A stretch of DNA of 64,000 bases from positions 1 to 64,000 of the forward strand of contig CAZELK010000003.1 of the NCBI GenBank assembly GCA_964513145.1, given 5' to 3'. Both the position numbers and the translations under genes were made by a program. Positions 1-64,000 of the stretch are shown one piece after another. This stretch comes from Candidatus Woesearchaeota archaeon (GTDB lineage Archaea > Nanobdellota > Nanobdellia > SCGC-AAA011-G17 > JACPIM01). The notes below the pieces were generated by a model. That model saw only the letters and a program-made list of their open reading frames with translations. It made no database searches and was not told the DNA's origin. Numbering within the stretch: the first letter of the stretch is position 1; each line of letters begins with the position of its first letter.

Positions 1-98
1 AGACAGAAAGCTAAATTATCTTATTATAATTATCAGAGGATTGCACCAGAGCCGAGAATAATAATCTTTAAATATAATTTTACATTTTCATAAGTTTA

Positions 99-1307
99 AT
101 GGTTGAAAAAGGGCTAAATGATTTTTTTGAAGGATATTTGAAAAAAAATTTTCTTTTTAAAGACAGAAAAATTTTACAAGCGAACTATATGCCCGAGAAC
201 ATTAGTTATAGAGAAAATGAAATAAAACAGATTGCCGGTATTTTAGCGCCAGCGTTAAAGCTAGAAAAACCCTCAAATATTTTTGTATATGGGAAAACAG
301 GAACAGGCAAAACTTTATCAATAAAATATATTATTAAAAATATTTTAGAGGTTTCCAAAAAGAAGAATGTAAATTTAAGAATTTTTTATTTAAACTGTAA
401 ATTAAAAAGAGTTGCGGATACAGAATACAGATTAATTGCACAGCTGACAAGGGAATTTGGCGGCGAAGTACCTGCTACGGGTTTGCCGACTGATGAAGTT
501 TACAAATCTTTTTTGAAATATATAGAAGAAAAAAAAATATTATTAATAATAGTCCTTGATGAGATAGATCAATTAGTAAATAAAATTGGCGATGAAATTC
601 TTTATAATTTAACAAGATTAAATTCAGAACTAAATAAAAGTGAAATTTCCTTAGTTGGAGTATCCAATGATTTAGTTTTTGCAGATAATTTAGATCCGAG
701 AGTGAAGAGTAGTCTGAGTGAGGAGGAGGTTGTATTTTCGCCTTATAATGCACTTCAACTTCAAAAAATTTTGAAGGAAAGGGCGCAAGAAGCTTTCAAG
801 GAAAATGTTGTAGATGAGGGGGTAATTGAAAAATGTGCAGCTTATGCTGCAAAGGAGCATGGCGATGCAAGAAGGGCTTTGGAGTTATTAAGGGTAGCTG
901 GTGAATTAGCTGAAAGAGCAAACAAAGACCAAGTGAGTTTGGAATTTGTTGATTTAGCAGAATCCAAAATAGAAAGGGATAAAATTTTAGATGTTGTTAA
1001 TACTCAACCGAAACAGTTTAAACTTACTTTATATTCTATTCTTGAAATCTGCTTGAAAAGCGAGAAGTGCATAGTTACAGGTGATATTTATGAACTTTAT
1101 AAAGAGCTTTGTTTTAAAACCAATGAAAGGCCTTTAACTCAAAGACGAATCAGTGATATAATTGCCGAGTTAGATATGTTGGGGATTATAAATGCAAAAG
1201 TTATCAGCAAAGGAAGATATGGAAGAACAAGAGAAATTTGTCTTGCTATACCTAATTCTGTAGCTTTAAAAATTAACACCATGCTTAAAGAGGGGCTAAG
1301 TTTTTGA
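99..1307 (+). CDS. cdc6: Orc1/Cdc6 replication initiator
   Basis: Walker A GKTGTGKT, Walker B IVLDEID, HGDARRALELLR, C-terminal winged helix (SKGRYGRTR). Confidence 0.96.
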   Translation: MVEKGLNDFFEGYLKKNFLFKDRKILQANYMPENISYRENEIKQIAGILAPALKLEKPSNIFVYGKTGTGKTLSIKYIIKNILEVSKKKNVNLRIFYLNCKLKRVADTEYRLIAQLTREFGGEVPATGLPTDEVYKSFLKYIEEKKILLIIVLDEIDQLVNKIGDEILYNLTRLNSELNKSEISLVGVSNDLVFADNLDPRVKSSLSEEEVVFSPYNALQLQKILKERAQEAFKENVVDEGVIEKCAAYAAKEHGDARRALELLRVAGELAERANKDQVSLEFVDLAESKIERDKILDVVNTQPKQFKLTLYSILEICLKSEKCIVTGDIYELYKELCFKTNERPLTQRRISDIIAELDMLGIINAKVISKGRYGRTREICLAIPNSVALKINTMLKEGLSF

Positions 1308-1308
1308 A

Positions 1309-2883
1309 ATGGATAAAAAAGAGATTATTAGATATTTTTTAAATAAAAATTATTTAGTCAGCCCAGATATTTTTGAATGTAATTTTGAAAATTCTCTAGA
1401 TATTTTTGATAAGAATATTCAAAAGGGAAATTTTCTTGTTCTTAGTAAAGATCTGTTAAATCTTAACTTAAATGAGAATCTTGTGGGGTTTGAAAAGGCA
1501 AAAGTTTTTTTTGAAAAAGGAAGAGATATAAATGCTTATTCTTTTTTTGTAAAAAAAACTGAAAAACAAGAATTAAAACAAGGTGATGAGATTCTTACAA
1601 ATAATCTTCTTATTAAACCAAATATAAAAATTGTTACAAATTTTACGAAAGTAGAAAGAAAAATCCAATTTCAAGATTTTGTTGAATATTTTAAAACAAG
1701 ATATAAATCTTTAAGAGAAATTTTACTCAAAAGACAGGAATTACAAGACACAATATCTATAAGCAAGGTGCTAAATAAAAAAGACAAAGAAAAAGTTGCT
1801 ATTATCGGCATGCTTATGAGCAAGAATATTACAAAAAATGACAATTTTATTTTAGAGTTTGAAGATCTTACTGGGGTTTTAAAGGTTATTGTTGGCAAAA
1901 GAAATAGTGATTTATACAATTTATGCAAAGAAATTATGCTAGACGAGACTTTGGGGGTTTTTGGGGGTTTTAGCAAGGGAGTTTTATTTGCTGAAAGAAT
2001 TATTTTTCCAGATATTCCCTTAACAAAAGAACTTAAAAAAAGTCCAGATGATGTTTATGCTGTTTGCACTTCTGATATACACGTCGGATCAAGGTTATTT
2101 CATAGAAATGCTTTTTTGAATTTTATTGAATGGTTGAACTGTAATTTGGGAGATACAAAACAAATTGAGATTGCTAAAAAAGTTAAATATTTATTTATTA
2201 CAGGAGACTTAGTAGCTGGTGTCGGGGTTTACCCAAATCAAGATAAAGATTTAGATTTAAAAGATATTAATGATCAATATAAAGAATTAGCTAATTTGCT
2301 TGGCAAACTAAGAAAAGATATCATTGTTGTAGTTTGTCCTGGAGATCATGATGCTGTAATGGTTTATGAACCTCAACCAATTTTAGACAAGGAATTTGCA
2401 AAGCAAATGCATGAGCTTGAAAATGTTTTTTTAGTTAATAATCCTGCTTTAGTTAATATTCACTCTTCCCAAACATTCAATGGATTTGATTTTTTATTAT
2501 ATCATGGACATAGTTTTATTTATTATGCGGACAATATTGATTTTATAAGGAATAGTGGGTGGACAGCAAGAGGGGATCTGATTATGAAATATTTACTTCA
2601 AAGGAGACATTTAGCTCCAACACATAGCTCTACTTTATATTTACCTGAAACTGAACGAGATCCTTTAGTTATTGATATTGTCCCAGATTTTTTTGTGTCT
2701 GGACATTTACACCAAGTAAGCAATCTTATGTACAGGAATGTTAATTTGATAGGGTGTGGTTGCTGGGAGGCTTTAACTCCTTACCAGGAAAAAACAGGAA
2801 ATAAAGCTGACCCTGGAAAAGTTATTTTAGTTGACTTAAAATCAAGAGAAATTAAAGTTTTAAATTTTTTAAAAGAATTTTAA
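1309..2883 (+). CDS. polD1: DNA polymerase D small (proofreading) subunit DP1
   Basis: OB fold plus calcineurin-like motifs SDIHVGS, GDLVAGVGVYP, HGHS, RRHLAPTH, SGHLH; starts 1 nt after the cdc6 stop. Confidence 0.95.
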   Translation: MDKKEIIRYFLNKNYLVSPDIFECNFENSLDIFDKNIQKGNFLVLSKDLLNLNLNENLVGFEKAKVFFEKGRDINAYSFFVKKTEKQELKQGDEILTNNLLIKPNIKIVTNFTKVERKIQFQDFVEYFKTRYKSLREILLKRQELQDTISISKVLNKKDKEKVAIIGMLMSKNITKNDNFILEFEDLTGVLKVIVGKRNSDLYNLCKEIMLDETLGVFGGFSKGVLFAERIIFPDIPLTKELKKSPDDVYAVCTSDIHVGSRLFHRNAFLNFIEWLNCNLGDTKQIEIAKKVKYLFITGDLVAGVGVYPNQDKDLDLKDINDQYKELANLLGKLRKDIIVVVCPGDHDAVMVYEPQPILDKEFAKQMHELENVFLVNNPALVNIHSSQTFNGFDFLLYHGHSFIYYADNIDFIRNSGWTARGDLIMKYLLQRRHLAPTHSSTLYLPETERDPLVIDIVPDFFVSGHLHQVSNLMYRNVNLIGCGCWEALTPYQEKTGNKADPGKVILVDLKSREIKVLNFLKEF

Positions 2884-2908
2884 ACTTTCCCAAAAGTTTA
2901 ATCAAAAA
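2882..2908 (+). repeat. Dispersed repeat family B (hairpin AAACTTT-n4-AAAGTTT + AATCAAAAA)
   Basis: aaactttcccaaaagtttaatcaaaaa directly at the DP1 stop; similar copies at 18804, 19621, 46347, 46383, 52857, 57133, 57311. Confidence 0.7.
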
Positions 2909-3068
2909 TGATGAGGACACTAGAAAACTAAAGAAAAATGTTCCAGCAGCATTTAGAGACACAAGATTTATTTATTTCTAGTTATTGCTTTTTTATTAAC
3001 TAAATCTTTAAAAGCCTTAAAATAAAATAATATATTTCTAAAAATTTTTTGTAAAGAGAGAGTGAAAA

Positions 3069-6000
3069 ATGAATGTAATAGCCATGAGCAATGAAATGAA
3101 AAAATATTTTAATGAATTAGATAACCAAGTTAATCTTTCTTATGAATGTGCTAACAAGGCAAAAAAAAGTTCTTTTGATCCTGATACTTTTGTTGATATT
3201 CCCTTAGCCCAGAATATGATGGAAAGAATAGTCGGATTAATTTCTATTATTGCACCACAGATAACTGATAAAGGTGTTGAACAAAGAATTCAGGATCTTG
3301 AGAAACAATATGGAAGACTAGACTGGAGAGTGGCTTTAACTGTTTCTTTAGAAATTGCACAAGAAAAATTCTGCAAATTTAAAGATAAAAGAGAAGCAAT
3401 GGAAATTGGAATAAGAACTGGTTTAGCTTATGTTACTCTTGGTGTTGTTGTTTCACCTTTAGAAGGATTTTCCAGATTAGAACTAAAAAAAAGAAAAGAT
3501 GGAAAAGAATATTTTGCCTTATTTTATGCTGGGCCAATTAGAAGTGCTGGCGGGACTGCGGCTTCTGTTTCTGTTATTGTGGCTGATTATATAAGATTAA
3601 AAATGGGCTATGATGTTTATGACGCAACTAAAGAAGAAATTTCCAGAAGTGTTTCTGAAGTAAAAGATTATCATGAAAGAATAACTAATTTACAATATTT
3701 GCCAAGTGATGAGGAAATAATTTATTTAGCAAGCAAAATCCCTGTACAGATTACTGGAGATGCTTCTGAGAAATTTGAAGTTAGCAATTATAAAGATTTG
3801 AATAGAATAGAAACTAATTTTTTGAGAAATGGTTTTTGTTTAGTATTTGCGGAATGTTTTGCACAGAAAGCAAAAAAAATAAATGCACAATTGTTGAAAT
3901 GGGGAAAAGATTTTTTTTCTGATGAATGGAATTTTTTAGATGAGTTTTTGAAAATACAATCTAAAAATAAAGCACAGGAAAAAACTGATGTTAATGTTTT
4001 ATTGAAACCTGATTTTACTTTTATAAAAGATTTGGTTGCAGGAAGGCCTGTATTTACGCATCCTCTTGCAAAGGGTGGATTCAGATTAAGATACGGGAGG
4101 GGAAGAAATACTGGATTAAGTGGGCAAGCTATTCACCCTTCAACTATGTATATTTTAAATCAATTTATTGCTATAGGCACGCAACTTAAAGTTGAAAGAC
4201 CTGGAAAAGCAACAGTTGTGGGATCGTGTGATAGTATTGAAGGGCCTATTGTCAAACTTAAATCTGGGGATGTTTTAATTTTAAATGATTTAGATTTGGC
4301 TAAAAAAGTTTCTAAAGATATAGAAGAAATTTTATTTATTGGGGATATTCTAATTAATTATGGGGATTTTTTAAATAGGGCACATAAATTAGTTCCAGTT
4401 GGATTTAATGATGAATGGTGGAGACTCGAAAGTAAAATTGACAAAAAGGAAGTTACAATAGAAGAAGTTAAAAAATATTGTCTAGAATCTAAATTACCTT
4501 TACACCCCAAATATTTATTCAGATGGACTGAAATTACCAAAGAACAATTTCTTATTTTTATTAACTGGCTGAAGCATGGAGTTCTGACTGATGACAAAAT
4601 TATTTTACCCATATCTTTAGTTTCTTTAGAAGATGGAATTGAAAAAAATCCAAAAAGAGTTTTAGAATTACTTGGCGTTCCACATAGATGTGTTTTGAAT
4701 GAGCATATTGTAATTGAAAAAGAATGGAAAGATGCCTTGCTACTTAATTTAGGGTGTAATTTTGAATTTAATGAAAAAGACTTTTTAAATGAAAATAGTG
4801 AGAAAACTATTTTAGAAGTCTTGAATGAGAAATGCGGATATAAAATCAGAGATAAATCTGGAACTACTATTGGTTGTAGAATGGGAAGACCTGAGAAATC
4901 TAAAATGAGAAAATTAACCGGAAGCCCACAAATATTGTTTCCTGTTGGAAATGAAGGCGGAAGAATGAGAAGTTTACAGGCTGCTTTAAATGCTGGAAAA
5001 ATAAAATCTCAATTTGCAATTCTTTTTTGTGAGAAATGCAATAAAGAAACTATTTATTTTACATGTGAAAAATGTGGAAACAAAACTATTCAAAAACATT
5101 ATTGTAATTTTTGTAAGAAAGAAACTGATAATGACGAATGTTGCGGAAGAAAGACTGTAAGATATAAAAGCTTTGAATTAGATATTCACACTTATTTTAA
5201 TGATGCTTTGAAAAGATTGGATTTACATAGTTATACAGAATTAATTAAAGGAGTTAAGGGAACCAGCAGTGAAGATCATATTGTTGAACACTTATCCAAA
5301 GGAATTTTACGCGCTAAATACGGACTTTATGTAAATAAAGACGGAACTATAAGGTATGACATGACAGAAATGCCAATCTCGCACATAAAATCGAAGGAAG
5401 TTGGGGTAAGTATTGAAAGACTTAAAAAATTAGGATATGATAAAGATGTTTATGGTCATGAATTAATTAATGATGACCAAATTTTAGAATTAAAATGTCA
5501 AGATATTGTTGTACCTTGTTCTCCAGATACTTTAGATGAAAAATGTGATGATGTTATGTTTAAAATTACTAAATTTATTGATGAATTATTAATTAAGCTT
5601 TATAAAACTGAATCATTTTATAATTTGAAAAATAAAGATGATTTAATTGGACAATTAGTTGTCGGAATGAGTCCACATACTTCTGCCGGAATAGTTTGCA
5701 GAATTATAGGATTTTCTAAAACACAGGGGTTGCTTGCACACCCCTATTTACATTCGCTTATGAGAAGGGATGCAGACGGAGACGAAGCATGTATTATGTT
5801 ATTAATGGATGTTTTATTGAATTTTTCTAAAAAATACTTACCAAAAACTAAAGGGGCTACTCAAGATGAACCTTTATTATTGAGTACTAAATTATTACCT
5901 ACAGAAGTTGATGATATGGTATTTGATATGGATGTGGCTTTTAATTATCCTTTAGAATTGTACGAAGCTGCTTTACAATATAAAAATCCCAGTGAAGTTA

Positions 6001-6521
6001 AAGTACCCAAAGTTAAAGATTTCTTAGACACAGAAAAGCAATACGAGGGATTTGGTTTTACTCATGATACGAGCGATATAAATAAAGGGGTATTATGCAG
6101 TGCATATAAATCAATTCCATCAATGATGGAAAAGGTTAAAGGACAGCTTGATATTGCCAGAAAAGTCAGGGCTGTTGACGAGAGTGATGTTGCTAGATTA
6201 GTTATTGAAAAGCATTTTATAAGAGACATAAAGGGCAATTTGAGAAAATTTTCTACGCAACAGTTTAGGTGCGTTGAGTGCAATGAAAAATTTAGAAGAC
6301 CGCCTTTACAAGGAAATTGTTTAAAATGCGGGGGTAAATTGTTATTTACTGTAGCAGAGGGTTTTGTTTTAAAATATTTAGAAATTTCTTTAAATATTGC
6401 TGAAAAATATCATTTACCAGATTATTTGAAACAGAATTTATATATTACTAAAAAAAGAATTGAGGCTTTATTTGGCAAAGAAAAAGACAAACAAAAAGAG
6501 TTGATTAAATGGTTTAATTAA
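3069..6521 (+). CDS. polD2: DNA polymerase D large subunit DP2, no intein
   Basis: YAGPIRSAGGT, GGFRLRYGR, RMGRPEKSK, KDGTIRYD, catalytic RRDADGDEA, C-terminal Zn finger CVECNEKFRRPPL. Confidence 0.97.
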   Translation: MNVIAMSNEMKKYFNELDNQVNLSYECANKAKKSSFDPDTFVDIPLAQNMMERIVGLISIIAPQITDKGVEQRIQDLEKQYGRLDWRVALTVSLEIAQEKFCKFKDKREAMEIGIRTGLAYVTLGVVVSPLEGFSRLELKKRKDGKEYFALFYAGPIRSAGGTAASVSVIVADYIRLKMGYDVYDATKEEISRSVSEVKDYHERITNLQYLPSDEEIIYLASKIPVQITGDASEKFEVSNYKDLNRIETNFLRNGFCLVFAECFAQKAKKINAQLLKWGKDFFSDEWNFLDEFLKIQSKNKAQEKTDVNVLLKPDFTFIKDLVAGRPVFTHPLAKGGFRLRYGRGRNTGLSGQAIHPSTMYILNQFIAIGTQLKVERPGKATVVGSCDSIEGPIVKLKSGDVLILNDLDLAKKVSKDIEEILFIGDILINYGDFLNRAHKLVPVGFNDEWWRLESKIDKKEVTIEEVKKYCLESKLPLHPKYLFRWTEITKEQFLIFINWLKHGVLTDDKIILPISLVSLEDGIEKNPKRVLELLGVPHRCVLNEHIVIEKEWKDALLLNLGCNFEFNEKDFLNENSEKTILEVLNEKCGYKIRDKSGTTIGCRMGRPEKSKMRKLTGSPQILFPVGNEGGRMRSLQAALNAGKIKSQFAILFCEKCNKETIYFTCEKCGNKTIQKHYCNFCKKETDNDECCGRKTVRYKSFELDIHTYFNDALKRLDLHSYTELIKGVKGTSSEDHIVEHLSKGILRAKYGLYVNKDGTIRYDMTEMPISHIKSKEVGVSIERLKKLGYDKDVYGHELINDDQILELKCQDIVVPCSPDTLDEKCDDVMFKITKFIDELLIKLYKTESFYNLKNKDDLIGQLVVGMSPHTSAGIVCRIIGFSKTQGLLAHPYLHSLMRRDADGDEACIMLLMDVLLNFSKKYLPKTKGATQDEPLLLSTKLLPTEVDDMVFDMDVAFNYPLELYEAALQYKNPSEVKVPKVKDFLDTEKQYEGFGFTHDTSDINKGVLCSAYKSIPSMMEKVKGQLDIARKVRAVDESDVARLVIEKHFIRDIKGNLRKFSTQQFRCVECNEKFRRPPLQGNCLKCGGKLLFTVAEGFVLKYLEISLNIAEKYHLPDYLKQNLYITKKRIEALFGKEKDKQKELIKWFN

Positions 6522-6570
6522 TAAGAACCAAGGTTCTTATCATCTCCTTTGAAAAAAGCGTTTACTGAAA
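6521..6570 (+). repeat. Dispersed palindromic repeat family A, copy 1
   Basis: ATAAGAACC-AA-GGTTCTTAT (perfect 9-bp inverted repeat) + catctcctttgaaaaaagcgtttactgaaa. Confidence 0.8.
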
Positions 6571-6588
6571 AAGAAATTTTTAAATAAA

Positions 6589-7779
6589 TTATAATATAAA
6601 ATATAAAATTACTGGTATTGTCAAACAACCCATTAAATGATTTTTATTTACTTCTTTTAATTGTGCGTATATTCCCAAAGATGTTGATGCAATTAATATT
6701 ATAAAACCAATTGGCTTTGAGATTACTATGACTAAAATTGTGACAAAAACAATTATTATCAAACAGAGTTTTTTGTAATTTATTTTTGTAATCAGTTTTA
6801 GGAATATATTAGAGAAGAAAATTGTCAACAAAGTAGATGTAAATGTTGCAATGAGTATTACAGAGGTTATTAATATTAATTTATCCAATGTTAATTGTAT
6901 AAGTTTTGAAATTACTATAGCTATACCATTTCTTGCTTTGTTTATTGTATATAATGTTATAAAACTACAAATTAAATTTATTGTGTTGATTGAACTGTTT
7001 AAAATTAAGTAGTCTTTACTTTCGATCTTTCTTATGAATGAAGATGTCAGAACAGATACTTGCGAAGAACCCAAGCCAGGCAAAAATGCTGAGATTATTC
7101 CTGATGTTAATCCAATAAAAATAAATTTTAATTTTTTAATTTCAAATCCTGTTTTTATATTATTTTGAACTGGAATTATTGTATTATTTTTTATACTTAA
7201 TAATAATGAACTTAATCCAAATAACCCTGATAATAATGGCAGCAATGGTTCTTTTATATTTGGAATGTTCAAAACAATTATTCCAAGAACGCCAGACAGC
7301 AAGAAGACTATCAATGTAGATAATCTCTGTTTTTCTTTTATTATGAGCAATAAAATTGATATGATTAATATTATATGGATATGATCCTTTATTATCAATT
7401 GTAACTTTGACAATAACTTAATTAAAAAAGGAATTAATGATACAAAAAACAAAATTGAAAAAATTAATCCAACTAATGTCAGATATATTGCTTCTTGTGC
7501 TTTTCCTTCTAATAATAACTTGTGTGCTGGCAAAATAATTACAGAAGAATCTGGTGACGGAACTCCGAGAAAGATTGATGGGATAGTATCTAAAAATAGA
7601 TGTGTAATAGCCATTACTACTATTATTACAAGTATTGAAATATCTGATGTATATTTGAGCAAATTTTGTGAAATTAATAAAATGACTGCTGCAACTAAAT
7701 TCATGTGTATGCCTGGTGTTAAGCCTGTTATAGTTCCCAATAGACAGCCAATTAAAATTGAAATTATTATTTCTATCAT
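6589..7779 (-). CDS. TctA-family (tripartite tricarboxylate transporter permease-like) membrane protein
   Basis: GTITGLTPGIHMN, DTIPSIFLGVP, LPAHKLLLEG, AFLPGLGSSQ; highly hydrophobic. Confidence 0.85.
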   Translation of the reverse strand: MIEIIISILIGCLLGTITGLTPGIHMNLVAAVILLISQNLLKYTSDISILVIIVVMAITHLFLDTIPSIFLGVPSPDSSVIILPAHKLLLEGKAQEAIYLTLVGLIFSILFFVSLIPFLIKLLSKLQLIIKDHIHIILIISILLLIIKEKQRLSTLIVFLLSGVLGIIVLNIPNIKEPLLPLLSGLFGLSSLLLSIKNNTIIPVQNNIKTGFEIKKLKFIFIGLTSGIISAFLPGLGSSQVSVLTSSFIRKIESKDYLILNSSINTINLICSFITLYTINKARNGIAIVISKLIQLTLDKLILITSVILIATFTSTLLTIFFSNIFLKLITKINYKKLCLIIIVFVTILVIVISKPIGFIILIASTSLGIYAQLKEVNKNHLMGCLTIPVILYFIL

Positions 7780-7820
7780 AACCTAGAAATTGCTTTTTGA
7801 TTAAAATAATCTTTTAGAAA

Positions 7821-7840
7821 ATTTCCGAAAAGTTTCCGAC
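7821..7840 (+). repeat. Repeat family C: TTCCG units at 11-nt spacing
   Basis: TTCCG at 7823 and 7834; same spacing at 8254/8265; related phased arrays at 35637-35672 and 39670-39704. Confidence 0.45.
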
Positions 7841-7853
7841 TTTTTATTGTAAT

Positions 7854-8207
7854 TTACGAAATTATTTTAATTTCTTCTGCTTCAATTTCAAACTCTTTCT
7901 CATATATCTTTAATTTTCCAGTTACTTCTATCATTTGATTTTTCTTTAATCCAACTATTTTATCTTTTTTATATATTATTACTTTTAGCTTGTTTTTATT
8001 TTCGCTTAATGTTAGAAGCAAGGAATTTTTTAGTTCTTTTATGTCTTCTATTTTGCCATTTATTTTAATTTCTTTATCTATAAGCTCTTCAGAGATTTCA
8101 TTTAGATTATATTCTTTAATTTTTATTTTATCTGAAATAAAGAACAAGATTATTATACCAATTATTGCCATGAATAAAGAGATATTAATTAATGTGGATT
8201 CTGCCAT
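7854..8207 (-). CDS. Membrane-anchored OB-fold protein
   Basis: N-terminal TM helix, then IKINGKIEDI...IEVTGKLKIYEKEFEIEAEEI OB-fold pattern. Confidence 0.75.
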   Translation of the reverse strand: MAESTLINISLFMAIIGIIILFFISDKIKIKEYNLNEISEELIDKEIKINGKIEDIKELKNSLLLTLSENKNKLKVIIYKKDKIVGLKKNQMIEVTGKLKIYEKEFEIEAEEIKIIS

Positions 8208-8272
8208 TGTTTTTTGAAAATGACTTTAGCCTTAATAAGGCTTTTCAGAGATTTTCCGCAAAACTTCCGAGA

Positions 8273-8285
8273 GAAAGTTTTATAA
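8273..8285 (+). promoter_or_regulatory. Probable BRE/TATA promoter of tyrS
   Basis: GAAAGTTTTATAA about 25 nt upstream of ATG 8309. Confidence 0.5.
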
Positions 8286-8308
8286 TTATTTGAACTTCTG
8301 GTTAATGT

Positions 8309-9382
8309 ATGGATACTGAAACTAGGATAGAACTGATGAAAGATTTTTCGGAAGAGATTTTAACTGAGGATGAACTCAAGAACCTTTTTGAAACTAATGA
8401 TAAACCTTTAGCTTATGATGGTTTTGAGCCATCGGGAATTGCGCCGATACATTTTGGACTTTTAAGAGCAACGAATTTAAAAAATATGCTGAAAGCGGGA
8501 GTTAAATTTCATTTATTCTTAGCAGATTATTTTGGTTTTATTAACAATAAACTAGGTGGGAATTTAGAAAATATCCAAACCGCTGGAAAATATTTTGTTG
8601 AGGTATGGAAAGCATGCGGCATTGATACTAATAAAGTTAAGATAGTCTGGGCTAGTGAAATTATGGATGGACTAAAATATTGGGATAGGGTTCTTAAAGT
8701 AGCAAAAGAAATTTCTCTTGAAAGAGCTTTAAGAGCTACAACTATAATGGGTAGAAAGCAAGGTGAAAAATTAAGTATGGGACAACTATTTTATCCACCG
8801 ATGCAGGTTACAGATATTTTTCATTTAAACCTCGACATGTGTCAAATGGGTATGGATCAGAGAAGAGCCCAAATTTTAGCTAGAGAAGTTGCTGACAAGT
8901 TAAAATGGAAAAAACCAGTTGCAATTCATCATCACATTCTATTGGGTTTACAAGGATTACAAAAAAGAGAAACTGAAGAAGAAACTTTGATGGCTTCTAA
9001 AATGTCTAAGTCAGATCCTAAAAGTGCAATTTATATGCATGAAAGTTTTGAGGGATTAAAAAATAAAGTTAATACTGCTTTTTGCCCCCCAAAGATTGAA
9101 GAAGGCAACCCCTTGTTAGAGTATTGTAAATATATTATTTTTAAGAACTTTAAAGAGATGAAAGTAGAAAGACCTGCTAAATTTGGCGGCAATGTTGCAT
9201 TCGGAAGTTACGATGAATTAAGAAAAGATTATGTTGGTGGAAGTTTACACCCATCTGATTTCAAAAACAGCATCGCTATTTACTTAGAAAAAATGATTAA
9301 ACCAGTAAGAGAACATTTTGAAAAAAATAAAAAAGCTAGAGAATTATATCAATTAGTTAAAGGTTTTCAGATTACTAGATAA
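8309..9382 (+). CDS. tyrS: Tyrosyl-tRNA synthetase (archaeal type)
   Basis: AYDGFEPSG, YPPMQVTDI, GMDQRRA, KMSKS, LHPSDFK. Confidence 0.93.
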   Translation: MDTETRIELMKDFSEEILTEDELKNLFETNDKPLAYDGFEPSGIAPIHFGLLRATNLKNMLKAGVKFHLFLADYFGFINNKLGGNLENIQTAGKYFVEVWKACGIDTNKVKIVWASEIMDGLKYWDRVLKVAKEISLERALRATTIMGRKQGEKLSMGQLFYPPMQVTDIFHLNLDMCQMGMDQRRAQILAREVADKLKWKKPVAIHHHILLGLQGLQKRETEEETLMASKMSKSDPKSAIYMHESFEGLKNKVNTAFCPPKIEEGNPLLEYCKYIIFKNFKEMKVERPAKFGGNVAFGSYDELRKDYVGGSLHPSDFKNSIAIYLEKMIKPVREHFEKNKKARELYQLVKGFQITR

Positions 9383-9384
9383 AT

Positions 9385-9924
9385 ATGAGATTATTTTTAG
9401 CTATTGAATTGCCTAATGAAGTTAAAGGTTACTTATTTAGCATAAAAGAAAAATTTAACCAAAATATAGCAAAAATTAACTGGGTTGCGAAAAAGAATCT
9501 GCACCTAACTTTAAAATTCTTGAATGAAGTTGATGAAAAACTTCTTAATGACGTTATTGAAGAACTTAAAAAAATAAAATTCAACAAATTTAACTTAGAA
9601 TTAGACAAACTTAGTGGATTTCCTAATGAAAACTATGTTCGCGTTTTATGGGTTGGATTAAGTAATTTTAATAAAGTTATTGAACTACAACAATCTATTG
9701 AGGAATCTTTAATTAAATATTTTACTAAAGACAAAGACTTTAGCTGCCATATCACTTTAGGGAGAGTAAAGTTTATCAAAGATAAAAAAAACTTTAATTC
9801 TATAATTAATAACATTAAGATAGATAACATGAAATTTTTAGTTGATTCTTTTAGCTTAATTAAAAGTGATTTAAGTAAGGACTCACCAAAATATACATTA
9901 ATTCAAAATTTTAAGGCAGAATAA
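9385..9924 (+). CDS. thpR: RNA 2',3'-cyclic phosphodiesterase (2H family)
   Basis: MRLFLAIELP, HLTLKFL and HITLGRVK 2H motifs. Confidence 0.92.
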   Translation: MRLFLAIELPNEVKGYLFSIKEKFNQNIAKINWVAKKNLHLTLKFLNEVDEKLLNDVIEELKKIKFNKFNLELDKLSGFPNENYVRVLWVGLSNFNKVIELQQSIEESLIKYFTKDKDFSCHITLGRVKFIKDKKNFNSIINNIKIDNMKFLVDSFSLIKSDLSKDSPKYTLIQNFKAE

Positions 9925-9953
9925 TTTTTAAAGTCTTGTTGCTTGTTATTTTT

Positions 9954-11066
9954 ATGAGTTATGATGAAAAACTTGTAAAAGAAATATTGGCTAAGGTGGA
10001 CATCAAAATTAATGGAAAAAGACCTTGGGATATTAAAGTTTACAATCCAGATTTTTATTCCAGAATTTTATCTTACGGATCATTAGCTTTGGGCGAATCT
10101 TATATGGATGGCTGGTGGGATTGCAATTCTATTGATACATTGATTTCAAGAATTTTAAGAAATGAACTGAATAAAAAAATTAATTTTAAAAATTTAATAT
10201 TTCCAGTTATTAAATCCAAACTTTTTAATTTGCAAAACCTTGCCAGAGCTTTTCAAATTGGCGAAAGGCATTATGATATTGGAAATGAATTCTATAAAAA
10301 TATGCTTGATAAAAGAATGATTTATAGCTGTGGTTATTGGAAGAATACAAAAAATCTTGATCAAGCACAAACAGCAAAATTAGATTTAATTTGCAGAAAA
10401 ATCGGGTTGAAAAAAGGGATGAAAATCCTGGATATTGGCTGTGGATGGGGCGGATTTGCAAAATATGCTGCTGAAAAATATAATGTTGAAGTTATTGGTG
10501 TGACTGTTTCAAAAGAACAGCTTAAGCTTGCAAAAGAAGTATGCAATGGACTTCCTGTTAAACTATTGCTACAAGATTATAGGACATTAAATGGTGAATT
10601 TGACCATATTATTTCTATAGGCATGTTTGAACATGTTGGCTATAAAAATTATCAAACTTATATGAATGTTGTTAACAGATGTTTAAAAGATGATGGTTTA
10701 TTTTTATTACACACAATAGGGGGAAATACTTCCCATATCATGACTGAACCATGGATAGACAAATACATTTTTCCAAACTCATTAATACCTTCTGCTATAC
10801 AGATAATTCGTGCTACAGAAGGATCATTTGTTCTTGAGGACTGGCATAATTTTGGTGCAGACTATGACAAAACTTTAATGGCTTGGTACAATAACTTCAA
10901 AAAAAATTGGGTTAAAATTCAAAAAAATTATAACTATAGATTTTATAGAATGTGGACTTATTATCTATTGAGCTGTGCAGGATCATTTAGGGCAAGATAT
11001 AATCAGATTTGGCAGATTGTTTTTTCTAAAAAAGGACTAAAAAATGGCTATGTTAGTGTTAGATAA
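9954..11066 (+). CDS. cfa: Cyclopropane fatty-acyl-phospholipid synthase (bacterial type)
   Basis: GSLALGESYMDGWWDC, HYDIGNEFY, YSCGYW, LDIGCGWGG, SIGMFEHVG, WIDKYIFPN; ATG 9954 preferred to TTG 9936. Confidence 0.92.
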   Translation: MSYDEKLVKEILAKVDIKINGKRPWDIKVYNPDFYSRILSYGSLALGESYMDGWWDCNSIDTLISRILRNELNKKINFKNLIFPVIKSKLFNLQNLARAFQIGERHYDIGNEFYKNMLDKRMIYSCGYWKNTKNLDQAQTAKLDLICRKIGLKKGMKILDIGCGWGGFAKYAAEKYNVEVIGVTVSKEQLKLAKEVCNGLPVKLLLQDYRTLNGEFDHIISIGMFEHVGYKNYQTYMNVVNRCLKDDGLFLLHTIGGNTSHIMTEPWIDKYIFPNSLIPSAIQIIRATEGSFVLEDWHNFGADYDKTLMAWYNNFKKNWVKIQKNYNYRFYRMWTYYLLSCAGSFRARYNQIWQIVFSKKGLKNGYVSVR

Positions 11067-11109
11067 TAAAAGGCAATATTTAAGTATTTTTTGTATATGG
11101 TAGTTTACC

Positions 11110-11463
11110 ATGCTAGATAATTTGACCAGGGATTTGTTAAAAGAATCTTTTAATTTCTTAATTAGACAAAAATACCCAAATACTGGTGTTGTAAATTCTT
11201 TAAAGGATCATTTGTCTGATAAATTTGAATTAAATGGCAATGGGACATTATCGGAATTTATTGCTGGATATGCTTATTTTAGATTTACTTATATAGAAAA
11301 ATGCTTAGTAGGGAATAATTTTTTATTTGGTGAGATGGGGAAAGAAAAAGCTATAGATTTTAAAGTTAGGGAGGGGGTTGATGTTGAATCTCTGGTTGAA
11401 AGGGCATTTAATCTATTATCTCATAATTATGACTTATCTTTATATTCACTTTCTATTAAATGA
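11110..11463 (+). CDS. Hypothetical protein
   Basis: 117-aa ORF with ATG, no recognised motif; 3' end overlaps the convergent ERCC4 gene. Confidence 0.5.
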   Translation: MLDNLTRDLLKESFNFLIRQKYPNTGVVNSLKDHLSDKFELNGNGTLSEFIAGYAYFRFTYIEKCLVGNNFLFGEMGKEKAIDFKVREGVDVESLVERAFNLLSHNYDLSLYSLSIK

Positions 11464-12095
11464 AGAATTTGCATTGCTTTTTTAGGTCCGATTTTTTCTA
11501 CTTCTTTTAATTGTTTTTCATCAGCATTTATTATATTTTTTACAGATTTAAAATTTTTTAACAGTAATTTTGAAATCTCCGGTCCAATACCTGGAAATGA
11601 ACTTATCAATAATTCTTGTTGTTCTTTTAATGTTAGTGGTTTTCTTTGTCTTAGTAATGATGTTAATTTTTTTGGTTTTTCTAATCTTCTTGCTATAATT
11701 GTGATTAACTTTGCTGTATCTTTGTGATTTCTTGTATATAACATTGGAACCTGGAAATCAATTGCTATAGATGCCAACATACCCCTAATTGCATTTGGGT
11801 GAAAATTACGCATACGATATAAATTTTCAGTGCCTTCTATTATTAATATTGGGTGCGAAAAGTTTTCCCTTAGAATATTCAGTTGATTTATAATTCTTTT
11901 ATCTATAATTGAATTTAAGAAATCCTCTTTAGTTTTTCTTTCTATACCTATCAGCTGTTTATTGTTGTTTTCGTTGTTTCCTTCTATGATAAAATCTGCA
12001 GAAATTAATCGCTTTAATTCGATTTCATTTTCTTTTGCAAGTTCAGTAACTATACCAGATTATCTTTCCCTGTGATCTACTATTATTTTTACCAT
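11427..12095 (-). pseudogene. ERCC4/XPF nuclease (Hef nuclease moiety) with one in-frame TAA at codon 12
   Basis: Reads MVKIIVDHRER*SGIV...ADFII...IERKTKEDFLNSIIDKR...FHPNAIRG...HhH FPGIG; TAA at 12060-12062; 669 nt, all one frame. Confidence 0.8.
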
Positions 12096-12100
12096 TTTAA

Positions 12101-12150
12101 ATCAGAACCTTAGGTTCCGATACCTCCTGTGAAAAGCGTTTACGGAAACT
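12101..12150 (+). repeat. Dispersed palindromic repeat family A, copy 2
   Basis: ATCAGAACC-TTA-GGTTCCGAT + acctcctgtgaaaagcgtttacggaaa; shares the tail with copy 1. Confidence 0.7.
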
Positions 12151-12206
12151 GAAAAACTATTATATTTTTATATTTGGTGTTTAATCAAAAACCTTCCGAT
12201 TATGAA

Positions 12207-13694
12207 TTATTCTAAAGTCAGTTGTTTTTCTTTTTCGTTTTTCAATTTTGAAACTATATTTTTCATTTTAACTTCTTTTCTTCTTGATGTGTAGAAATAA
12301 GCTATATCTCTCGAATTTTTTGTCATTAAAAAAATAACTTTTCCAGCACTCAGTCTTCCTATTCTACCCCTTCTTTGAATATTTCTTATTTCACTTGGCA
12401 CTGCATCATAAAAAACAGCTAGTTTAGCTGCAGAGATATGAATTCCTTCTTCTCCGATAGATGTACAAACCAAAATATTGTATAAATTATTTTCAAAATC
12501 CTTTAAAGTTTGAATTTGCTGCTTTTGGGTAACGCCTTCTTTTTGCCCAACTAAAAAAGCTGGCTGGGCATTTTCTACTGATTTTAATTCATTCACAATT
12601 TCTGAGACTGAATTTCTGAAATTTGCAAATACTATTATTTTTGAGTTTGAATTTTGTTTTAATTCATCTGCAATTATTTCCTTTAATTTGTGGATTTTTG
12701 GGTGTTTAAATGTTTTAGATAATTCTTCTGTTTTTTCAATTACTTTTTTTATTTTTTCATTATTTAAAATTTGTTTAGATGCTTTGGTTGTTTCTGTTTT
12801 TAATTTTTCAAAATAATCATTTAATTGATTAAGACCTTGCGTTTCCAATAAGTCTAAGGCATGATCCAATTTTAAAATTTGGGATGTTAATGATATGCCG
12901 TAAAAAGCCATAAAACCCTTTTTACTTATTTCTGCCCTGAACCTGTTTTGAAGCAAAATTAAATCTTTTTTATTTATTAAATAAGCTGGTTTTGTAAATC
13001 CAACTTTTTTTAGATCCAATAATTTCTCATTTTTTACATCTCTTAATAATTTTTGCAGTTCCAGTAATTCTGGCGGCAATTCCACTAAAATGCTAGAAGT
13101 ATCTTTCTTTTGAACATATTCCTTAACATCTTTGTCTTCTTCAGTCCTTATTTCTATTTTTTGGATGTTTAAGTTTTTACAAATTTCATCTATTTTTTCT
13201 TTTGTATTTCCAGGGGATGCTGTTAATGCCAGAACTTTATTTTTAAAATCTTTTGCTATTATTGTACTGGCATATTTCATTCTTGATCTATGGCACTCAT
13301 CAATAATTAACAAAGAGATAGAATTTAAATTTATTTTATTTTTCTCAACTTCTTTTGCGATTGTTTGTGGTGTAGCCCCAATTATTAAAGCCTCGTTCCA
13401 TAAACTTTCCCTTTTATTTTGAGCTATGGCTCCAGTAAGTAAATTTATTTTCTCTTTATCTATATTAGTCTTATTTTGAAATTCGTTACATAATTGAAAA
13501 ACCAATGGTTTTGTCGGTGCTGTGATTAAAATTTTGGAATTTGGATTTTTGTTTAATTCGTGAATGGCCAGAAGTATTGCCACACTAGTCTTACCAAGCC
13601 CTGTTGGTAGTATAACTAAGGTATTGTTTTCTTTACATGTTTCTAAAATTGATTTTTGATATTCTCTAGGGGAGAAATTTTTTATCTGGAACAT
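12207..13694 (-). CDS. hef: Hef/FANCM-like DEAH helicase (helicase part only)
   Basis: PREYQ, LPTGLGKT, DECHR, LTASPG, TSIGEEG, QRRGRIGR. Confidence 0.92.
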   Translation of the reverse strand: MFQIKNFSPREYQKSILETCKENNTLVILPTGLGKTSVAILLAIHELNKNPNSKILITAPTKPLVFQLCNEFQNKTNIDKEKINLLTGAIAQNKRESLWNEALIIGATPQTIAKEVEKNKINLNSISLLIIDECHRSRMKYASTIIAKDFKNKVLALTASPGNTKEKIDEICKNLNIQKIEIRTEEDKDVKEYVQKKDTSSILVELPPELLELQKLLRDVKNEKLLDLKKVGFTKPAYLINKKDLILLQNRFRAEISKKGFMAFYGISLTSQILKLDHALDLLETQGLNQLNDYFEKLKTETTKASKQILNNEKIKKVIEKTEELSKTFKHPKIHKLKEIIADELKQNSNSKIIVFANFRNSVSEIVNELKSVENAQPAFLVGQKEGVTQKQQIQTLKDFENNLYNILVCTSIGEEGIHISAAKLAVFYDAVPSEIRNIQRRGRIGRLSAGKVIFLMTKNSRDIAYFYTSRRKEVKMKNIVSKLKNEKEKQLTLE

Positions 13695-13755
13695 AACCCT
13701 AAATTGATAATAAAGTATATAAATCTTAATTTTCAGGATTTAAAATTGGATAAAA

Positions 13756-16608
13756 ATGGTTGATTATAAATATTTTGAAACTGAGAATGAAATTTTAGAT
13801 TATTGGAGAAATAAAAAAATATTTGATAAATTAAGAAAAAGAAACAAAGAGAGTAAACCTTTTTCGTTTTTAGATGGTCCAATAACTGCCAATAACCCCA
13901 TGGGTGTGCATCATGCTTGGGGCAGAACTCTAAAAGATTTATTTCAAAGGTATAAAGCGATGCAAGGATATGATGGAAGATATCAAAATGGATTTGACTG
14001 CCAGGGTTTATGGCTAGAAGTAGAAACTGAGAAGGATTTAGGGTTTAATTCCAAAAAAGATATTGAAAATTTTGGATTGGATAAATTTTCTAAAGCCTGC
14101 AGGCAAAGAGTTGAAAAGTTTTCTAAAATACAAACAGAACAATCTATACATTTGGGTCAATGGATGGATTGGGGCAACGATTATTTTACAATGAATGATG
14201 ATAATATCCAATCAATATGGTATTTTTTGAAAAGATGTCATGAGAAAAATTGGTTATATAAAGGCAAAAGAATATTGCCATGGTGTATAAGATGTGGAAC
14301 AAGTTCTTCAAAACATGAAATGAGTGATGAAGGATACGCTGAATTAGTTCACCCCTCTGTTTATGTAAAAGCAAAAATCAGAGGAAGGGATAATGAATTT
14401 TTGTTAATTTGGACAACTACTGAATGGACTCTTTTGTCGAATGTTGCAGCTGCGGTTAATCCAGACATTAATTATGTAAAAGCAAAAAAAGGAAATGAAA
14501 TTTATTATATTTCTGAAGGCACAGCAACTAAATTAGGAAAAGAATATACTATTCTTAGTAAATTAAAAGGTGTTGACTTAGTTGGTTTAGAATATGAATC
14601 TTTTTTTCCAGACATTGAAGTACAAAAGGGAATCAAACCAAAAGTAATTCCTTGGAATGAAGTTGGTGAAACAGACGGTACTGGAATAGTTCATATAGCT
14701 CCAAGTTGCGGAGATGCGGATTATGAAATTGGGAAAAAATTAAATTTGAAAATTTTAGATGCTGCTTTAGATGATTTTGGAAATTATAATAAAGGATTTG
14801 GATTTGTAACTGGGAAAAATGTAAAGGATGTTAAAAAAGAGATTGTAAAAGATCTGGAAAAAAGAAAATTACTATTTAAAATTGAAAATTATAAACACAG
14901 ATATCCTATTTGCTGGAGATGTAAAGAAGAGCTTGTTTTTAGATTGGATTCTTCTTGGTTTATAAGATGTGATGAAATAAGACCAATTATGAAAAAAGAA
15001 GCTGCAAAAGTGGAATGGTATCCAGAACATACTGGAAAATTAATGCAGGATTGGCTGGATAATATGGAAGACTGGAATATTTCAAGAAGAAGATATTGGG
15101 GACTACCTTTAATGTTTTTTGAATGTTCAAAATGCAATAATATTGAAGTTATTGGTTCTTTAAAAGAATTAAAAGAAAAAGCTATTGACAAGAAAGAGGT
15201 TGAAAAATTACCAGAATTGCATAGGCCTTGGATAGATAAAATAAAAATAAAATGTAAATGCGGACAAATTGTAGAAAGAATAAAAGATGTTGGAGACTGC
15301 TGGCTAGATGCTGGAATAGTTCCATTTTCTACTATTAAATATTTTGAAGATAAAAAATATTGGAAGAAATGGTTTCCTGTTGAACTAGAAATTGAAATGA
15401 GAGCACAAGTAAGGTTGTGGTTTTACGCCCAATTATTTATGTCTGTTGTTTTAGAAGGTGTTGCTCCATATAAAAGGATTCTTGCTTATGAAGAAGTAAG
15501 AGATGAAAAAGGAGAGTCAATGCATAAAAGCAAGGGAAATGCAATTTGGTTTAATGAAGCTGTAGAAAAGATGGGTGCTGATGTGATGAGGTGGCAATAC
15601 TGCAGCCAAAATCCCCAATTCAATTTAAATTTTGGATATGGTCCTGGCAAAGAGATTCAAAGATATTTATTAGTAATCTTGAATTTAGCTAATTATGTAA
15701 AACAAAATTCTAAAAGTTTATCTAAAGAACTTAGTAAGGATCCTGCAAGCCTATGGATTCTATCAAAAATTGAAAATCTAAAATTAAGAGTTACTAATTA
15801 TTTAGATTCTCTTGAGTATCATAGAGCTTTAGAAGAAATTAAGAATTTTTTATTATTTGATTTTTCAAAAACTTATATTCATTTTGTTAGAGATGATTTG
15901 GATGATGGAAAAGTGCAAAAAGTTTTATTTGAAGTTTATTTAGAAGCTATAACTTTGCTAGCCCCTTTTTTACCTTTTTTAACAGAAAAAATAAATTTAG
16001 ATGTTTATGAAAAAGAATCTATTCATTTACAGTCTTGGCCTAAATCAAATAAAAAATTAATTAATGAAGAATTAGAAACTGCAATAGAGTACAGCAATGA
16101 AATAATTCAAGGAATAATGGCTGCAAGAGAAAAAGTTAAGATTGGAGTCAGATGGCCATTAAAAAAAGCCAGTATATTTATGCATAGGGAAAACGAAAAA
16201 ATAGCTGATGCTGCAAACTCTTTAACTGATTTAATATTAAAACAGACAAATTTAAAGAAAATAGATTTTATTGTTTTAGATGAAACACTTGATGAAGCAG
16301 TGAATGGAACTATGTTTAAATTTGGATATCTTAGGCTGGATACTACAATGACAGAAGAATTAGAAGAGGAAGGATATTATAGGGAAATAATGAGAAGAAT
16401 TCAAGATTTAAGAAAAAAAAGTAATTTGAAAAAAGAAGATAGAATTAATCTTAATATTAATTTAGATATTAACTTAAAAGAATATGAAAAGGAAATAAAG
16501 GAAAGAGCAGGTATTAATAAATTAAGTTTTGGCAACAAAAACTATAAGACTTCTAATAATGGTAAAATAAAAGAAAAAGATTTTGAAATTAGCATGGAAG
16601 TCATTTAA
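13756..16608 (+). CDS. ileS: Isoleucyl-tRNA synthetase
   Basis: DGPITANNPMGVHHAWGRT, GFDCQGL, WTTTEWTL, WNISRRRYWG, MHKSKGN. Confidence 0.9.
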   Translation: MVDYKYFETENEILDYWRNKKIFDKLRKRNKESKPFSFLDGPITANNPMGVHHAWGRTLKDLFQRYKAMQGYDGRYQNGFDCQGLWLEVETEKDLGFNSKKDIENFGLDKFSKACRQRVEKFSKIQTEQSIHLGQWMDWGNDYFTMNDDNIQSIWYFLKRCHEKNWLYKGKRILPWCIRCGTSSSKHEMSDEGYAELVHPSVYVKAKIRGRDNEFLLIWTTTEWTLLSNVAAAVNPDINYVKAKKGNEIYYISEGTATKLGKEYTILSKLKGVDLVGLEYESFFPDIEVQKGIKPKVIPWNEVGETDGTGIVHIAPSCGDADYEIGKKLNLKILDAALDDFGNYNKGFGFVTGKNVKDVKKEIVKDLEKRKLLFKIENYKHRYPICWRCKEELVFRLDSSWFIRCDEIRPIMKKEAAKVEWYPEHTGKLMQDWLDNMEDWNISRRRYWGLPLMFFECSKCNNIEVIGSLKELKEKAIDKKEVEKLPELHRPWIDKIKIKCKCGQIVERIKDVGDCWLDAGIVPFSTIKYFEDKKYWKKWFPVELEIEMRAQVRLWFYAQLFMSVVLEGVAPYKRILAYEEVRDEKGESMHKSKGNAIWFNEAVEKMGADVMRWQYCSQNPQFNLNFGYGPGKEIQRYLLVILNLANYVKQNSKSLSKELSKDPASLWILSKIENLKLRVTNYLDSLEYHRALEEIKNFLLFDFSKTYIHFVRDDLDDGKVQKVLFEVYLEAITLLAPFLPFLTEKINLDVYEKESIHLQSWPKSNKKLINEELETAIEYSNEIIQGIMAAREKVKIGVRWPLKKASIFMHRENEKIADAANSLTDLILKQTNLKKIDFIVLDETLDEAVNGTMFKFGYLRLDTTMTEELEEEGYYREIMRRIQDLRKKSNLKKEDRINLNINLDINLKEYEKEIKERAGINKLSFGNKNYKTSNNGKIKEKDFEISMEVI

Positions 16609-16610
16609 AA

Positions 16611-16625
16611 GAAACCTTTAAATAA
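16611..16625 (+). promoter_or_regulatory. Probable BRE/TATA promoter
   Basis: GAAACCTTTAAATAA about 27 nt upstream of ATG 16652. Confidence 0.5.
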
Positions 16626-16651
16626 TATCTTAATTAATGTATAATTAAAAG

Positions 16652-17521
16652 ATGGTGGTTGCTATTAAAAAATTTTGTTTATTTGTATTAGTTATTTTAA
16701 TTTTTAATTCTGTTGCTTTAGCTTACTTAGAGGGTGGATCTAATTTGGATGTAGTTGTGCCTAAAGAAGATGAAAAGAGAACTACAACGAGTATTTTTGT
16801 CAGAGTAGACAACCTTTATATCAATAATAAAGGTCCGATAACGAACCTGAATTATCCAACTGATTCTATTGTTGTGAGCGGAAATTTAGTTGAATTTGGC
16901 TGGAGATATAGTGATCCAGAAGGAAATAGCCAGGTCAATTATGTTTTAGAAATAGATGATGACCCAAGATTTCTGAGTCCTCTTACTTATTATGGTTTTA
17001 GTGAGACAACAAGAAAGGTTTACATTGTTCAAGGAAACAAAGATTATTATTGGAGGGTTAAAAGCAAGGATGATTTTGGATGGGGGCAATTTTCAGATGT
17101 AGAATCTTTTTATTCTGATACAACAAGGAAAGTTTGTGAAGGTGGTACACAGTATTCACAATGCTCTGCAATTGATTTTAGATATTGTGATTTTGGAGAA
17201 CTTAGAGATAATTGCAAATCTTGTGGATGTCCATTAAATAGTATTTGTACCATGAGTGGTGTCTGTGTTGAAAAAACCTGTTTTGATGGTACAAAATATG
17301 GTTTTTGTAACTTAAATAAGCAACCTAATTTTTGTCAGAATGGGGTTTTAAAAGAGGTTTGTAGTTTGTGCGGGTGTCCTGATGGAAAAGAGTGTCAGTC
17401 AGATGGAACTTGCAGTACAGTTACAATAAAGGAAGAGAGGTCTATAGACAAAACAGATTTTGCCAAAAGTAATTTAATATTTGATTTCTTTAATTTTTTT
17501 AAATCTATTTTTAGTTTTTAA
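16652..17521 (+). CDS. Secreted surface protein with FN3/Ig-like domain and Cys-rich repeats
   Basis: Signal peptide, WRYSDPEG...YYWRVKSKD...WGQFS, two C..GT.Y..C...CSLCGCP repeats. Confidence 0.7.
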   Translation: MVVAIKKFCLFVLVILIFNSVALAYLEGGSNLDVVVPKEDEKRTTTSIFVRVDNLYINNKGPITNLNYPTDSIVVSGNLVEFGWRYSDPEGNSQVNYVLEIDDDPRFLSPLTYYGFSETTRKVYIVQGNKDYYWRVKSKDDFGWGQFSDVESFYSDTTRKVCEGGTQYSQCSAIDFRYCDFGELRDNCKSCGCPLNSICTMSGVCVEKTCFDGTKYGFCNLNKQPNFCQNGVLKEVCSLCGCPDGKECQSDGTCSTVTIKEERSIDKTDFAKSNLIFDFFNFFKSIFSF

Positions 17522-17579
17522 TGAGCAACTTAATTTTTAAAGGCTATATTTATAAATTTCTTGAAATTTGAATGATAAT

Positions 17580-17972
17580 ATGAAAACAATTCTAGTTGAT
17601 GCGGTAGGTACTTTTGTTATAGAATGTGATGGTACTTTTAAAATTTTTAAAAAAATGCATAATTTACTAGAGACCTTTCCAAATAGAAAAATTATTCTTA
17701 CTGGAGCGAATGATGAAGAGTTTATGAAGTTTGGTTTGAATAATATGCCTTATGAAGTTTTTACTTTAAAACATAATCCAGAGAAAACCAACCAAAAATA
17801 TTATGAACTTATGCTCCAGCATTTTGGTTTTTATAAGGACAATATTGTCTATTTTGAACATAATCCTGTGGCGGTAAAAAGCGCACAATCTTGTGGTATA
17901 AAATCCCATTATTATGATCCAAAGAAAAAAGATCTGGTGGCTCTGAAAAAATTCCTGATCAAAAATCTTTAA
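17580..17972 (+). CDS. Short HAD-like hydrolase
   Basis: ILVDAVGTF motif I-like, LTGAN, HNPEK, YFEHN..AVKSA..CGI; ATG 17580 preferred. Confidence 0.65.
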   Translation: MKTILVDAVGTFVIECDGTFKIFKKMHNLLETFPNRKIILTGANDEEFMKFGLNNMPYEVFTLKHNPEKTNQKYYELMLQHFGFYKDNIVYFEHNPVAVKSAQSCGIKSHYYDPKKKDLVALKKFLIKNL

Positions 17973-18122
17973 GAAAGACTTTTATTAAATAGTAAAATTT
18001 GTCCCAAGATTTTTTATGAATTATTATATTGTATTATGAGAGCTCCAGATTAATTGATGTTTGCCTACACAAACCCAGTTTTTCGTAAGCTTTATATATT
18101 GACCAAAATCTAAAATCTTTTT

Positions 18123-18545
18123 ATGACTAGAGTATATAATGTAGATCAATCCAAGCTTGTAATTAAAACAGCTGAGGAATTAAAGAAAATTGATGTTTTA
18201 AAAAAGCCAATGTGGGCAAACTTTGTAAAGACTGGTGTAGCAAAAGAAAGACCACCTATGGAAGGTGATTGGTGGCATAAAAGGGCTGCGTCTATATTGA
18301 GAAAGATTTATGTTTATAATTTAATAGGGGTTAACAGGCTAAGGGTTAAATATAGTTCCAGAAAAAATAATGGCCACAAACCAGAACATACTAATTCAGC
18401 TTCTGGAAAAATTATAAGAACAATTTTACAACAGCTTGAAAAAGCAGAACTTGTCAAGAAAGCAGAAATTAAGAAAAGGAAAGGCAGGGTATTAACTGCC
18501 AAAGGCAAAAGTTTTCTGGACAAAATAGCACAAAATGTCAAATAA
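18123..18545 (+). CDS. rps19e: 30S ribosomal protein S19e
   Basis: WANFVKTGVAKERPP, WWHKRAASILRK, SGKIIRTILQQLE. Confidence 0.96.
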   Translation: MTRVYNVDQSKLVIKTAEELKKIDVLKKPMWANFVKTGVAKERPPMEGDWWHKRAASILRKIYVYNLIGVNRLRVKYSSRKNNGHKPEHTNSASGKIIRTILQQLEKAELVKKAEIKKRKGRVLTAKGKSFLDKIAQNVK

Positions 18546-18804
18546 TGATGAAACTGAGGCTATAGAACTTCAAAAACAAATAAATTTTCTAGAAAATACA
18601 TTAAAACCATATCTTTCAAAAGAGGCTTTAACAAGGTATTTTACAATAAAGACAACTAACCCAAAATTTGCCTTACAAATACTAGCTTTTATTTACCAAG
18701 CTATAAACCAAAAATATATAAAAGGGCAGTTAAGTGATAATGAATTTAAGGATCTGTTAAGAAAAATACAAGAACCGAAAAAGGAGTTTAGGATTAGGAA
18801 ATGA
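18535..18804 (+). CDS. PDCD5-family DNA-binding protein
   Basis: LSKEALTR, LSDNEFKDLLRKI...KEFRIRK; conserved position between rps19e and rpl39e. Confidence 0.8.
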   Translation: MSNNDETEAIELQKQINFLENTLKPYLSKEALTRYFTIKTTNPKFALQILAFIYQAINQKYIKGQLSDNEFKDLLRKIQEPKKEFRIRK

Positions 18805-18833
18805 ATCTTTTTAATAAAAAGTTTATCAAAAAA
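18804..18833 (+). repeat. Repeat family B copy
   Basis: aatctttttaataaaaagtttatcaaaaaa at the PDCD5 stop. Confidence 0.6.
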
Positions 18834-18863
18834 CCTGGACTTTATGAAAAATAGAAAACGAAA

Positions 18864-19037
18864 ATGTCAAGAGTCAAACCAGCTGCAAAGAAAAAACGTT
18901 TAATTAAATTAATGTCCCAAACCAAGTGGGCTCCATTTTGGACTGTTTTAAAAATATATGGACCTAAGAGAAGAGTTCACCCCAGCAGACATACTGCAGT
19001 AAAAAGACACTGGAGAAGGGTAAAGACCAAAGCATAA
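18864..19037 (+). CDS. rpl39e: 50S ribosomal protein L39e (missed by ORF track)
   Basis: Own translation, 57 aa: MSRVKPAAKKKRLIKLMSQTKWAPFWTVLKIYGPKRRVHPSRHTAVKRHWRRVKTKA; canonical position before rpl31e. Confidence 0.92.
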   Translation: MSRVKPAAKKKRLIKLMSQTKWAPFWTVLKIYGPKRRVHPSRHTAVKRHWRRVKTKA

Positions 19038-19062
19038 GAACCAAGGTTCTTATCACCTCCTT
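19034..19062 (+). repeat. Dispersed palindromic repeat family A, copy 3
   Basis: ATAAGAACCAAGGTTCTTAT identical to copy 1, followed by CACCTCCTT; lies between rpl39e and rpl31e. Confidence 0.8.
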
Positions 19063-19069
19063 AACTAAA

Positions 19070-19594
19070 ATGGCAGAACAAGAATTGGAAAGAATATACA
19101 ATATTCCCTTAAGAAAAGGATCTTCATTAGCAGCCAGATATAGAAGGGCGGCAAAGGCTTCCAGGGTATTAAGAGAATTTTTACAGAGAAATATGAAATC
19201 TGAAAATATTAAAATTGGCAAATATCTAAATCAAAAAATTTTAGAAAATGGAAGGAAAAATATTCCACATCATGTTCTTGTTAAGGCTGTTAAAGATAAG
19301 GATGGTTTTGTTAAAGCAGAATTAGTCGGTGCTCCTGAACAAACTCTTGAAAAATCTTCAATAAAAGAGACAAAAATTAAAGAAACTGCAAAACCATTGC
19401 CTGAAAAATTAGATACTGAGGCAGTAAAGAAAGAAAAGGAAGAAATTGAGAAAAAGAAAATACTTGAACATCCTTCAGAGCATAAAGAAAAGGCATTGAG
19501 TGAAAAGAAGGAAGTCACGTCAGAAGTTGATGAGGAAATGCGCAAAAAAGGAATGGTAAAGAGGAAAGATAAAAAAGAAATGATCTCTAAATAA
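19070..19594 (+). CDS. rpl31e: 50S ribosomal protein L31e with long charged C-terminal extension
   Basis: ERIYNIPLR, RAAKASRVLREF, IGKYLNQKI in the first ~88 aa; K/E-rich tail. Confidence 0.92.
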   Translation: MAEQELERIYNIPLRKGSSLAARYRRAAKASRVLREFLQRNMKSENIKIGKYLNQKILENGRKNIPHHVLVKAVKDKDGFVKAELVGAPEQTLEKSSIKETKIKETAKPLPEKLDTEAVKKEKEEIEKKKILEHPSEHKEKALSEKKEVTSEVDEEMRKKGMVKRKDKKEMISK

Positions 19595-19620
19595 TGATTG
19601 CATCTTTATCAACATGCACG

Positions 19621-19660
19621 AAAAAGTTTCACCAAAAAATTAAAAAAGTTTAATCAAAAA
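19621..19660 (+). repeat. Repeat family B, tandem partial copies
   Basis: aaaaagtttcaccaaaaaa followed by aaaaaagtttaatcaaaaa. Confidence 0.6.
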
Positions 19661-19703
19661 CTGCCTAGAAAAAACTTAAAAATTCTAAATTTATATTTAT
19701 TTT

Positions 19704-20123
19704 ATGAAAAAAATTATTTTAATTCTTTTACTTACAATTATAATCTCTGGTTGTTCTAATAATATTAAACAAGTTTGTTTTGACAAAAATTGTTTTTCTG
19801 TTGAATTGGCTATATCTCCAGAAGACAGGGCTATTGGATTAATGAACAGAACTTATTTAGGTGCTAATAATGGAATGTTGTTTATGTTTGAAAATGAAGA
19901 TTACCATAGTTTCTGGATGAAAGATACTTTGATGCCCTTGGATATTATCTGGATAAATTCTGATAATAAGGTTGTTTTTATTAAAGAAAATGCAGAGATA
20001 TGCCTCAAAGAAAAATGTGAGATATTTAATCCTAATGAGAAATCCAAGTATGTTCTTGAGATTAATTCAAGTACTGTTAAAAATTTTAATATTTATATTG
20101 GGGCTGAATCTTCTTTTAAATAA
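19704..20123 (+). CDS. DUF192-family lipoprotein-like protein
   Basis: ISGC lipobox, VELA...RAIGLMNR, GMLFMF, FWMKDTLMPLDIIWI, YVLEIN. Confidence 0.88.
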   Translation: MKKIILILLLTIIISGCSNNIKQVCFDKNCFSVELAISPEDRAIGLMNRTYLGANNGMLFMFENEDYHSFWMKDTLMPLDIIWINSDNKVVFIKENAEICLKEKCEIFNPNEKSKYVLEINSSTVKNFNIYIGAESSFK

Positions 20124-20157
20124 AAACTATTTTAAATTGTATTATTGTGATATTTTT

Positions 20158-21154
20158 ATGCAAGATTTATTGCCTTTTGAAAAAATTGAAAGAGAAGTTG
20201 TAATTAGAAAGGAAGCAGAAACAAACCCTGAATTTGGTTGCAAGCCTGAAAATAGATCGGCTGAACAATTAATTCATTATGGAATCGTGAATATAAACAA
20301 ACCTGAAGGGCCCACGAGCCATCAAATCTCGGATTATGTTCAGAAGATTTTGGGGATTAATAAATCCGGACACAGCGGAACCTTAGCGAAATAATTTTCG
20401 AGGATATCCCGGTGTGACTGGTTGCTTGCCTGTTGCTTTAGATAAAGCTACAAGGATAGTTCAAACTTTATTATCTGCCGGGAAAGAATATGTGGGAATA
20501 ATGCATTTACATAAAGAAATTCCAATTAAAGAAATTGAAACTAATTTTAAAGAATTTATAGGGAAAATAATGCAGTTGCCCCCAAGAAAAAGTGCTGTTA
20601 AAAGACAAATAAGACAAAGAGAAATTTACTATTTTAATATTTTAGAAATAAATGAACAAGACATTTTGTTTAGAGTCGGATGCCAGGCAGGAACTTACAT
20701 TAGAAAACTTACCTCTGATTTCGGGAAGAGATTAAATATTGGGGCTCATATGGCTGAATTGATAAGGACAAAAGCAGGACCCTTTAAAATTGAAGATTCT
20801 TTTACTTTACATGACTTAAAAGATGCTTTCTCCTTATATAAAAGTGAAAAAAATGAAACTGATATAAGGAAAATAATATTACCTATTGAAAAAGCAGTTG
20901 ATCATTTGAATAAAATCTGGGTTAATGACAGAACTGTTAATAATTTGTGCCATGGTTCTGATTTATTTTCCCCAGGGGTTGCAAAGTTACATAAAAACAT
21001 TGACAAAAATGAATTAGTAGCTATAATGACATTAAAGAATGAATTAATTTGTTTAGGTGAAACTGAAATTAATTTTGAAAACATAATGAAGAAAGAAAAA
21101 GGATTAATTGCTAAAACCAAAAAGGTGTTTATGGAAAGAAATACATATCAATAA
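20158..21154 (+). CDS. cbf5: H/ACA pseudouridine synthase Cbf5, interrupted by a 19-nt intron (exons 20158-20386 and 20406-21154; 325 aa spliced)
   Basis: NKPEGPTSHQ, GHSGTL|DPGVTGCLP after splicing, KEYV, QLPPRKSAVKR, GTYIRKL, PUA domain; 229+749=978 nt, in frame. Confidence 0.93.
20387..20405 (+). other. BHB mRNA intron in cbf5 (19 nt)
   Basis: GGAA-CCUU-AG|C-GAAA-UAAU-UUUC-GAGG-AU|A-UCCC; excision joins G+AU to make the catalytic Asp codon and removes an in-frame TAA. Confidence 0.9.
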
Positions 21155-21165
21155 AATTTCATCTT

Positions 21166-21681
21166 CTATCTATATTTACTTAAATCCCCAGTAAAACTAT
21201 AAGACTTTTTTTTAGCATAATTTTCTGCATCCCATAAACGTAGAGGAAAATCTTCATGCCTTGAACTTAATCCATTTAAATGCAACCATCTATGATTTAT
21301 TTCATGAGGCAATGCTGAAAGAATGTTTTCCCGTGCAGGATAGCCATTTTCTTCTCTCCATGCAACTGTTATATAATCATCATCAAAAGAATAATATCCT
21401 GCAGTAACTATGCCTTCCTGTGTTTCAAAACTTCCTATTTTGTTTGGAATAGTAACAATTAAATCGTCGTGTATATTTCCCATAAAATATGAGTGAAGAT
21501 CAACAGAATATTTATCTATAATTTCTCCAAGCTCTGTATAATCATCAACTTTTATCCAGTTTGGGGGCATTACTTTGATACCAAGATTAGTTTCAAATCT
21601 ATATGGCATTTGATCATTACATCCACTAAATAACATAAGTGCTGCACATTTAAATAAAAATTCTCTTCTTGTCTTCTTCAT
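21166..21681 (-). CDS. Putative Tat-exported lipoprotein with HEXXH motif
   Basis: TRREFL twin-arginine-like motif, FSGC lipobox, LPHEINH. Confidence 0.6.
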   Translation of the reverse strand: MKKTRREFLFKCAALMLFSGCNDQMPYRFETNLGIKVMPPNWIKVDDYTELGEIIDKYSVDLHSYFMGNIHDDLIVTIPNKIGSFETQEGIVTAGYYSFDDDYITVAWREENGYPARENILSALPHEINHRWLHLNGLSSRHEDFPLRLWDAENYAKKKSYSFTGDLSKYR

Positions 21682-22045
21682 TTTTTAATGTCCCAAAATA
21701 ATTATTTCTCGTTTGGATTGTTATCTGGATAATCTTCAAGCAATTAATTTTTTATTTAAAAATAATTTTGCTGTTTTTGTATATAATTATTTATATTGTA
21801 AGAAAATGTTTATGCAAAACATACGTTATCATCATCCTCATCCAGAATGGAATTATACAATAAGTGCTAATTAATCACTTTATTTTTAGGCAAGCCCGAA
21901 GCTAATTTTTAATTCATTATAATTTGTGCAGAAATTTTGATATTTGTGCAGGTTAAGATTAAATAAAACTCTATCAAATGACTTCTCTGGCAAATCCCAA
22001 GAAATAAAAACATTTAAAAGTAGTAATATTACTATAAATAGTTAA

Positions 22046-22231
22046 ATGACTAGAAATAGTGGAATGATTAAAAGTAGTATTATTAGTAATAAAGTTACTA
22101 TGAAAATTTCTGAGGAGATATTCTTTGAATTAATGAAATTAAAGGGCGATTTCAAAGCAAAAACCTGGGATGAATTGTTTAAAAAAATAATAAAAGAGCA
22201 TGAAGAAAAAAATAAGCAAAAAATAAGATGA
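22046..22231 (+). CDS. Small putative DNA-binding (RHH/antitoxin-like) protein
   Basis: TMKISEEIFFELMKLK...TWDELFKKII pattern; overlaps the next start (ATGA). Confidence 0.5.
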   Translation: MTRNSGMIKSSIISNKVTMKISEEIFFELMKLKGDFKAKTWDELFKKIIKEHEEKNKQKIR

Positions 22232-25200
22232 ACAGAAAAAAATATTTCCGAAAATGGAAATTAAGCAAGTTTCAAAATAGATTTAAGAACAATAAAAAAC
22301 TTGCAAAAGAATTAGTTACAATTATTTTGCTTTCATTATTTTCCTTAACTTATTTTTATTTAGATCCTTCAATAACTGGTTTAGGTGCTTTGGATTCTGG
22401 AATTTTATTTGAACAAAGCAATTCTGTAATTTTAGAACAAAACATAACAAGCTTAAAAATAAGCGGATATGCTGGAGGCAATGGCGATGCAAAAGTATAT
22501 TTAGATAATTATTTAGTTATGAATATTTCTTTAGCTGAAAATCAGGAAAAGAGTTCTGAAACTTTGTTTACAATACAACCTACTTCAAAAATTACTTACT
22601 TTAATGATATTTGCATAGAAACCTGCAATAATATTATCAGTTCTTCATTATTAAAAATAGAAATAAACGGGACTTTAAAATTAGCAATAGACAAGTTTAC
22701 ATATACTTTAGCTGAAACTACTATTCAAAACACCATAGAATTTAATGAACAATTGACACAAGTTAAAGCAGAAATAAACAAACCAGTAGAATGGAAATTA
22801 AATACAAAAAACAAAACAATAGAATTGCCTTTGGAATCTGCTAATATAATAGTAGAAAAGGTAATTGAAAATAATTCGGAGGGCGGTATAGGAACCGTAG
22901 GTTCTTATAAAGAGGCTGCAAAATTAAATAATACTTTTTCAATTGCTTCTGATAAGAAAAAACTAGAAATAGATGAATTTAATGAAACTAAATTAGAAAT
23001 AACTTATTACACAAAAGCGCCATATACTATTGAAACAACCATTTTACCAAAAGCGTTGGCTGAAAATATTACAGACAATAATATTTTAACAAAAAATATT
23101 ACAATAAAATCAGATTCAGAATTACACTATGAAAATGTTTTATCTTATACTGATTTACCAGATATTCAAAAAGAACAAATTAAATTATTACATTATGCTT
23201 ATGATAACTTAACAAATAAAACTTATGAAGTAGATGTGACAAGTGACATAAATTATAATGTAACTTATTCAGATTTAAACAATAACGGATTAATAGACAG
23301 ATTATATTGGAATACTCCTCATTTATCAGAAGACAATTATTCAGTAGAAATATCATTAACAATATTAACAATACAAAGCTATCCAACAGTAGGCGGAAAC
23401 TGGACAGTCTTATTCAATACAACAGGAACAGCTAACTTAACAATAACTGCTTATAATGGAACTACTTGGTCATTAGAACCTCAGGTTCCAATACCTTCTA
23501 CTGATTTATTATTTTTAGAAATAAAATGTGGAGATAATTTACAAAATTATCAATGGACAGATAATTCAGTATTTATTCCAGATTATTCTTGCAACTACAC
23601 ATCATCAGAAATATCTAAAGTATTAACAACAGGCAAGCATACTTTGCAATTTACATTTGGAAACATAATAAAATACGGATACAATCTAGCTTCTGTTACA
23701 AATGGGACAGACCTAAATAATACAAATGCAGTTTATTTTAATACAACTTTTAATGTTTCTGGATTTATACAATTAAATGACTCTGCTGCTTTTGGTTTTG
23801 GTTCTTTTGGAAGAAATTTTAGTTTTAGGGGTAATTATACTTCAAAAATATTTGATGCAAATACAACTGCTAATTGGAGTAATTTTTCATGGGGAGAATT
23901 AGTTCCTTTTGGACAAGAATTGGTTTCCAATCCAGTATCAGGTTCAGAATTTATAGAAACTTCTTCAGCATTAAGGGGATTTAACATGACTGGGTTAGTT
24001 TTGTTAATGCATTTTAATAATTTATCAGGAGATGAAAGTTATTCTTCAACTAATGGTTCTGTAAAAGATTATTCTGGAAATAGTAATACTGGAAATGCTA
24101 CAAATAACAGTGTTTCTACTTATAGTTCTAATGAGGGAAAGTTTAATGGTGCATTTAATTTTTCTAGTCAACAATTTATTAGTATCCCACATACTAATTT
24201 ACTTGGTCTTAGAAGTGATAATAGAACTTTAACAGTTTCTACATGGATCAAATCAAGTGGTAATATATCTGGCTCATATATTTTAAGTAAACCGCGCTCT
24301 GCTTTTTCTGCTTATGCTCTTCTGGGTACTAGTATAGGTCTGATTCAATTTAGACTAGGACACCCAATTGATAGTACTAGAGGGGTTAATACGAAAAGTA
24401 TTGTTAATGATAGCCAATGGCATCATATAGTTGGTACTTATGACAATATTACTACTGGAGAATTTGATATCTATGTAGATGGAGTTAAAGAAACACAAGG
24501 AGTGGCTGACTTTAATATAAGTGATGATGGGGTTAATGCTTTGTTAATAGGCACGCATAATCTTCCTGCGCCTGATCTGGAATCATATTGGAATGGTTCA
24601 ATAGACGAAGTATCAATATGGAACAGGTCATTGTCAGCACAAGAAGTACAAGACTTATACAAAAGAGGACATTCAAATTTATCTTTACAAGTAAGAAGTT
24701 GTGATGATTCTTCCTGTTCTGGAGAATCATTTATGGGACCAGATAATACTTCTTCAAGTTATTTCACAAATGCTACTTTCAATACTTTAAATACATCAAT
24801 TACAGGAAATAACAGATATTTCCAGTATCAAGCATTATTTGAAAGAGATTTAAATAATTCAAATTTTACTCCAGAATTATATAATTTTACTGTGGGATAT
24901 GAACCTTCACCAACTATAAATCTAGTTTTCCCATTAAATAATTCATTAAATAATGCAACTGCTTTAAATTTATCTTATAATGTCTCTGCTAATAGTGGAA
25001 CTTTAGCTAACTGCACTTTATTTTTATCTGCTGTAAATAATACTGCTTTAATTAATAATCAAACTGATACAAGTATAACTGCTAATATTAATCAGACTTT
25101 TAATTTAACTTTTGTAAGGGGAGAATATAAATGGCTTGTCAGATGCACAAATACAAATAATCTAAGGGCAAATTCAACACAATTTAATTTTTCTTACGAA

Positions 25201-26100
25201 TTCGTTGCTGGTATTGATGAACCCGTTACAGAGCTGCCTAAAGAAGAAAAAGGAGTAAGCTCTTCACAGTCAGGATTTACAGAAAGTTCTTCAGTATCAT
25301 CTATATCTTTGCTTGCTTCTGGCAATTTATATAAATATAATCAATTAGCTCCTGGAATTACCACAATAAACATATTGGATACTGCTTTAAGTTTAGAATC
25401 TATTAACCTAGATGTTTCTGTTTTAATTAATAACCCATCTATAAAGATAGAGGAACTAAGCAATATTGATAATATAAATAAATTGCCTAATGTTTACAAA
25501 TATATTAATGTAGAAACTGATAATTTGTTAGATTCAGGCTTAAATAAGGTAGAATTTAACTTTAAACTTTCTAAATCTTCAGTAAATAACAAGGAGGTTT
25601 TCTTATATTTATATAGGGGAAATTGGGTTAAATTAAATACTGAAAAGGTAAAAGAAGAGGGTAATTTTGTTTACTATAGGGGTATTTCACCTCATTTAAG
25701 CTTGTTTGCAATCAGAGTATATAATCCTTCATTAGCTGAAATAATCAAAGAAAAACCAAAAGAAGCAATAAATTATTTTAAGGAAGACATGGTTAATTTT
25801 ACATTATATAATTACATAATTTTTGGATTGTTATCTTTATTATGCATATCTCTTTTTGTGTTAATTATTATTTTTTCAAAAAAATCAAAGATATTCAGAA
25901 AAATAATATATCATTTAATATTAATATTGACAATTTTTATAATAACTGGAGTATTAATAGCAAATAATTTAGAGAACTTAAAATTGGAATTCACTGAAAA
26001 AGAAATAATGTTATTTAGTTTTGCAACAATCGCAATATTGCTGGCTTTTGTTTATATCTCAATATTTTTCATAAAAAGATTAAGAAAAATTATTAAATGA
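22228..26100 (+). CDS. Large membrane-anchored surface protein with LamG and PGF-pre-PGF-like domains
   Basis: N-terminal TM, LVLLMHFN, WHHIVGTYD, IYVDG, GSIDEVSIWNRSLSAQEVQDLY (LamG), WVKLNTE...SPHLSLFAI, three C-terminal TM helices. Confidence 0.8.
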   Translation: MNRKKYFRKWKLSKFQNRFKNNKKLAKELVTIILLSLFSLTYFYLDPSITGLGALDSGILFEQSNSVILEQNITSLKISGYAGGNGDAKVYLDNYLVMNISLAENQEKSSETLFTIQPTSKITYFNDICIETCNNIISSSLLKIEINGTLKLAIDKFTYTLAETTIQNTIEFNEQLTQVKAEINKPVEWKLNTKNKTIELPLESANIIVEKVIENNSEGGIGTVGSYKEAAKLNNTFSIASDKKKLEIDEFNETKLEITYYTKAPYTIETTILPKALAENITDNNILTKNITIKSDSELHYENVLSYTDLPDIQKEQIKLLHYAYDNLTNKTYEVDVTSDINYNVTYSDLNNNGLIDRLYWNTPHLSEDNYSVEISLTILTIQSYPTVGGNWTVLFNTTGTANLTITAYNGTTWSLEPQVPIPSTDLLFLEIKCGDNLQNYQWTDNSVFIPDYSCNYTSSEISKVLTTGKHTLQFTFGNIIKYGYNLASVTNGTDLNNTNAVYFNTTFNVSGFIQLNDSAAFGFGSFGRNFSFRGNYTSKIFDANTTANWSNFSWGELVPFGQELVSNPVSGSEFIETSSALRGFNMTGLVLLMHFNNLSGDESYSSTNGSVKDYSGNSNTGNATNNSVSTYSSNEGKFNGAFNFSSQQFISIPHTNLLGLRSDNRTLTVSTWIKSSGNISGSYILSKPRSAFSAYALLGTSIGLIQFRLGHPIDSTRGVNTKSIVNDSQWHHIVGTYDNITTGEFDIYVDGVKETQGVADFNISDDGVNALLIGTHNLPAPDLESYWNGSIDEVSIWNRSLSAQEVQDLYKRGHSNLSLQVRSCDDSSCSGESFMGPDNTSSSYFTNATFNTLNTSITGNNRYFQYQALFERDLNNSNFTPELYNFTVGYEPSPTINLVFPLNNSLNNATALNLSYNVSANSGTLANCTLFLSAVNNTALINNQTDTSITANINQTFNLTFVRGEYKWLVRCTNTNNLRANSTQFNFSYEFVAGIDEPVTELPKEEKGVSSSQSGFTESSSVSSISLLASGNLYKYNQLAPGITTINILDTALSLESINLDVSVLINNPSIKIEELSNIDNINKLPNVYKYINVETDNLLDSGLNKVEFNFKLSKSSVNNKEVFLYLYRGNWVKLNTEKVKEEGNFVYYRGISPHLSLFAIRVYNPSLAEIIKEKPKEAINYFKEDMVNFTLYNYIIFGLLSLLCISLFVLIIIFSKKSKIFRKIIYHLILILTIFIITGVLIANNLENLKLEFTEKEIMLFSFATIAILLAFVYISIFFIKRLRKIIK

Positions 26101-26130
26101 GAGCGTAACATTTTTAATGAAAAGCTTGAT

Positions 26131-28137
26131 TCATTTTTTAATTTCATAAACCTGGAGATAACATTCTCTTAAATTTGTAACATTAACAAAACTTCCAAAA
26201 ACCTTTTTTATGTTATCTAGAATTATTTTTGGCTCTAATTTTTTGTCATATTTTATTTTTCCATATTCTATTTTCTCATAACAATTATGTTCTTTCAAAT
26301 TTAAATTGAATTTACTACTTAATTTAAAATTTGTTCCTTCTTTTACAAAAAAACCCTTATTTACCAAAATATTTATTATGTCATATATCTCTGAAAACTG
26401 GACTCCTGATTTTGAAAATAATTCTGCAGCACTAAATTCTTTTATATCCAGGGCTGTTTTGAAAACTTTATTTTGTGTAGGGCTTAATTGCGGCAAATTC
26501 AGATCTAATTTTATTCCATTTCCTTTTTCTGCATCTTTTACTAATTCTCCAGTATTTAGATTTATTAGCAAATGTATTTCTTCCTTTACAAAACAAGTCA
26601 AATAAGCACAAGGGATCAGAATAATTTTTATATCTTTTATTTTTTCATCCATTAATTTAAGTTCTTGCACTGTGTTCTTTTGTTTAATTAAAGGCAATAT
26701 TTCACTATTACTTTCTTCTGGCGAGTTTTCTATATTTTTATTTTCTTCTATAGGGATATGCTTTACACTTTCCAATAAGCTTATGCTTTCTCCACCATGT
26801 TTTGTTTTTCTAGGTCTAATATTAACAAACAAAGGGAGATCTACGACACCAGAAACCAAGGCAGTGCCAACAGGTATATTTCTTATTTCTTTTTCTGTTT
26901 CTGATGTTAAGCCCTCAATAGAATTACTAATTGCCTTTAAATCATTTGGATTTGTAACTTTTAAAATTATTTGCGTTGTAACTTGTGATAATGCTGACTT
27001 GTCTACACGACTAGGGCGTTGGGATATCAAACAACATCCAAGACCGAATTTTCTTCCTTCACTAAAAATCTGCCTTAAAATTCTTGAACTTTTTGCTTCA
27101 TTGAAACTTCTTTCTGGCACATAATTATGACTTTCTTCTATTACCAAGAAAAATGGTGGTATGTTTCCTTTTTTCCTTTCATTGAACAAGTCTTTTGCCA
27201 GTTTGTAAACTACGACTTCCTGAACTTCCTGATCCACACCCTTTAAATTTAGAATAGTACATTTGCCTGGCTGAACTAATTCATTTAGTGATGTAAATTC
27301 CTGAGAAAAAATACCCAATTTTTTAATATATTCTATAATGCTTATTAATGTATATTTTACATTTGACTCCTGCGACTCGAGAAAATAAATTAAAGAATCA
27401 AAGTCAATAGCATCCAAATTTTTTAATGCTGCATATAAAATTCCTTTTTGCTGATTATTTAATTTGGCAGGCAATAATTGCAATAATTCGCCAGCACTTA
27501 GATTAGTTGAACTTAATTTTAATGGCTTGCATTCAGTATTTATTGAAATGTCTGTACTATATTCCTGAATCTGTCTTAAGAAACCTTTTGGCTTTAAATT
27601 AAATTTTTCCAATTTTTCCTTATTTGAACTTGGATATTTTAGAGCATTATATTCTCCATGAGGGTCTATTATTAAAACGGGGATATTTTTTTCCATAAGC
27701 TCTTCTATTATAACTCCAGAACAGAAACTTTTTCCACTGCCTGATTTTGCCAAGATACAAATGTGCTTATTTAATAATTTGTTTAAGTCCAAATAAACAT
27801 CTATATCATAATAGCTTAATTTTCCAATATATGCACTATTTGTACTTTTTTCCAGCCCCAAAGTTTCTTTAATAAAATCTTCTTCTGCTTTTAGGACTTC
27901 TATATTAGGTTCAAATGGCGTTTTTAAAGTTTTTAATATATTATCACTATCCCTGAAACCAATAATTATGCAGATCGCAATTGTCTTTTCTATATCTTTT
28001 TCTATTTCTGTTATTTGTGACAAAACATATTTTCCTTCATGAAGAACCTGAACATACTGGAATTTTTCAGCTTTATTTTCTACCTTAAATGTAAATTCTT
28101 TTGTACTTACTTTGCCTATTATCCTTCCTAAAATCAT
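26131..28137 (-). CDS. HerA/DUF87-family ATPase with HAS barrel and C-terminal extension
   Basis: HICILAKSGSGKS, IDPHGEY, EESHNY, EGRKFGLG, SQRPSRVDK. Confidence 0.85.
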   Translation of the reverse strand: MILGRIIGKVSTKEFTFKVENKAEKFQYVQVLHEGKYVLSQITEIEKDIEKTIAICIIIGFRDSDNILKTLKTPFEPNIEVLKAEEDFIKETLGLEKSTNSAYIGKLSYYDIDVYLDLNKLLNKHICILAKSGSGKSFCSGVIIEELMEKNIPVLIIDPHGEYNALKYPSSNKEKLEKFNLKPKGFLRQIQEYSTDISINTECKPLKLSSTNLSAGELLQLLPAKLNNQQKGILYAALKNLDAIDFDSLIYFLESQESNVKYTLISIIEYIKKLGIFSQEFTSLNELVQPGKCTILNLKGVDQEVQEVVVYKLAKDLFNERKKGNIPPFFLVIEESHNYVPERSFNEAKSSRILRQIFSEGRKFGLGCCLISQRPSRVDKSALSQVTTQIILKVTNPNDLKAISNSIEGLTSETEKEIRNIPVGTALVSGVVDLPLFVNIRPRKTKHGGESISLLESVKHIPIEENKNIENSPEESNSEILPLIKQKNTVQELKLMDEKIKDIKIILIPCAYLTCFVKEEIHLLINLNTGELVKDAEKGNGIKLDLNLPQLSPTQNKVFKTALDIKEFSAAELFSKSGVQFSEIYDIINILVNKGFFVKEGTNFKLSSKFNLNLKEHNCYEKIEYGKIKYDKKLEPKIILDNIKKVFGSFVNVTNLRECYLQVYEIKK

Positions 28138-28177
28138 AGAAATGTAAAGAAAGGGGTTTATTTTTAAACTCTTCTTT

Positions 28178-29059
28178 TTAATGTGCCAATAAATAATTTA
28201 ATTTTTCCAGGCTTTCTTTTTCTATCTGCCTAACTCTTTCCCTGCTCAAGTTTACCTTGTTTCCAATTTCTTCCAGAGTCATAAGCTTATAACCATTTAA
28301 ACCAAATCGCATTTTTAAAATCTTAACGTCTCTTTCATTTAATTTTTTTAATTTGCTTTCCAAGTTTAACAACTCTGAATTTTTTGCTGCCAATTCCCCT
28401 GGACTTGTTGCTTTTTTATCTTCAAGATCTAATTTGCCGTCTTCTGAACCAAAGCTATTTATTTGCACTATATGTTTTTCACTTTCTAAAGCATGTTTAA
28501 TTATTTGTATCCTATCCTTATTGTAACCAAGTTCTTCCAAACAAGTTTCAATATCCAACACATAACCTTTGCTTTGCTTAATCTTATCAATTCCTATTTT
28601 GGCTTGGACGACATCTGATATTATATAATTTGGAATACGAATTGGTTTTCCTGTGTCTATTAAGGCTCTTGCTATTGATTGGTAAACCCACCAAGCAGCA
28701 TATGTTGAGAATTTGCAACCTTCTTCTTTTCTAAAATGATCAACTGCTTTTATTAATCCGACATTACCTTCCCCAATTAAATCCAGAAGTGACATACCCT
28801 TATTATGGAAGTTTCCAGCTATGCTAACGACAAGTCTTAAGTTGCTTTTAATTATTTTCTCTTTTGCCTTTATGTTTCCTTTTTGATATTTTTCAAACAG
28901 GTCTTTTTCTTCTTCTTTAGACAGCAATTTATATTGACAGATTTCTTTAAAATATATTTTAAGCAATTCTTCGTTTTGAGAATTTTCTGGATAGTTATAT
29001 TTTGAACTTCCTGAAATATAATTTCTTTTTCCAAAACCAAAAGGCTTTATTTTTTTCAT
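28178..29059 (-). CDS. Bacterial-type sigma-70 family factor (regions 1.2, 2, 3, 4)
   Basis: LKIYFKEI, NLRLVVSIA, DLIGEGNVGLIKAVDHF, KFSTYAAWW, IRIP, RFGL, TLEEIG...SRERVRQIEKESLEKL. Confidence 0.9.
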   Translation of the reverse strand: MKKIKPFGFGKRNYISGSSKYNYPENSQNEELLKIYFKEICQYKLLSKEEEKDLFEKYQKGNIKAKEKIIKSNLRLVVSIAGNFHNKGMSLLDLIGEGNVGLIKAVDHFRKEEGCKFSTYAAWWVYQSIARALIDTGKPIRIPNYIISDVVQAKIGIDKIKQSKGYVLDIETCLEELGYNKDRIQIIKHALESEKHIVQINSFGSEDGKLDLEDKKATSPGELAAKNSELLNLESKLKKLNERDVKILKMRFGLNGYKLMTLEEIGNKVNLSRERVRQIEKESLEKLNYLLAH

Positions 29060-29116
29060 ATTTTTTTAAAAATCTATAGGTTTATTAATGCTATTTATCT
29101 GTTTTAGTGGTTAAAA

Positions 29117-30118
29117 ATGCAGCAAGATAAAGAGCCAGAAAAGATTGTTTTTATAAACAGAGAATCTGGAATTCCTTTAATTGGAACTGTTTTTATAGGG
29201 ATTTTGGACAGGGGAAGTTCCTTATTGCAGGTCAGGGCTACTACTTTATGCAACATGTCGTGTGCTTTTTGTTCGACAGATGCGGGCATTTTTTCCAAGT
29301 TTCATAAGACTCATTTTATTGCAGAACCTAATTACTTGGTTGAAGAACTGAAGAAAGTTTCTGAATATAAGGGTTATAACTTACACTATAATATTGATTC
29401 TGTTGGTGAGCCGACTTCTTATCCATATTTAATTGAATTAATAAAGGGAATTAAAGAAATTCCACAAGTTGTTAAAATTTCAATGCAGACTAATGGTACT
29501 TTACTGACTAGAAAATTAATTGATGATCTTGAAAATGCAGGGTTAAACAGGCTTAATGTTTCTGTTCATTCTTTGGATTTATTAAAAGCAAAACTATTAT
29601 TTGGAAGTGAGAATTATAATATTGAAAAAGTAAAAGAAATGCTAAATTATATTAAAAATACTAAAATCGATTTATGGATTACCCCAGTCTGGATACCTAA
29701 AATTAATGATGATGATATTATTGAGCTGATAAAATTTGCAAAAGAAAATAAGTTTAATATAGCAATACAAAAATATGAAACTTACAAGTTCAGCAGGAAA
29801 ATAAAAAAAGGAAAAAAAATCACTTACTGGAAATTTTACAAACAATTAGAAAATTGGGAGAAAGAGTTTAATATCAAGCTTAAGTTTACAGAAGATGATC
29901 CGACAATTTTACGAAGAAAAGCTTTGCCTATAGTTTTTGATATTAATGAAAAGTTTCAAGTGGTTGTAGTTTCAAAAGGCTGGTTTGAAAATCAAGTTAT
30001 TGCAAAAGCAAGAGACAGATGCATAACTATTTTAGACTGCAATGCTGATATTGGCAATAAAATAAATATCAAAATCATAGAAAATAAAAATAATATCTAT
30101 ATTGCACAGTTAAAGTAG
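29117..30118 (+). CDS. Radical SAM protein with C-terminal TRAM-like domain
   Basis: CNMSCAFCSTD CxxxCxxC, GEPT, MQTNGTLL, C-terminal beta domain. Confidence 0.85.
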   Translation: MQQDKEPEKIVFINRESGIPLIGTVFIGILDRGSSLLQVRATTLCNMSCAFCSTDAGIFSKFHKTHFIAEPNYLVEELKKVSEYKGYNLHYNIDSVGEPTSYPYLIELIKGIKEIPQVVKISMQTNGTLLTRKLIDDLENAGLNRLNVSVHSLDLLKAKLLFGSENYNIEKVKEMLNYIKNTKIDLWITPVWIPKINDDDIIELIKFAKENKFNIAIQKYETYKFSRKIKKGKKITYWKFYKQLENWEKEFNIKLKFTEDDPTILRRKALPIVFDINEKFQVVVVSKGWFENQVIAKARDRCITILDCNADIGNKINIKIIENKNNIYIAQLK

Positions 30119-30158
30119 TTACAAAATCTATATAAAGTTCTTTGTCTATAGATATTTT

Positions 30159-30488
30159 ATGAAGAAATTAGGCGCCTGGACTTTTGTAGCTGGTTTTGTT
30201 ATTTCATTATTGATTGGTTTATTTGTAAATACAATTTCATCTTTGACACTTACTGTTCTTGTTATTTTGGGCCTAATAGTTGGATTTTTAAATATTACAG
30301 AAAGTGAAGTTCATGGATTTTTACTATCTTCAATTGCGTTTTTACTTGTGGCTTCTGCTGCAAATGTAGCTGTATTACCTATTTTTGGATCAACAGTACA
30401 GGCTATGCTAAATAGTTTGGTTTTATTTATTGCTCCAGCAACTCTTGTTGTAGCTATAAGACAGGTATTTTTATTAGCGAGAGACTAA
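30159..30488 (+). CDS. Conserved small membrane protein
   Basis: Four hydrophobic segments, GLIVGFLNITESE, FIAPAT. Confidence 0.7.
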   Translation: MKKLGAWTFVAGFVISLLIGLFVNTISSLTLTVLVILGLIVGFLNITESEVHGFLLSSIAFLLVASAANVAVLPIFGSTVQAMLNSLVLFIAPATLVVAIRQVFLLARD

Positions 30489-31306
30489 AATTTTTTATAA
30501 TTATATAAACATTCTCTTAATGCTTCTTTTACATCAGGGAGTTTTATTTCTTTCATTATTTTATCATTATTTAATATACAATTTGAACGCTTTGCCCTTG
30601 TTATAGCATATAATTCTTCCAATGAGAATAAAGTGTATGAAAAATTTTTATCTACTATTTCCTTATACATATTAAGTATATCCTTATGTTCTAAAACTCC
30701 CGGGAAAGTAACATTATAGACCCCTTTCCTTCTTTTTTCCATTAATAATTTTACAGCATTAAAAAAATCCTGTGTCAATAAAGTGACTGAGTTTTTTTCA
30801 TTTATTACTTTTTTATATGAGATTAATTTATCAATTAAATTTCTTTGATTTGGAACTGAATCTATGGGCATTCGAATTCTTATCTGGAGTATATCTGGAA
30901 ATTCTTTTAAAATTTCTTCACTCCATATTTTTGTACGAGAATAGAAACTACCAAAGAAATTTGGCTGGTCTTCTTCAGAAAAACCTTTTCCATTATTATC
31001 TCCAGAATATATACATCCAGAACCTAAATGAACTAATGGAATTTTTAACTTGCTACATATTGATGTCAAAGTAAAAGGGCCAACAACATTTGATGAATAT
31101 GTTTCTGCCTTATGATCTTCACACCAGTCTATATTTGGTCTACCTGTTTTTCCAGCACAATTTAATACAAATTCTGGTTTTTTATTTATTATTTCTTTTT
31201 CTACTAGTTCTGCTTTCGTTATATCTATATTGGAAATCATGCTATTTTTAAAGAAATTATGAAATTTATTTCCTAACCAACCATTCCCAAAGATTAATAC
31301 TTTCAT
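30485..31306 (-). CDS. NDP-sugar epimerase/reductase (RmlD-like SDR)
   Basis: IFGNGWLG, NCAGKTGRPNIDWCE, GSGCIY, FYSRTK. Confidence 0.85.
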   Translation of the reverse strand: MKVLIFGNGWLGNKFHNFFKNSMISNIDITKAELVEKEIINKKPEFVLNCAGKTGRPNIDWCEDHKAETYSSNVVGPFTLTSICSKLKIPLVHLGSGCIYSGDNNGKGFSEEDQPNFFGSFYSRTKIWSEEILKEFPDILQIRIRMPIDSVPNQRNLIDKLISYKKVINEKNSVTLLTQDFFNAVKLLMEKRRKGVYNVTFPGVLEHKDILNMYKEIVDKNFSYTLFSLEELYAITRAKRSNCILNNDKIMKEIKLPDVKEALRECLYNYKKF

Positions 31307-31382
31307 TTATAGATTCGGTTTTATTTACATATTTAAATTTTTTTACAAACATTTTAAAACACTGTGATGGTGTTTATGATAT

Positions 31383-32306
31383 ATGAATTATGTCGCTATT
31401 TGCTTAAAAGGACTGGAAAAGATTGCTGAAAAAGAAACAAAAGGCAAGACTATTTTACCAGGAAGGGTTCAATTTAATGGCAAAGTTAAAGATTTTAAAA
31501 GCATAAACACAGTTTACAAATTAATTAAAAAATCCGAGTTTTCTAAAAAAGAAGATATTTTGAATGAATTTAAAAAATTAAAAATTAATATTAAGAAAAC
31601 CTTTAAAGTTGACTGCAATAGGGAAGGAAACCACGAATTTAAGTCTGTAGAAATAGAAAAATTAATTGGAGTATATTTACAGAAAAATAATCTTGAATTA
31701 GATTTTAAGAATCCAGATACAACAATATTTATTGATATTTATGACAACATATGCTTAATAGGGATATTAGAAAAAGACAATTTACAAAAAAGAAATTACA
31801 GGGTTAAATTAAATCCAGACACCTTAAATCCATGTTTGGCTTTTGCAGCTTTAACTTTAATTAAATACAAGAAAGGAGACATTTTGGTTGACCCAATTTG
31901 CCGGGACGGCATTATTGTTATTGAAGCAGCTTTAATGAAAAAAGGGAAAGTTTTCGGTCTAGACAAGAACATAAGAAATGCACGAATTAATTCCAAGATT
32001 GCAAAGGTTAATGTTAATTTTTCTCAAAATGAATTTGACTGGCTAGATACACAATTTAAAAAGAATTCTGTCAAAGTTGCTTCTTATTTGCCCAGTGTTT
32101 CAAATAGACATGATGAAAATGAAATCAGGCATATTTACTCAGAATTATTTCATCAGTTTAATTACATTGTAAATGACTATATTGCTTTGATTTTGAAAAA
32201 AACTGATTTAATAAAAAATTATTTAGATAATTTTAAAATTATAGATGAAAAAGCAATTGATATTGGATCTGAGAAATATAATATCTTATTAATTAAGAAA
32301 AATTAA
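31383..32306 (+). CDS. THUMP-domain RNA methyltransferase-like protein with degenerate SAM motif
   Basis: GLEKIAEKE, THUMP region, LQKRNYRV, LNPCLAFA, DPICRDGIIVIEAA. Confidence 0.7.
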   Translation: MNYVAICLKGLEKIAEKETKGKTILPGRVQFNGKVKDFKSINTVYKLIKKSEFSKKEDILNEFKKLKINIKKTFKVDCNREGNHEFKSVEIEKLIGVYLQKNNLELDFKNPDTTIFIDIYDNICLIGILEKDNLQKRNYRVKLNPDTLNPCLAFAALTLIKYKKGDILVDPICRDGIIVIEAALMKKGKVFGLDKNIRNARINSKIAKVNVNFSQNEFDWLDTQFKKNSVKVASYLPSVSNRHDENEIRHIYSELFHQFNYIVNDYIALILKKTDLIKNYLDNFKIIDEKAIDIGSEKYNILLIKKN

Positions 32307-32320
32307 TTCTAAAATAGGCA

Positions 32321-32584
32321 TTAATCTATTTTTAATTTTTTTGAAATTTTATTTATATCTTCTTTTAATTTATTAAATGAATGGATTGTTTTTATTTTAA
32401 ATTCTCCAAACTCTTTGTTTAAATTATATAAAAGTCCGCTTAAAATAGTAAATAATGAAACGCTGATTGTTGTGTCTGTTGCTGAATGTCCAAATAATCT
32501 TGTTAATATGAAATATATTGTTAATAAAAACATAACAATAATAAATATATCAACCAAGCCCATTTTTTTGTTCATTTCAAACAC
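32321..32584 (-). CDS. Small membrane protein with coiled-coil tail
   Basis: Two TM helices then KEFGEFKIKT; start GTG 32584 or ATG 32575. Confidence 0.6.
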   Translation of the reverse strand: MFEMNKKMGLVDIFIIVMFLLTIYFILTRLFGHSATDTTISVSLFTILSGLLYNLNKEFGEFKIKTIHSFNKLKEDINKISKKLKID

Positions 32585-32696
32585 CTTTTAATATAATTAG
32601 TATGAGCAAAATTGTAAAAACTATTATCATAAATCCAATAAAATACTGCCTCCAATTATCTGGCAATTCTGATAATTTCATGATAATGTAACTCAT
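32577..32696 (-). CDS. Possible 39-aa single-TM protein
   Basis: Own translation MSYIIMKLSELPDNWRQYFIGFMIIVFTILLILIILKGV; stop overlaps the next start. Confidence 0.35.
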   Translation of the reverse strand: MSYIIMKLSELPDNWRQYFIGFMIIVFTILLILIILKGV

Positions 32697-32826
32697 TATA
32701 TGTATTTAATATTTTATTTTAACTTGAAAGTAGCCCAGGAATCTTCCGGGTTTTTTGAAAGATTTGCAAAAAGATGCCCATAATATGAAGAAAAATATAT
32801 AAATAAAGCTTAAAGAGTATTAAATA

Positions 32827-34293
32827 ATGAAACCTGAAGATTTGCTAGTAAAAGAGAGAATAGAAAAATTAGAGAAATTAAAAAAATTAGGTGCAGATCC
32901 CTATCCTTCTAAATTTGACAAAAAGAATGACATTATTGATATTGTAAACAAATACTCAAAATTAAAAAATGAAGAACATTCCAAAGATGCGATTAAAACT
33001 GCTGGCAAAGTAATGTCTATCAGAGAAATGGGTAAGGCATCTTTTTTTGATATTAAAGATGAAAAATCAAAAATTCAATGCTTTATTAAAGAAGACGAAG
33101 TCAAGAAAAAATATGAAATTTACAAACTTCTTGATATTGGCGATATTGTCGGGATTGAAGGCAGTATTTTTAGAACCAAGAGGGGAGAATTATCAATATT
33201 AGTAAAAAATATTGTTATTTTATCAAAGTCTTTAAAACCCCTGCCTGACAAATGGCATGGATTAAAAGATGTTGAAGAGAAATTCAGGAAAAGATATTTA
33301 GATCTTCTTATGGATCCAGAATTAAAAGAATTATTTATAAAAAAATCCAAATTCTGGCAGACAATAAGAAACTTTTTATTAAATAAAGGATTTTTAGAAG
33401 TTGAAACCCCTGTTTTAGAAACCTCGACTGGGGGTGCGGCTGCCATGCCGTTTAAGACACATCATAATTCTTTGGATATTGATGTTTACTTAAGAATTTC
33501 AATGGGCGAATTATGGCAAAAAAAATTATTAGTTGGTGGTTTTGAAAAAACTTTTGAGATAGGAAGACAATTCAGAAATGAAGGTGTAGATACAGAACAT
33601 TTACAAGATTATACGCAAATGGAATTTTACTGGGCTTATGCTAATTACAATGATGGAATGGAATTAGTTCAAGAGATGTACAGATTAGTTGCCAAAGAAA
33701 TTTTAGGAACTCTGAAATTTAAGACACATGGCTTTGATATTGATTTAGGAAAAAAATGGGAATTATATGACTATGAAACTTTAATTAAAGATAAAACAGG
33801 AATAAAAATATTTGAAGCTTCTAAAAAAGAAATTCAAAAAAAATTGGATCAATTAAAAATGGAATATGAAAAAAATGCTGCTAAATGGAGGTTGGTTGAT
33901 GTTTTATGGAAATACTGCAGAAAATCATTATCTGGTCCGGGGTTTTTAATAAACCAGCCAGTTGATGTAAGCCCATTAGCGAAAAGAAGCGACAAAGATA
34001 ATAGAAAAGTTGAGCAATTTCAAGTTATACTTGCTGGAACTGAATTAGGAAATGGATATAGTGAATTAAATGATCCGCTTGATCAGGAAAAAAGGTTTAT
34101 AGAACAAAGAAAATTGAAAGAAGCTGGAGATAAGGAAGCTCATGAACATGATGAAAGTTTTGTCGAGGCTTTAAAATATGGGATGCCACCTGCTTGCGGA
34201 TTTGGAGTTTCTGAAAGATTATTTGCTTTTCTAGTTGACAAACCAATCAGGGAATGCGTTATTTTTCCTTTAATGAAACCTGAGAAGAACTAA
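32827..34293 (+). CDS. lysS: Class II lysyl-tRNA synthetase
   Basis: OB fold (GKASF, FRTKRGELS), RYLDL, VETPVL, FEIGRQFRNEG, EFYWAY, ELGNGYSELNDP, YGMPPACGFG. Confidence 0.95.
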   Translation: MKPEDLLVKERIEKLEKLKKLGADPYPSKFDKKNDIIDIVNKYSKLKNEEHSKDAIKTAGKVMSIREMGKASFFDIKDEKSKIQCFIKEDEVKKKYEIYKLLDIGDIVGIEGSIFRTKRGELSILVKNIVILSKSLKPLPDKWHGLKDVEEKFRKRYLDLLMDPELKELFIKKSKFWQTIRNFLLNKGFLEVETPVLETSTGGAAAMPFKTHHNSLDIDVYLRISMGELWQKKLLVGGFEKTFEIGRQFRNEGVDTEHLQDYTQMEFYWAYANYNDGMELVQEMYRLVAKEILGTLKFKTHGFDIDLGKKWELYDYETLIKDKTGIKIFEASKKEIQKKLDQLKMEYEKNAAKWRLVDVLWKYCRKSLSGPGFLINQPVDVSPLAKRSDKDNRKVEQFQVILAGTELGNGYSELNDPLDQEKRFIEQRKLKEAGDKEAHEHDESFVEALKYGMPPACGFGVSERLFAFLVDKPIRECVIFPLMKPEKN

Positions 34294-34735
34294 ACTGTTT
34301 TTTGAGCAATTCTTCTTTTTTTTCTTGAAGGATTTCTACCAATTCTCTTGTTTTTCCTTTTTCTAATGGCAATGTTAATGGTTTTTTTCTTTTTGAAAGA
34401 TCGTCAGAATCTTCAAGAAATTTGACAAATAGCATATCAGTTATTGCATTATCTAAATTTATTCTTTCATTAAATTCTGGCTGAATTCTTAATTTCCTAT
34501 ATACGTCTAAATAATTTTCCTGATTAAAGTAAAAAATGAAATGCTCACTAGAGACAAAACTTTCTAAAAATAAATTATACTCAAGTGGTTTTCTGCAATT
34601 TTCAATTTTTAGGATATTTTTCTGATGCTGAAATTCTGCATAAATATAATCTTTAAGATAAATGCAGCTACCTAATGTTGCTAAAGCAGCAAGTGTTAAT
34701 CCAGCTGCCAAAAAATCTGACAAGCTTCTTGACAT
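34259..34735 (-). CDS. Hypothetical membrane-anchored protein
   Basis: N-terminal hydrophobic segment; no recognised motif. Confidence 0.5.
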   Translation of the reverse strand: MSRSLSDFLAAGLTLAALATLGSCIYLKDYIYAEFQHQKNILKIENCRKPLEYNLFLESFVSSEHFIFYFNQENYLDVYRKLRIQPEFNERINLDNAITDMLFVKFLEDSDDLSKRKKPLTLPLEKGKTRELVEILQEKKEELLKKQFSSSQVSLKEK

Positions 34736-34901
34736 AAACCCTAATTAATTTGCAAGTTTATATTTCTGCCTAAAAACCTTTAAATTCGGGCTTTTTGAGC
34801 CATTTTAAGCAAAAGCTTTATATATTAGTACTTCATTATTCTAAATAAAATAAGGTTTTAAGCCTTATAATGATTAAATACAAAAATATGGAGGGGTTTT
34901 T

Positions 34902-35072
34902 ATGGCAGAACTTTTGGTTGTAAGATCTAAAATAAAGGACTTTGCTAAGAACATGAATGTAGCAGGTGATTTCGCAGAGGCTTTAAGTGCTAAGGTTGAA
35001 GTGTTAGTCAAGGAAGCTTGCAAGAGAGCATCTGAAAACGGAAGAAAAACAGTTCAATCCAGAGATCTTTAA
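34902..35072 (+). CDS. Singlet histone-fold protein (DUF1931-like; missed by ORF track)
   Basis: Own translation, 56 aa: MAELLVVRSKIKDFAKNMNVAGDFAEALSAKVEVLVKEACKRASENGRKTVQSRDL; SD GGAGGGG at 34890. Confidence 0.85.
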   Translation: MAELLVVRSKIKDFAKNMNVAGDFAEALSAKVEVLVKEACKRASENGRKTVQSRDL

Positions 35073-35251
35073 TTTTATTTTTATTTTTTATTAATTTTTA
35101 CAAAATTAATTCTAAAAAATATTTTTTGTAACTTATTTGTTTCTAAATAATTTAATTTTTATAAACTTTATTTTTTCCAGATAAAGATATAAATTTAAAC
35201 ACCAAAAATATTTAGATAAGATAAAAAAGGAGCTGATGTAAAATTTCGAAA

Positions 35252-35635
35252 TTGAAAGGAAATCGAACTGAAAGGGAATTATTTCATATGTTCTGGGACT
35301 CTAATATGTGGGTTTGTATCAGAACTGCTGGTTCTGGAAGCACTACTGTTCCTGCTCCAGATTTATTAGTTGGAAATCAACAAAGAAAATTAGCTATTGA
35401 ATGCAAGTCTGGAAAAGATAAAAGATATTTAACAAAAAAAGAAGTTGAGGAGTTGATTTTCTTCGCTGAAAAATTTGGGGCTGAGGCCTGGATTGGTGTT
35501 AGATTTAATAATGTTGACTGGTTATTTTTAAGACCCGAAGAATTGGGTGTAAGCAAAGGAGATAATTTTTTTGTTTCTGTTGAACTGGCAAAAGAGAGAG
35601 GAATAAGTTTTGAGAATTTAATAAATTTGAATTAA
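35252..35635 (+). CDS. hjc: Holliday junction resolvase Hjc
   Basis: KGNRTEREL, RTAGSGS, PDLL, AIECKS; start codon uncertain (TTG). Confidence 0.9.
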   Translation: MKGNRTERELFHMFWDSNMWVCIRTAGSGSTTVPAPDLLVGNQQRKLAIECKSGKDKRYLTKKEVEELIFFAEKFGAEAWIGVRFNNVDWLFLRPEELGVSKGDNFFVSVELAKERGISFENLINLN

Positions 35636-35636
35636 T

Positions 35637-35672
35637 TTCCGGATTTTGCGCTTTATTTCCGAAATATTTGCG
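35637..35672 (+). repeat. Repeat family C phased array
   Basis: TT(C/G)CG units with CG at 35640, 35649, 35660, 35671. Confidence 0.4.
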
Positions 35673-35718
35673 GAATTTCTTGAACAAAGTTAATTAAACT
35701 TAAATTAATTTTAATTTT

Positions 35719-36384
35719 ATGAAAACCTTATTTATTATATGTATTATTTTTATTTTAGCAGGAAATGTTTTTGCCTATAATAATATAACTTTGCGAATAA
35801 CTGAGTTTTTCCCAAATCCCATAGGAAAAGATAATTTTGGTTTAGAGAATATGGAATTTATTGAGATTTATAATTTTGGGGCTTCTGAAATTTATTTAGA
35901 CGGGTTTAAAATTTATAATAATAAAAACAAAAGCCTGTCTATATCTGAATATTTTAAATCTATCAAGCCAGACCAATATATAGCATTTTACCCAGCAATG
36001 AAATTCTCCCTAAAAAATAATGGCAAAGAAAATTTAATTCTAACTTATAAGGACTTTTTAATTGATGAAGTTGGATATTTGCATTCAAAAGAAGGTTTTT
36101 CATGGGCTTATATAAGCAATAATTGGACATTAACAAAACCTACGCCAGGCAGATCAAACACAAATGAAAATTTAAAAGATCCTAAATTAAATATAAATCA
36201 TATTACAAATAAATCCGAAAAGTTATTAAATATTACAAATTTTAATACTTCCAGAGCAGTATACAAATCTAAAACCCTTAAACAAGGCAAAATAGGATTA
36301 TACTTGTTTTTGTTTACATTAACACTTATCATAATTTCATTTGCAGTAGAAAAATGGAAGATAAACAAATTAAGGCAAGAGTAA
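35719..36384 (+). CDS. Lamin-tail-domain (LTD) surface protein
   Basis: Signal peptide, LRITEFFPNPIG...EFIEIYN, LKNNG, TPGRSN, C-terminal TM. Confidence 0.8.
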   Translation: MKTLFIICIIFILAGNVFAYNNITLRITEFFPNPIGKDNFGLENMEFIEIYNFGASEIYLDGFKIYNNKNKSLSISEYFKSIKPDQYIAFYPAMKFSLKNNGKENLILTYKDFLIDEVGYLHSKEGFSWAYISNNWTLTKPTPGRSNTNENLKDPKLNINHITNKSEKLLNITNFNTSRAVYKSKTLKQGKIGLYLFLFTLTLIIISFAVEKWKINKLRQE

Positions 36385-36767
36385 TAATTGAGGTAGTTGG
36401 AATGCCAATTGATCATGTTAGAGAAACTTTAAACAATCTGATTGAAAAAATAAAAGATGATAAATCATTAGTTTTAGAAAAACAAGAAATATTTGAGCCT
36501 GTTGAATTACCTGAAATGAAACTTTTCAGCACTTTTGTGGAAGCAGATATAAAATTTACAAATATGGAAAAGTTAATTGGTTTTTGTTTTGACTTTACTC
36601 CAAGTTCTGTAGAAGTTTTAGAGCCGTTTAGTTTTATATTTGATGCCAGGTTTTTGAATGGGTTGTTAAATGACATAGTTATGAAACTCCACAGATATAC
36701 CATGTTAATCAGGAATTTAGACGCTGAGTATGCATTATTAAAAAAACAACTTGATACTAATAAATAA
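36354..36767 (+). CDS. Conserved archaeal hypothetical protein (ferredoxin-like fold plus coiled coil)
   Basis: IIEVVGMP, FSTFVEADI, FDFTPSSVEVLEP. Confidence 0.65.
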   Translation: MEDKQIKARVIIEVVGMPIDHVRETLNNLIEKIKDDKSLVLEKQEIFEPVELPEMKLFSTFVEADIKFTNMEKLIGFCFDFTPSSVEVLEPFSFIFDARFLNGLLNDIVMKLHRYTMLIRNLDAEYALLKKQLDTNK

Positions 36768-37982
36768 TTATCTGAATATATCTGAGATTTCTTTTGGTCT
36801 GCTTTTTTGAGCTTTTCTGAAAATTATAACATATAATATTATAAAAATTATTATGACTGCAATTATTAACATATATGACAATCTTTCTTTATTTACTTTT
36901 TTATTTGTAATTGGCTTTATTTCTTTGTCAATTTTTTCATTTTCTTCTTTTACTGTTTCGGAGATATTAGTTGTTTTTTCTATTTCTTCTATAACTTTAT
37001 TTTTCAAGCCAATTATTTTTATAGATAAAGGCAGGTTTACTTCAATTTTTTCATTAAAAATTTTTAAATCACCTTCATAAAGACCAATCTTAGCTTTATT
37101 TATGTATAGATTTAAAGCTATTACTTTTTTATTTTCAAAAAAATCTATTTTTTCAAACCCTAATTTTATCATATCCTTTATATTTCCCTTTATTGATATT
37201 GTGAGATTTGCAAGATTATTTTCATTGTTTTCAAGAAAAATATCTGTTTCTGCATAATTTCCGTAAGGGATTTCTGCTTTAAAATCTTTAATATATTTCT
37301 TTTCGTTGTTATTTTCTATAAAAAATTTGATGTTTTCTTTTTGCCTTATATTTTTTACATAAATTGGCAGAGTAAAAATATTTTTGTTATATATTAAACT
37401 TAAATTAACTTTATTTATGCTTTTATTAATTGCAAAGTAAACATAATCTATTGATTCCTTGTTGATACTTATATTTTTAGTAATCAAATTTGTTGAATTG
37501 CTATTGTCAGTTATTTCCAAGAAAATAAGATTATTGCCTTTGTTTTCCAATTTAATCTTAAAAAAACTTTTTTCATCTATATCAGCAATTATGACTGGGG
37601 GGTTTATTGATATTATATCATAATCTTTTTTTGAAATTAATATCTCTTTTTCAAAATTCTCTTTTTTTAAAATGTTATTTTCTATATATTTTACATTATT
37701 TACAGTTAATTTATACAAACCGTTTTCTATTTCAGGTATATCAAAATAGACGAAGTAATTTTCTTTATCTATATCTTTTAATATTACCCCTATATTTGTA
37801 GGTTCATTTAGATTATTCAAGATTTTTATGTTGCTCAATTCAATTTTATCAACGATATCTGGAAACTTTAATTCTGCTTGAAATGTTTCACCTATAAAAT
37901 ATTCATTTTTGAATGTTGTTATATTACCATTAGCAGAACTTATCAATATTAAAAAGATAAATGTCAGAATGAAATATTTCAT
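36768..37982 (-). CDS. Membrane-anchored surface protein (Ig-like)
   Basis: Signal peptide, beta-rich body, C-terminal TM with basic tail. Confidence 0.65.
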   Translation of the reverse strand: MKYFILTFIFLILISSANGNITTFKNEYFIGETFQAELKFPDIVDKIELSNIKILNNLNEPTNIGVILKDIDKENYFVYFDIPEIENGLYKLTVNNVKYIENNILKKENFEKEILISKKDYDIISINPPVIIADIDEKSFFKIKLENKGNNLIFLEITDNSNSTNLITKNISINKESIDYVYFAINKSINKVNLSLIYNKNIFTLPIYVKNIRQKENIKFFIENNNEKKYIKDFKAEIPYGNYAETDIFLENNENNLANLTISIKGNIKDMIKLGFEKIDFFENKKVIALNLYINKAKIGLYEGDLKIFNEKIEVNLPLSIKIIGLKNKVIEEIEKTTNISETVKEENEKIDKEIKPITNKKVNKERLSYMLIIAVIIIFIILYVIIFRKAQKSRPKEISDIFR

Positions 37983-39616
37983 CGCTCTAAGATTTTTTTT
38001 GCCTCTTTTAAGGACTTTTCCAAATCTTCTTCTATCCTAGATTTTCTGCCTGGTTCTGCATTAGCTACTGATTTTAATAAATTTATAGGTCCTTTAAATT
38101 CTGTTTTCTCCACTCTTGGCTGCTGATTTTGAATAGAGCCAAAAGTCGGCTTTGATGGCTGCTTTTTTTGCTTAAATTTGGATATAATATTATTACCGAA
38201 TTTTTTATAGAGAAAGAACAATCCAATACCCAATATTATTAAGATCAAAATATACTTGAAAAAACCAGAACTTTTTTCTTCTTTTTTGCATGTGCAATCT
38301 AAGTTACATAGACCAGGACAATTTTTATCGTCACTTCCGTCACATTCTTCATTTTCATCTACAGCATTGTTACCGCAAAGAATAACTTCGTTGCCTGTTT
38401 GCTCTTCTTTACAGTCTAAAGGACAAATTAAACTACTTTCGCTTGAATCACATTTATTATCCCCACAACTACAATCATTCGGGCATTCCAAAGCAGTTTC
38501 GCCAAAATTACAAGTATTATCATTATTACATGCGCTTGGTTCTGTATTTTCTTCTGTTTCAACTTCTGTTTTTTTATTTCCCAGATCAATGCCAGTTTTT
38601 GGATATGCACTATATAATATCAATGAACTTTCCACTATATTTTTATTCCATGTACCTTCTGCATCTTGCTTACCATCTAACCATTTTATTCCTGATTCTA
38701 ATTTACTTTGATCTTCATTTAAAGCCAATAATGCAATAGCAGTATCAAAGACAGAACCAAAACTTCCATCCTGCTTTTGCAAGTTACTTAATTCATTTGC
38801 ATAAGTTTGCTTTTGAGTTATCATATATAAAAAAGCATTTGACTTAACATCTGTTGCTATATAATTTTTCCTTAAATATATTAAATTATCAAATGAATCA
38901 TAATTAAGATTTTTTAATACCCAATTTACAAATAAAGTTTCTTCCAAGTTACTAAAGTGGCCGTTATTTATTTTTATTGTTGCGCTCTGCCCAGAAGTTA
39001 CATCATCATTAAGATAGTAAATGCCCTGATCACTATATAAACTAGAGAATTTTCCATCGAAATTACATTTTATATCAAATATTACTGGCGGGCTGCTTAA
39101 AATATTGTTCTCCAGGCATTTGCCCAAATTAAATAATGTGCTCGGGGCTTGACAAAGACCAGATTTAATAAAACCTTTTTCTACATTAATTACTTTTTTT
39201 ACTTGGTTTTGACTTTTTTTATATTCTATGTCACAGTCACCAGTGCTTTGCGTATCTATTTGCAAAAACCAATCCCCAGTTAAACTTGTTAATTGATGAT
39301 TTTTTAACCATTCCAAACTTGAATCTACATTTTCTCCTGACTTACTTAATGCCAGGGCTGCCAAAGCAGTTTCTTTTCCTTTACAATTCTGACTTGGCCA
39401 GCAGTTATCTTTATTTTTTGCATTTGTCAAATAATCGAAGTATTCTTTACCACCGCTTACTTCATTTAAAGCTAACGCGCCTAAGGCAGCACTAAAAACA
39501 TCAACTGGTTTTTGTTTATCTAACCAGTTGTAAGCTGAACTTAAATTGGCTGCATAAGCATTTACAGAAAAAACTAACAATACAAACACCAATACACCAA
39601 TCTTTTTAATATACAT
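37979..39616 (-). CDS. Surface protein with prenyltransferase/squalene-cyclase-like helical repeats and Cys-rich repeats
   Basis: Signal peptide, QKQDGSFGSVFDTAIALLAL, KWLDGKQDAEGTWN, CxxDCxCGD repeats, C-terminal TM. Confidence 0.7.
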   Translation of the reverse strand: MYIKKIGVLVFVLLVFSVNAYAANLSSAYNWLDKQKPVDVFSAALGALALNEVSGGKEYFDYLTNAKNKDNCWPSQNCKGKETALAALALSKSGENVDSSLEWLKNHQLTSLTGDWFLQIDTQSTGDCDIEYKKSQNQVKKVINVEKGFIKSGLCQAPSTLFNLGKCLENNILSSPPVIFDIKCNFDGKFSSLYSDQGIYYLNDDVTSGQSATIKINNGHFSNLEETLFVNWVLKNLNYDSFDNLIYLRKNYIATDVKSNAFLYMITQKQTYANELSNLQKQDGSFGSVFDTAIALLALNEDQSKLESGIKWLDGKQDAEGTWNKNIVESSLILYSAYPKTGIDLGNKKTEVETEENTEPSACNNDNTCNFGETALECPNDCSCGDNKCDSSESSLICPLDCKEEQTGNEVILCGNNAVDENEECDGSDDKNCPGLCNLDCTCKKEEKSSGFFKYILILIILGIGLFFLYKKFGNNIISKFKQKKQPSKPTFGSIQNQQPRVEKTEFKGPINLLKSVANAEPGRKSRIEEDLEKSLKEAKKILER

Positions 39617-39669
39617 AAATAAACCTCTTTTTATTACTTCTTAAAGGTTGATAATTTAAATACTTTTCT

Positions 39670-39704
39670 TTCGGATTTTTTAAGTTATTTCCGTAATTAT
39701 TTCG
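39670..39704 (+). repeat. Repeat family C phased array
   Basis: ttcgg...ttccg...ttcga then tgaaca, resembling 35637-35686. Confidence 0.35.
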
Positions 39705-39751
39705 AAATATTTTGAACAATTTTTATTAAGGGCAAAGCAACTTGTTTTAAT

Positions 39752-40096
39752 ATGAAATGGCAAGAAAGTTTAACATTATTTTTGGGGATTGGCGGTCTAG
39801 TTCAATTAATAAAGTGGATACTTGATTCATTGAATATTGATTTTAGTACCACAATAAATTTCTTTTTGGCTAGTATTTTCGCTTTACAATTAATTAGTAT
39901 ATTTATTTTAATTAACATTCAAAGAGATCAAAAAATAATGAAAGAATTTTTAAAGTCCATAGGATTTAAAGATGAAGAAGGGGTTATTAATAAGATGTTT
40001 AAAAATAAAAAAGCAGAACTTGACGCCAGGGTACTTTTACTATTTGCGATTTTAGTTATTTTATATTTATTATACAAGGCTTTTATTTCTAATTAA
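39752..40096 (+). CDS. Small membrane protein
   Basis: Two N-terminal TM helices; C-terminal KNKKAELDARVLLLFAILVILYLL. Confidence 0.6.
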   Translation: MKWQESLTLFLGIGGLVQLIKWILDSLNIDFSTTINFFLASIFALQLISIFILINIQRDQKIMKEFLKSIGFKDEEGVINKMFKNKKAELDARVLLLFAILVILYLLYKAFISN

Positions 40097-40675
40097 ATGC
40101 TGCAAAAACTAGTAGCCAAAGGACATAGAAGTATAGTTTATTTATGCCAATATAAAAATAAAAAAGCAATAAAAAAAATTGAAAGAACTGATATTTATGC
40201 TGTTAACAGAATTCAAAATGAAGTTTATTGGTTAAAGAAATTATTAAAATATAAAATAGCACCAAAGCTTTATTTTTATGAAAATAATTATTTTATTTGT
40301 GAGTATATTTTTGGTGAAAATATAATCCCTTATTTAGAAAATACTAAAAACCCCTCAAAAGTTATTAAAGATATTTTAAAACAATGCAGAATTTTAGACA
40401 AATTAAAAATTGAGAAGAAAGAAATGACAAATCCCTACAAACATATTATTGTACAAAAAAATAAACCAATTATGATTGATTTTGAAAGGGCTAGATTCAG
40501 TTTGAAACCTGGAAATGTGACTGCTTTTTTTAGTTTTCTAACTTCTGGAAAAATTACGAAAATATTGGATAAAAAAGGAATAATTTTAGATAGAGAAAAA
40601 TTAAAACCCTTATTACAAAAATATAAGAAAACTTATTCTGAGCATGATTTTGAAGAATTAATAGATTTAATTTAA
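40097..40675 (+). CDS. RIO/Bud32-like Ser/Thr protein kinase
   Basis: AKGHRSIVY, AIKK, APKLY, EYIFG, IMIDFERA. Confidence 0.8.
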   Translation: MLQKLVAKGHRSIVYLCQYKNKKAIKKIERTDIYAVNRIQNEVYWLKKLLKYKIAPKLYFYENNYFICEYIFGENIIPYLENTKNPSKVIKDILKQCRILDKLKIEKKEMTNPYKHIIVQKNKPIMIDFERARFSLKPGNVTAFFSFLTSGKITKILDKKGIILDREKLKPLLQKYKKTYSEHDFEELIDLI

Positions 40676-40948
40676 AAATTCTTTAATGATTTTTTTTGTG
40701 TCTTCTATGGATACTTTTTTAAAAATATAACCTTCTGGATAAACTGCTATTGTAGGGCCTTCATTGCAGTGACCAAGACATTTTGTTTTAGTTATATTAT
40801 AAATCCCAATTAAACCATTTTGGTTAATGTGCTCTCTTAATATTTTTAATATCTGTTCAGAGTTCTTTTTAGCACAACATTCGCCCTGCTCTTTATCATT
40901 TATGCATACAAATATGTGTTTTTTATATTTTGCATTAACTAATTCCAT
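40667..40948 (-). CDS. Thioredoxin-like [2Fe-2S] ferredoxin
   Basis: HIFVCIN, CCAKK, TKCLGHCNEGPTIAVYP. Confidence 0.88.
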   Translation of the reverse strand: MELVNAKYKKHIFVCINDKEQGECCAKKNSEQILKILREHINQNGLIGIYNITKTKCLGHCNEGPTIAVYPEGYIFKKVSIEDTKKIIKEFLN

Positions 40949-40999
40949 TTCAAGGTCTAATTTGAAAATCTTTTTAAGTTTATTTATTTCTCTTTTCTT

Positions 41000-41752
41000 A
41001 TGATTAAAATCGGGATTATAGGCGGGTCTGGATTAGATGACCCTGATATTTTAGAAGATAAACAGGAAAAAGAAATAATTACCCAGTTTGGCAAGCCTAG
41101 TTCTAACTTAACTATTGGCAGAATAAAAGGAGTTGATGTAATTATTTTGGCAAGACATGGAAAAAAACATACTATTACTCCAACTAAAGTAAATTATAGG
41201 GCCAATATCCAGGCTTTTAAACAAGAGGGCTGTACACATATTTTAGCAACTACTGCAGTCGGGTCTTTAAAAGAAGAAATAAAAAGGGGGGATTTAATAA
41301 TTATAGACCAGTTTATAGATTTTACAAGACATAGAGACATAACTTTCCATGATTCTTTTGAAAATGGACCAGTGCACACATCAATGGCAGAACCTTTTGA
41401 TAAAAATTTAAGAAACAAACTTATTGAAACTTCCAGGGAATTAGATTTTAGAGTTCATGAAAAAGGAACAGTTATTACAATTGAAGGCCCAAGATTTAGC
41501 ACTAAAGCAGAATCGAAAATGTTTAGATTATGGGGTGCAGATATAATCAATATGTCAATTGCTCCTGAAGCTACTTTAGCAAATGAAGCTGGAATTCCCT
41601 ATGCTGCTATTGCCATGAGCACTGATTATGACTGCTTATTTGATGATCTTCCACCAGTGACTTGGGAAGAAGTTTTAAAAGTATTTCATGAAAATGCGAA
41701 AAAAGTTACAACTTTGCTTATTAAAACAATTCCAAAGATTACTTCTTTATGA
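41000..41752 (+). CDS. mtnP: 5'-methylthioadenosine phosphorylase
   Basis: [37 protein letters not shown]. Confidence 0.93.
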
Positions 41753-43075
41753 TTTTTTCTTTTTAGTTTTATTTTCTTCCGAGATTCTTATTTTTTTCAT
41801 AACTTGCTGAACTGGATTTTTTATATTATTGCACCAGAAATCTGGCTTGCATACTAGCATTCCTTTATAGTAACTTGGATTGTCACAATTTGGGGGGAGA
41901 ATATCCTGTTTTTGTCTTTTATGCCAACTTATTTGAGATATTATGTAGCCGTCTCTTAATTGTTCATAATTTAATTTGTTCCATTCTAATAATCTTGCCT
42001 GTATCTGATCCAATGACCAGCCCATTTTTTTCAAAAAATTAATTAAAATAAAAATAGTTCTTTTTCTTCCATCATGCTGCATTCCTTTAAGCAATAACTG
42101 CATACAAGGCGGAAATAAGTCTTCTTTTATAGCTATTTTTGGGAGCTCATATTCTTTTTTTTCTTTGGAAATTATTTTTTCGTTTTGATTTTTTATTTCA
42201 TTTCTTACCAAGTTTCTTGAATGCCAATCAAAGGCCTGAATCAATAATTCTGAAGCGTCATTACCTTTACCTTTATATTCTAAAAATGAGCCAGTTACTT
42301 CAGTCTTATCTGGTGTTGCATTTTCCCTTTTAAAATTTAATATATTGCTTAATTCTATTGGTATACTTACCAGACCGCTTTTTTCGTTTAAACTGTATAT
42401 TGACCTGAACATATGACGGCTTGAGATTAAAACACTGTCAATGTCGATGACTGTAAACGGATTAAAAGAATTATTTTCCAAAAAATTATTGCTTTCTTTA
42501 TTTAATATTTTGCTTAAATCTTCAATATTATAATTATCTAAAATTTTTGCTTTTAAGTGGTCTTTAATGAAATTTTTTATATAGGAATTGACAACTCTTA
42601 TTCCTTCTGGAAATAATAACTTAACTTCCTTATTGTTTATGTGGGAAGGAAAACTTTCAAATGGTATTCCTATATGAAGGCCGCTGTTCCCACTAAATTT
42701 TGCAGAAATATTTTTTACATTATGAAATTTTAAACATTCAACAACTAAATTTGCGCATAATTTTGCGACTTCAAAAATCTTTGTATCCAAATCTATTACT
42801 ATATCAAAACCAATTCTTAATTCGTCCAGCTCTTTTTGATTCATGCCTGTTTTTAATTTTAAAGGATCTCTGAAACGCTCCAAAGAAACATGGAAAGAAG
42901 TTGCGCCTTGTTTTGCAAGTTCCAATATGTCATTTTCATATTCTAAAATATCCGGTCTTTTACCAAAACCTTTTTCACCAAATTTAACTGCGAATTCCCT
43001 GTTTTTTGCTAGCTTTACTATCTCTTTTTGAATACTTTTTTTACTATAGAACTTTAATATATTTGTATCTATCAT
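41747..43075 (-). CDS. Fused PriS-PriL DNA primase (DPANN type)
   Basis: [25 protein letters not shown] (PriS) then FPPCM, DGRKR, PPNC..Y..C.PD.WC (PriL Fe-S) in one ORF. Confidence 0.9.
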
Positions 43076-43130
43076 GTTCCCCAGTTTTTTAAATGATTAT
43101 CTTAATAAATATATACTCCTTTATAGAATT

Positions 43131-43529
43131 ATGGAAACTAAAGACTTAAAACAAACAATCATTTTTAGAGCAAGCCCACATGACGTTTATGAGTCTTTGA
43201 TGGATTCTGTAAAACACTCTAAATTTACAAATAGCAAGGCAGTTATCAGCAGGGAAATCAATGGGAAATTTACTGCATATGATGGATATATTAAAGGAAC
43301 TAATCTAGAATTAATTCGGGATAAAAAAATAGTACAAGAATGGCAAGGAACTGGGGAAGGATGGTCCAAAGATTATTTTTCAAAAGTAACATTTTTACTC
43401 TCTAAAGATAAAGAGGGCACTAAACTAATATTTATTCATGAAGGAATACCTGAAGAATGGTACGAAGACATTAAAGCGGGGTGGCATGAGCATTATTGGG
43501 AACCAATGAAAAAAATGCTTGAAAAGTAA
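43131..43529 (+). CDS. AHSA1/SRPBCC-domain protein
   Basis: ASPHDVYESLMD, KIVQEW, GWHEHYWEPMK; ATG 43131 preferred. Confidence 0.85.
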   Translation: METKDLKQTIIFRASPHDVYESLMDSVKHSKFTNSKAVISREINGKFTAYDGYIKGTNLELIRDKKIVQEWQGTGEGWSKDYFSKVTFLLSKDKEGTKLIFIHEGIPEEWYEDIKAGWHEHYWEPMKKMLEK

Positions 43530-43897
43530 TGGCAAAAATAGCAAATTTAGATGAGAAATATTTACTTTTAAGAAAATTTGTTTATGATATAGAACTAAGG
43601 GCTGATTATTTTATTGAGCAGATCAAAAATTATGGACATAATGAACTCAAAAAAAGAAAACTTCTTTTTAAGGAAATCTCTATTTTCTCACATGCGCTTT
43701 TATTAGCTACTGAGAGAAATAGCGAAGAATTTCCTGAATATAATAGTAATTTTAAAAAAATTAATACTTTTTGTGAAAATATTTCTAAGTTAGCTAACAA
43801 TGCCCTATCTTCAGGCAGACTTACTCATGAAGTTTTAGAACAAATTAATGGCCAATTATTTTTTATAAAACAAGAATTAAAGAAGATTGATACTTAA
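43529..43897 (+). CDS. Hypothetical helical protein
   Basis: 122-aa ORF coupled to the previous stop; no motif. Confidence 0.55.
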   Translation: MAKIANLDEKYLLLRKFVYDIELRADYFIEQIKNYGHNELKKRKLLFKEISIFSHALLLATERNSEEFPEYNSNFKKINTFCENISKLANNALSSGRLTHEVLEQINGQLFFIKQELKKIDT

Positions 43898-44964
43898 TAA
43901 TTTTTTAAAATGGCTTTATTTATTTGTGCTTCTTTAATATTTTTTATTCTCTTTTGAAAATCTGAAATAAATTTTATTAGTTCATCAGAAAGCATTTTTT
44001 TTACTTCTCCAGAAAGAACTTTGCCTTTTTTATAATTCTCAAATAATTCTTCAGATTTTTTTTTATTAAAGAAAAATTTAGAAAGATACTGACAAGCAAT
44101 ATCAACTTCTGGATTACCACCTAATTTTTTGTGTTCTTCAATTGTTTTTTGACCACCACTGAAGGCATTATTAATTTTTTTTGCTATTGTTTTTGGATCA
44201 TCTTTTAAAAATATCCCGTTATTTTTCGATTTAGACATTTTTTCTCCATCGATACCTGGCAAAAATGTAGTATGCAGAACTGACGGCTTTTCATAACCCA
44301 TTAATGGAGCTACGTCACGGCAAATTCGGATGTGACTATCTTCATCTGGACCAATTATAACAAGAATATTTTTAATTTTTAATTTTTCTTGTGGAAATAG
44401 GATATGCGCAGACTGGACTGATGGATAGAAATAAAGCCCAATATTATCTTCATTTTTATAACCATATGTAGCTTTAACTTCTGACAGATTGATTTTTTTT
44501 GATAATTTTATTGCTAAATTATAAATATTTGTATATATCTGATCAATTATAAAAAATGTATTCTTAGGATCAAAGCCATAAGCTAATAACTCTTTTGCCA
44601 AGGTCAAAGAATTCTTTAAAGCCTCTTCCTGGTTTTTTACTTTTCCAGCAACGTAACTCTCATCATCTGAAATTGGAATAAAAACCGGAATGCCAAATTT
44701 TTTTTGAAAATATAAATTTGTATCAAAAACTACTTTATGCCCCAAATGAATTGTACCAGAGGCATTAAATCCAGAAACAATAGCACATTTTTCGTTTCTT
44801 TTTAATGCACTTAAAAATTTATCAAAATCTCTGTGTGAATATATTAACTTATTTTTAAATGTATAAAAATCAGGAATTTCTTTTAACTCAGAAATGAGCC
44901 TAGCACCAAATTCTTTTACGAGTTTTTCATTATCCAATAATAGATTTTCTGCATTTTTTCCCAT
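43894..44964 (-). CDS. trpS: Tryptophanyl-tRNA synthetase (archaeal type)
   Basis: SGFNASGTIHLGH, YPSVQSA, GPDEDSHIR, KMSKS, FSGGQ. Confidence 0.92.
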   Translation of the reverse strand: MGKNAENLLLDNEKLVKEFGARLISELKEIPDFYTFKNKLIYSHRDFDKFLSALKRNEKCAIVSGFNASGTIHLGHKVVFDTNLYFQKKFGIPVFIPISDDESYVAGKVKNQEEALKNSLTLAKELLAYGFDPKNTFFIIDQIYTNIYNLAIKLSKKINLSEVKATYGYKNEDNIGLYFYPSVQSAHILFPQEKLKIKNILVIIGPDEDSHIRICRDVAPLMGYEKPSVLHTTFLPGIDGEKMSKSKNNGIFLKDDPKTIAKKINNAFSGGQKTIEEHKKLGGNPEVDIACQYLSKFFFNKKKSEELFENYKKGKVLSGEVKKMLSDELIKFISDFQKRIKNIKEAQINKAILKNY

Positions 44965-45135
44965 AAAATTAAGAAAACTCTATTAATATTTAAATAGTAT
45001 GTTTTTTATTAAATAAAAAAGAAAATTATTACACTCAGCAGAGCAAGAAAGAAGAATAGCAAAGCTTCTTTTTTTGAAGACATAAATATTATAATTATTT
45101 CAAGTATTAAAATCCAATTTTGTGCGCTTATTAAT

Positions 45136-45309
45136 TCAGACATATTTTGCTCCAGTGATTAAACCAAAACCTATTATCGCCAATACTCCCCCCAGAATTT
45201 CAACAAGAGGATTGTTAGCTAATTTTACTATTATGATAGCAACCACTATTAAAGCTACACCAGATATATTAAATGCTAAACTTACTTTTGGTTTTGCTTT
45301 TTTCTCCAT
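45136..45309 (-). CDS. Small two-TM protein (missed by ORF track)
   Basis: Own translation, 57 aa: MEKKAKPKVSLAFNISGVALIVVAIIIVKLANNPLVEILGGVLAIIGFGLITGAKYV. Confidence 0.55.
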   Translation of the reverse strand: MEKKAKPKVSLAFNISGVALIVVAIIIVKLANNPLVEILGGVLAIIGFGLITGAKYV

Positions 45310-45361
45310 TTTTATTAATAAAACTTTTTAAATATTTGAAGGTCTGTTGGAAGTTCAAATA

Positions 45362-45640
45362 TTACTTATTTAAATTGTAAATATAATTAAAAAAATCCAA
45401 TGCTTTTAAAGCTTGAATCTGTTTTTTATTTCCGACTTCTAATTGTTGCCCAGCTATTTCCAAACATTTTTCTAAATCCCAAAATCTTCCACTATAATCT
45501 TTGACTATTCTTGGCTTTTGAGACCAATGCTCGTAATAAGTTTCGTCTGTCCAACTTTGCATAAATTTACCTTTCAATTCCTTGAGTTCTTCTGAAGAAA
45601 ATTTATAAAATGGGAAATTTACTTTATTCATTTCAACCAA
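45362..45640 (-). CDS. Hypothetical protein
   Basis: 92-aa ORF overlapping the oxidoreductase stop. Confidence 0.5.
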   Translation of the reverse strand: MVEMNKVNFPFYKFSSEELKELKGKFMQSWTDETYYEHWSQKPRIVKDYSGRFWDLEKCLEIAGQQLEVGNKKQIQALKALDFFNYIYNLNK

Positions 45641-46343
45641 ATCTTTCCAATTTAATTTTTTCTTCCTTTACATTAATACTTTTTAGGAGTTTATTTGTAT
45701 CTTCTACCATAGTTGTAGGACCACAGATAAAATAATAAGGTTCTTGTATATTATTTACAATATTTCTTATCATTTTTTCATCTATTCTTCCTGTTAAACC
45801 AGACCATTTTTCCCCATTTGGCCTTGTTATAGTAAGGTGAATGTTTATATTTTTTGGATAATTATTTGACATTAGTTCTTTTTTGAAAGTAATATCTTCT
45901 ATAGTTTTTGATGAGTAGATTAAAGTTGCTTTATTATCTTTTAAATTTTTGTCTTTAATATATCTTAACATGCATGCCAATGGTGTAATGCCGACGCCAC
46001 CAGCTAGTAAGACTATATTTTTTTGTGCGTTTTCATCAAAAACAAAGTGACCATAAGGACCAGCAATATCCATTTCTTCGCCTAACTTCATATTGAAAAG
46101 ACGTTTTGAAACTAATCCTTTTTCAGGATATATTTTAACTGTTAAGTCCAAATAATCTTTTGTTAATGGGGAAGAAGATATTGAATAGGCTCTTTTTACG
46201 AATTTTTTTACTCCATCTATAACTATGTCAGCATTTACCATTACAAACTGGCCTGGCTTAAAATTGAACTCCCTATCTAAAGCAAACCTTATTGTTCTAG
46301 TATCTGGTGTTTCATCCCAAACATCAATAACTTTCATTATCAT
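45633..46343 (-). CDS. FAD/NAD(P)-binding oxidoreductase (FNR family)
   Basis: FKPGQF, RAYSISS, GPYG, AGGVGITP, YFICGP. Confidence 0.9.
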   Translation of the reverse strand: MIMKVIDVWDETPDTRTIRFALDREFNFKPGQFVMVNADIVIDGVKKFVKRAYSISSSPLTKDYLDLTVKIYPEKGLVSKRLFNMKLGEEMDIAGPYGHFVFDENAQKNIVLLAGGVGITPLACMLRYIKDKNLKDNKATLIYSSKTIEDITFKKELMSNNYPKNINIHLTITRPNGEKWSGLTGRIDEKMIRNIVNNIQEPYYFICGPTTMVEDTNKLLKSINVKEEKIKLERFG

Positions 46344-46346
46344 CGT

Positions 46347-46410
46347 AACCTTTTAATAAAAGCTTAACCAAAAGCTTTTTGTAACCTTTTAGCGAAAAGC
46401 TTAAGCAAAA
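46347..46410 (+). repeat. Repeat family B, two tandem copies
   Basis: aaccttttaataaaagcttaaccaaaa (46347) and aaccttttagcgaaaagcttaagcaaaa (46383). Confidence 0.65.
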
Positions 46411-46488
46411 AAAGCAAAGTTTAAACTAACGCTTTCTTGTAGAAAATAACTAAAAAACTATATATATTTAAAATTTACCTTTGTATTT

Positions 46489-47334
46489 ATGCTTAGCCAA
46501 ATACTTGGGAATTTAGATAAAAAACCAATAGATGCTGCTTTGGACAAGGTTAAAAAGCTTGTCAGAATACCTTCTAACTTAACTATATATTTTTTAGAGA
46601 AGATTGACTTTTGTTACTCTATTAAATTACCCAAAAATATCCAAGACAAGTTTAAAGTATCATGTGAACATAAAATTTCTTTTTCTTTTAAATTTAAAAA
46701 AAGGAAAATTATTGTCATATATCTAGAGAAGGACCTTTTGCAAAATCTGGATGCCTTAATCGGATTATTGCTTCATGAAATAACTCATATAAACCATATT
46801 GACAAAAGAGTTTATAGTTCAATTTATTCGAGCTACAATATTGGTTACAATAAAAATCTTAATTTGTTTAAATCATTGTCTTATGATAAAAATAAAATAT
46901 TAAAATTATTTCATGATATTTCCCTGATAACTATTTTAACATTAAAAGATATTTATACTAATAATGAATTGATTGACAAAAATCTTACAAATTATTTAAT
47001 TGCCTATTACAAAATTGAATTTAACAGGAAAATCTGCCCAAAACCAATATTTTATAAAAATATCAAATCATTAGCAAAAAAAGATCTTAATATCATAAAA
47101 AATGTTTTTGAATTTGAATTAGCTTTGCTTTCAGTTATATTACCATTATATGAAACCAAGAAAGCAAACTATTTAGTTAAATTCATAGAAACTTGCTATG
47201 AAATAAATATTCAAGAAATATCTCAGAAATGCCACGAATTAATAAGGCTGTATTTTGCTGAATTTAAGAAAAAAGAATTTAATCAAGATTTCATTAACCT
47301 GGTTTTTTTGAAGGTTTATAATCTGCTTAAGTAA
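46489..47334 (+). CDS. Hypothetical protein with HEXXH motif
   Basis: LLHEITH metallopeptidase-like motif. Confidence 0.55.
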   Translation: MLSQILGNLDKKPIDAALDKVKKLVRIPSNLTIYFLEKIDFCYSIKLPKNIQDKFKVSCEHKISFSFKFKKRKIIVIYLEKDLLQNLDALIGLLLHEITHINHIDKRVYSSIYSSYNIGYNKNLNLFKSLSYDKNKILKLFHDISLITILTLKDIYTNNELIDKNLTNYLIAYYKIEFNRKICPKPIFYKNIKSLAKKDLNIIKNVFEFELALLSVILPLYETKKANYLVKFIETCYEINIQEISQKCHELIRLYFAEFKKKEFNQDFINLVFLKVYNLLK

Positions 47335-47365
47335 ATTTTATATACCTTCTTTTAAAGTTAATTTT

Positions 47366-48559
47366 ATGTTAATAGGTTTTGTTGGCAAGCCCAGCACAGG
47401 AAAATCAACATTTTTTAAGGCAACAACGTTGGCTGAAGTAGCTATAGCTTCCCACCCATTTACTACTATAAAACCAAATCATGCTGTCGGATATGTAAAA
47501 CTTAAATGTGTAGATGTTGAATTTAATGTTAAATGCACACCAAGGTTTGGGTATTGCATTAATGGAAACAGGTTTGTACCAATAGATCTAATAGATGTTG
47601 CTGGATTAATTGAGGGAAGTTATGAAGGCAAGGGTCTTGGAAGCCAATTTCTTTCTGATTTAAACCAAGCTGATGCTTTGGTTCATATTATTGATATATC
47701 TGGGAGCACAAATGAAAAAGGTGAATCAGTAAAACCATTAAGCCATGACCCACGAAAAGACATAAAATTTTTAGAAAATGAACTAGATATGTGGTATTTA
47801 GGGATAATGAAAAAAGGCTGGGATAAATTCGCGAGAACAGTCCAGCAAGAAAACCAGAACATAAAAAAGGCTTTAGCAAAACAATTATCAGGATTAAAAG
47901 TTACTGAAGAAATTGTTGAAAATGTTATTAAAAAATTAAATTTAAGTCATCATCCTTTAGAATGGTCTGAAACAGACTTGAAAAGTTTAGCATCAGAATT
48001 AAGAAAGTTAACTAAACCAATGATTATAGCTGCGAACAAAATTGATATTGAAGGATCAAAATATAATTTGGATAAAATGATTGAACAGTTTCCTGAATAC
48101 AAAATCTTCCCATGCTCAGCAGATTCTGAATTGGCTTTAAGAGAAGCAGCCAAACATAATTTGATAGAGTATATTCCTGGTGAAAACAATTTTAATATTA
48201 TTTCTGGCAAATTAACTGATACTCAAAAGAAAGCGCTAGAATTTATAAAAATTAATGTTTTAGATATTTATGGATCTACAGGGGTACAGAATATTTTGGA
48301 TTATATAGTTTTTAACTTGCTTAAATATATTGGTGTTTTCCCTGGGGGGGCTAATAATCTAAAGGACAGCCAAGGGAGAATAATTCCTGATTGTTATTTA
48401 TTGCCTGAAAATTCAACAGCTTTGGATTTTGCATTTAGACTACATACTGATTTAGGAAATAATTTTATCAAGGCTATAGATGTAAAAACAAAAAGAGTTA
48501 TTGGAAAAGAGTACAAATTAAAACACAGAGACAGCATCGAGATAGTGACTAGGAAATAA
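47366..48559 (+). CDS. ychF: YchF/Obg-family translation-associated GTPase/ATPase with TGS domain
   Basis: GKPSTGKST, PFTTIKPN, DVAGL, NKID, AFRLHTD. Confidence 0.92.
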   Translation: MLIGFVGKPSTGKSTFFKATTLAEVAIASHPFTTIKPNHAVGYVKLKCVDVEFNVKCTPRFGYCINGNRFVPIDLIDVAGLIEGSYEGKGLGSQFLSDLNQADALVHIIDISGSTNEKGESVKPLSHDPRKDIKFLENELDMWYLGIMKKGWDKFARTVQQENQNIKKALAKQLSGLKVTEEIVENVIKKLNLSHHPLEWSETDLKSLASELRKLTKPMIIAANKIDIEGSKYNLDKMIEQFPEYKIFPCSADSELALREAAKHNLIEYIPGENNFNIISGKLTDTQKKALEFIKINVLDIYGSTGVQNILDYIVFNLLKYIGVFPGGANNLKDSQGRIIPDCYLLPENSTALDFAFRLHTDLGNNFIKAIDVKTKRVIGKEYKLKHRDSIEIVTRK

Positions 48560-48610
48560 ATTGCGTTAAAAATAGAAATATTTATATATTCTGTAACCTT
48601 AAATAAGGTT

Positions 48611-49306
48611 ATGTTAAATTTAACAGAATTAAGGCAAAATGAGAATGTACGTAGGATTTTAGGGAATGTTGAAATAGCTACAGTTATAAAAAAAATTAAT
48701 GGCAGAAAATTAAAACAAGTTGAAAGAAATTATTTGTCCAGATCAATTAGACCTAAATTAATTGGTGCTAAATTATTAACACAACAGAATATTTTAGATT
48801 TAATAAAGAAGACTAATAAAATAAAGAAAAGCAATATAATCTTTAATTTAAGTAAATTTGGATATGATCTTATTTCGAATTATAATTTTTCTTATAAAGA
48901 AAATTTAAAATTGGAAGATCTGATCACGATCATTATTGCAGATTGTCCGGAATCTAGATATATTGAAAGCATCCCAATATTACTTTTAAAAAATAAGATA
49001 AACCCATTGTTATTATTAGAATTAGCCTTAAAATACAATATTAAAAACCAAATAGGGTATTTGTTAGAAACAAGTTTTATTATAGCTAAAAAATTTAGAA
49101 TTTCTAAAAAGATAGATTATCTTAATGATTTATTGGAATATCTTGGATTATACAAACAAAATGAACTTATAATACTTGGTTATGATGCTGATAATCTATA
49201 TAAAGAGTTTTTAAGAAAAACAAGTCCAATCAGAATAAAGAAATGGAATTTATTAGGGAGATATTTTGATGAAGATTTTGTTCATAATGCGGGAGTTTAT
49301 TTATGA
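48611..49306 (+). CDS. Putative antitoxin/regulator (AbiEi-like) paired with a nucleotidyltransferase
   Basis: ERNYLSRSI N-terminus, RYIESIPILL, KKWNL; overlaps the next gene (ATGA). Confidence 0.5.
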   Translation: MLNLTELRQNENVRRILGNVEIATVIKKINGRKLKQVERNYLSRSIRPKLIGAKLLTQQNILDLIKKTNKIKKSNIIFNLSKFGYDLISNYNFSYKENLKLEDLITIIIADCPESRYIESIPILLLKNKINPLLLLELALKYNIKNQIGYLLETSFIIAKKFRISKKIDYLNDLLEYLGLYKQNELIILGYDADNLYKEFLRKTSPIRIKKWNLLGRYFDEDFVHNAGVYL

Positions 49307-49818
49307 TTAAAAAAAATGATTTATTAAACTGGTTAAAGGAAATAGACCCCAAATTAGAAAACAAAATAGTTTTAACAGCTGTTGGCGGAACTGCAATGAC
49401 ACTTTTAGACTTAAAAGAATCAACTATTGATATTGATTTTGACATAAATAAAAATAATTATGATGAATTTAAAAAATTAGTTTTACGATCTAAAATATTT
49501 CGTGTTGATATTTTTCAAAATGGATATATATTTTCTGAACAACTCCCTGAAGATTATGTTGATATTGCTTTTGAATATAATTCTATTAAATTTAAAAATA
49601 TAGTCCTTAAAATATTAAACCCAATTGATATTATTTTAACTAAATCTGCAAGATATAATTCCAGAGATGAGGAAGATATAGCAACATTAGTTAAGAAAAT
49701 TAAAATTGATAAATCCAAATTAAAAAAGAGATTTCACAAGGTATTAGAAAGTTATGCTGGACTTGAAACTAATTTTAAATATAATTTTGATTTTATTTTA
49801 AAGAAGCATTTTGACTAA
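49303..49818 (+). CDS. DUF6036-like nucleotidyltransferase (type IV toxin-like)
   Basis: AVGGTAM, STIDIDF, DIILTK..RYNSRDEEDI. Confidence 0.75.
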   Translation: MIKKNDLLNWLKEIDPKLENKIVLTAVGGTAMTLLDLKESTIDIDFDINKNNYDEFKKLVLRSKIFRVDIFQNGYIFSEQLPEDYVDIAFEYNSIKFKNIVLKILNPIDIILTKSARYNSRDEEDIATLVKKIKIDKSKLKKRFHKVLESYAGLETNFKYNFDFILKKHFD

Positions 49819-49822
49819 AAAA

Positions 49823-49975
49823 TTACTTTTTAAATTGCGGACCCTGAACACATAATACGCACATATCTTTTCTCTTGTTAAAGCATTTATCACAAACATA
49901 GGCCAAACAATTATTACAAACCACATTAGCCCACTCTTTACCACAAATGCTACAAAGAGCTTTAATGTCCCCCAT
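49823..49975 (-). CDS. Small multi-Cys zinc-finger protein (missed by ORF track)
   Basis: Own translation, 50 aa: MGDIKALCSICGKEWANVVCNNCLAYVCDKCFNKRKDMCVLCVQGPQFKK; four CxxC. Confidence 0.75.
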   Translation of the reverse strand: MGDIKALCSICGKEWANVVCNNCLAYVCDKCFNKRKDMCVLCVQGPQFKK

Positions 49976-50026
49976 AATCTTTTTAAGATAATAATCTATT
50001 TAAATATATTTAGGTTTGATTATTTT

Positions 50027-50209
50027 ATGGTTTTAAAAGAAAGAAAACTAGAACAAGCCTTAAAATTGTATTCTGAAGGAAAGGTAACTTTATGGAAAGC
50101 AGCGAGACTTACTAACATTTCTTTATGGGAAATTATGGAAATAATTAAAGAAAAAAATATTAAAATACAATATGGAGAAAAAGAATTAAAAGAAGATCTT
50201 AAATTTTAA
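50027..50209 (+). CDS. UPF0175-family protein (short)
   Basis: ALKLYSEGKVTLWKAARLTNISLWE...YGEKELKED. Confidence 0.75.
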   Translation: MVLKERKLEQALKLYSEGKVTLWKAARLTNISLWEIMEIIKEKNIKIQYGEKELKEDLKF

Positions 50210-50657
50210 ATCCCAATAAACTATTATTTAGGAACTTTTCAGCTTCTTTAATAATGTCTTTTGCACTTTTAAAACCCAATAATTTTAAAGCTTCTTTATA
50301 ATCCACCCACTTGAAATCCATGTGTTCGAATGATATTTTGATTTCTTTTGAGCCTGACTTTAGTAAATAATATGCGACTTCTTTATCAATTAATTTACCA
50401 TCCTTTTTAAAAAAATATTTTATTGATTTTTTAAAACCTTTAATTAACTCTAAATTAACTAATCCAGTTTCTTCTTTTATTTCTCTTAACAAAGTTTGTT
50501 CTTCTGCTTCATTTAATTCGACATGGCCTTTTGGAAAATCCCAATATTTATGCTTACCTTCTTTATCGTTAATTCTTTCATATTCTAATAGGAGGTATTT
50601 TCTTTGATTATTTTCTTCTATAAAAATTAATCCACCAATAGATTTCTCCTTGACCAT
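50199..50657 (-). CDS. Nudix hydrolase (Ap4A hydrolase-like)
   Basis: WDFPKGHVE...REIKEETG Nudix box, YYL, SFEH. Confidence 0.9.
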   Translation of the reverse strand: MVKEKSIGGLIFIEENNQRKYLLLEYERINDKEGKHKYWDFPKGHVELNEAEEQTLLREIKEETGLVNLELIKGFKKSIKYFFKKDGKLIDKEVAYYLLKSGSKEIKISFEHMDFKWVDYKEALKLLGFKSAKDIIKEAEKFLNNSLLGFKI

Positions 50658-50716
50658 TATTATTTGATTTTTTCAAAATATAAAAATATTTATATTAAGC
50701 AGTTTAATCAAGATTC

Positions 50717-51322
50717 ATGTCTTTATTTATTATTTCAGGGTCTTCACAATCAGGAAAAACCACCCTAATTAATCTCCTTTTAAAGGAGAAAAATATTGTA
50801 AGAATTATAACAGCTACCTCTAGAAAGCCCAGACTAGGAGAAAAAGACAAAGTTGATTATTATTTCTTAAAAAAAAGTGACTTTAAAAACAAATCCAAAT
50901 TTATTGAAACTGCTATTGTGCACGGCAATTATTACGGAACTTTAAAAAAAGAGCTAGATGACAAATTAAAATCTGGAAAAAATGTAATCTGGATCATGGA
51001 TGTACAAGGAGTAAAATATGTTTTGGATAATTATAAAGAACTTCCAAAAAATATAGTTACTATTTTTTTAACTCCAATTAAATTGTCTATTCTTCTTAGC
51101 AGGATACAGTTGAAAAATGACATAAACATGGAAAAACGAATAACCAGCATTAAGGAAGAAGTAAAGCAACTTAATTTATTTAATTATATTATTGATACAT
51201 CAAAAAATGTTGAAAATAGCTTGAATGATCTTAAAACAATTATTAATAATGATAAAAATAATATTAAAAAGATTGTTAAATTTACTAAAAACTTTGATAT
51301 TAATTATTTTATAAACAATTAA
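50717..51322 (+). CDS. gmk: Guanylate kinase (bacterial type)
   Basis: ISGSSQSGKTT, TSRKPRLGEKDKVDYYF, VHGNYYGT, MDVQG. Confidence 0.88.
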   Translation: MSLFIISGSSQSGKTTLINLLLKEKNIVRIITATSRKPRLGEKDKVDYYFLKKSDFKNKSKFIETAIVHGNYYGTLKKELDDKLKSGKNVIWIMDVQGVKYVLDNYKELPKNIVTIFLTPIKLSILLSRIQLKNDINMEKRITSIKEEVKQLNLFNYIIDTSKNVENSLNDLKTIINNDKNNIKKIVKFTKNFDINYFINN

Positions 51323-51398
51323 TTCTTCTGAAGATCATTTATTAATCTAGTTTATTGATATTAATAAAGTTTTTAAATTTAAAAAACAATTCGAAATT

Positions 51399-51788
51399 AT
51401 GCAGAAAACTATATACAAGATCAAAAAAATAGAGGTTGCTGATTTTAAACCAAAAGAGTCTGTTTCTATGATTAAAATAACTTATACAAAAAACGACCAA
51501 ATACAGCAGATTGTCAAAGACTTTTCAACAACAAATAACCCAGTTGAACTTGTTAATAAGATAATGCTGGAAGTTAAAAGTAAGGATAAAGTAATAGTTG
51601 AGGAAAGCGACGATATTTTACAAAATATTTACATCACCAGAATTGAAAATGAAGAAGCAACAGAAGAAAAAATGCTAATGTTTTTTCAAAATTTATGCGC
51701 TAAATTCTCCAAAATAAAATCCTTGAAAAAAGCATCAGACTACATGAAATTATATGACGAAATTAAAATTACAAAATTAATTTTATGA
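51399..51788 (+). CDS. Hypothetical protein
   Basis: 129-aa ORF, no motif. Confidence 0.55.
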   Translation: MQKTIYKIKKIEVADFKPKESVSMIKITYTKNDQIQQIVKDFSTTNNPVELVNKIMLEVKSKDKVIVEESDDILQNIYITRIENEEATEEKMLMFFQNLCAKFSKIKSLKKASDYMKLYDEIKITKLIL

Positions 51789-51890
51789 CAGCCGTATCCC
51801 AACAGTCCAGCTAGATAGTTTATTAAAAGGAAAAACTCTTGAAGAATGGAAGAAATAAATTTATAATTACTCTTTTCTTTGTTTATACTT

Positions 51891-52856
51891 ATGATTTGTT
51901 TAGGCATTGAGGGAACTAGTCATACATTTGGTTGTGGAATTGTGACTAGCAAGAAAAAGATTCTTTCTGATGTTAGAGATATGCATACGACTGAAGAAGG
52001 AGGAATTATACCAGTTATTGCAGCAGAACACCATAAAAAAATAGCTAAACAAGTAATTGAAAAAGCAATTTTGGAAGCGAGATATCCAAAAATAGATTTA
52101 ATTAGTTTTTCAAGAAGTCCGGGATTACCGCCGAGCCTGCATGAAACTAGAAAAATTGCATTGGAATTAGCAAAAGAAATGAATTTGCCAGTTATTGGCG
52201 TTAACCATGTTGCTTCGCATTTAAGTTCTGCTCATTTTCATACTAATGTTAAAGACCCAGTATATCTTTTTGTTTCTGGAGCAAATACACAATTATTAAT
52301 TTTAGAAAATAAGAAATTTCATATTATTGGAGAGTCTTTAGATATTGCAATAGGAAATGCTTTAGACAAATTTGCAAGAGAAATTGGCTTGGGTTTTCCA
52401 GGCGGACCAAAAATTGAGGAACTAGCAAAAAATGGTTCTTATGTTGGCTTGCCTTATTTAGTGAAAGGAATGGATTTGAGTTTTTCCGGCATAGTAACTT
52501 ATCTTACAAATTTGTATAAGAAAAATTTTAAAAAAGAAGATTTATGTTTTTCTTTTCAAGAAACTTGTTTTGCTATGCTAACAGAAGTAGCTGAAAGGGC
52601 TATGGCAAACTGCGATAAAAAAGAATTAGTTTTAATTGGGGGAGTAGCTGCAAATAAAAGATTAAAGGAAATGTTAAATATCATGTGCAATGAAAGAAAG
52701 TCGAAATTTTATTCTGTTCCATTGAAATATAGCGGGGATCATGGCGCAATGATTGCTTATCAAGGTATTTTGGAATATAATTCAACTAAGAAAGTAAATA
52801 CAGAAATAAATCCTTATGAAAGAGTTGATCAAATAACTGCTAACTGGAAATATTAG
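51891..52856 (+). CDS. kae1: tRNA N6-threonylcarbamoyladenosine biosynthesis protein Kae1
   Basis: LGIEGTSHT, SPGLPPSL, NHVASH, LFVSGANT, GNALDKFAR, GGVAAN, DHGAMIA; ATG 51891 preferred. Confidence 0.93.
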   Translation: MICLGIEGTSHTFGCGIVTSKKKILSDVRDMHTTEEGGIIPVIAAEHHKKIAKQVIEKAILEARYPKIDLISFSRSPGLPPSLHETRKIALELAKEMNLPVIGVNHVASHLSSAHFHTNVKDPVYLFVSGANTQLLILENKKFHIIGESLDIAIGNALDKFAREIGLGFPGGPKIEELAKNGSYVGLPYLVKGMDLSFSGIVTYLTNLYKKNFKKEDLCFSFQETCFAMLTEVAERAMANCDKKELVLIGGVAANKRLKEMLNIMCNERKSKFYSVPLKYSGDHGAMIAYQGILEYNSTKKVNTEINPYERVDQITANWKY

Positions 52857-52887
52857 AACCTTTTTAATTAAAAAGCTTTACCAAAAA
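52857..52887 (+). repeat. Repeat family B copy
   Basis: aacctttttaattaaaaagctttaccaaaaa between the convergent kae1 and sigma-like stops. Confidence 0.6.
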
Positions 52888-52893
52888 TTTACC

Positions 52894-53532
52894 CTAGCTT
52901 GCTTCTGCGAATTTTATTCTCAAATTTTTTAATTCCTTTTTAATTTTATTATGAATGGTTGCTGCTGAGATGTCTAATTCTTTAGCAACTTTCTTCATAC
53001 TTTTTTCTTCTTCAAAATACTTTTTAAATATATCTTTAGTTTGCGGTTCCTTGATGCTGTAATTTATACATTTTAATAATTCTTCTTTTTCTAGAATATC
53101 TACTTGCTTTTCTCTTTCTGATTCTACTATCTCTTCCAATTGAGACCAATTATTATTTGTAACATATCTATGTCTTTTTTCTTTTCTTAGCGAGTCAAGT
53201 ATTTTACTTTTTGCACATGAATAAACGTATGTTGAAAATCGGCTTTGATAATTATAATTTTCAATATTATTTATGGCTTTTAATAATCCCAGATTTCCTA
53301 TGCTTATCAAGTCTATAAAATTAATTTTACAACCTAGAAATTTATTCGCAACAGCACTAACAACCCAAAGATTATGATTTAGCAGTTTTTCTTTTATTTT
53401 TTCATCTTTTTTAGCTTTTTCTACCAATTCTTTTTCTTCTTCGTCATTTAGCCTGTGATATTTACTTATTTCATTAAAATAAATCTCAATTACATCAACA
53501 CCATTTTTTCTTTTATATTCCAATCTTTTCAT
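52894..53532 (-). CDS. Second sigma-70-like protein (regions 1.2, 2, 4; no region 3)
   Basis: IYFNEI, HNLWVVSAVA, DLISIGNLGLLKAI, RFSTY, HTH SMKKVAKELDISAATI. Confidence 0.8.
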   Translation of the reverse strand: MKRLEYKRKNGVDVIEIYFNEISKYHRLNDEEEKELVEKAKKDEKIKEKLLNHNLWVVSAVANKFLGCKINFIDLISIGNLGLLKAINNIENYNYQSRFSTYVYSCAKSKILDSLRKEKRHRYVTNNNWSQLEEIVESEREKQVDILEKEELLKCINYSIKEPQTKDIFKKYFEEEKSMKKVAKELDISAATIHNKIKKELKNLRIKFAEAS

Positions 53533-53620
53533 TATTAGAAATTTAATTTTTGTATTTTAATATATTTCTATCTAGAAAGAATTTTTTATTAATAATTTTA
53601 GAATTAAAAAAATAAAAAAA

Positions 53621-53643
53621 CATAGGTAATTGGCTTGTATTTT
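53621..53643. other. 23S pre-rRNA terminal/processing stem, 3' arm
   Basis: 22/23 inverted repeat of 57047-57069. Confidence 0.75.
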
Positions 53644-53932
53644 ATTTTTGGGCTATTAGTAACTGCAAGCTGAATACGTCGCCGAAGCTTCGTACTTACA
53701 CTTCAGTCCTATCAAACTCATGTTCTTTGAGCGCCCTATATCTCTTTTCAAGTATAGCTTCCTCCTTAGATGCTTTCAGGAGTTATCTATTAGAGCGTAG
53801 CTGCTCGGCCTGCCTTGTCAGACAACCGATACACCAGAGGCTCCGAATCATTGTTCCTCTCGTACTAAATGATCCTTACCTTCAGATATTAAGCACTTCC
53901 AGTAGATATAATCCAAACTGTCTCACAACGTT

Positions 53933-54016
53933 ATGTTAAACGGGAGGAATTGAACCTCGCTTCGGCAAATACATAGAGATGTTTTAATTTGCTTATGTAT
54001 TTGCTTACAACCGTTG
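53933..54016 (-). other. 23S BHB intron, about E. coli 2588/2589 (84 nt)
   Basis: GUUA-AG|C-AACGG...CCGUU-UAAC-AU|A; spliced GGGUUAAGAACGUUGUGAGAC. Confidence 0.88.
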
Positions 54017-54070
54017 CTTAACCCAGCTCACGAACCATTTTAATGGGTGAACACCCCCACCCTTGGCTGC

Positions 54071-54256
54071 CTACAGTTCGAAGGACAATTCGTGAAAATA
54101 GTTTTCCTTAAAGTCAAAATATTAGTGATTAATTTAATATAGTTCTAAATAGTTCTCAAATTAACATACTAATTTTTAGACTTCTAAGTAATAGATATCG
54201 GAAATAAAAGACATTTTGACTTGAAAAACTATTGTTCGTATGATTGTCCTTCGACA
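54071..54256 (-). other. 23S BHB intron, about E. coli 2534/2535 (186 nt)
   Basis: GCAG-AA|U-G UCGAAGGACAAU...AUUGUCCUUCGA A-CUGU-AG|G-CAGCC; spliced GGCUGUGCAGAAGCAGCC; long hairpin, no recognisable protein ORF. Confidence 0.85.
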
Positions 54257-54269
54257 TTCTGCACAGCCA

Positions 54270-54301
54270 CTATATTGATACAAGAATTAACTTTATATCA
54301 T
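54270..54301 (-). other. 23S BHB intron, about E. coli 2521/2522 (32 nt)
   Basis: AUAU-CC|A-UGAUA...UAUCA-AUAU-AG|U; spliced CCAUAUCCUGGCUG. Confidence 0.88.
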
Positions 54302-54373
54302 GGATATGGTGAGCCGACGTCGAAGTAGCAAACAGCGCCATCGATATGAGCTCTTAGGCGCTACGACTCAGTT

Positions 54374-54410
54374 CTAGGGATCTAAGAGAAAATTTTTGAT
54401 CTCTAAGATT
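54374..54410 (-). other. 23S BHB intron, about E. coli 2449/2450 (37 nt)
   Basis: GGGG-AU|A-AUCU...AGAU-CCCU-AG|A; spliced GGGGAUAACUGAG. Confidence 0.85.
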
Positions 54411-54914
54411 ATCCCCGAGATAGCTTTTCTGTCATACCTAGCCCCTATTAATAAGGACATAGGGGTTCGCTAGACCAGACTTTCGTCTCTGGATTTTTTA
54501 ATAGTCAAAATCCAGTCAGGCCAACTTTTGCTCTTGCACTCTTCAGAAGATTTCCAAACTTCTTGAGTTGACCTTAGGGCCCTGTTGATATCTTTTCAAC
54601 AGGGTGCCGCCCCAGCCAAACTGTCCAACTGCTGCTGTCCCAACTTTCGTTGGTAAGTAACATAAATTCTACAGAGTGGTATTTCAATTTTGTCTATCCT
54701 TAACCTAGCAGCTAAGGCATAGCGACTACCACCTATACTACACAGTAGAACATATATCACAACAACAGTCTACAGTAAAGTTCTACGGGGTCTTTTCTTC
54801 CCGCTGGAAGTCTCTGGCCTGCACACCAGAAGGGTATTTTCAGTGGATACTAACTAGGGACAGTGCGGATCTCGTTACGCCATTCATGCGCGTCGTCATT
54901 CAAACGACAAGGTA

Positions 54915-55053
54915 CAACGATATCATTAATCTCATTTCTCAGATTCAACTTTTCAGTTCAAAATGTGAAAGATATTTTTTGTTTAACAAACCCAAGGCAA
55001 TTCTCTTAGATGAATGGCTTTTTCATCAAAATCTATAGCGAGATTAATGATAA
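54915..55053 (-). other. 23S BHB intron, about E. coli 1938/1939 (139 nt)
   Basis: GCGA-AA|U-UAUCAUUAAUCUC...GAGAUUAAUGAUA-UCGU-UG|U-ACCU; spliced GUAGCGAAAUACCUUGUCG. Confidence 0.9.
54939..55029 (-). ncRNA. Candidate intron-encoded box C/D guide RNA
   Basis: UGAUGA (55023-55028), 13-nt spacer ending in GCCAUUCAU (antisense to 23S exon 54879-54887), CUAA (55006-55009), CUGA at 54953 and 54939. Confidence 0.45.
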
Positions 55054-55079
55054 TTTCGCTACCTTAAGAGAATTATAGT

Positions 55080-55111
55080 CTAGAATTGTTAAAGATTTTT
55101 CTTACAACAAA
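55080..55111 (-). other. 23S BHB intron, about E. coli 1912/1913 in the H69 loop (32 nt)
   Basis: GGAA-UA|U-UUGUU...AACAA-UUCU-AG|A; spliced GGGAAUAACUAUAAUUCUC. Confidence 0.88.
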
Positions 55112-55903
55112 TATTCCCGCCGTTTACAAGTCCTTAGCCTCCTTGAAAAGAGGTTTTAGATACTTGCACTGGGCAGACGTCACGTCTCATACACATCATT
55201 GCTGACTTGCGAGACGTTACGTTTTTGTTAAACAGTCGGACCCGCCTAGTCACTGCGCCCTGTAATTGCAGTTAGAAACTACAACCGCAGGGATTCCTTC
55301 TACCAAAGGTACGGAACTAAATTGCCGATTTCCCTTAGCTAGTTTACACCATCATACCTTAGGCTTCTCACCTAGAGTACCTGTGTTGGTTCTGGGTATA
55401 ATTATTCAAGATCCTTTTTAATTTCATTTTCACGGACTCCAGGCATCAACCAAATGGACCATAAGGTCCACTATTCTTAAAATTAATCAAGTTCTCACCA
55501 TTACGGTACTTCCTTGATTTGTTTTAATTAACATCCAAGACAATAGATGTTGGCTTAGCCCAAAATGTCTGAAACTAAACTTGTGTTACCACGCGTACTT
55601 GAATAGTAAAGGAATATTAACCTTTTTCCCATTCCCTAAGACCTATTAGGCCTTTGGTTAGGATTAACTTACTCTTAGCTGATTTGCATTGCTAAGAAAC
55701 CCTTACTCTTACGGTATCAGGGAGTCTTACCCTGTATTGCTCCTACTACTACCAGGATTCTCATTTTTATTAGGTCCACTATTTCTTTCGAAAAAGCTTC
55801 TACCCTAACAAAGCGCCTACCTACCACATAAGTTCTTTACTTAGTCTATAGTATCGGTAACTGATTTAGCCCCGTCCATCTTCAGGGCATATAACCTTGA
55901 CAG

Positions 55904-55946
<43 letters not shown>

Positions 55947-57132
55947 TACCTCCCTGCTGTCTCTGGTTATACACGCCTTTTACCCTTTAACACTTAATCA
56001 GTATTTAGGGACCTTAACTATAGTCTGGGTTGTTCCCCTCTCGCGATATAAGCTTAACCCACATCGCTTTTTCCTAAGGTCTCAGATGACAAAATATTCG
56101 GAGTTGGACGAAGAGGGGAGGAATTTCTTCCCCTTACCCCTAAATCCGTAGCTCTACAATTTTATCTATCTCACTTAAGACTAGACTGAGGCCTATTTCG
56201 GTAGGAACCAGCTATAACCAGTCTCGATTGGCTTTTCACCCCTAATCTAAGGTTATACAAACAGATTTACACTAGAACTGCTTCAGGCCTCCACAAGGTT
56301 TTACCCCTGCTTCACCTTACCCTAGAATAGATCGACTGGATTCGGGTAGCATCCAAGTGACTATAGGCACTTTCATACCTAACCCCTCCTTGAAAAGTGT
56401 GGGTTTTTGGTTTCCCTTCAAGTTCAAACTGAAAAGTTTTTACTTTCGCCACTTAAATGCACTCCCTGGCTCGTTATTCGAAACGCACGATACAACTCCG
56501 AAGAGCAGTATCATTCTGTATTCATTAGGTTTCAGGATCTTTTCACTCCATGTTAAAGGTTCTTTTCAACTTTCCTTCGCAGTACTCTTTGCTATCGGTC
56601 TCAAGTTATATTTAGAGTTGGAAGTTAATAGCTCCCACATTCACACCCCATATCCGAGGAGTGCTACTCTGGATACCTCGCAAGTCTATTAATCTGCTCT
56701 ACAGGACTATCACCTTCTATGATGTCTTTTTCCAAAGAACTTTGAGCAGAATTAATTAAGATCAAAAGCAAGGTCCAAACACTACATTTCTATTTTATTT
56801 CTAAAATAGATTCAGTTTGCTCTATGTCGTTTTTTCTCGCTGATACTCACGACATCTATTTGATTTCTTTTCCTCCAGGTACTAAGACGTTTCAATTCCC
56901 CAGGTTCCCAATCTTTTCAGATTTAATGAGAAGTCTCATTCAGAAATCTCCAGTTCACAAGTTGCATGCACTTCGCTGGAGCTTATCACAGCTTGCCATG
57001 TCCTTCTTCGGAACTTGAGCCAAGTCATCCACCTAATGAAGTAGGAAAAATACAGGCCAATTACCTATGCACGGAACTATATAAAAATAATTCCCTTGAC
57101 CCAAAAAAATTTCTTTTTCTGAGCTGCATTTT

Positions 57133-57161
57133 AAACTTTTTAAAAAAAGTTTAATCAAAAA
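57133..57161 (+). repeat. Repeat family B copy in the rRNA spacer
   Basis: aaactttttaaaaaaagtttaatcaaaaa, abutting a family A copy. Confidence 0.7.
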
Positions 57162-57188
57162 TAAGAACCGAGGTTCTTTTCAACTCCT
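57161..57188 (+). repeat. Dispersed palindromic repeat family A, copy 4
   Basis: ATAAGAACC-GA-GGTTCTTTT + caactcct. Confidence 0.7.
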
Positions 57189-57231
57189 AAAAGTTGATTA
57201 TATTTTTGAATATGAAATGGACCCGTCGGGA

Positions 57232-57263
57232 TGTTCATTACTTTTAATTTCTCAAAAGTTTAT
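57232..57263 (-). other. tRNA-Ala T-loop intron, 59/60 (32 nt)
   Basis: UCGGG-UUCA-AA|A-...-UGAA-CA|U-CCCGA; intron-side helix relaxed. Confidence 0.87.
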
Positions 57264-57303
57264 TTTGAACCCGAGGCCCCTGCCTTGCAAGGGCAGTGCT
57301 CTA

Positions 57304-57344
57304 TTGCCCCAAACTTTGTAAAAAGTTTTGATCAAATTATTTGA
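57304..57344 (-). other. tRNA-Ala D-loop intron, 19/20 (41 nt), containing a family B repeat
   Basis: GCUCA-GUCU-GG|U-CAAA...UUUG-GGGC-AA|U-AGAGC; + strand 57311-57336 reads aaactttgtaaaaagttttgatcaaa. Confidence 0.87.
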
Positions 57345-57377
57345 CCAGACTGAGCTACGGGCCCATTTATTTAATTG

Positions 57378-57410
57378 AAATATGTAGGTTATTATGCATC
57401 TAGTAAAAAA
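57378..57410. other. 16S pre-rRNA processing stem, 3' arm (relaxed BHB)
   Basis: AAATATGTAGGT and ATCTAGTAAAAA are inverted at 58991-59022 and flank a bulged centre. Confidence 0.7.
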
Positions 57411-57413
57411 ATA

Positions 57414-58958
<1,545 letters not shown>

Positions 58959-59160
58959 TAATCGCAAGACTTTTATGAAAATAAAAGATCTTTTTACTAG
59001 ATTCTGCGCGACCTACATATTTGCATCATACTTAATGAAAATTAAGTACTCATAGACCCATATGTTTATCATTGAAATCAAAACATATGGCTTCAATTTA
59101 TGAATAGAATTGTGAATATTATCTTTAAGCCGCCATGAAAATTTTTAATCAAATTACTTC

Positions 59161-59174
59161 TATATAAATGTTTC
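59161..59174 (-). promoter_or_regulatory. Probable rRNA operon BRE/TATA promoter
   Basis: GAAACATTTATATA on the minus strand, about 200 nt upstream of 16S. Confidence 0.55.
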
Positions 59175-59246
59175 TTTTTAAATGGCTTTGGTGATATAAA
59201 ATTCTTATAGCTGTTTAACTTGCAGATTAACGAAGTGATTATTGGT

Positions 59247-60446
59247 TCAAAACTCAATTAATTTTCTTTGGCTTTTTTTATTTTTTAATAAAATACTTTT
59301 ATTTGTTATTTTATTTATACTAAATTTTAATCTTTCCTGCATATTATTTAATGCTTCTTTTAAATTATTAAATTTTAAGGGTGGTTTTTTGAATGAGTTT
59401 CTAGTTACTTCTCTTAAAATGCCGACGCCTAACTGAGCCCAATAATCACCTATTTCTCTTATTATTAAAATCCCAGCCTGCCTTTTTATTTGATTTAAAT
59501 ATTCGCAAGCAGCTAATCTATTTGCATAATATGCTCCTGTAACATCAAAGGCATATTTCTTTTTGCCTTCGTAACCTTCATAATCCTGCCAAAAATAATT
59601 ATCATCTAAACCAGGCAGCTTTATTTCTATTACTTCAAAAGACCATTCATTTGGGAATAAAATAATTTCATAATGATTTTCTAGATAAGTATCATGAAAA
59701 ACTAGAATCTCACTTAACCATTGATAATCTTTGATTTTTTCTGTTAAATCTTTTGATATTAAAGTATCAACTGCTGTGATGCTCCATTTTGTCGGAACTA
59801 ATTTTCTTTGCTCCACGATTCCAAGCAAGCCAGATGATAATATTTTTACTAAGTAACTTATATTGAAACCTTTTTTGTAAAGCTCTAAAATACTTTCTTT
59901 TGATTTTACGTCTTTACTGAAAACAGCTTTTTCGACTGGCTTTTCTATTTTAATATTTTCAGTTATTACTGCTTTTCTTAATGGTGCGGGATTAGACATT
60001 GGGACTGATTTAGAATCAAAAATAATGTTGAAATCTGGTTTTCTGTCCAAATAAAACTCAACATCAACTGATTTTTTACTCATTGAAACTTCCTGCATAA
60101 CTTCCAATAATTTATTTTTACTTTTAATATTGCTTTTAAAGCGAGAATATATCATTGAACTTCTTCTAGACAGAATATCCTGGATTTCTAATTTTTCCCT
60201 AAACCAGTCTTCAGGGTTGCTTAAATTACCTGAATCTTCTTTATATTCTATTGGGGAAATTATTCCAGTAAATATATTTGGATAATTATATTCGCCTACA
60301 AAAATATCTGGCGGTGTGTTTCCTAAAAATTCCAGATTAAATGTTTTTGGAGAGAACTTTTTAGTTATTTCTTTAAATGGACAAAAACCATCTTTTAAAT
60401 AAGGATGCTTTCCATTACAAGACTGACATAAATAACCCATTTTCAT
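59247..60446 (-). CDS. nreA: DNA repair protein NreA
   Basis: N-terminal Zn finger, PPDIFVGEYNYP, RKLVPTKWSITAVD, GAYYANRLA, GVGILRE, C-terminal PIP-like QRKLIEF. Confidence 0.9.
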   Translation of the reverse strand: MKMGYLCQSCNGKHPYLKDGFCPFKEITKKFSPKTFNLEFLGNTPPDIFVGEYNYPNIFTGIISPIEYKEDSGNLSNPEDWFREKLEIQDILSRRSSMIYSRFKSNIKSKNKLLEVMQEVSMSKKSVDVEFYLDRKPDFNIIFDSKSVPMSNPAPLRKAVITENIKIEKPVEKAVFSKDVKSKESILELYKKGFNISYLVKILSSGLLGIVEQRKLVPTKWSITAVDTLISKDLTEKIKDYQWLSEILVFHDTYLENHYEIILFPNEWSFEVIEIKLPGLDDNYFWQDYEGYEGKKKYAFDVTGAYYANRLAACEYLNQIKRQAGILIIREIGDYWAQLGVGILREVTRNSFKKPPLKFNNLKEALNNMQERLKFSINKITNKSILLKNKKSQRKLIEF

Positions 60447-60513
60447 GTATTAGTTAAATAAATATATAATAATTTTGCAATAAGCTTATAATTTAGTTTA
60501 ATTTCATTCTTTT

Positions 60514-60735
60514 ATGTTAGACAGATTAAAAGAAACTTGTAATTCTTTGAAAACAGCTTATGATTTGGGTTGTGAAAGACAGAAATCTCTTTTAGAAATC
60601 ACTATTATAAATGGAGATAATAAACTTTCTTCTGAAGAAGCTTGCCGTAGAATTAAAGAATTAGACCTTATTTATATTAACCTTAATATTTTAGAAAAAA
60701 TAGCTTTTGATTTTGGGTGCATGGAAGAATATTAA
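60514..60735 (+). CDS. Hypothetical protein
   Basis: 73-aa ORF with ATG in an otherwise empty gap. Confidence 0.45.
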   Translation: MLDRLKETCNSLKTAYDLGCERQKSLLEITIINGDNKLSSEEACRRIKELDLIYINLNILEKIAFDFGCMEEY

Positions 60736-60889
60736 TTATTATTTTTTATCTGTAATATATTTCTTTTTTAGCAAGAGCATTTTGTCTTAAAAAAGGCTGA
60801 GCAGTTCATTGTAATTGAAATAAATTTAACTTATGAAAATTAAGATTTTTGGAGAGAGAAACTTTTGAATTTTGATGAGGATATGAGTT

Positions 60890-61153
60890 TTAAATAGCGC
60901 CAGCCATAATTCTATAATTGTGTTTTTTTATTAAGTCTTCCAAGGCTATTCTTTTCTCTTCGCCTAATTCTCTTTTGGCTTCTTCATCAAAATTTATAGT
61001 AATAATTTTATCCTGACCATTTGTTTCCATAACTTTTAGAAATTTTCCAATTAAGCCATCGTAATCAGTTTTACATGATTTTACTTTAGCTGTACCAGAA
61101 TTATAAACATTATACCTTCCATGCTCGTATTTTATTTTGAAGTCAAAATCCAT
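60890..61153 (-). CDS. Hypothetical protein
   Basis: 87-aa ORF downstream of the HerA-like gene. Confidence 0.5.
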   Translation of the reverse strand: MDFDFKIKYEHGRYNVYNSGTAKVKSCKTDYDGLIGKFLKVMETNGQDKIITINFDEEAKRELGEEKRIALEDLIKKHNYRIMAGAI

Positions 61154-61186
61154 CTTAAATTTTCCATAGTTTTTATTTATAAATCT

Positions 61187-62503
61187 TTACTTTATAATTA
61201 GTTTTTTTTGTTCCTTAACTGCTGAGGGTGCTTCACCACCATGCCAACTTTTTTTTGGGTGAACTTGTATCTGATAAATTCTTTCTGAATTATCATCAAG
61301 CAATATCCCAGCACCCCTATATTTTGGAAGATTATTTATTTGAGTAGCAAGATCAGATATTAAATAAGACTGCATGATTGTGTTTAGAGCTTCAATATCT
61401 TTTTTTGCAGTTAGTCTATGGGCTAAAACTATATCTGCCTGAGTTAGCGCGTCTTTTATTATTTCACCAGGCTGCTGTGTAATTAATATTAATGAAATAC
61501 CTGGCTGACGGCCTTCTCTTATGACTCTTGTCAATGTTTCTGTTGCCGGAGTCTTTTCATCTTTTGACAGAAATTCTTGAATTTCATCGATTACAATCCA
61601 GACTAAAGGTTCTTCTTGTTTTCTTTCTTCTTCAAAATATTCACTTTGGAATTCAATGTTTTCTATTTCTTCAAATTTTCTTGAAATAATTCTTTCCTCC
61701 AAAATTTTTCTGGAAATTAATGATATTACCAATGCCTTAATCCTTGTATTTCCAGTTATGTTAGTATATGAACTTATATCAATAACTGAAACTTTTCCAG
61801 GTCCAATAATCTCTTTTATTTTAGTTCCTCTTTCACTAAACAAGCCCCATTTATCAGATGTTAGAAACCTGTTTTCCAGAGCGATTTTTACTTCAGAATT
61901 GATTTTTTTAGATTCTTTTATTTCTTTAACAATATCCTTAATCGAGAAATCATCTTGTTTTTCCTTTAAATCTAAAATTGTTGTTTCCAATGCGACACCC
62001 ATTGACTCTGTTATTTTAATTTCAAAAACTTCGCACCAATCATTTGCATTTAATTCTGAAGTTCTTATTGAAAAACTAAAATCTGCAGGAATCTTATTTT
62101 CTTTATATTTATTATAAAAACCTTCTGGAACATACAAGTCAATTGGAATTGATTCTGCCCTTAAATTCCATTCTTCTAATAATGACTCCTGTATTTTATT
62201 TGGAAACTTCATTGTCCAGAAAATCCCCATTGTATCAAAAAATAAAACAGAAATATTTTTTTTAACATCTTCCTGTAATGTAGAAATTTCTTCTGCGATA
62301 ATAGACGAACTGTAGGATTTCCCAGATCCTTTTTTGCCGACTATTAGGATTGTATGGGTTTTGGCAACATCTAAATAAATATTATTTGACAAGGAAATAT
62401 TTTGACCTATCTGGACATATTGTTTTCCTAGAAAAATAAGTCCTTTATTACCAAACTTTTTTTTGTCTTCTTCATTTCTTCCAATTATTATGTCAAAAAC
62501 CAT
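61187..62503 (-). CDS. HerA/FtsK-like (DUF87) ATPase
   Basis: ILIVGKKGSGKSY, FFDTMG, IDEIQEF, REGRQPGISL, TQQPG. Confidence 0.85.
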   Translation of the reverse strand: MVFDIIIGRNEEDKKKFGNKGLIFLGKQYVQIGQNISLSNNIYLDVAKTHTILIVGKKGSGKSYSSSIIAEEISTLQEDVKKNISVLFFDTMGIFWTMKFPNKIQESLLEEWNLRAESIPIDLYVPEGFYNKYKENKIPADFSFSIRTSELNANDWCEVFEIKITESMGVALETTILDLKEKQDDFSIKDIVKEIKESKKINSEVKIALENRFLTSDKWGLFSERGTKIKEIIGPGKVSVIDISSYTNITGNTRIKALVISLISRKILEERIISRKFEEIENIEFQSEYFEEERKQEEPLVWIVIDEIQEFLSKDEKTPATETLTRVIREGRQPGISLILITQQPGEIIKDALTQADIVLAHRLTAKKDIEALNTIMQSYLISDLATQINNLPKYRGAGILLDDNSERIYQIQVHPKKSWHGGEAPSAVKEQKKLIIK

Positions 62504-62560
62504 CTTTTTTAATTTGTTTTTATTAGACAGACTTAAATATTAATTTATCGATTTAAATTT

Positions 62561-63205
62561 ATGAAAAAAATTGGAATAATCGGTTCTGGAAATGTTGGTC
62601 AGACTCTCGGACTTGGATTTTTAAAATTGGGCTATGAAGTTAAAATAGGAACTAGAGAAAAAAATAAGTTAGACGAGTGGTTAAGCAAAGCTGGAAAGAA
62701 TGCTTCTGTTGGTGATTTGACAGAAACCGCAAAATTTGCCGAAATCATAATTTTATGCACAAAATGGGAAGGAACAGAAAATGCGATTAATCTTGCAGGA
62801 AAAAATAATTTTAAAGGAAAAATTGTCATTGATGTTACAAACCCATTATTATTTGAAAAAGAAAATGAAGCTCCAAATTTAGCTTTGGGATACCCGAATT
62901 CAGCTGGTTTAACTATACAAAAATGGCTTCCAGATTCACATGTTGTCAAGGCTTTTAATATTATCACTGCGAATTACATGACAAACCCAGATTTAAAGGA
63001 CGGAAAGCCTGACATGTTTATAGCTGGAAATGATAAGAATTCAAAAAAAATAATTACTGAAATTTTATTGAAATTTGGATGGAATGTTTTTGATATTGGA
63101 GACATAAGCCAGGCTTATTTATTGGAATCCTTAGCAATGCTTTGGATAAGATTTGGGTTTTTAAATAACCACTGGACACATGCTTTTAAGCTTTTACAAA
63201 AATAA
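62561..63205 (+). CDS. NADP-dependent oxidoreductase (F420:NADP reductase-like family)
   Basis: IGIIGSGNVG, GTRE, IDVTNPL, VVKAFN, AGND. Confidence 0.85.
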   Translation: MKKIGIIGSGNVGQTLGLGFLKLGYEVKIGTREKNKLDEWLSKAGKNASVGDLTETAKFAEIIILCTKWEGTENAINLAGKNNFKGKIVIDVTNPLLFEKENEAPNLALGYPNSAGLTIQKWLPDSHVVKAFNIITANYMTNPDLKDGKPDMFIAGNDKNSKKIITEILLKFGWNVFDIGDISQAYLLESLAMLWIRFGFLNNHWTHAFKLLQK

Positions 63206-63243
63206 TAGCAAACTATTTAAACAATTAATTTTAAAATTTGTTC

Positions 63244-63789
63244 ATGGCATTAACAATTTTACTTGTAATTTTAGCAGGAATAGTTCTTTTATTTATTTTA
63301 ATTTATAATAGGCTTGTCAGCTTAAAAAACCAGACAGAAAATGCTTGGTCGCAAATAGATGTACAATTAAAGAGAAGATACGATTTAATTCCTAATTTAG
63401 TTGATACTGTCAAAGGATATATGAAGCATGAAAAAGAAATTTTGACAATGGTTACTGAATTAAGATCTAGATTAATATCTGGAAATGTAGAAGAAAAAGC
63501 CAAGGCAAACAACCAGTTTAGTAATGCTTTAAAAAGTATTTTTGCTGTTGCTGAAAGCTATCCAAAACTGAAAGCAAGCAAGAATTTTTTAAATTTACAA
63601 GATGAATTAAGCGCAACCGAAAATAAAATATCTTATGCAAGGCAATTTTATAATGACAGTGTTTATGGATTAAATACAGCCATAGAATCTTTTCCTACAA
63701 ATATTGTATCTATAATATTTAATTTTTCCAAGAAAGATTATTTTGCTGTAGAGGAAGAAGCTAAAAAACCTGTTAAAGTAAATTTTTAA
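63244..63789 (+). CDS. lemA: LemA family protein
   Basis: N-terminal TM, YNRLV, WSQIDVQLKRRYDLIPNLV, ESYPKLKA, ENKISYARQFYND. Confidence 0.93.
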   Translation: MALTILLVILAGIVLLFILIYNRLVSLKNQTENAWSQIDVQLKRRYDLIPNLVDTVKGYMKHEKEILTMVTELRSRLISGNVEEKAKANNQFSNALKSIFAVAESYPKLKASKNFLNLQDELSATENKISYARQFYNDSVYGLNTAIESFPTNIVSIIFNFSKKDYFAVEEEAKKPVKVNF

Positions 63790-63975
63790 AAAACATAATA
63801 TTTAAATATATAAATAAACTGATAATTTTATGCAGCATAATAACAAAATAATTAGTATTAATAGTTTTTGTTATTTAGTCTGCTAATAAACACTTACACG
63901 CGTTTTCTTCTGATTCTTGCTGTAGGTGTTTTACATAAAGTTTCTGAAGAAAATGTGCTGTAATTAGGAGGAAAA

Positions 63976-64000
63976 ATGGTAGAAGCACAAACTTTGGAAA
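63976..64000 (+). CDS. Start of an unidentified CDS, truncated by the window end
   Basis: AGGAGG at 63966, then ATG GTA GAA GCA CAA ACT TTG GAA. Confidence 0.55.

Follow-up and report, generated by a model that had tools for sequence, protein, structure and literature searches.

How does a cell obtain Cbf5 from a gene whose reading frame breaks inside the codon for the catalytic aspartate? The question is raised by a cbf5 locus in the window, the 64,000-nucleotide stretch of archaeal DNA analyzed here, which lies on contig 3 of a draft assembly (0.98 Mb, 18 contigs, 98.8% complete, 29% G+C). The host had been assigned to DPANN in a preliminary description, and its same-genus and same-family relatives indeed bear the name Candidatus Woesearchaeota archaeon, RIFCSPHIGHO2_02_FULL_29_19 and NC_groundwater_568 being two of them. 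We consider it highly probable, at roughly 90%, that the 19 nucleotides separating the two frames are a genuine BHB (tRNA-type) intron in the cbf5 pre-mRNA. The evidence for this reading comes from the restored protein, the predicted RNA structure, related genomes and the encoded processing enzymes.

A split gene and its predicted BHB structure

The genome contains no cbf5 besides this split gene. The first frame of the gene opens at the ATG at 20158, reads MQDLL...INKSGHSGTL followed by AK, and then meets the TAA stop at 20392-20394; the second frame, read from 20408, begins with PGVTGCLPVALDK and closes at the stop at 21152-21154. Pfam places a DKCLD match in exon 1 (7e-16) and TruB_N, TruB_C_2 and PUA matches in exon 2. 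The NCBIfam Cbf5 model NF003280 spans both, with exon 1 covering positions 2-66 and exon 2 covering positions 68-314 (321 bits), and the sole model position missing between them is the catalytic Asp. Deletion of 20387-20405 creates a 978-nt open reading frame of 325 aa that contains GHSGTLDPGVTG. The predicted excision joins the G at 20386 to the AT at 20406-20407, completing the Asp codon, and a cut shifted by one base would, as read from the sequence, replace Asp with Tyr. The product displays the features of the Cbf5/TruB family, namely DKCLD, TruB_N, TruB_C_2 and PUA, together with the catalytic Asp in GxxGTLDP, which is present only after the predicted splicing. Against relatives, dN/dS is 0.08-0.28 in exon 1 and 0.12-0.20 in exon 2, with dS near saturation, and purifying selection acts on both cbf5 exons.

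The insert and the adjoining exon ends can be folded into a BHB with all of its canonical parts (Table 1). Two 3-nt bulges lie on opposite strands with a 4-bp helix between them, the flanking helices h and h' are both present, and cutting each bulge behind its second base is what restores the Asp codon. The outer helix comprises 8 pairs with one A.C and one G.G mismatch, and the A.C mismatch is absent from most relatives. The fold of lowest free energy (-15.0 kcal/mol) departs from the canonical BHB (-12.5 to -13.5 kcal/mol) in one pair only, C20387-G20400 replacing U20384.G20400. Compared with shuffled sequence, the fold energy of the window's single copy shows no significant gain (z = -1.31), so this copy alone proves little; the significance of the BHB derives from the exact restoration of frame and motif, and from relatives, rather than from fold energy. 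No second copy of the 19-nt intron occurs in the genome, even with as many as 3 mismatches allowed, which rejects its being a copy of a dispersed repeat there.

Much of this had been anticipated. The preliminary description reported a cbf5 broken into two frames, which is borne out by the frame translations and the abutting NF003280 halves. It also reported a stop two codons on in unspliced mRNA, which is the TAA given above, and a full BHB with canonical bulge cuts between the frames, whose geometry is as described. The proposal that excision joins G and AU into a 325-aa frame with GHSGTLDPGVTG holds on the sequence.

Table 1. Coordinates of the split cbf5 gene and of the parts of its predicted BHB intron in the window. 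A slash marks a predicted cut.
Feature	Position	Strand	Remarks
cbf5, split gene	20158-21154	+	Predicted 19-nt BHB intron inside
cbf5 exon 1	20158..20386	+	76 codons and first base (G) of the catalytic Asp codon
cbf5 exon 2	20406..21154	+	AT of the Asp codon, 248 codons, stop; TruB_N, TruB_C_2, PUA
Predicted 19-nt BHB intron CGAAAUAAUUUUCGAGGAU	20387..20405	+	Phase 1 in the Asp codon; unspliced reading ends at TAA 20392-20394
Outer helix, 5' strand, exon 1 CACAGCGGAA	20371..20380	+	Pairs with 20407-20416
Central 4-bp helix, 5' strand, CCUU, exon 1 Thr and Leu codons	20381..20384	+	Pairs with 20400-20403
5' bulge AG/C	20385..20387	+	Predicted cut between 20386 and 20387
Inner hairpin of intron, GAAA-UAAU-UUUC (loop UAAU)	20388..20399	+	
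Central helix, 3' strand, GAGG, in intron	20400..20403	+	
3' bulge AU/A	20404..20406	+	Predicted cut between 20405 and 20406
Outer helix, 3' strand, exon 2 UCCCGGUGUG	20407..20416	+	Pairs with 20371-20380
Stretch across the predicted splice junction of the Cbf5 product SGHSGTLDPGVTGCLPVALDK			

Same-site introns and structural constraint in relatives

A survey of cbf5 in relatives had been proposed in the preliminary description, and it reveals inserts at the same site in many genomes. A search of 40 related genomes with the Cbf5 model finds the same break at model positions 66-68 in several, and reading of the DNA identifies inserts at the same nucleotide, in-frame as well as out-of-frame, in 14 of the 40. 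Across 240 genomes of the order, the survey pattern GGNACNYTNG, a gap of 10-40 nt and then ATCCNNNNGTNNNNGG matches in 50 genomes and its reversed control in 2; the pattern (GGNACNYTNG...ATCC) fixes part of the exon context, and GAC variants are missed. Dropping three false matches, two of them lacking the cbf5 motif and one from a genome with an intact cbf5, leaves a same-site cbf5 insert in 47 of the 240 genomes, belonging to at least 15 of 29 families. Rejected matches include those in G100, G204 and G357 (loci L157-L159), which lie outside the cbf5 motif, and one in G036, which lies elsewhere on a contig in a genome whose cbf5 is intact. Elsewhere in the class, beyond the order, the intron is present in 5 of 331 high-quality genomes; some further matches in the class-wide, Aenigmatarchaeota and Asgard surveys were dropped by eye.

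The relatives supply 55 distinct introns of 12-29 nt, all of which leave G...AT. When these are anchored on the exon borders, all 220 cells of the central helix are paired; pair 2 occurs as CG, UA, AU, GC, UG or GU and pair 3 as UA or CG. In the outer helix, pairing at the four inner positions holds in 96% of cells, and the first pair of the inner helix is present in 95% of relatives, with 6 pair types. The 5' bulge is AG/N or UG/N in 55 of 55 relatives, the 3' bulge is AA/A or AU/A in 52 of 55, and some relatives have introns of 12-14 nt that lack an inner helix and represent the relaxed form. The covariation score is 0.452, compared with 0.214 in shuffles (0 of 500 reach 0.452) and 0.04-0.14 after displacement of the partner strand by one to three columns.

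The exon codons themselves are adapted to the outer helix in intron-bearing genes. In a comparison restricted to genes found without the survey pattern, the Gly codon is GGG in 17 of 20 intron-bearing cbf5 genes versus 7 of 95 intron-less ones, the Pro codon is CCY in 19 of 20 versus 45 of 95, and the Asp codon is GAT in 20 of 20 versus 65 of 95, although the compared genomes are kin, such that counts, Fisher tests and P values exaggerate independence. How many different pair types occur is unaffected by this kinship. Conservation, covariation and codon fit are together what selection for endonuclease recognition would produce.

These constraints bear directly on the possibility of a pseudogene, or of a gene inactivated by a 19-nt insertion, in a reduced genome in which Cbf5 is dispensable. 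DPANN genomes have lost many functions, the literal frame stops two codons past the insertion point, and Gar1 was not detected in the genome, all of which would suit a disabled gene. Against this, both exons remain open and conserved at the dN/dS values given above, and Nop10, a partner of Cbf5, is present in the genome. The insert always occupies the same nucleotide, leaves G...AT and pairs with an exon whose codons are adapted to the helix, and the feature persists in at least 15 families and three phyla. We regard loss of function as very improbable.

Slightly less probable still is that the gap is crossed at translation, by ribosomal bypassing or frameshifting, or that the two frames specify two polypeptides. 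Bypass of tens of nucleotides is known from phage T4 gene 60, and gene callers do find a GTG start for exon 2. Both versions are rejected because the Asp codon is split 1+2, so that neither of them could supply the Asp. In addition, the in-frame inserts of relatives (12, 15, 18 and 21 nt) mostly contain stops and yet keep the same BHB, and the structural constraints are those of endonuclease recognition.

An assembly or sequencing artifact, for which the draft state of the genome in 18 contigs might speak, carries only a minimal probability: assemblies from independent projects (RIFCSP, NC_groundwater, marine and other MAGs) carry inserts of differing sequence and length at the same nucleotide, and an artifact would not covary with the exon. 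The structure counts in relatives, the codon fit and the purifying selection together exclude both a pseudogene and an assembly error. Self-splicing is rejected, 19 nt being far too short for a group I or II intron.

Splicing machinery and known BHB introns

BHB introns of archaeal pre-tRNAs are cleaved by EndA and ligated by RtcB, and the host encodes both the endonuclease and the ligase. EndA is represented by one gene (G000:C7:33755-34318, about 188 aa). Compared with solved structures, its product is most similar to the homotetrameric 1A79 of M. jannaschii (1.5e-34) and to the N. equitans catalytic subunit. Its Tyr, His and Lys are conserved in the alignment and are taken as the catalytic triad. 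No EndA paralog or beta subunit is found at E <= 1 in the 98.8% complete genome, and the enzyme most likely resembles the homotetrameric (alpha4) type. The rtcB gene (G000:C6) is interrupted by two short inserts and an intein-like insert, so that a supply of ligase is presumed. ARAGORN detects 15 tRNAs, 9 with predicted introns, a count that fits a genome leaning heavily on its tRNA-splicing machinery.

The proposed processing would begin after transcription, when the exon sequences flanking the catalytic Asp codon pair with each other to form the outer helix, and exon 1 pairs with the 3' end of the intron to form the central 4-bp helix, exposing the two 3-nt bulges. The single EndA, most likely a homotetramer, would cut after 20386 and after 20405, and RtcB would join the exons, generating the codon G+AU and an mRNA for the 325-aa Cbf5. 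Unspliced mRNA would yield only a 78-residue fragment, and we therefore propose that the cell needs its tRNA-splicing machinery to make active Cbf5. That the transcript is cut and joined in vivo, like any regulatory role, is what we infer from these features. Public sequences were searched for both forms of the junction: with a gap of 0-25 nt allowed, the junction of this species has no match among metagenome contigs, spliced or unspliced, the protein database contains no full-length protein at least 90% identical to cbf5 exon 2 (the best full-length relative reaches 80%), and among 120 relatives there is no near-identical pair of spliced and unspliced proteins, with no short/full pair above 90%.

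Introns at the Asp codon of cbf5 were already known, as the preliminary description stated, from Crenarchaeota, where they occur in Desulfurococcales and Sulfolobales only (Yokobori 2009, PMC2738675). They were described by Watanabe 2002 and Yoshinari 2006, as cited in PMC2738675, and our comparison rests on the description in that paper. They measure 16-44 bp, mostly form unconventional BHB motifs and are tied to a hetero-oligomeric endonuclease, and Nanoarchaeum equitans lacks the intron (PMC2738675). The link between an (alpha-beta)2 endonuclease and the relaxed BHB is a proposal of Yoshinari 2006 and Yokobori 2009. A 2020 paper lists cbf5 in Crenarchaeota as the only further BHB intron reported. 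A BHB intron in the 5' UTR of Haloferax volcanii HVO_1309 is processed by the tRNA splicing endonuclease (PMC7714728).

The intron described here interrupts the same gene as the crenarchaeal introns at the same nucleotide, between bases 1 and 2 of the Asp codon. Both are short (12-29 nt here) and too short for a homing enzyme, both are cut between bulge residues 2 and 3 (a predicted cut here), and both are lineage-specific in presence and absence. They differ in host, which is here a mesophilic DPANN archaeon whose nearest relatives come from groundwater and there a hyperthermophile. They also differ in motif, which is canonical here (3-4-3, with a helix on either side) and relaxed in most crenarchaeal cases, and in enzyme, which here appears to be a single alpha4-like EndA with no beta subunit and there is (alpha-beta)2. 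Splicing was demonstrated there by cDNA and in vitro cleavage and is predicted from sequence here. Gene, site, phase and predicted mechanism are thus those of the known crenarchaeal case, while lineage, canonical motif and the apparently alpha4-like endonuclease set it apart. The proposed association with a hetero-oligomeric endonuclease and a relaxed BHB is not seen in this genome.

Canonical pre-tRNA BHB introns (hBHBh') share the two 3-nt bulges, the 4-bp helix between them and the flanking helices. The RNA here is instead a protein-coding mRNA, in which codons constrain one strand of both the outer and the central helix and are themselves adapted. The HVO_1309 intron is likewise a BHB in an mRNA, but it lies in an untranslated region, whereas the cbf5 intron interrupts a codon and its removal is needed for the protein. 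Full-text searches of the literature found no report of a cbf5 intron in DPANN or Woesearchaeota, in agreement with what the preliminary description had supposed, and none of protein-coding BHB introns in Asgard archaea. The cbf5 intron in DPANN is unreported in the searchable literature, and it is more widespread than that description supposed.

Distribution, origin and meaning of the intron

Beyond Nanoarchaeia, same-site introns are found in two further phyla, which were surveyed with a slightly looser pattern that gives frequent false matches, and for which we rely on verified loci. In the phylum to which an Aenigmatarchaeota genome belongs, about 7 of 151 genomes look like carriers, 4 of them verified by DNA; in that of a Promethearchaeota (Asgard) genome, the figures are about 11 of 151 and 8. 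The verified Asgard introns are 26-35 nt long with strong inner helices, and one is located on a 3.58-Mb contig. With the crenarchaeal cases of the literature (PMC2738675), the same nucleotide of cbf5 is interrupted in Nanoarchaeia, Aenigmatarchaeota, Asgard archaea and Crenarchaeota. In a FastTree phylogeny, Asgard Cbf5 proteins group together and Aenigmatarchaeota carriers adjoin intron-less Aenigmatarchaeota, and whole-gene transfer of cbf5 between phyla is not indicated by this tree. With regard to descent shared with the crenarchaeal intron, the trees group Cbf5 proteins by phylum and show a patchy intron distribution.

Within Nanoarchaeia, the intron is clustered on the Cbf5 tree, requiring 29 changes versus 44.7 in shuffles, and well-supported branches force at least 16 changes of intron state, on a tree that is built from one short protein with sampling that favored carriers and that does not tell gains from losses. 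The intron has been gained or lost often within Nanoarchaeia, and sister species, even of the same genus, differ.

The preliminary description had offered an ancient or transferred intron, or independent gain at a hotspot, and two histories could account for this pattern. The first, in which the intron arose repeatedly and independently at a hot spot or spread there laterally, has in our estimate an even chance of being correct. The codons of G-T-L-D-P (GGN ACN YUN GAY CCN) supply most of the outer helix and would favor the site: under amino-acid constraint the exon context is already partly self-complementary (GGNA/UCCN), and a short hairpin with a tail complementary to CNYU would make a cleavable BHB there. 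The patchy distribution with differing sister taxa also points in this direction, as do intron lengths and interiors that vary widely (12-35 nt). A recent preprint reportedly describes repeated gains of tRNA introns in Asgard archaea. We know of no insertion mechanism for such introns, however, and the window's intron does not duplicate a dispersed repeat of the host. The GGG and CCY codons that complete the helix are rare in intron-less genes, so the site is not fully pre-formed.

The second history, which we hold tentatively and rate somewhat below even odds, posits one old intron inherited vertically at least within Woesearchaeales, perhaps from far deeper in Archaea, with many precise losses. 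It is consistent with the shared nucleotide and phase in Nanoarchaeota, Aenigmatarchaeota, Asgard archaea and Crenarchaeota, with nearly identical introns (agtaaaa(a)tcagagaa) in different families, with the clustering of intron-bearing genes beyond shuffles, and with the grouping of Cbf5 proteins by phylum in the FastTree phylogeny. It is burdened by the forced state changes within Nanoarchaeia, where same-genus species differ, and by the small number of carriers elsewhere in the class. Apart from the needs of pairing, the intron interiors of different phyla have nothing in common, and precise loss would need a cDNA-like route. A stronger version, in which a single intron predates the DPANN/Asgard/TACK split and was kept for billions of years as a conserved post-transcriptional checkpoint gating active Cbf5 on EndA and RtcB, and not as a neutral passenger, seems to us doubtful.

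The intron also has a direct effect on annotation. The preliminary description expected automated annotation to err at this gene, and gene callers do truncate it: in the protein database, the window's gene is represented solely by an exon-2 product of 246 aa. Of the 120 closest database proteins, 29 fall short of 290 aa, and most of these begin at, or a few residues past, the VTG that follows the Asp codon. Owing to such truncation of intron-bearing cbf5, many DPANN and Asgard MAGs carry a mis-annotated Cbf5.

In the searchable literature, cbf5 stands alone among archaeal protein-coding sequences in being reported with a BHB intron, and its intron has been described as restricted to a small crenarchaeal group and tied to the heteromeric endonuclease of that group. 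About 20% of the Woesearchaeales genomes searched carry it, as do other Nanoarchaeia, Aenigmatarchaeota and Asgard archaea, and splicing of mRNA by the tRNA machinery, as predicted here, would be no crenarchaeal oddity. Given a single, apparently alpha4-like EndA and no beta subunit, the proposed dependence on hetero-oligomeric endonucleases of relaxed specificity does not hold in this genome. With hundreds of genomes at hand, the choice between an ancient intron and a hot spot has become testable.

Cbf5 introns outside Nanoarchaeota and further insertions in the gene

BHB introns at the nucleotide that is interrupted in the window's cbf5, within the catalytic Asp codon, are present outside Nanoarchaeota, in genes of Asgard archaea and Aenigmatarchaeota (see table). 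The eight Asgard introns measure 26-35 nt with central pairs of 4/4, and one of them is borne on a 3.58-Mb contig.

A further insert site is found in cbf5 of some relatives, within the GP(T)|SHQ motif, which precedes the catalytic Asp by 25 codons. The inserts there are about 19-22 nt in size; the window's cbf5 is intact at the corresponding positions. The one such insert examined by hand, that of L125, displays BHB-like pairing. One carrier is deposited as Aenigmatarchaeota, and in some genomes, for example G008, both the GP(T)|SHQ site and the Asp codon bear inserts. In G039, a genome of the same order as the window's, cbf5 contains an intein that includes a LAGLIDADG homing-endonuclease domain (Intein_splicing, 5e-15; LAGLIDADG_3, 7e-12) and is positioned between TruB_N and TruB_C_2; the Asp codon of this gene is intact.

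Other interrupted genes and Cbf5 partners in the genome

The RNA ligase gene rtcB of the window's genome is also interrupted, by three inserts, the longest of which has a weak Intein_splicing match that falls below the cut-off (34 bits vs 35.8). Within the window, the LSU rRNA match is longer than its model, and at least one insertion or intron is therefore probable. ARAGORN, run with its intron option, detected only 15 tRNA genes in this 98.8% complete genome and predicted introns in nine of these; within the 64-kb window it detected no tRNA gene. Presumably, non-canonical introns conceal many of the tRNAs. Among Cbf5 partner proteins, Nop10 is present, while no Gar1 match was found in the genome, which is weak evidence for absence because the model for Gar1 gave no match in one of the four archaeal control genomes either.

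Features described in the text
Feature	Location	Strand	Description
Asgard cbf5 introns	L161-L168		8 genes; phylum of search-centre locus L103, Promethearchaeota as per record title
Aenigmatarchaeota cbf5 introns	L171-L174		4 genes, 12-30 nt; phylum of search-centre locus L099
Second-site cbf5 inserts	L029, L034, L125, L126, L140, L149, L085, L107		outside window
Window cbf5, second site	20298-20315
G039 cbf5 with intein	L037:453-2960	+
rtcB	G000:C6:75419-78150	+	own genome, outside window
rtcB insert 1	after MPDGHWG		33 nt, in-frame, contains stop
rtcB insert 2	after ISPGG		shifts frame
rtcB insert 3	after DINC		about 1.4 kb, in-frame
Nop10	G000:C5:50790-50933		own genome
LSU rRNA match	window 53636-57056	-	3421 nt vs 2987-position model
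SSU rRNA match	window 57415-58958	-	1544 nt vs 1478 model

Truncated Cbf5 entries in public data

Of the 120 closest Cbf5 entries in the protein database (P0003-P0122), 29 fall below 290 aa in length (range, 217-272 aa), including the window's own product, P0003 (246 aa). Most of these start at, or a few residues past, the VTG located after the Asp codon; others start some 30 residues beyond that point, and one starts upstream of the Asp. Mis-calling of split cbf5 genes is routine in public data.

Follow-up and report, generated by a model that had tools for sequence, protein, structure and literature searches.

An intact, long-resident sigma-70 family gene in a Woesearchaeota-type DPANN chromosome

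The evidence presented here leaves us highly confident that a DPANN archaeon of the Woesearchaeota type (Nanoarchaeota in GTDB) has a genuine and intact member of the sigma-70 family resident in its chromosome. The gene, here called sigma-1, is an intact ORF of 293 aa with an ATG start, located on the minus strand at 28178-29059 of the window (the whole 64-kb stretch of DNA analysed, positions 1 to 64,000 of a 115-kb contig, with sigma-1 mid-contig), and was characterized by its ORF, Pfam matches, AlphaFold2 modelling and Foldseek. In textbooks, sigma factors mark the bacterial way of starting transcription and TBP/TFB the archaeal/eukaryotic one. The initial annotation had called this gene a near-complete group-1/2-like sigma factor embedded among archaeal genes, a description borne out by the intact ORF, the Pfam matches and the archaeal markers on the same contig. 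Judged by its domains, sigma-1 is a member of the sigma-70 family, with both a sigma2 and a predicted -35-reading sigma4 present.

Pfam calls for three regions, all on the minus strand, exceeded their curated cut-offs: region 1.2 (aa 33-61, 28877-28963; PF00140, 25.4 bits against a cut-off of 22), Sigma70_r2 (PF04542, aa 70-133; 54.9 bits against 24) within a sigma2 domain comprising regions 2.1-2.4 by alignment to E. coli RpoD (aa 64-143, 28631-28870), and Sigma70_r4 (PF04545, aa 237-287; 55.8 bits against 24.1) within a sigma4 domain that includes the -35 recognition helix (aa 219-291, 28187-28405). Region 3 had no Pfam match (PF04539) at E<=0.01, and its identity is 6-24% to any homologue and 6-21% to syntenic orthologues. 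AlphaFold2, run with 84 homologues, gave a model (mean pLDDT 86.6) in which aa 143-202 form a three-helix sigma3 with a pLDDT of ~95, and we annotate this sequence-divergent domain at aa 144-202 (28454-28630, minus strand). The model places sigma2 at aa 26-135 and sigma4 at aa 219-291, with aa 1-21 disordered, and between sigma3 and sigma4 lies a region 3.2-like acidic linker (aa 203-218, 28406-28453, minus strand; pLDDT and alignment) that is disordered in the model, with a pLDDT <50 at aa 202-210. The earlier statement that all these regions are preserved therefore stands for regions 1.2, 2 and 4, and for region 3 at the level of the AlphaFold2 fold only. The motifs KFSTYAAWWVYQ and SRERVRQIE occur in the sequence, and the STYAAWW and RERVRQIE strings that had been singled out are there to the letter (FSTYAAWW, SRERVRQIE).

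Foldseek matched the model to SigA/RpoS chains of holoenzyme structures with a probability of 1.0, and phmmer agreed on SigA/RpoS. Sigma2 is 52-68% identical to bacterial sigma2. Because the nearest NCBIfam models are RpoS and RpoD, yet sigma-1 falls below every equivalog cut-off by a wide margin (RpoS TIGR02394, 211.7 bits against 378.7; RpoD NF006666, 203 against 572, and TIGR02393, 193 against 354), we classify it as a group-1/2-like sigma factor outside the named subfamilies. With the bacterial group 1/2 factors (RpoS and the short RpoD/SigA of Planctomycetota) it shares the domain order 1.2, 2, 3, 4 (region 3 as predicted by the model), the -10 and -35 residues, the sigma2-sigma4 spacing and, as top structural matches, SigA/RpoS. 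Unlike them, it lacks region 1.1 (by alignment and AlphaFold2 model), scores below the equivalog cut-offs, has changed extended -10 residues and sits in a host without a bacterial RNA polymerase (RNAP). The non-conserved insert of primary sigmas is also not present in sigma-1.

At the level of single residues (E. coli numbering), sigma-1 keeps L402, D403, E407, N409, F427, Y430, W433, W434, Q437 and R441, as well as R562 and the -35 helix residues R584, E585, R586, R588 and Q589. It carries the changes Q406G, Y425C, T440A, H455Y and E458S, the extended -10 residues H455 and E458 being Y and S here. Across 35 DPANN copies, in which mean column identity is 28%, Y430 is conserved in 100%, W433 in 89%, W434 and Q437 in 97% each, and R584/E585/R588/Q589 in 94-97%; the residues that melt and read the -10 element and those that read the -35 element are conserved in DPANN about as in bacteria. 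Relaxed in DPANN relative to bacteria are L402 (17% vs 84%), E407 (74% vs 99%), R441 (43% vs 98%) and R562 (43% vs 98%). The spacing from sigma2 to sigma4 measures 100 residues in sigma-1; E. coli and nearly all bacterial copies have 101, and the DPANN median is 103 (sd 6.5). Constraint thus falls chiefly on those positions of sigma2 and sigma4 that serve bacteria to read and melt the -10 element and to read the -35 element, and sigma-1 is among the most canonical of the DPANN copies. The genome encodes a second sigma-70 family gene (212 aa, 52894-53532, minus strand; PF04542 match), shorter and more degenerate, which adjoins the 23S rRNA gene just downstream of it, resembles ECF sigmas (NCBIfam sigma70-ECF superfamily model, 91.5 bits) and is without W433/W434 and the -35 recognition residues. 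Though the two genes share genome, contig and family and are both long-resident and fast-evolving, sigma-1 is by far the more canonical.

That a bacterial piece was fused to an archaeal contig during assembly or binning is scarcely credible. The host genome (0.98 Mb) is 98.8% complete and 0.27% contaminated, and the contig on which sigma-1 lies mid-contig carries archaeal 23S and 16S rRNA genes (53636-58958, minus strand; Rfam LSU_rRNA_archaea, 2246 bits, at 53636-57056 and SSU_rRNA_archaea, 1354 bits, at 57415-58958), together with Orc1/Cdc6, PolD DP1 and DP2, archaeal primase and Nre. A chimera, which the initial annotation had raised as a danger to its reading, is excluded because the order of HerA-like ATPase, sigma and radical-SAM genes, and with it both junctions, recurs in two further genomes of the genus (G002 and G003; G001 is a third congener and G000 the present genome). 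Sigma r2 matches are also found in single-contig genomes of the phylum, such as G209, and mis-binning of such genes was excluded by Castelle et al. 2021, who found no anti-sigma factors either (PMC8204110). Base composition had been said to match that of the archaeal genes around it, and this was confirmed: GC is 0.305 and GC3 0.242 (genome means 0.295+/-0.036 and 0.210+/-0.044), and the codon-usage distance of sigma-1 lies at the 58th percentile among the ORFs of the genome. Since GC, GC3 and codon usage are genome-typical whereas the nearest bacterial relatives belong to Planctomycetota, sigma-1 is a long-term resident, bacterial in origin, acquired long ago and fully ameliorated.

These closest bacterial relatives are short (~275 aa) proteins named 'RpoD/SigA', with 45-49% identity to sigma-1; a single-protein scan of GTDB genome contigs returned no match. 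Full-length homologues with 27-40% identity, sometimes in tandem, occur in 58 of the 201 genomes of the order, and of the 401 high-quality genomes that represent the phylum, 166 have Sigma70_r2 (163/398 when the unpublished G400, G471 and G526 are set aside), spread over 144 of 281 genera. In a quick PMSF tree, sigma-1 grouped with the same-genus copies (SH-aLRT 94), this group fell weakly beside the short Planctomycetota-type sigmas, and most other homologues of the order formed another clade. An AU test (LG+G4, 63 rows, with six very-long-branch DPANN rows left out and bacterial rows thinned) did not reject one DPANN clade (delta lnL 4.6, p 0.44 on this reduced set). The DPANN-specific clade for which a phylogeny had been suggested as a check was thus neither demonstrated nor rejected, and because the test leaves one clade standing, a single old acquisition of the DPANN sigma would be compatible with the data.

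Sigma-70 homologues in Woesearchaeota were already published in 2021, and the phenomenon itself is not new: Castelle et al. described their family fam00359 as 'particularly prevalent in Woesearchaeota' (PMC8204110). Sigma-1 belongs among these DPANN/Woesearchaeota homologues, lying as it does on a contig with archaeal markers and recurring in the lineage, and it is like fam00359 in lineage type, protein family, archaeal-marker contigs and the lack of an anti-sigma factor nearby, with nothing fundamentally different; its tie to the fam00359 cluster as such is one of likeness. The orthologue in G002 is named 'RpoD/SigA [Nanoarchaeota archaeon]' at NCBI, and an order-level homologue is assigned to '[Candidatus Woesearchaeota archaeon]'. 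Among the papers searched we found no functional study of DPANN sigma-70 homologues. An intact sigma family in about 40% of the genomes of an archaeal phylum, in cells whose sole polymerase is archaeal, departs from the textbook division, and this exception is already published. New here is the locus-level detail for one genus, namely a fixed position, 0-2 copies, fast evolution and a map of residue conservation.

At this locus, sigma-1 lies 40 bp upstream of a gene for a HerA-like (DUF87) ATPase whose C-terminus carries a TrmB HTH (26131-28137, minus strand; Pfam), 77-82% identical in G001, G002 and G003, in which the combination of HerA/DUF87 ATPase, HAS-barrel and TrmB-type HTH is an unusual fusion. 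On its other side, a divergently transcribed radical-SAM gene (29117-30118, plus strand; Pfam; 65-80% identical in congeners) is separated from it by a 57-bp intergenic region (29060-29116). Reading of this region revealed A/T-rich TATA-like boxes (ATAAATAG and TTAATAAA) some 41 to 22 nt ahead of the sigma-1 ATG, which may represent the putative sigma-1 promoter. No strong sigma-70-type promoter was seen, a consensus scan being at background with 27 found and 22.9+/-4.5 in shuffles. In G002 and G003 the HerA-like ATPase, sigma and radical-SAM genes follow one another and continue to the lysyl-tRNA synthetase (LysRS) gene as they do here, where that gene encodes a class II (bacterial-type) enzyme (32827-34293, plus strand). 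G001 belongs to the same genus and is 96% complete; there, about 200 bp separate the radical-SAM gene from the HerA-like one, and this interval contains no sigma. The HerA-like gene is therefore a conserved neighbour in the genus and not an obligate partner of the sigma, since the sigma-less G001 has kept it. Traces of an old shared location exist further afield: a sigma adjoins the LysRS orthologue in two genomes from a different family within the order, and in G008, from another genus of the same family, a very divergent sigma lies beside the orthologue of the window gene at 20414-21154. Across the order, the sigma genes had no recurrent neighbour, only housekeeping genes, and no anti-sigma factor, integrase or viral gene was seen near them. 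In G002 and G003, the radical-SAM and sigma genes are separated by an ORF of 183 aa that matches no Pfam family (L004:896-1444 and L005:802-1350, both plus strand) and that abuts the sigma start in G003. We rejected it as an anti-sigma-like partner; its homologue here (43% identical, G000:C1:39557-40168) is on another contig, away from any sigma.

The number of sigma copies at the HerA/radical-SAM locus is 0 in G001, 1 in the present genome, 1 in G002 and 2 in G003, and from these 0, 1, 1 and 2 copies within one genus it follows that sigma-1 is accessory. Syntenic sigma orthologues are 37-39% identical (58-59% in sigma2 and 39-51% in sigma4), whereas identity reaches 76-82% in the genes on either side and 86-87% over the first 400 residues of Rpo1; synonymous sites are saturated, given that the closest orthologues are only about 38-40% identical. 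Sigma-1 is thus accessory and much faster-evolving than its neighbours, yet kept intact. Orthologues of only 37-39% identity, absence from G001 and the lack of a known partner might suggest a relic of a past transfer, non-functional and drifting, but this is very unlikely. The ORF is intact here, and in the order 68 of 69 matches are without an internal stop, from which we conclude that the copies are not decaying, contrary to the sporadic decay against which the initial annotation had cautioned. Moreover, functional residues are 89-100% conserved vs a 28% background, the domain folds are confident (AlphaFold2), and reduced genomes of ~1 Mb would tend to purge useless DNA.

Variable presence and tandem copies could also be read as the mark of a virus, a mobile element or a defence module, with sigma-1 as a prophage-borne rpoS-like gene or as an MzaA-like sigma paired with HerA. 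rpoS-like genes, likewise of the sigma-70 family, are reported from DPANN viruses and a prophage (Nat Commun 2025, PMC12647753), PADLOC matched the locus to MzaA and HerA, and in keeping with MzaA of the MZA anti-phage system an ATPase gene adjoins sigma-1. We nonetheless consider such an origin very unlikely. The best IMG/VR relatives are <=39% identical, more distant than the bacterial ones, and a recent viral origin is not supported by them. Unlike the viral rpoS-like genes, sigma-1 stands among conserved housekeeping genes (LysRS, a THUMP methyltransferase and similar), with no viral genes adjacent and no integrase, capsid or other defence genes seen. The match to MzaA concerns its C-terminal, generic sigma part only, where the score equals that of RpoD, and at 203 bits it lies far below the full-length cut-off of 800; the MzaA N-terminal region is absent here, and no neighbour of sigma-1 matched another Mza gene. 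PADLOC and PHROG matches of the locus are generic, and a defence module based on the matches to MzaA, HerA and pVip was rejected as generic domain similarity, the HerA-like gene persisting in G001 without a sigma.

What sigma-1 could act upon is framed by the transcription machinery of its host. The premise that this is a host of the TBP/TFB type was confirmed: the genome has one Rpb1 locus, one Rpb2 locus, one TFB, one TBP and one TFE-alpha, and no second, bacterial-type RNAP. Within the RNAP operon (G000:C8:24640-34728, partly covered by L048), the Rpo1N/A' ORF measures 1363 aa and the first piece of Rpo2 991 aa; in most relatives A' has ~860-885 aa, G008 and G040 share the long form, and the length suggests a large insertion or an intein beyond residue 400. 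Sigma-70 consensus promoters were not enriched upstream of 974 genes (with <=2 mismatches, 99 were counted, compared with 82-100 in shuffles and 86 in antisense), a scan that a handful of sites could escape. TFE-alpha is present in 193 of the 201 genomes of the order, independent of sigma, and because it is near-universal there as well as present here, we rejected the idea that sigma replaces TFE.

A sigma-like cofactor of the archaeal RNAP is a possibility that we regard as unlikely. Under this model sigma2 would dock on the Rpo1 clamp coiled-coil and engage the non-template strand, and open-complex formation would be assisted or redirected at a subset of promoters, alongside or in competition with TFE and Spt4/5. 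In its favour, the melting residues, the sigma2.2 residues and the sigma2-sigma4 spacing were kept over order-level divergence, the archaeal clamp helices align gap-free to E. coli beta' 260-309, and the long residence of the family has given it time to adapt. The Rpo1 residues at beta' R275, E295 and A302, where substitution abolishes E. coli holoenzyme formation (PMC8321222), are however I244, L264 and H271, so that the three docking residues are not conserved, and these positions of the clamp helices are invariant in the order with or without sigma in the genome. The flap-tip helix bound by sigma4 is commonly missing in archaea (PMC8321222), the gene is dispensable within the genus, TFE-alpha has not been replaced and sigma-70 promoters are not enriched. 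A complex prediction for sigma aa 28-148 with Rpo1 aa 1-400 scored 0.00, which speaks neither for nor against binding.

Phage sigma factors reprogram bacterial RNAP, and by analogy the protein might enter an attached bacterium and reprogram its polymerase. Sigma-1 keeps nearly all core-binding and promoter-recognition residues (L402, D403, E407, N409, R441, R562 and the -35 helix), it is 45-49% identical to short Planctomycetota sigmas, and fast evolution with copy-number variation resembles that of host-interaction genes. Even so, we judge this effector role quite unlikely: the N-terminus does not look like a signal peptide in sequence, no SLT or M23 murein hydrolases were found in the genome (a weak negative), the neighbours are housekeeping genes, and the known hosts of DPANN are archaea. 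The relaxation of L402, R441 and R562 in DPANN would also be unexpected if a bacterial core were the target. Taken more broadly, the idea of a bacterial sigma adapted to a non-bacterial partner, either the archaeal RNAP clamp, on which it would aid melting at some promoters in a hybrid sigma/TBP-TFB initiation, or, by delivery, a partner cell whose polymerase it would reprogram, is doubtful, if somewhat less so than either of these specific forms. Of the three functions named by the initial annotation, a DNA-binding regulator, a factor acting on the RNAP of a bacterial partner and an interaction with the archaeal RNAP, the evidence leans mildly toward a role within the archaeon and against the bacterial partner.

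Archaea routinely run bacterial-type HTH regulators on a eukaryote-like basal machinery, and we tentatively favour the reading that sigma-1 may be a co-opted accessory, sequence-specific DNA-binding regulator in the archaeal cell. On this view the helix-turn-helix of sigma4 would recognise a hexamer resembling the -35 element, while sigma2 would recognise an A/T-rich -10-like element. Region 1.1 blocks free sigma-70 from binding DNA, and since this autoinhibitory region is missing here, sigma-1 could bind DNA without a core enzyme. It would then adjust the transcription of a small number of genes by the archaeal RNAP, which depends on TBP, TFB and TFE. A general initiation factor it would probably not be, because (i) the host has a single archaeal RNAP with TFB, TBP and TFE-alpha and no enrichment of sigma-70 promoters, and (ii) Rpo1 has I244/L264/H271 in place of R275/E295/A302, invariant regardless of sigma. 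Some features sit less easily with a regulator: a plain HTH regulator would need neither the melting aromatics W433, W434 and Y430, nor the sigma2.2 residues D403, E407 and N409 that face the beta' coiled-coil, nor a near-bacterial sigma2-sigma4 spacing. The retention of melting aromatics, sigma2.2 residues and spacing is therefore a hint of a polymerase-coupled role. Given that sigma-1 is highly canonical and that the genus offers a set of 0, 1, 1 and 2 copies, the gene is a good candidate for binding and transcription experiments.

Elsewhere in the window, ARAGORN found no tRNA in the whole 64 kb, the 16S-23S spacer included, and the 23S rRNA match covers 3421 nt against a model of 2987 nt, which suggests insertions. 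A 442-aa protein with Pfam domains of both the small and the large subunit of DNA primase (41747-43075, minus strand) is apparently a fused PriS-PriL. On the far side of the HerA-like gene, a protein of 1290 aa that is rich in Asn, Ser and Thr and combines a LamG_3 domain with transmembrane segments at its C-terminus (22228-26100, plus strand) is missing at the corresponding place in G001 and G002, and we therefore interpret it as a strain-specific insertion of a surface protein.

Follow-up and report, generated by a model that had tools for sequence, protein, structure and literature searches.

Six predicted bulge-helix-bulge introns in the functional core of the 23S rRNA gene of a DPANN archaeon

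The 23S rRNA gene of this archaeon is interrupted by six short inserts. We read them, at a probability of about 0.85, as archaeal bulge-helix-bulge (BHB) introns without an open reading frame (ORF) that are spliced from pre-23S rRNA by the endonuclease EndA and the ligase RtcB and that have decayed from LAGLIDADG mobile introns. In this model, the last six bases of the upstream exon and the 3′ end of each intron would pair to give a 4-bp helix with 3-nt bulges, with an intron hairpin lying behind. A single homotetramer-type EndA would make its cuts behind the second base of each bulge, after which RtcB would ligate the exons and probably turn the introns into circles. This is predicted to yield a 23S rRNA of 2911 nt in which H69, H70, the peptidyl-transferase loop, H91 and H93 are native. 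The ancestors would have been mobile rRNA introns carrying LAGLIDADG homing endonuclease genes; internal deletion would have removed these genes and left little beyond the splicing motif. We infer from structure, comparison and known enzymology that cleavage, ligation and circularisation would occur in the cell.

Within the window (the whole 64,000-nt stretch of DNA analysed), the 23S gene is longer than the 2987-position Rfam model RF02540, and its match to the model contains large unaligned blocks in domains IV and V (Table 1). Insert borders were set by aligning the gene with its counterparts in G005, G036, G022 and G021, four members of the same order whose 23S genes lack introns, and sites were numbered after E. 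coli rrlH. Alignment with the intron-less relatives and E. coli rrlH revealed exactly six inserts of at least 12 nt, which sum to 510 nt and lie within the outer limits 53933-55111. Six sites (1912, 1938, 2449, 2521, 2534 and 2588) with the same coordinates and total length had been proposed in a preliminary description of this DNA, and all were reproduced by the RF02540 match and the alignment. The description had also placed the inserts outside variable regions, and all six indeed occupy conserved domain IV or V sites; I3 is inserted one base from A2451. Removal of the six introns leaves 2911 nt. Within the genus, a 23S gene is found in just one further genome, G001; once spliced, it is equally long, and the exons of the two genes are 91% identical.

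Table 1. Window positions of the rRNA genes and of the predicted BHB introns in the rRNA operon. Sites in 23S rRNA follow E. coli numbering; 4/4 means that all four positions of the central helix are paired; arrows mark the predicted cut within each bulge or the exon junction.
Feature	Position	Strand	Length	Site or match	Central helix	Bulges	Inner helix
23S rRNA gene	53636..57056	-	3421 nt	RF02540, 2246.6 bits, model 1-2987			
Intron I1	55080..55111	-	32 nt	between 1912 and 1913, H69 loop	GGAA/UUCU, 4/4	UA↓U, AG↓A	6 bp; hairpin mini-intron
Intron I2	54915..55053	-	139 nt	between 1938 and 1939, H70 loop	GCGA/UCGU, 4/4	AA↓U, UG↓U	14 bp
Intron I3	54374..54410	-	37 nt	between U2449 and A2450, peptidyl-transferase central loop	GGGG/CCCU, 4/4	AU↓A, AG↓A	10 pairs, one mismatch
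Intron I4	54270..54301	-	32 nt	between 2521 and 2522, H90/H91 junction	AUAU/AUAU, 4/4	CC↓A, AG↓U	8 contiguous bp
Intron I5	54071..54256	-	186 nt	between 2534 and 2535, H91 loop	GCAG/CUGU, 4/4	AA↓U, AG↓G	one G.A mismatch, then 12 bp
Intron I6	53933..54016	-	84 nt	between G2588 and A2589, base of H93	GUUA/UAAC, 4/4	AG↓C, AU↓A	AACGG/CCGUU, 5 bp
16S rRNA gene	57415-58958	-	1544 nt	Rfam, 1478-position model			
16S intron	58156..58230	-	75 nt	790 loop, GGAUUAGAU↓ACCC; same operon as 23S	UUAG/CUAA, 4/4	AU↓A, AU↓A	7 bp
tRNA-Ala(UGC) intron	57304..57344	-	41 nt	D-loop, spacer of the same transcript	GUCU/GGGC, 4/4		5 bp

Neighbouring introns leave two micro-exons, one of 13 nt between I4 and I5 and one of 26 nt between I1 and I2, which carry strands of H91 and of H69/H70, respectively. 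Given the insert positions and these micro-exons, it is reasonable to suppose, as the preliminary description did, that ribosomes with unspliced rRNA would be non-functional until all introns are removed. The introns have a G+C content of 19-37%, compared with 42% in the exons, as expected of unconstrained, spacer-like sequence. None of the six showed significant similarity to another or to sequence elsewhere in the genome, and nothing points to the spread of a single intron family inside the 23S gene.

The target of the archaeal splicing endonuclease is a helix of 4 bp with a 3-nt bulge on either side, and each bulge is cut behind its second base. This geometry was applied in the register set by exon alignment to the intron-less homologues, which is independent of the motif. 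In that register, all six sites showed a fully paired central helix and two 3-nt bulges on opposite strands, which bears out the proposal that each insert has a BHB of its own. Cutting after the second bulge base restored the junction of the intron-less G005, G036, G022 and G021 genes at every site (6/6). An inner helix of 4-14 contiguous bp follows the 5′ bulge in five introns, I5 being the exception (Table 1). At a random register within the 23S gene, a 4/4 central helix is found with P = 0.025, and a 4/4 helix together with an inner helix of at least 4 bp with P = 0.0005; among registers neighbouring the true sites, 0-2 of 440 qualify per intron. The negative control consisted of the inserts that were found in relatives at two group I sites, 1931 and 2593; none of these inserts, about 30 in number, scored above 2/4.

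The outer, exon-exon helix is good at 1938 and 2534 only, with one irregular base in each case. For I2 it is the native H70 pairing AAGGU/ACCUU with one extra A, and for I5 the native H91 stem GGCUG/CAGCC. At 1912, 2449, 2521 and 2588, the outer helix amounts to just 0-2 bp when judged from local sequence, so the 3′ bulge at these sites is closed on one side only, which counts against the BHB reading. Unconstrained minimum free energy (MFE) folding reproduced the BHB for I2, I3 and I5 and gave folds without it for I1, I4 and I6; the BHB-constrained folds lay 0.8-5.9 kcal/mol above the MFE, and for I1, I4 and I6 the difference was only 0.9-5.9 kcal/mol. Thermodynamic prediction alone is not decisive for AU-rich 4-bp helices.

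EndA is encoded by one gene of 188 aa on contig C7, with matches to PF01974 (1.4e-30) and PF02778. Its alignment to residues 25-171 of the homotetrameric M. jannaschii enzyme 1a79 (E 1.5e-34) is free of gaps, and its Tyr, His and Lys are identical to the 1a79 residues that we take to be catalytic. No extra loop or insertion relative to the strict M. jannaschii enzyme was found over residues 42-188; Kaneta et al. 2018 link an EndA insertion to broad specificity (PMC5829648). The nearest EndA relatives, at 59-73% identity, are nearly all labelled as Candidatus Woesearchaeota, Nanoarchaeota or Nanoarchaeia metagenome-assembled genomes (MAGs); some carry other automatic labels, and many come from groundwater. 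As these relatives are mostly Woesearchaeota/Nanoarchaeota MAGs, with Candidatus Woesearchaeota MAGs the nearest, the earlier assignment of the host to DPANN is right.

The RtcB ligase gene lies on contig C6 and matches PF01139 at 473 bits. A 33-nt insert, whose BHB core is strict, interrupts the reading frame, and removal of this insert restores the motif ...DGHWG↓YGFPIGG.... Two more insertions lie downstream of it, one short and frame-shifting, the other of intein size. Because the frame is interrupted, RtcB expression, and with it the ligase supply, would depend on further processing.

Comparison with relatives provided a second line of evidence. G001 has orthologues of five of the six introns, 69-97% identical, and the 2521 intron is missing. 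Its orthologue of I1 has the same ends and is identical at 31 of 32 aligned nt, and it contains 100 extra internal nt (132 nt in all). The orthologue of I2 has 120 nt (85% identical); that of I6 has 84 nt (87% identical), and its internal hairpin of 11 bp shows a compensatory change. At the I3 site, G001 harbours a 606-nt intron with the same BHB core and terminal hairpin and with a LAGLIDADG_3 ORF (E 2e-9), in which an Rfam scan gave no group I signal. A 597-nt insert at 1912 in another genome, G009, has a weak LAGLIDADG_3 match (E 5.7e-4) that is below the Pfam cut-off. The six introns themselves contain no ORF, and a tblastn search with the relatives' intron ORFs found no LAGLIDADG remnant in them. 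Since the congener has longer and ORF-carrying orthologues, the six introns are best read as probable ORF-less deletion derivatives of mobile introns.

The splicing motif is also maintained where its sequence changes. Site 2521 is occupied by an intron of 32-34 nt in five genomes, in which the exon strand reads AUAU, GUAU, CUAU, CUAA or GCAA and the intron 3′ strand AUAU, AUAC, GUAG, UUAG or UUGC. The central helix is thus paired in 20/20 cells across the five genomes, and three of its four positions show double changes. Site 2534 has introns of 38-213 nt with the same core in nine genomes. The inner helices at both sites vary in sequence yet remain complementary. A metagenome contig with 90-98% exon identity to the window gene has no insert at any of the six sites, all within one continuous stretch, which indicates that intron content turns over quickly among near relatives. 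At 2593, a group I site, the same contig has some 700 nt that include an ORF with a LAGLIDADG motif.

An alternative is that the inserts are excised at the BHB and the exons never rejoined, leaving a fragmented 23S rRNA held together by base pairing like that produced by bacterial intervening sequences. Cleavage and ligation are separate steps, the interrupted RtcB gene may be limiting, and fragmented rRNAs exist in other lineages. We nonetheless consider such an outcome improbable: it would leave free 13-nt and 26-nt pieces carrying H91 and H69/H70 strands, RtcB is present with a strong match, and where BHB processing is known in archaea, for tRNA, rRNA introns and pre-rRNA, it concludes with ligation (e.g. 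PMC7714728). Retention of the inserts in mature rRNA as lineage-specific expansion segments is very improbable. The H69 loop tip, the base beside A2451, H91 and the base of H93 are not variable regions; the intron 3′ ends covary with the exons in a way that keeps the splicing motif and not an rRNA helix; and the inserts are missing precisely to the base in close relatives. Nothing specific speaks for retention, beyond the unusual length variation that DPANN and CPR rRNAs show.

The genome is metagenome-assembled in 18 contigs, and rRNA operons are often misassembled, which raises the question of whether the window holds a dead gene copy or an assembly artefact, with a clean 23S gene elsewhere. 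This is scarcely credible: the LSU rRNA match is the only one in the whole genome (0.98 Mb, 98.8% complete), the exons are intact (2246.6 bits), and five orthologous introns interrupt the same bonds in the congener, whose genome was assembled independently. Self-splicing group I or group II introns, or degenerate remnants that are still autocatalytic, have a negligible probability. At 32-186 nt the inserts are too short for a ribozyme core; a search of window 53900-55150 against Rfam families returned no group I (RF00028) or group II match at E up to 1, while one of the roughly 30 inserts at group I sites in relatives, used as a positive control, gave a group I match at E 7.9e-6, in agreement with Nawrocki et al. 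2018 (PMC6125680); and all six contain BHB cores, which are absent from the inserts at group I sites. Points in favour of self-splicing are that the 1931 and 2593 inserts of relatives are group I-type with LAGLIDADG_1 genes (cf. PMC6125680) and that 2449 is a known group I site in eukaryotic nuclear rDNA (e.g. PMC3511172).

Other element classes were looked for in the inserts. Apart from LSU rRNA, Rfam gave nothing in the insert region at E < 0.1, and with the limit relaxed to E 1 the inserts matched no family except for one weak snoRNA. A candidate C/D-box sRNA in I2, based on a weak match to snoR11 (E 0.11; 25 bits, where the cut-off is 50 bits) and on UGAUGA and CUGA motifs, was put down to chance, the boxes being altered or deleted in the G001 orthologue. 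A hairpin in I6, GGUUCAAUUCC, fits the T-arm consensus; a tRNA-like element was rejected, as ARAGORN and Rfam detected no tRNA there and the G001 copy alters the C56-equivalent base.

To place the gene within its order, we sampled about 59 full-length 23S genes. Roughly half of them measure 2876-2950 nt and have no insert, and most of the remainder have one insert of 270-760 nt at the group I site 1931. Six inserts were found only in the window gene and in G100, and five in G001. Small introns of BHB type recur in the order at sites 1085, 1912, 1938, 2310, 2449, about 2475, 2521, 2534 and 2588. The description of the gene as unusually intron-dense therefore stands insofar as six is the highest number among the roughly 59 genes sampled, but not for BHB introns as such, which are common in the group. 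Thus, the window gene tops its sampled group in BHB intron number, and the phenomenon is common in Woesearchaeota. To our knowledge, six 23S introns and one 16S intron exceed the count for any cultivated archaeon.

The elements are of a known kind, described in Crenarchaeota and noted in DPANN by Nawrocki et al. 2018 (PMC6125680); what is new is a very intron-rich example. Crenarchaeal rRNA BHB introns occur in the 23S genes of Desulfurococcus, Pyrobaculum, Staphylothermus and Aeropyrum (summarised in PMC2738675) and in Thermoproteales 16S genes (Jay and Inskeep 2015, PMC4496867). They share with the present set the splicing motif and enzymes, the preference for conserved functional sites, and the existence of three forms, namely introns with a LAGLIDADG gene, ORF-less remnants, and hairpins of less than 50 nt with just the BHB. 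Deletion derivatives of ORF-carrying introns have likewise been described in Aeropyrum (cited in PMC2738675) and in Thermoproteales 16S (PMC4496867). The host here differs: it is a DPANN archaeon, mesophilic and AT-rich, whose one EndA is alpha4-like, in place of the heterotetrameric crenarchaeal enzyme, and, unlike in the crenarchaeal set, none of the six introns keeps an ORF.

According to Nawrocki, Jones and Eddy 2018, introns of BHB type and of group I occur together in LSU genes of Woesearchaeota, Pacearchaeota and other DPANN (PMC6125680). In that paper, the focus is on the group I class, and introns of the BHB type appear only in a schematic figure; we found no list of sites in its text. 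The relatives analysed here show the same mixture, with group I-type inserts at 1931 and 2593 and BHB introns elsewhere, whereas the window 23S gene has no group I intron at all. For DPANN LSU genes, we found no census of BHB introns in the literature, only the passing mention in PMC6125680.

Two further systems bear on the choice of sites. The rRNA insertion sequences of CPR bacteria (Tsurumaki et al. 2024, PMC11270868) comprise introns of group I or group II as well as intervening sequences of the RNase III type. They resemble the present case in their ultrasmall hosts with reduced genomes, in the many inserts in the 3′ half of 23S, often LAGLIDADG-linked, and in the recurrence of neighbouring sites (1917, 1931 and 2593); unlike here, the hosts are bacteria without EndA and BHB splicing. 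The eukaryotic nuclear group I site L2449 of myxomycetes (e.g. PMC3511172) is the same phosphodiester bond as that interrupted by I3, but its introns belong to a different class with a different splicing chemistry. The shared bond fits a reuse of conserved homing targets by unrelated mobile introns (cf. PMC2602781).

Predicted BHB introns are also present in two other genes of the same operon (Table 1). The 16S gene has a single insert relative to the four intron-less relatives, with an 84-nt orthologue in G001. The spacer tRNA-Ala(UGC), which starts at window position 57364, was missed by both ARAGORN and Rfam; once its 41-nt intron is removed, the D-loop has its customary sequence, ...CAGUCUGG↓UAGAGC. 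The T-loop of this tRNA holds another insert, of about 32 nt. These observations invite a broader and more tentative reading, in which BHB splicing would be an obligatory, genome-wide layer of expression, introns in H69 and the peptidyl-transferase loop could block immature large subunits until late assembly, and the strict-looking alpha4 EndA would handle sites without an outer helix. We regard this broader reading as possible but rather doubtful. Were it true, maturation of an rRNA operon transcript would take no fewer than eight excisions, with six in 23S, one in 16S and one or more in tRNA-Ala, and production of the ribosome and of the RtcB ligase, whose mRNA has a BHB intron, would each depend on splicing.

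The gene provides a base-by-base record of how far protein-dependent introns of the tRNA type can colonise the catalytic core of the ribosome in an archaeon with a reduced genome. The comparison with the congener offers before-and-after pairs for the putative decay of homing-endonuclease introns, from 606 to 37 nt at 2449 and from 132 to 32 nt at 1912. The sites with and without an outer helix, together with one M. jannaschii-like EndA, form a substrate set for studying the specificity of a DPANN endonuclease. At a practical level, introns interrupt primer and probe sites in this genome, for example the 785 region of 16S, and rRNA and tRNA gene finding in DPANN needs intron-aware models. Only 15 (ARAGORN) to 21 (Rfam) tRNA genes were detectable in this near-complete genome, a low count that fits a remark in PMC5829648 that the tRNA sets of DPANN are hidden by disruption.

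The gene for RtcB, the RNA ligase presumed to join the exons, is itself interrupted. It lies outside the window on another contig of the same genome (C6) and carries a 33-nt insert with a strict bulge-helix-bulge (BHB) core at C6:75441-75473 and a stop codon inside; excision of this insert regains the protein sequence ...MPDGHWG/YGFPIGGV.... A second insert of ~17 nt, upstream of VGFDINC, shifts the frame and is followed by an intein-sized insertion of ~1.4 kb. Making the ligase would therefore require splicing of its own mRNA.

ARAGORN reported 15 tRNA genes (9 intron-bearing) and Rfam RF00005 reported 21 in this 98.8%-complete genome, and neither detected the tRNA-Ala(UGC) in the 16S-23S spacer. 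Besides the BHB intron in its D-loop, this tRNA has an insert of ~32 nt in the T-loop, at which a search for a strict BHB found none. Most tRNA genes of the genome are probably concealed by non-canonical or multiple introns.

Coordinates of the RtcB gene, spacer tRNA and rRNA features
Feature	Position	Strand	Remarks
RtcB ligase gene, interrupted	contig C6:75368-78153		locus L025 1501-1750; L024
tRNA-Ala(UGC), 16S-23S spacer	window ~57218-57364	minus	carries G3:U70 pair
41-nt BHB intron, D-loop of spacer tRNA-Ala	window 57304-57344	minus	
13-nt 23S micro-exon between I4 and I5	window 54257-54269	minus	
26-nt 23S micro-exon between I1 and I2	window 55054-55079	minus	
75-nt BHB intron, 16S rRNA gene, 790 loop	window 58156-58230	minus	splits GGAUUAGAU/ACCC
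23S insert sites of G100 (locus L065)	1085, 1784 (566 nt), 2069, 2310, 2475, 2533		

Two pairs of adjacent 23S introns, numbered I1 to I6, are separated by micro-exons. The 13-nt exon forms the exon-2 side of the motif at I4 and, at I5, provides the bulge and both the outer and the central helix. Because it serves both, the two BHBs have bases in common, and ordered cutting may be required. Within I6 (window 53933-54016), the hairpin GAGG-UUCAAUU-CCUC fits the consensus for a tRNA T-arm and has the pair equivalent to G53-C61; the C56-equivalent base is altered in the copy of a same-genus genome (G001) and tRNA models did not match I6, so the resemblance is probably due to chance. Window 54954-55035, inside I2, contains UGAUGA and CUGA motifs and weakly matches snoR11, a C/D-box family (25 bits, E 0.11); the orthologous intron of G001 does not conserve this stretch.

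None of the six 23S BHB introns occurs in the metagenome contig Ga0209542_10201786 (1851 nt) from a near relative with 90-98% exon identity; at group I site 2593 it has a ~700-nt insert encoding a LAGLIDADG-motif protein (...IAGFLDGDGSI...). The 23S gene of G100, a genome of the same order, likewise contains six inserts, three of them with strict BHB cores, at sites differing from those in the window. Inserts near 2475 (H89) were found in five genomes.

The BHB intron of the 16S rRNA gene interrupts the widely used 785F primer site, at a bond that we take to be E. coli 793/794. Its G001 orthologue measures 84 nt. The G001 16S rRNA also harbors a second, BHB-like insert of 30 nt near G001 position 243.
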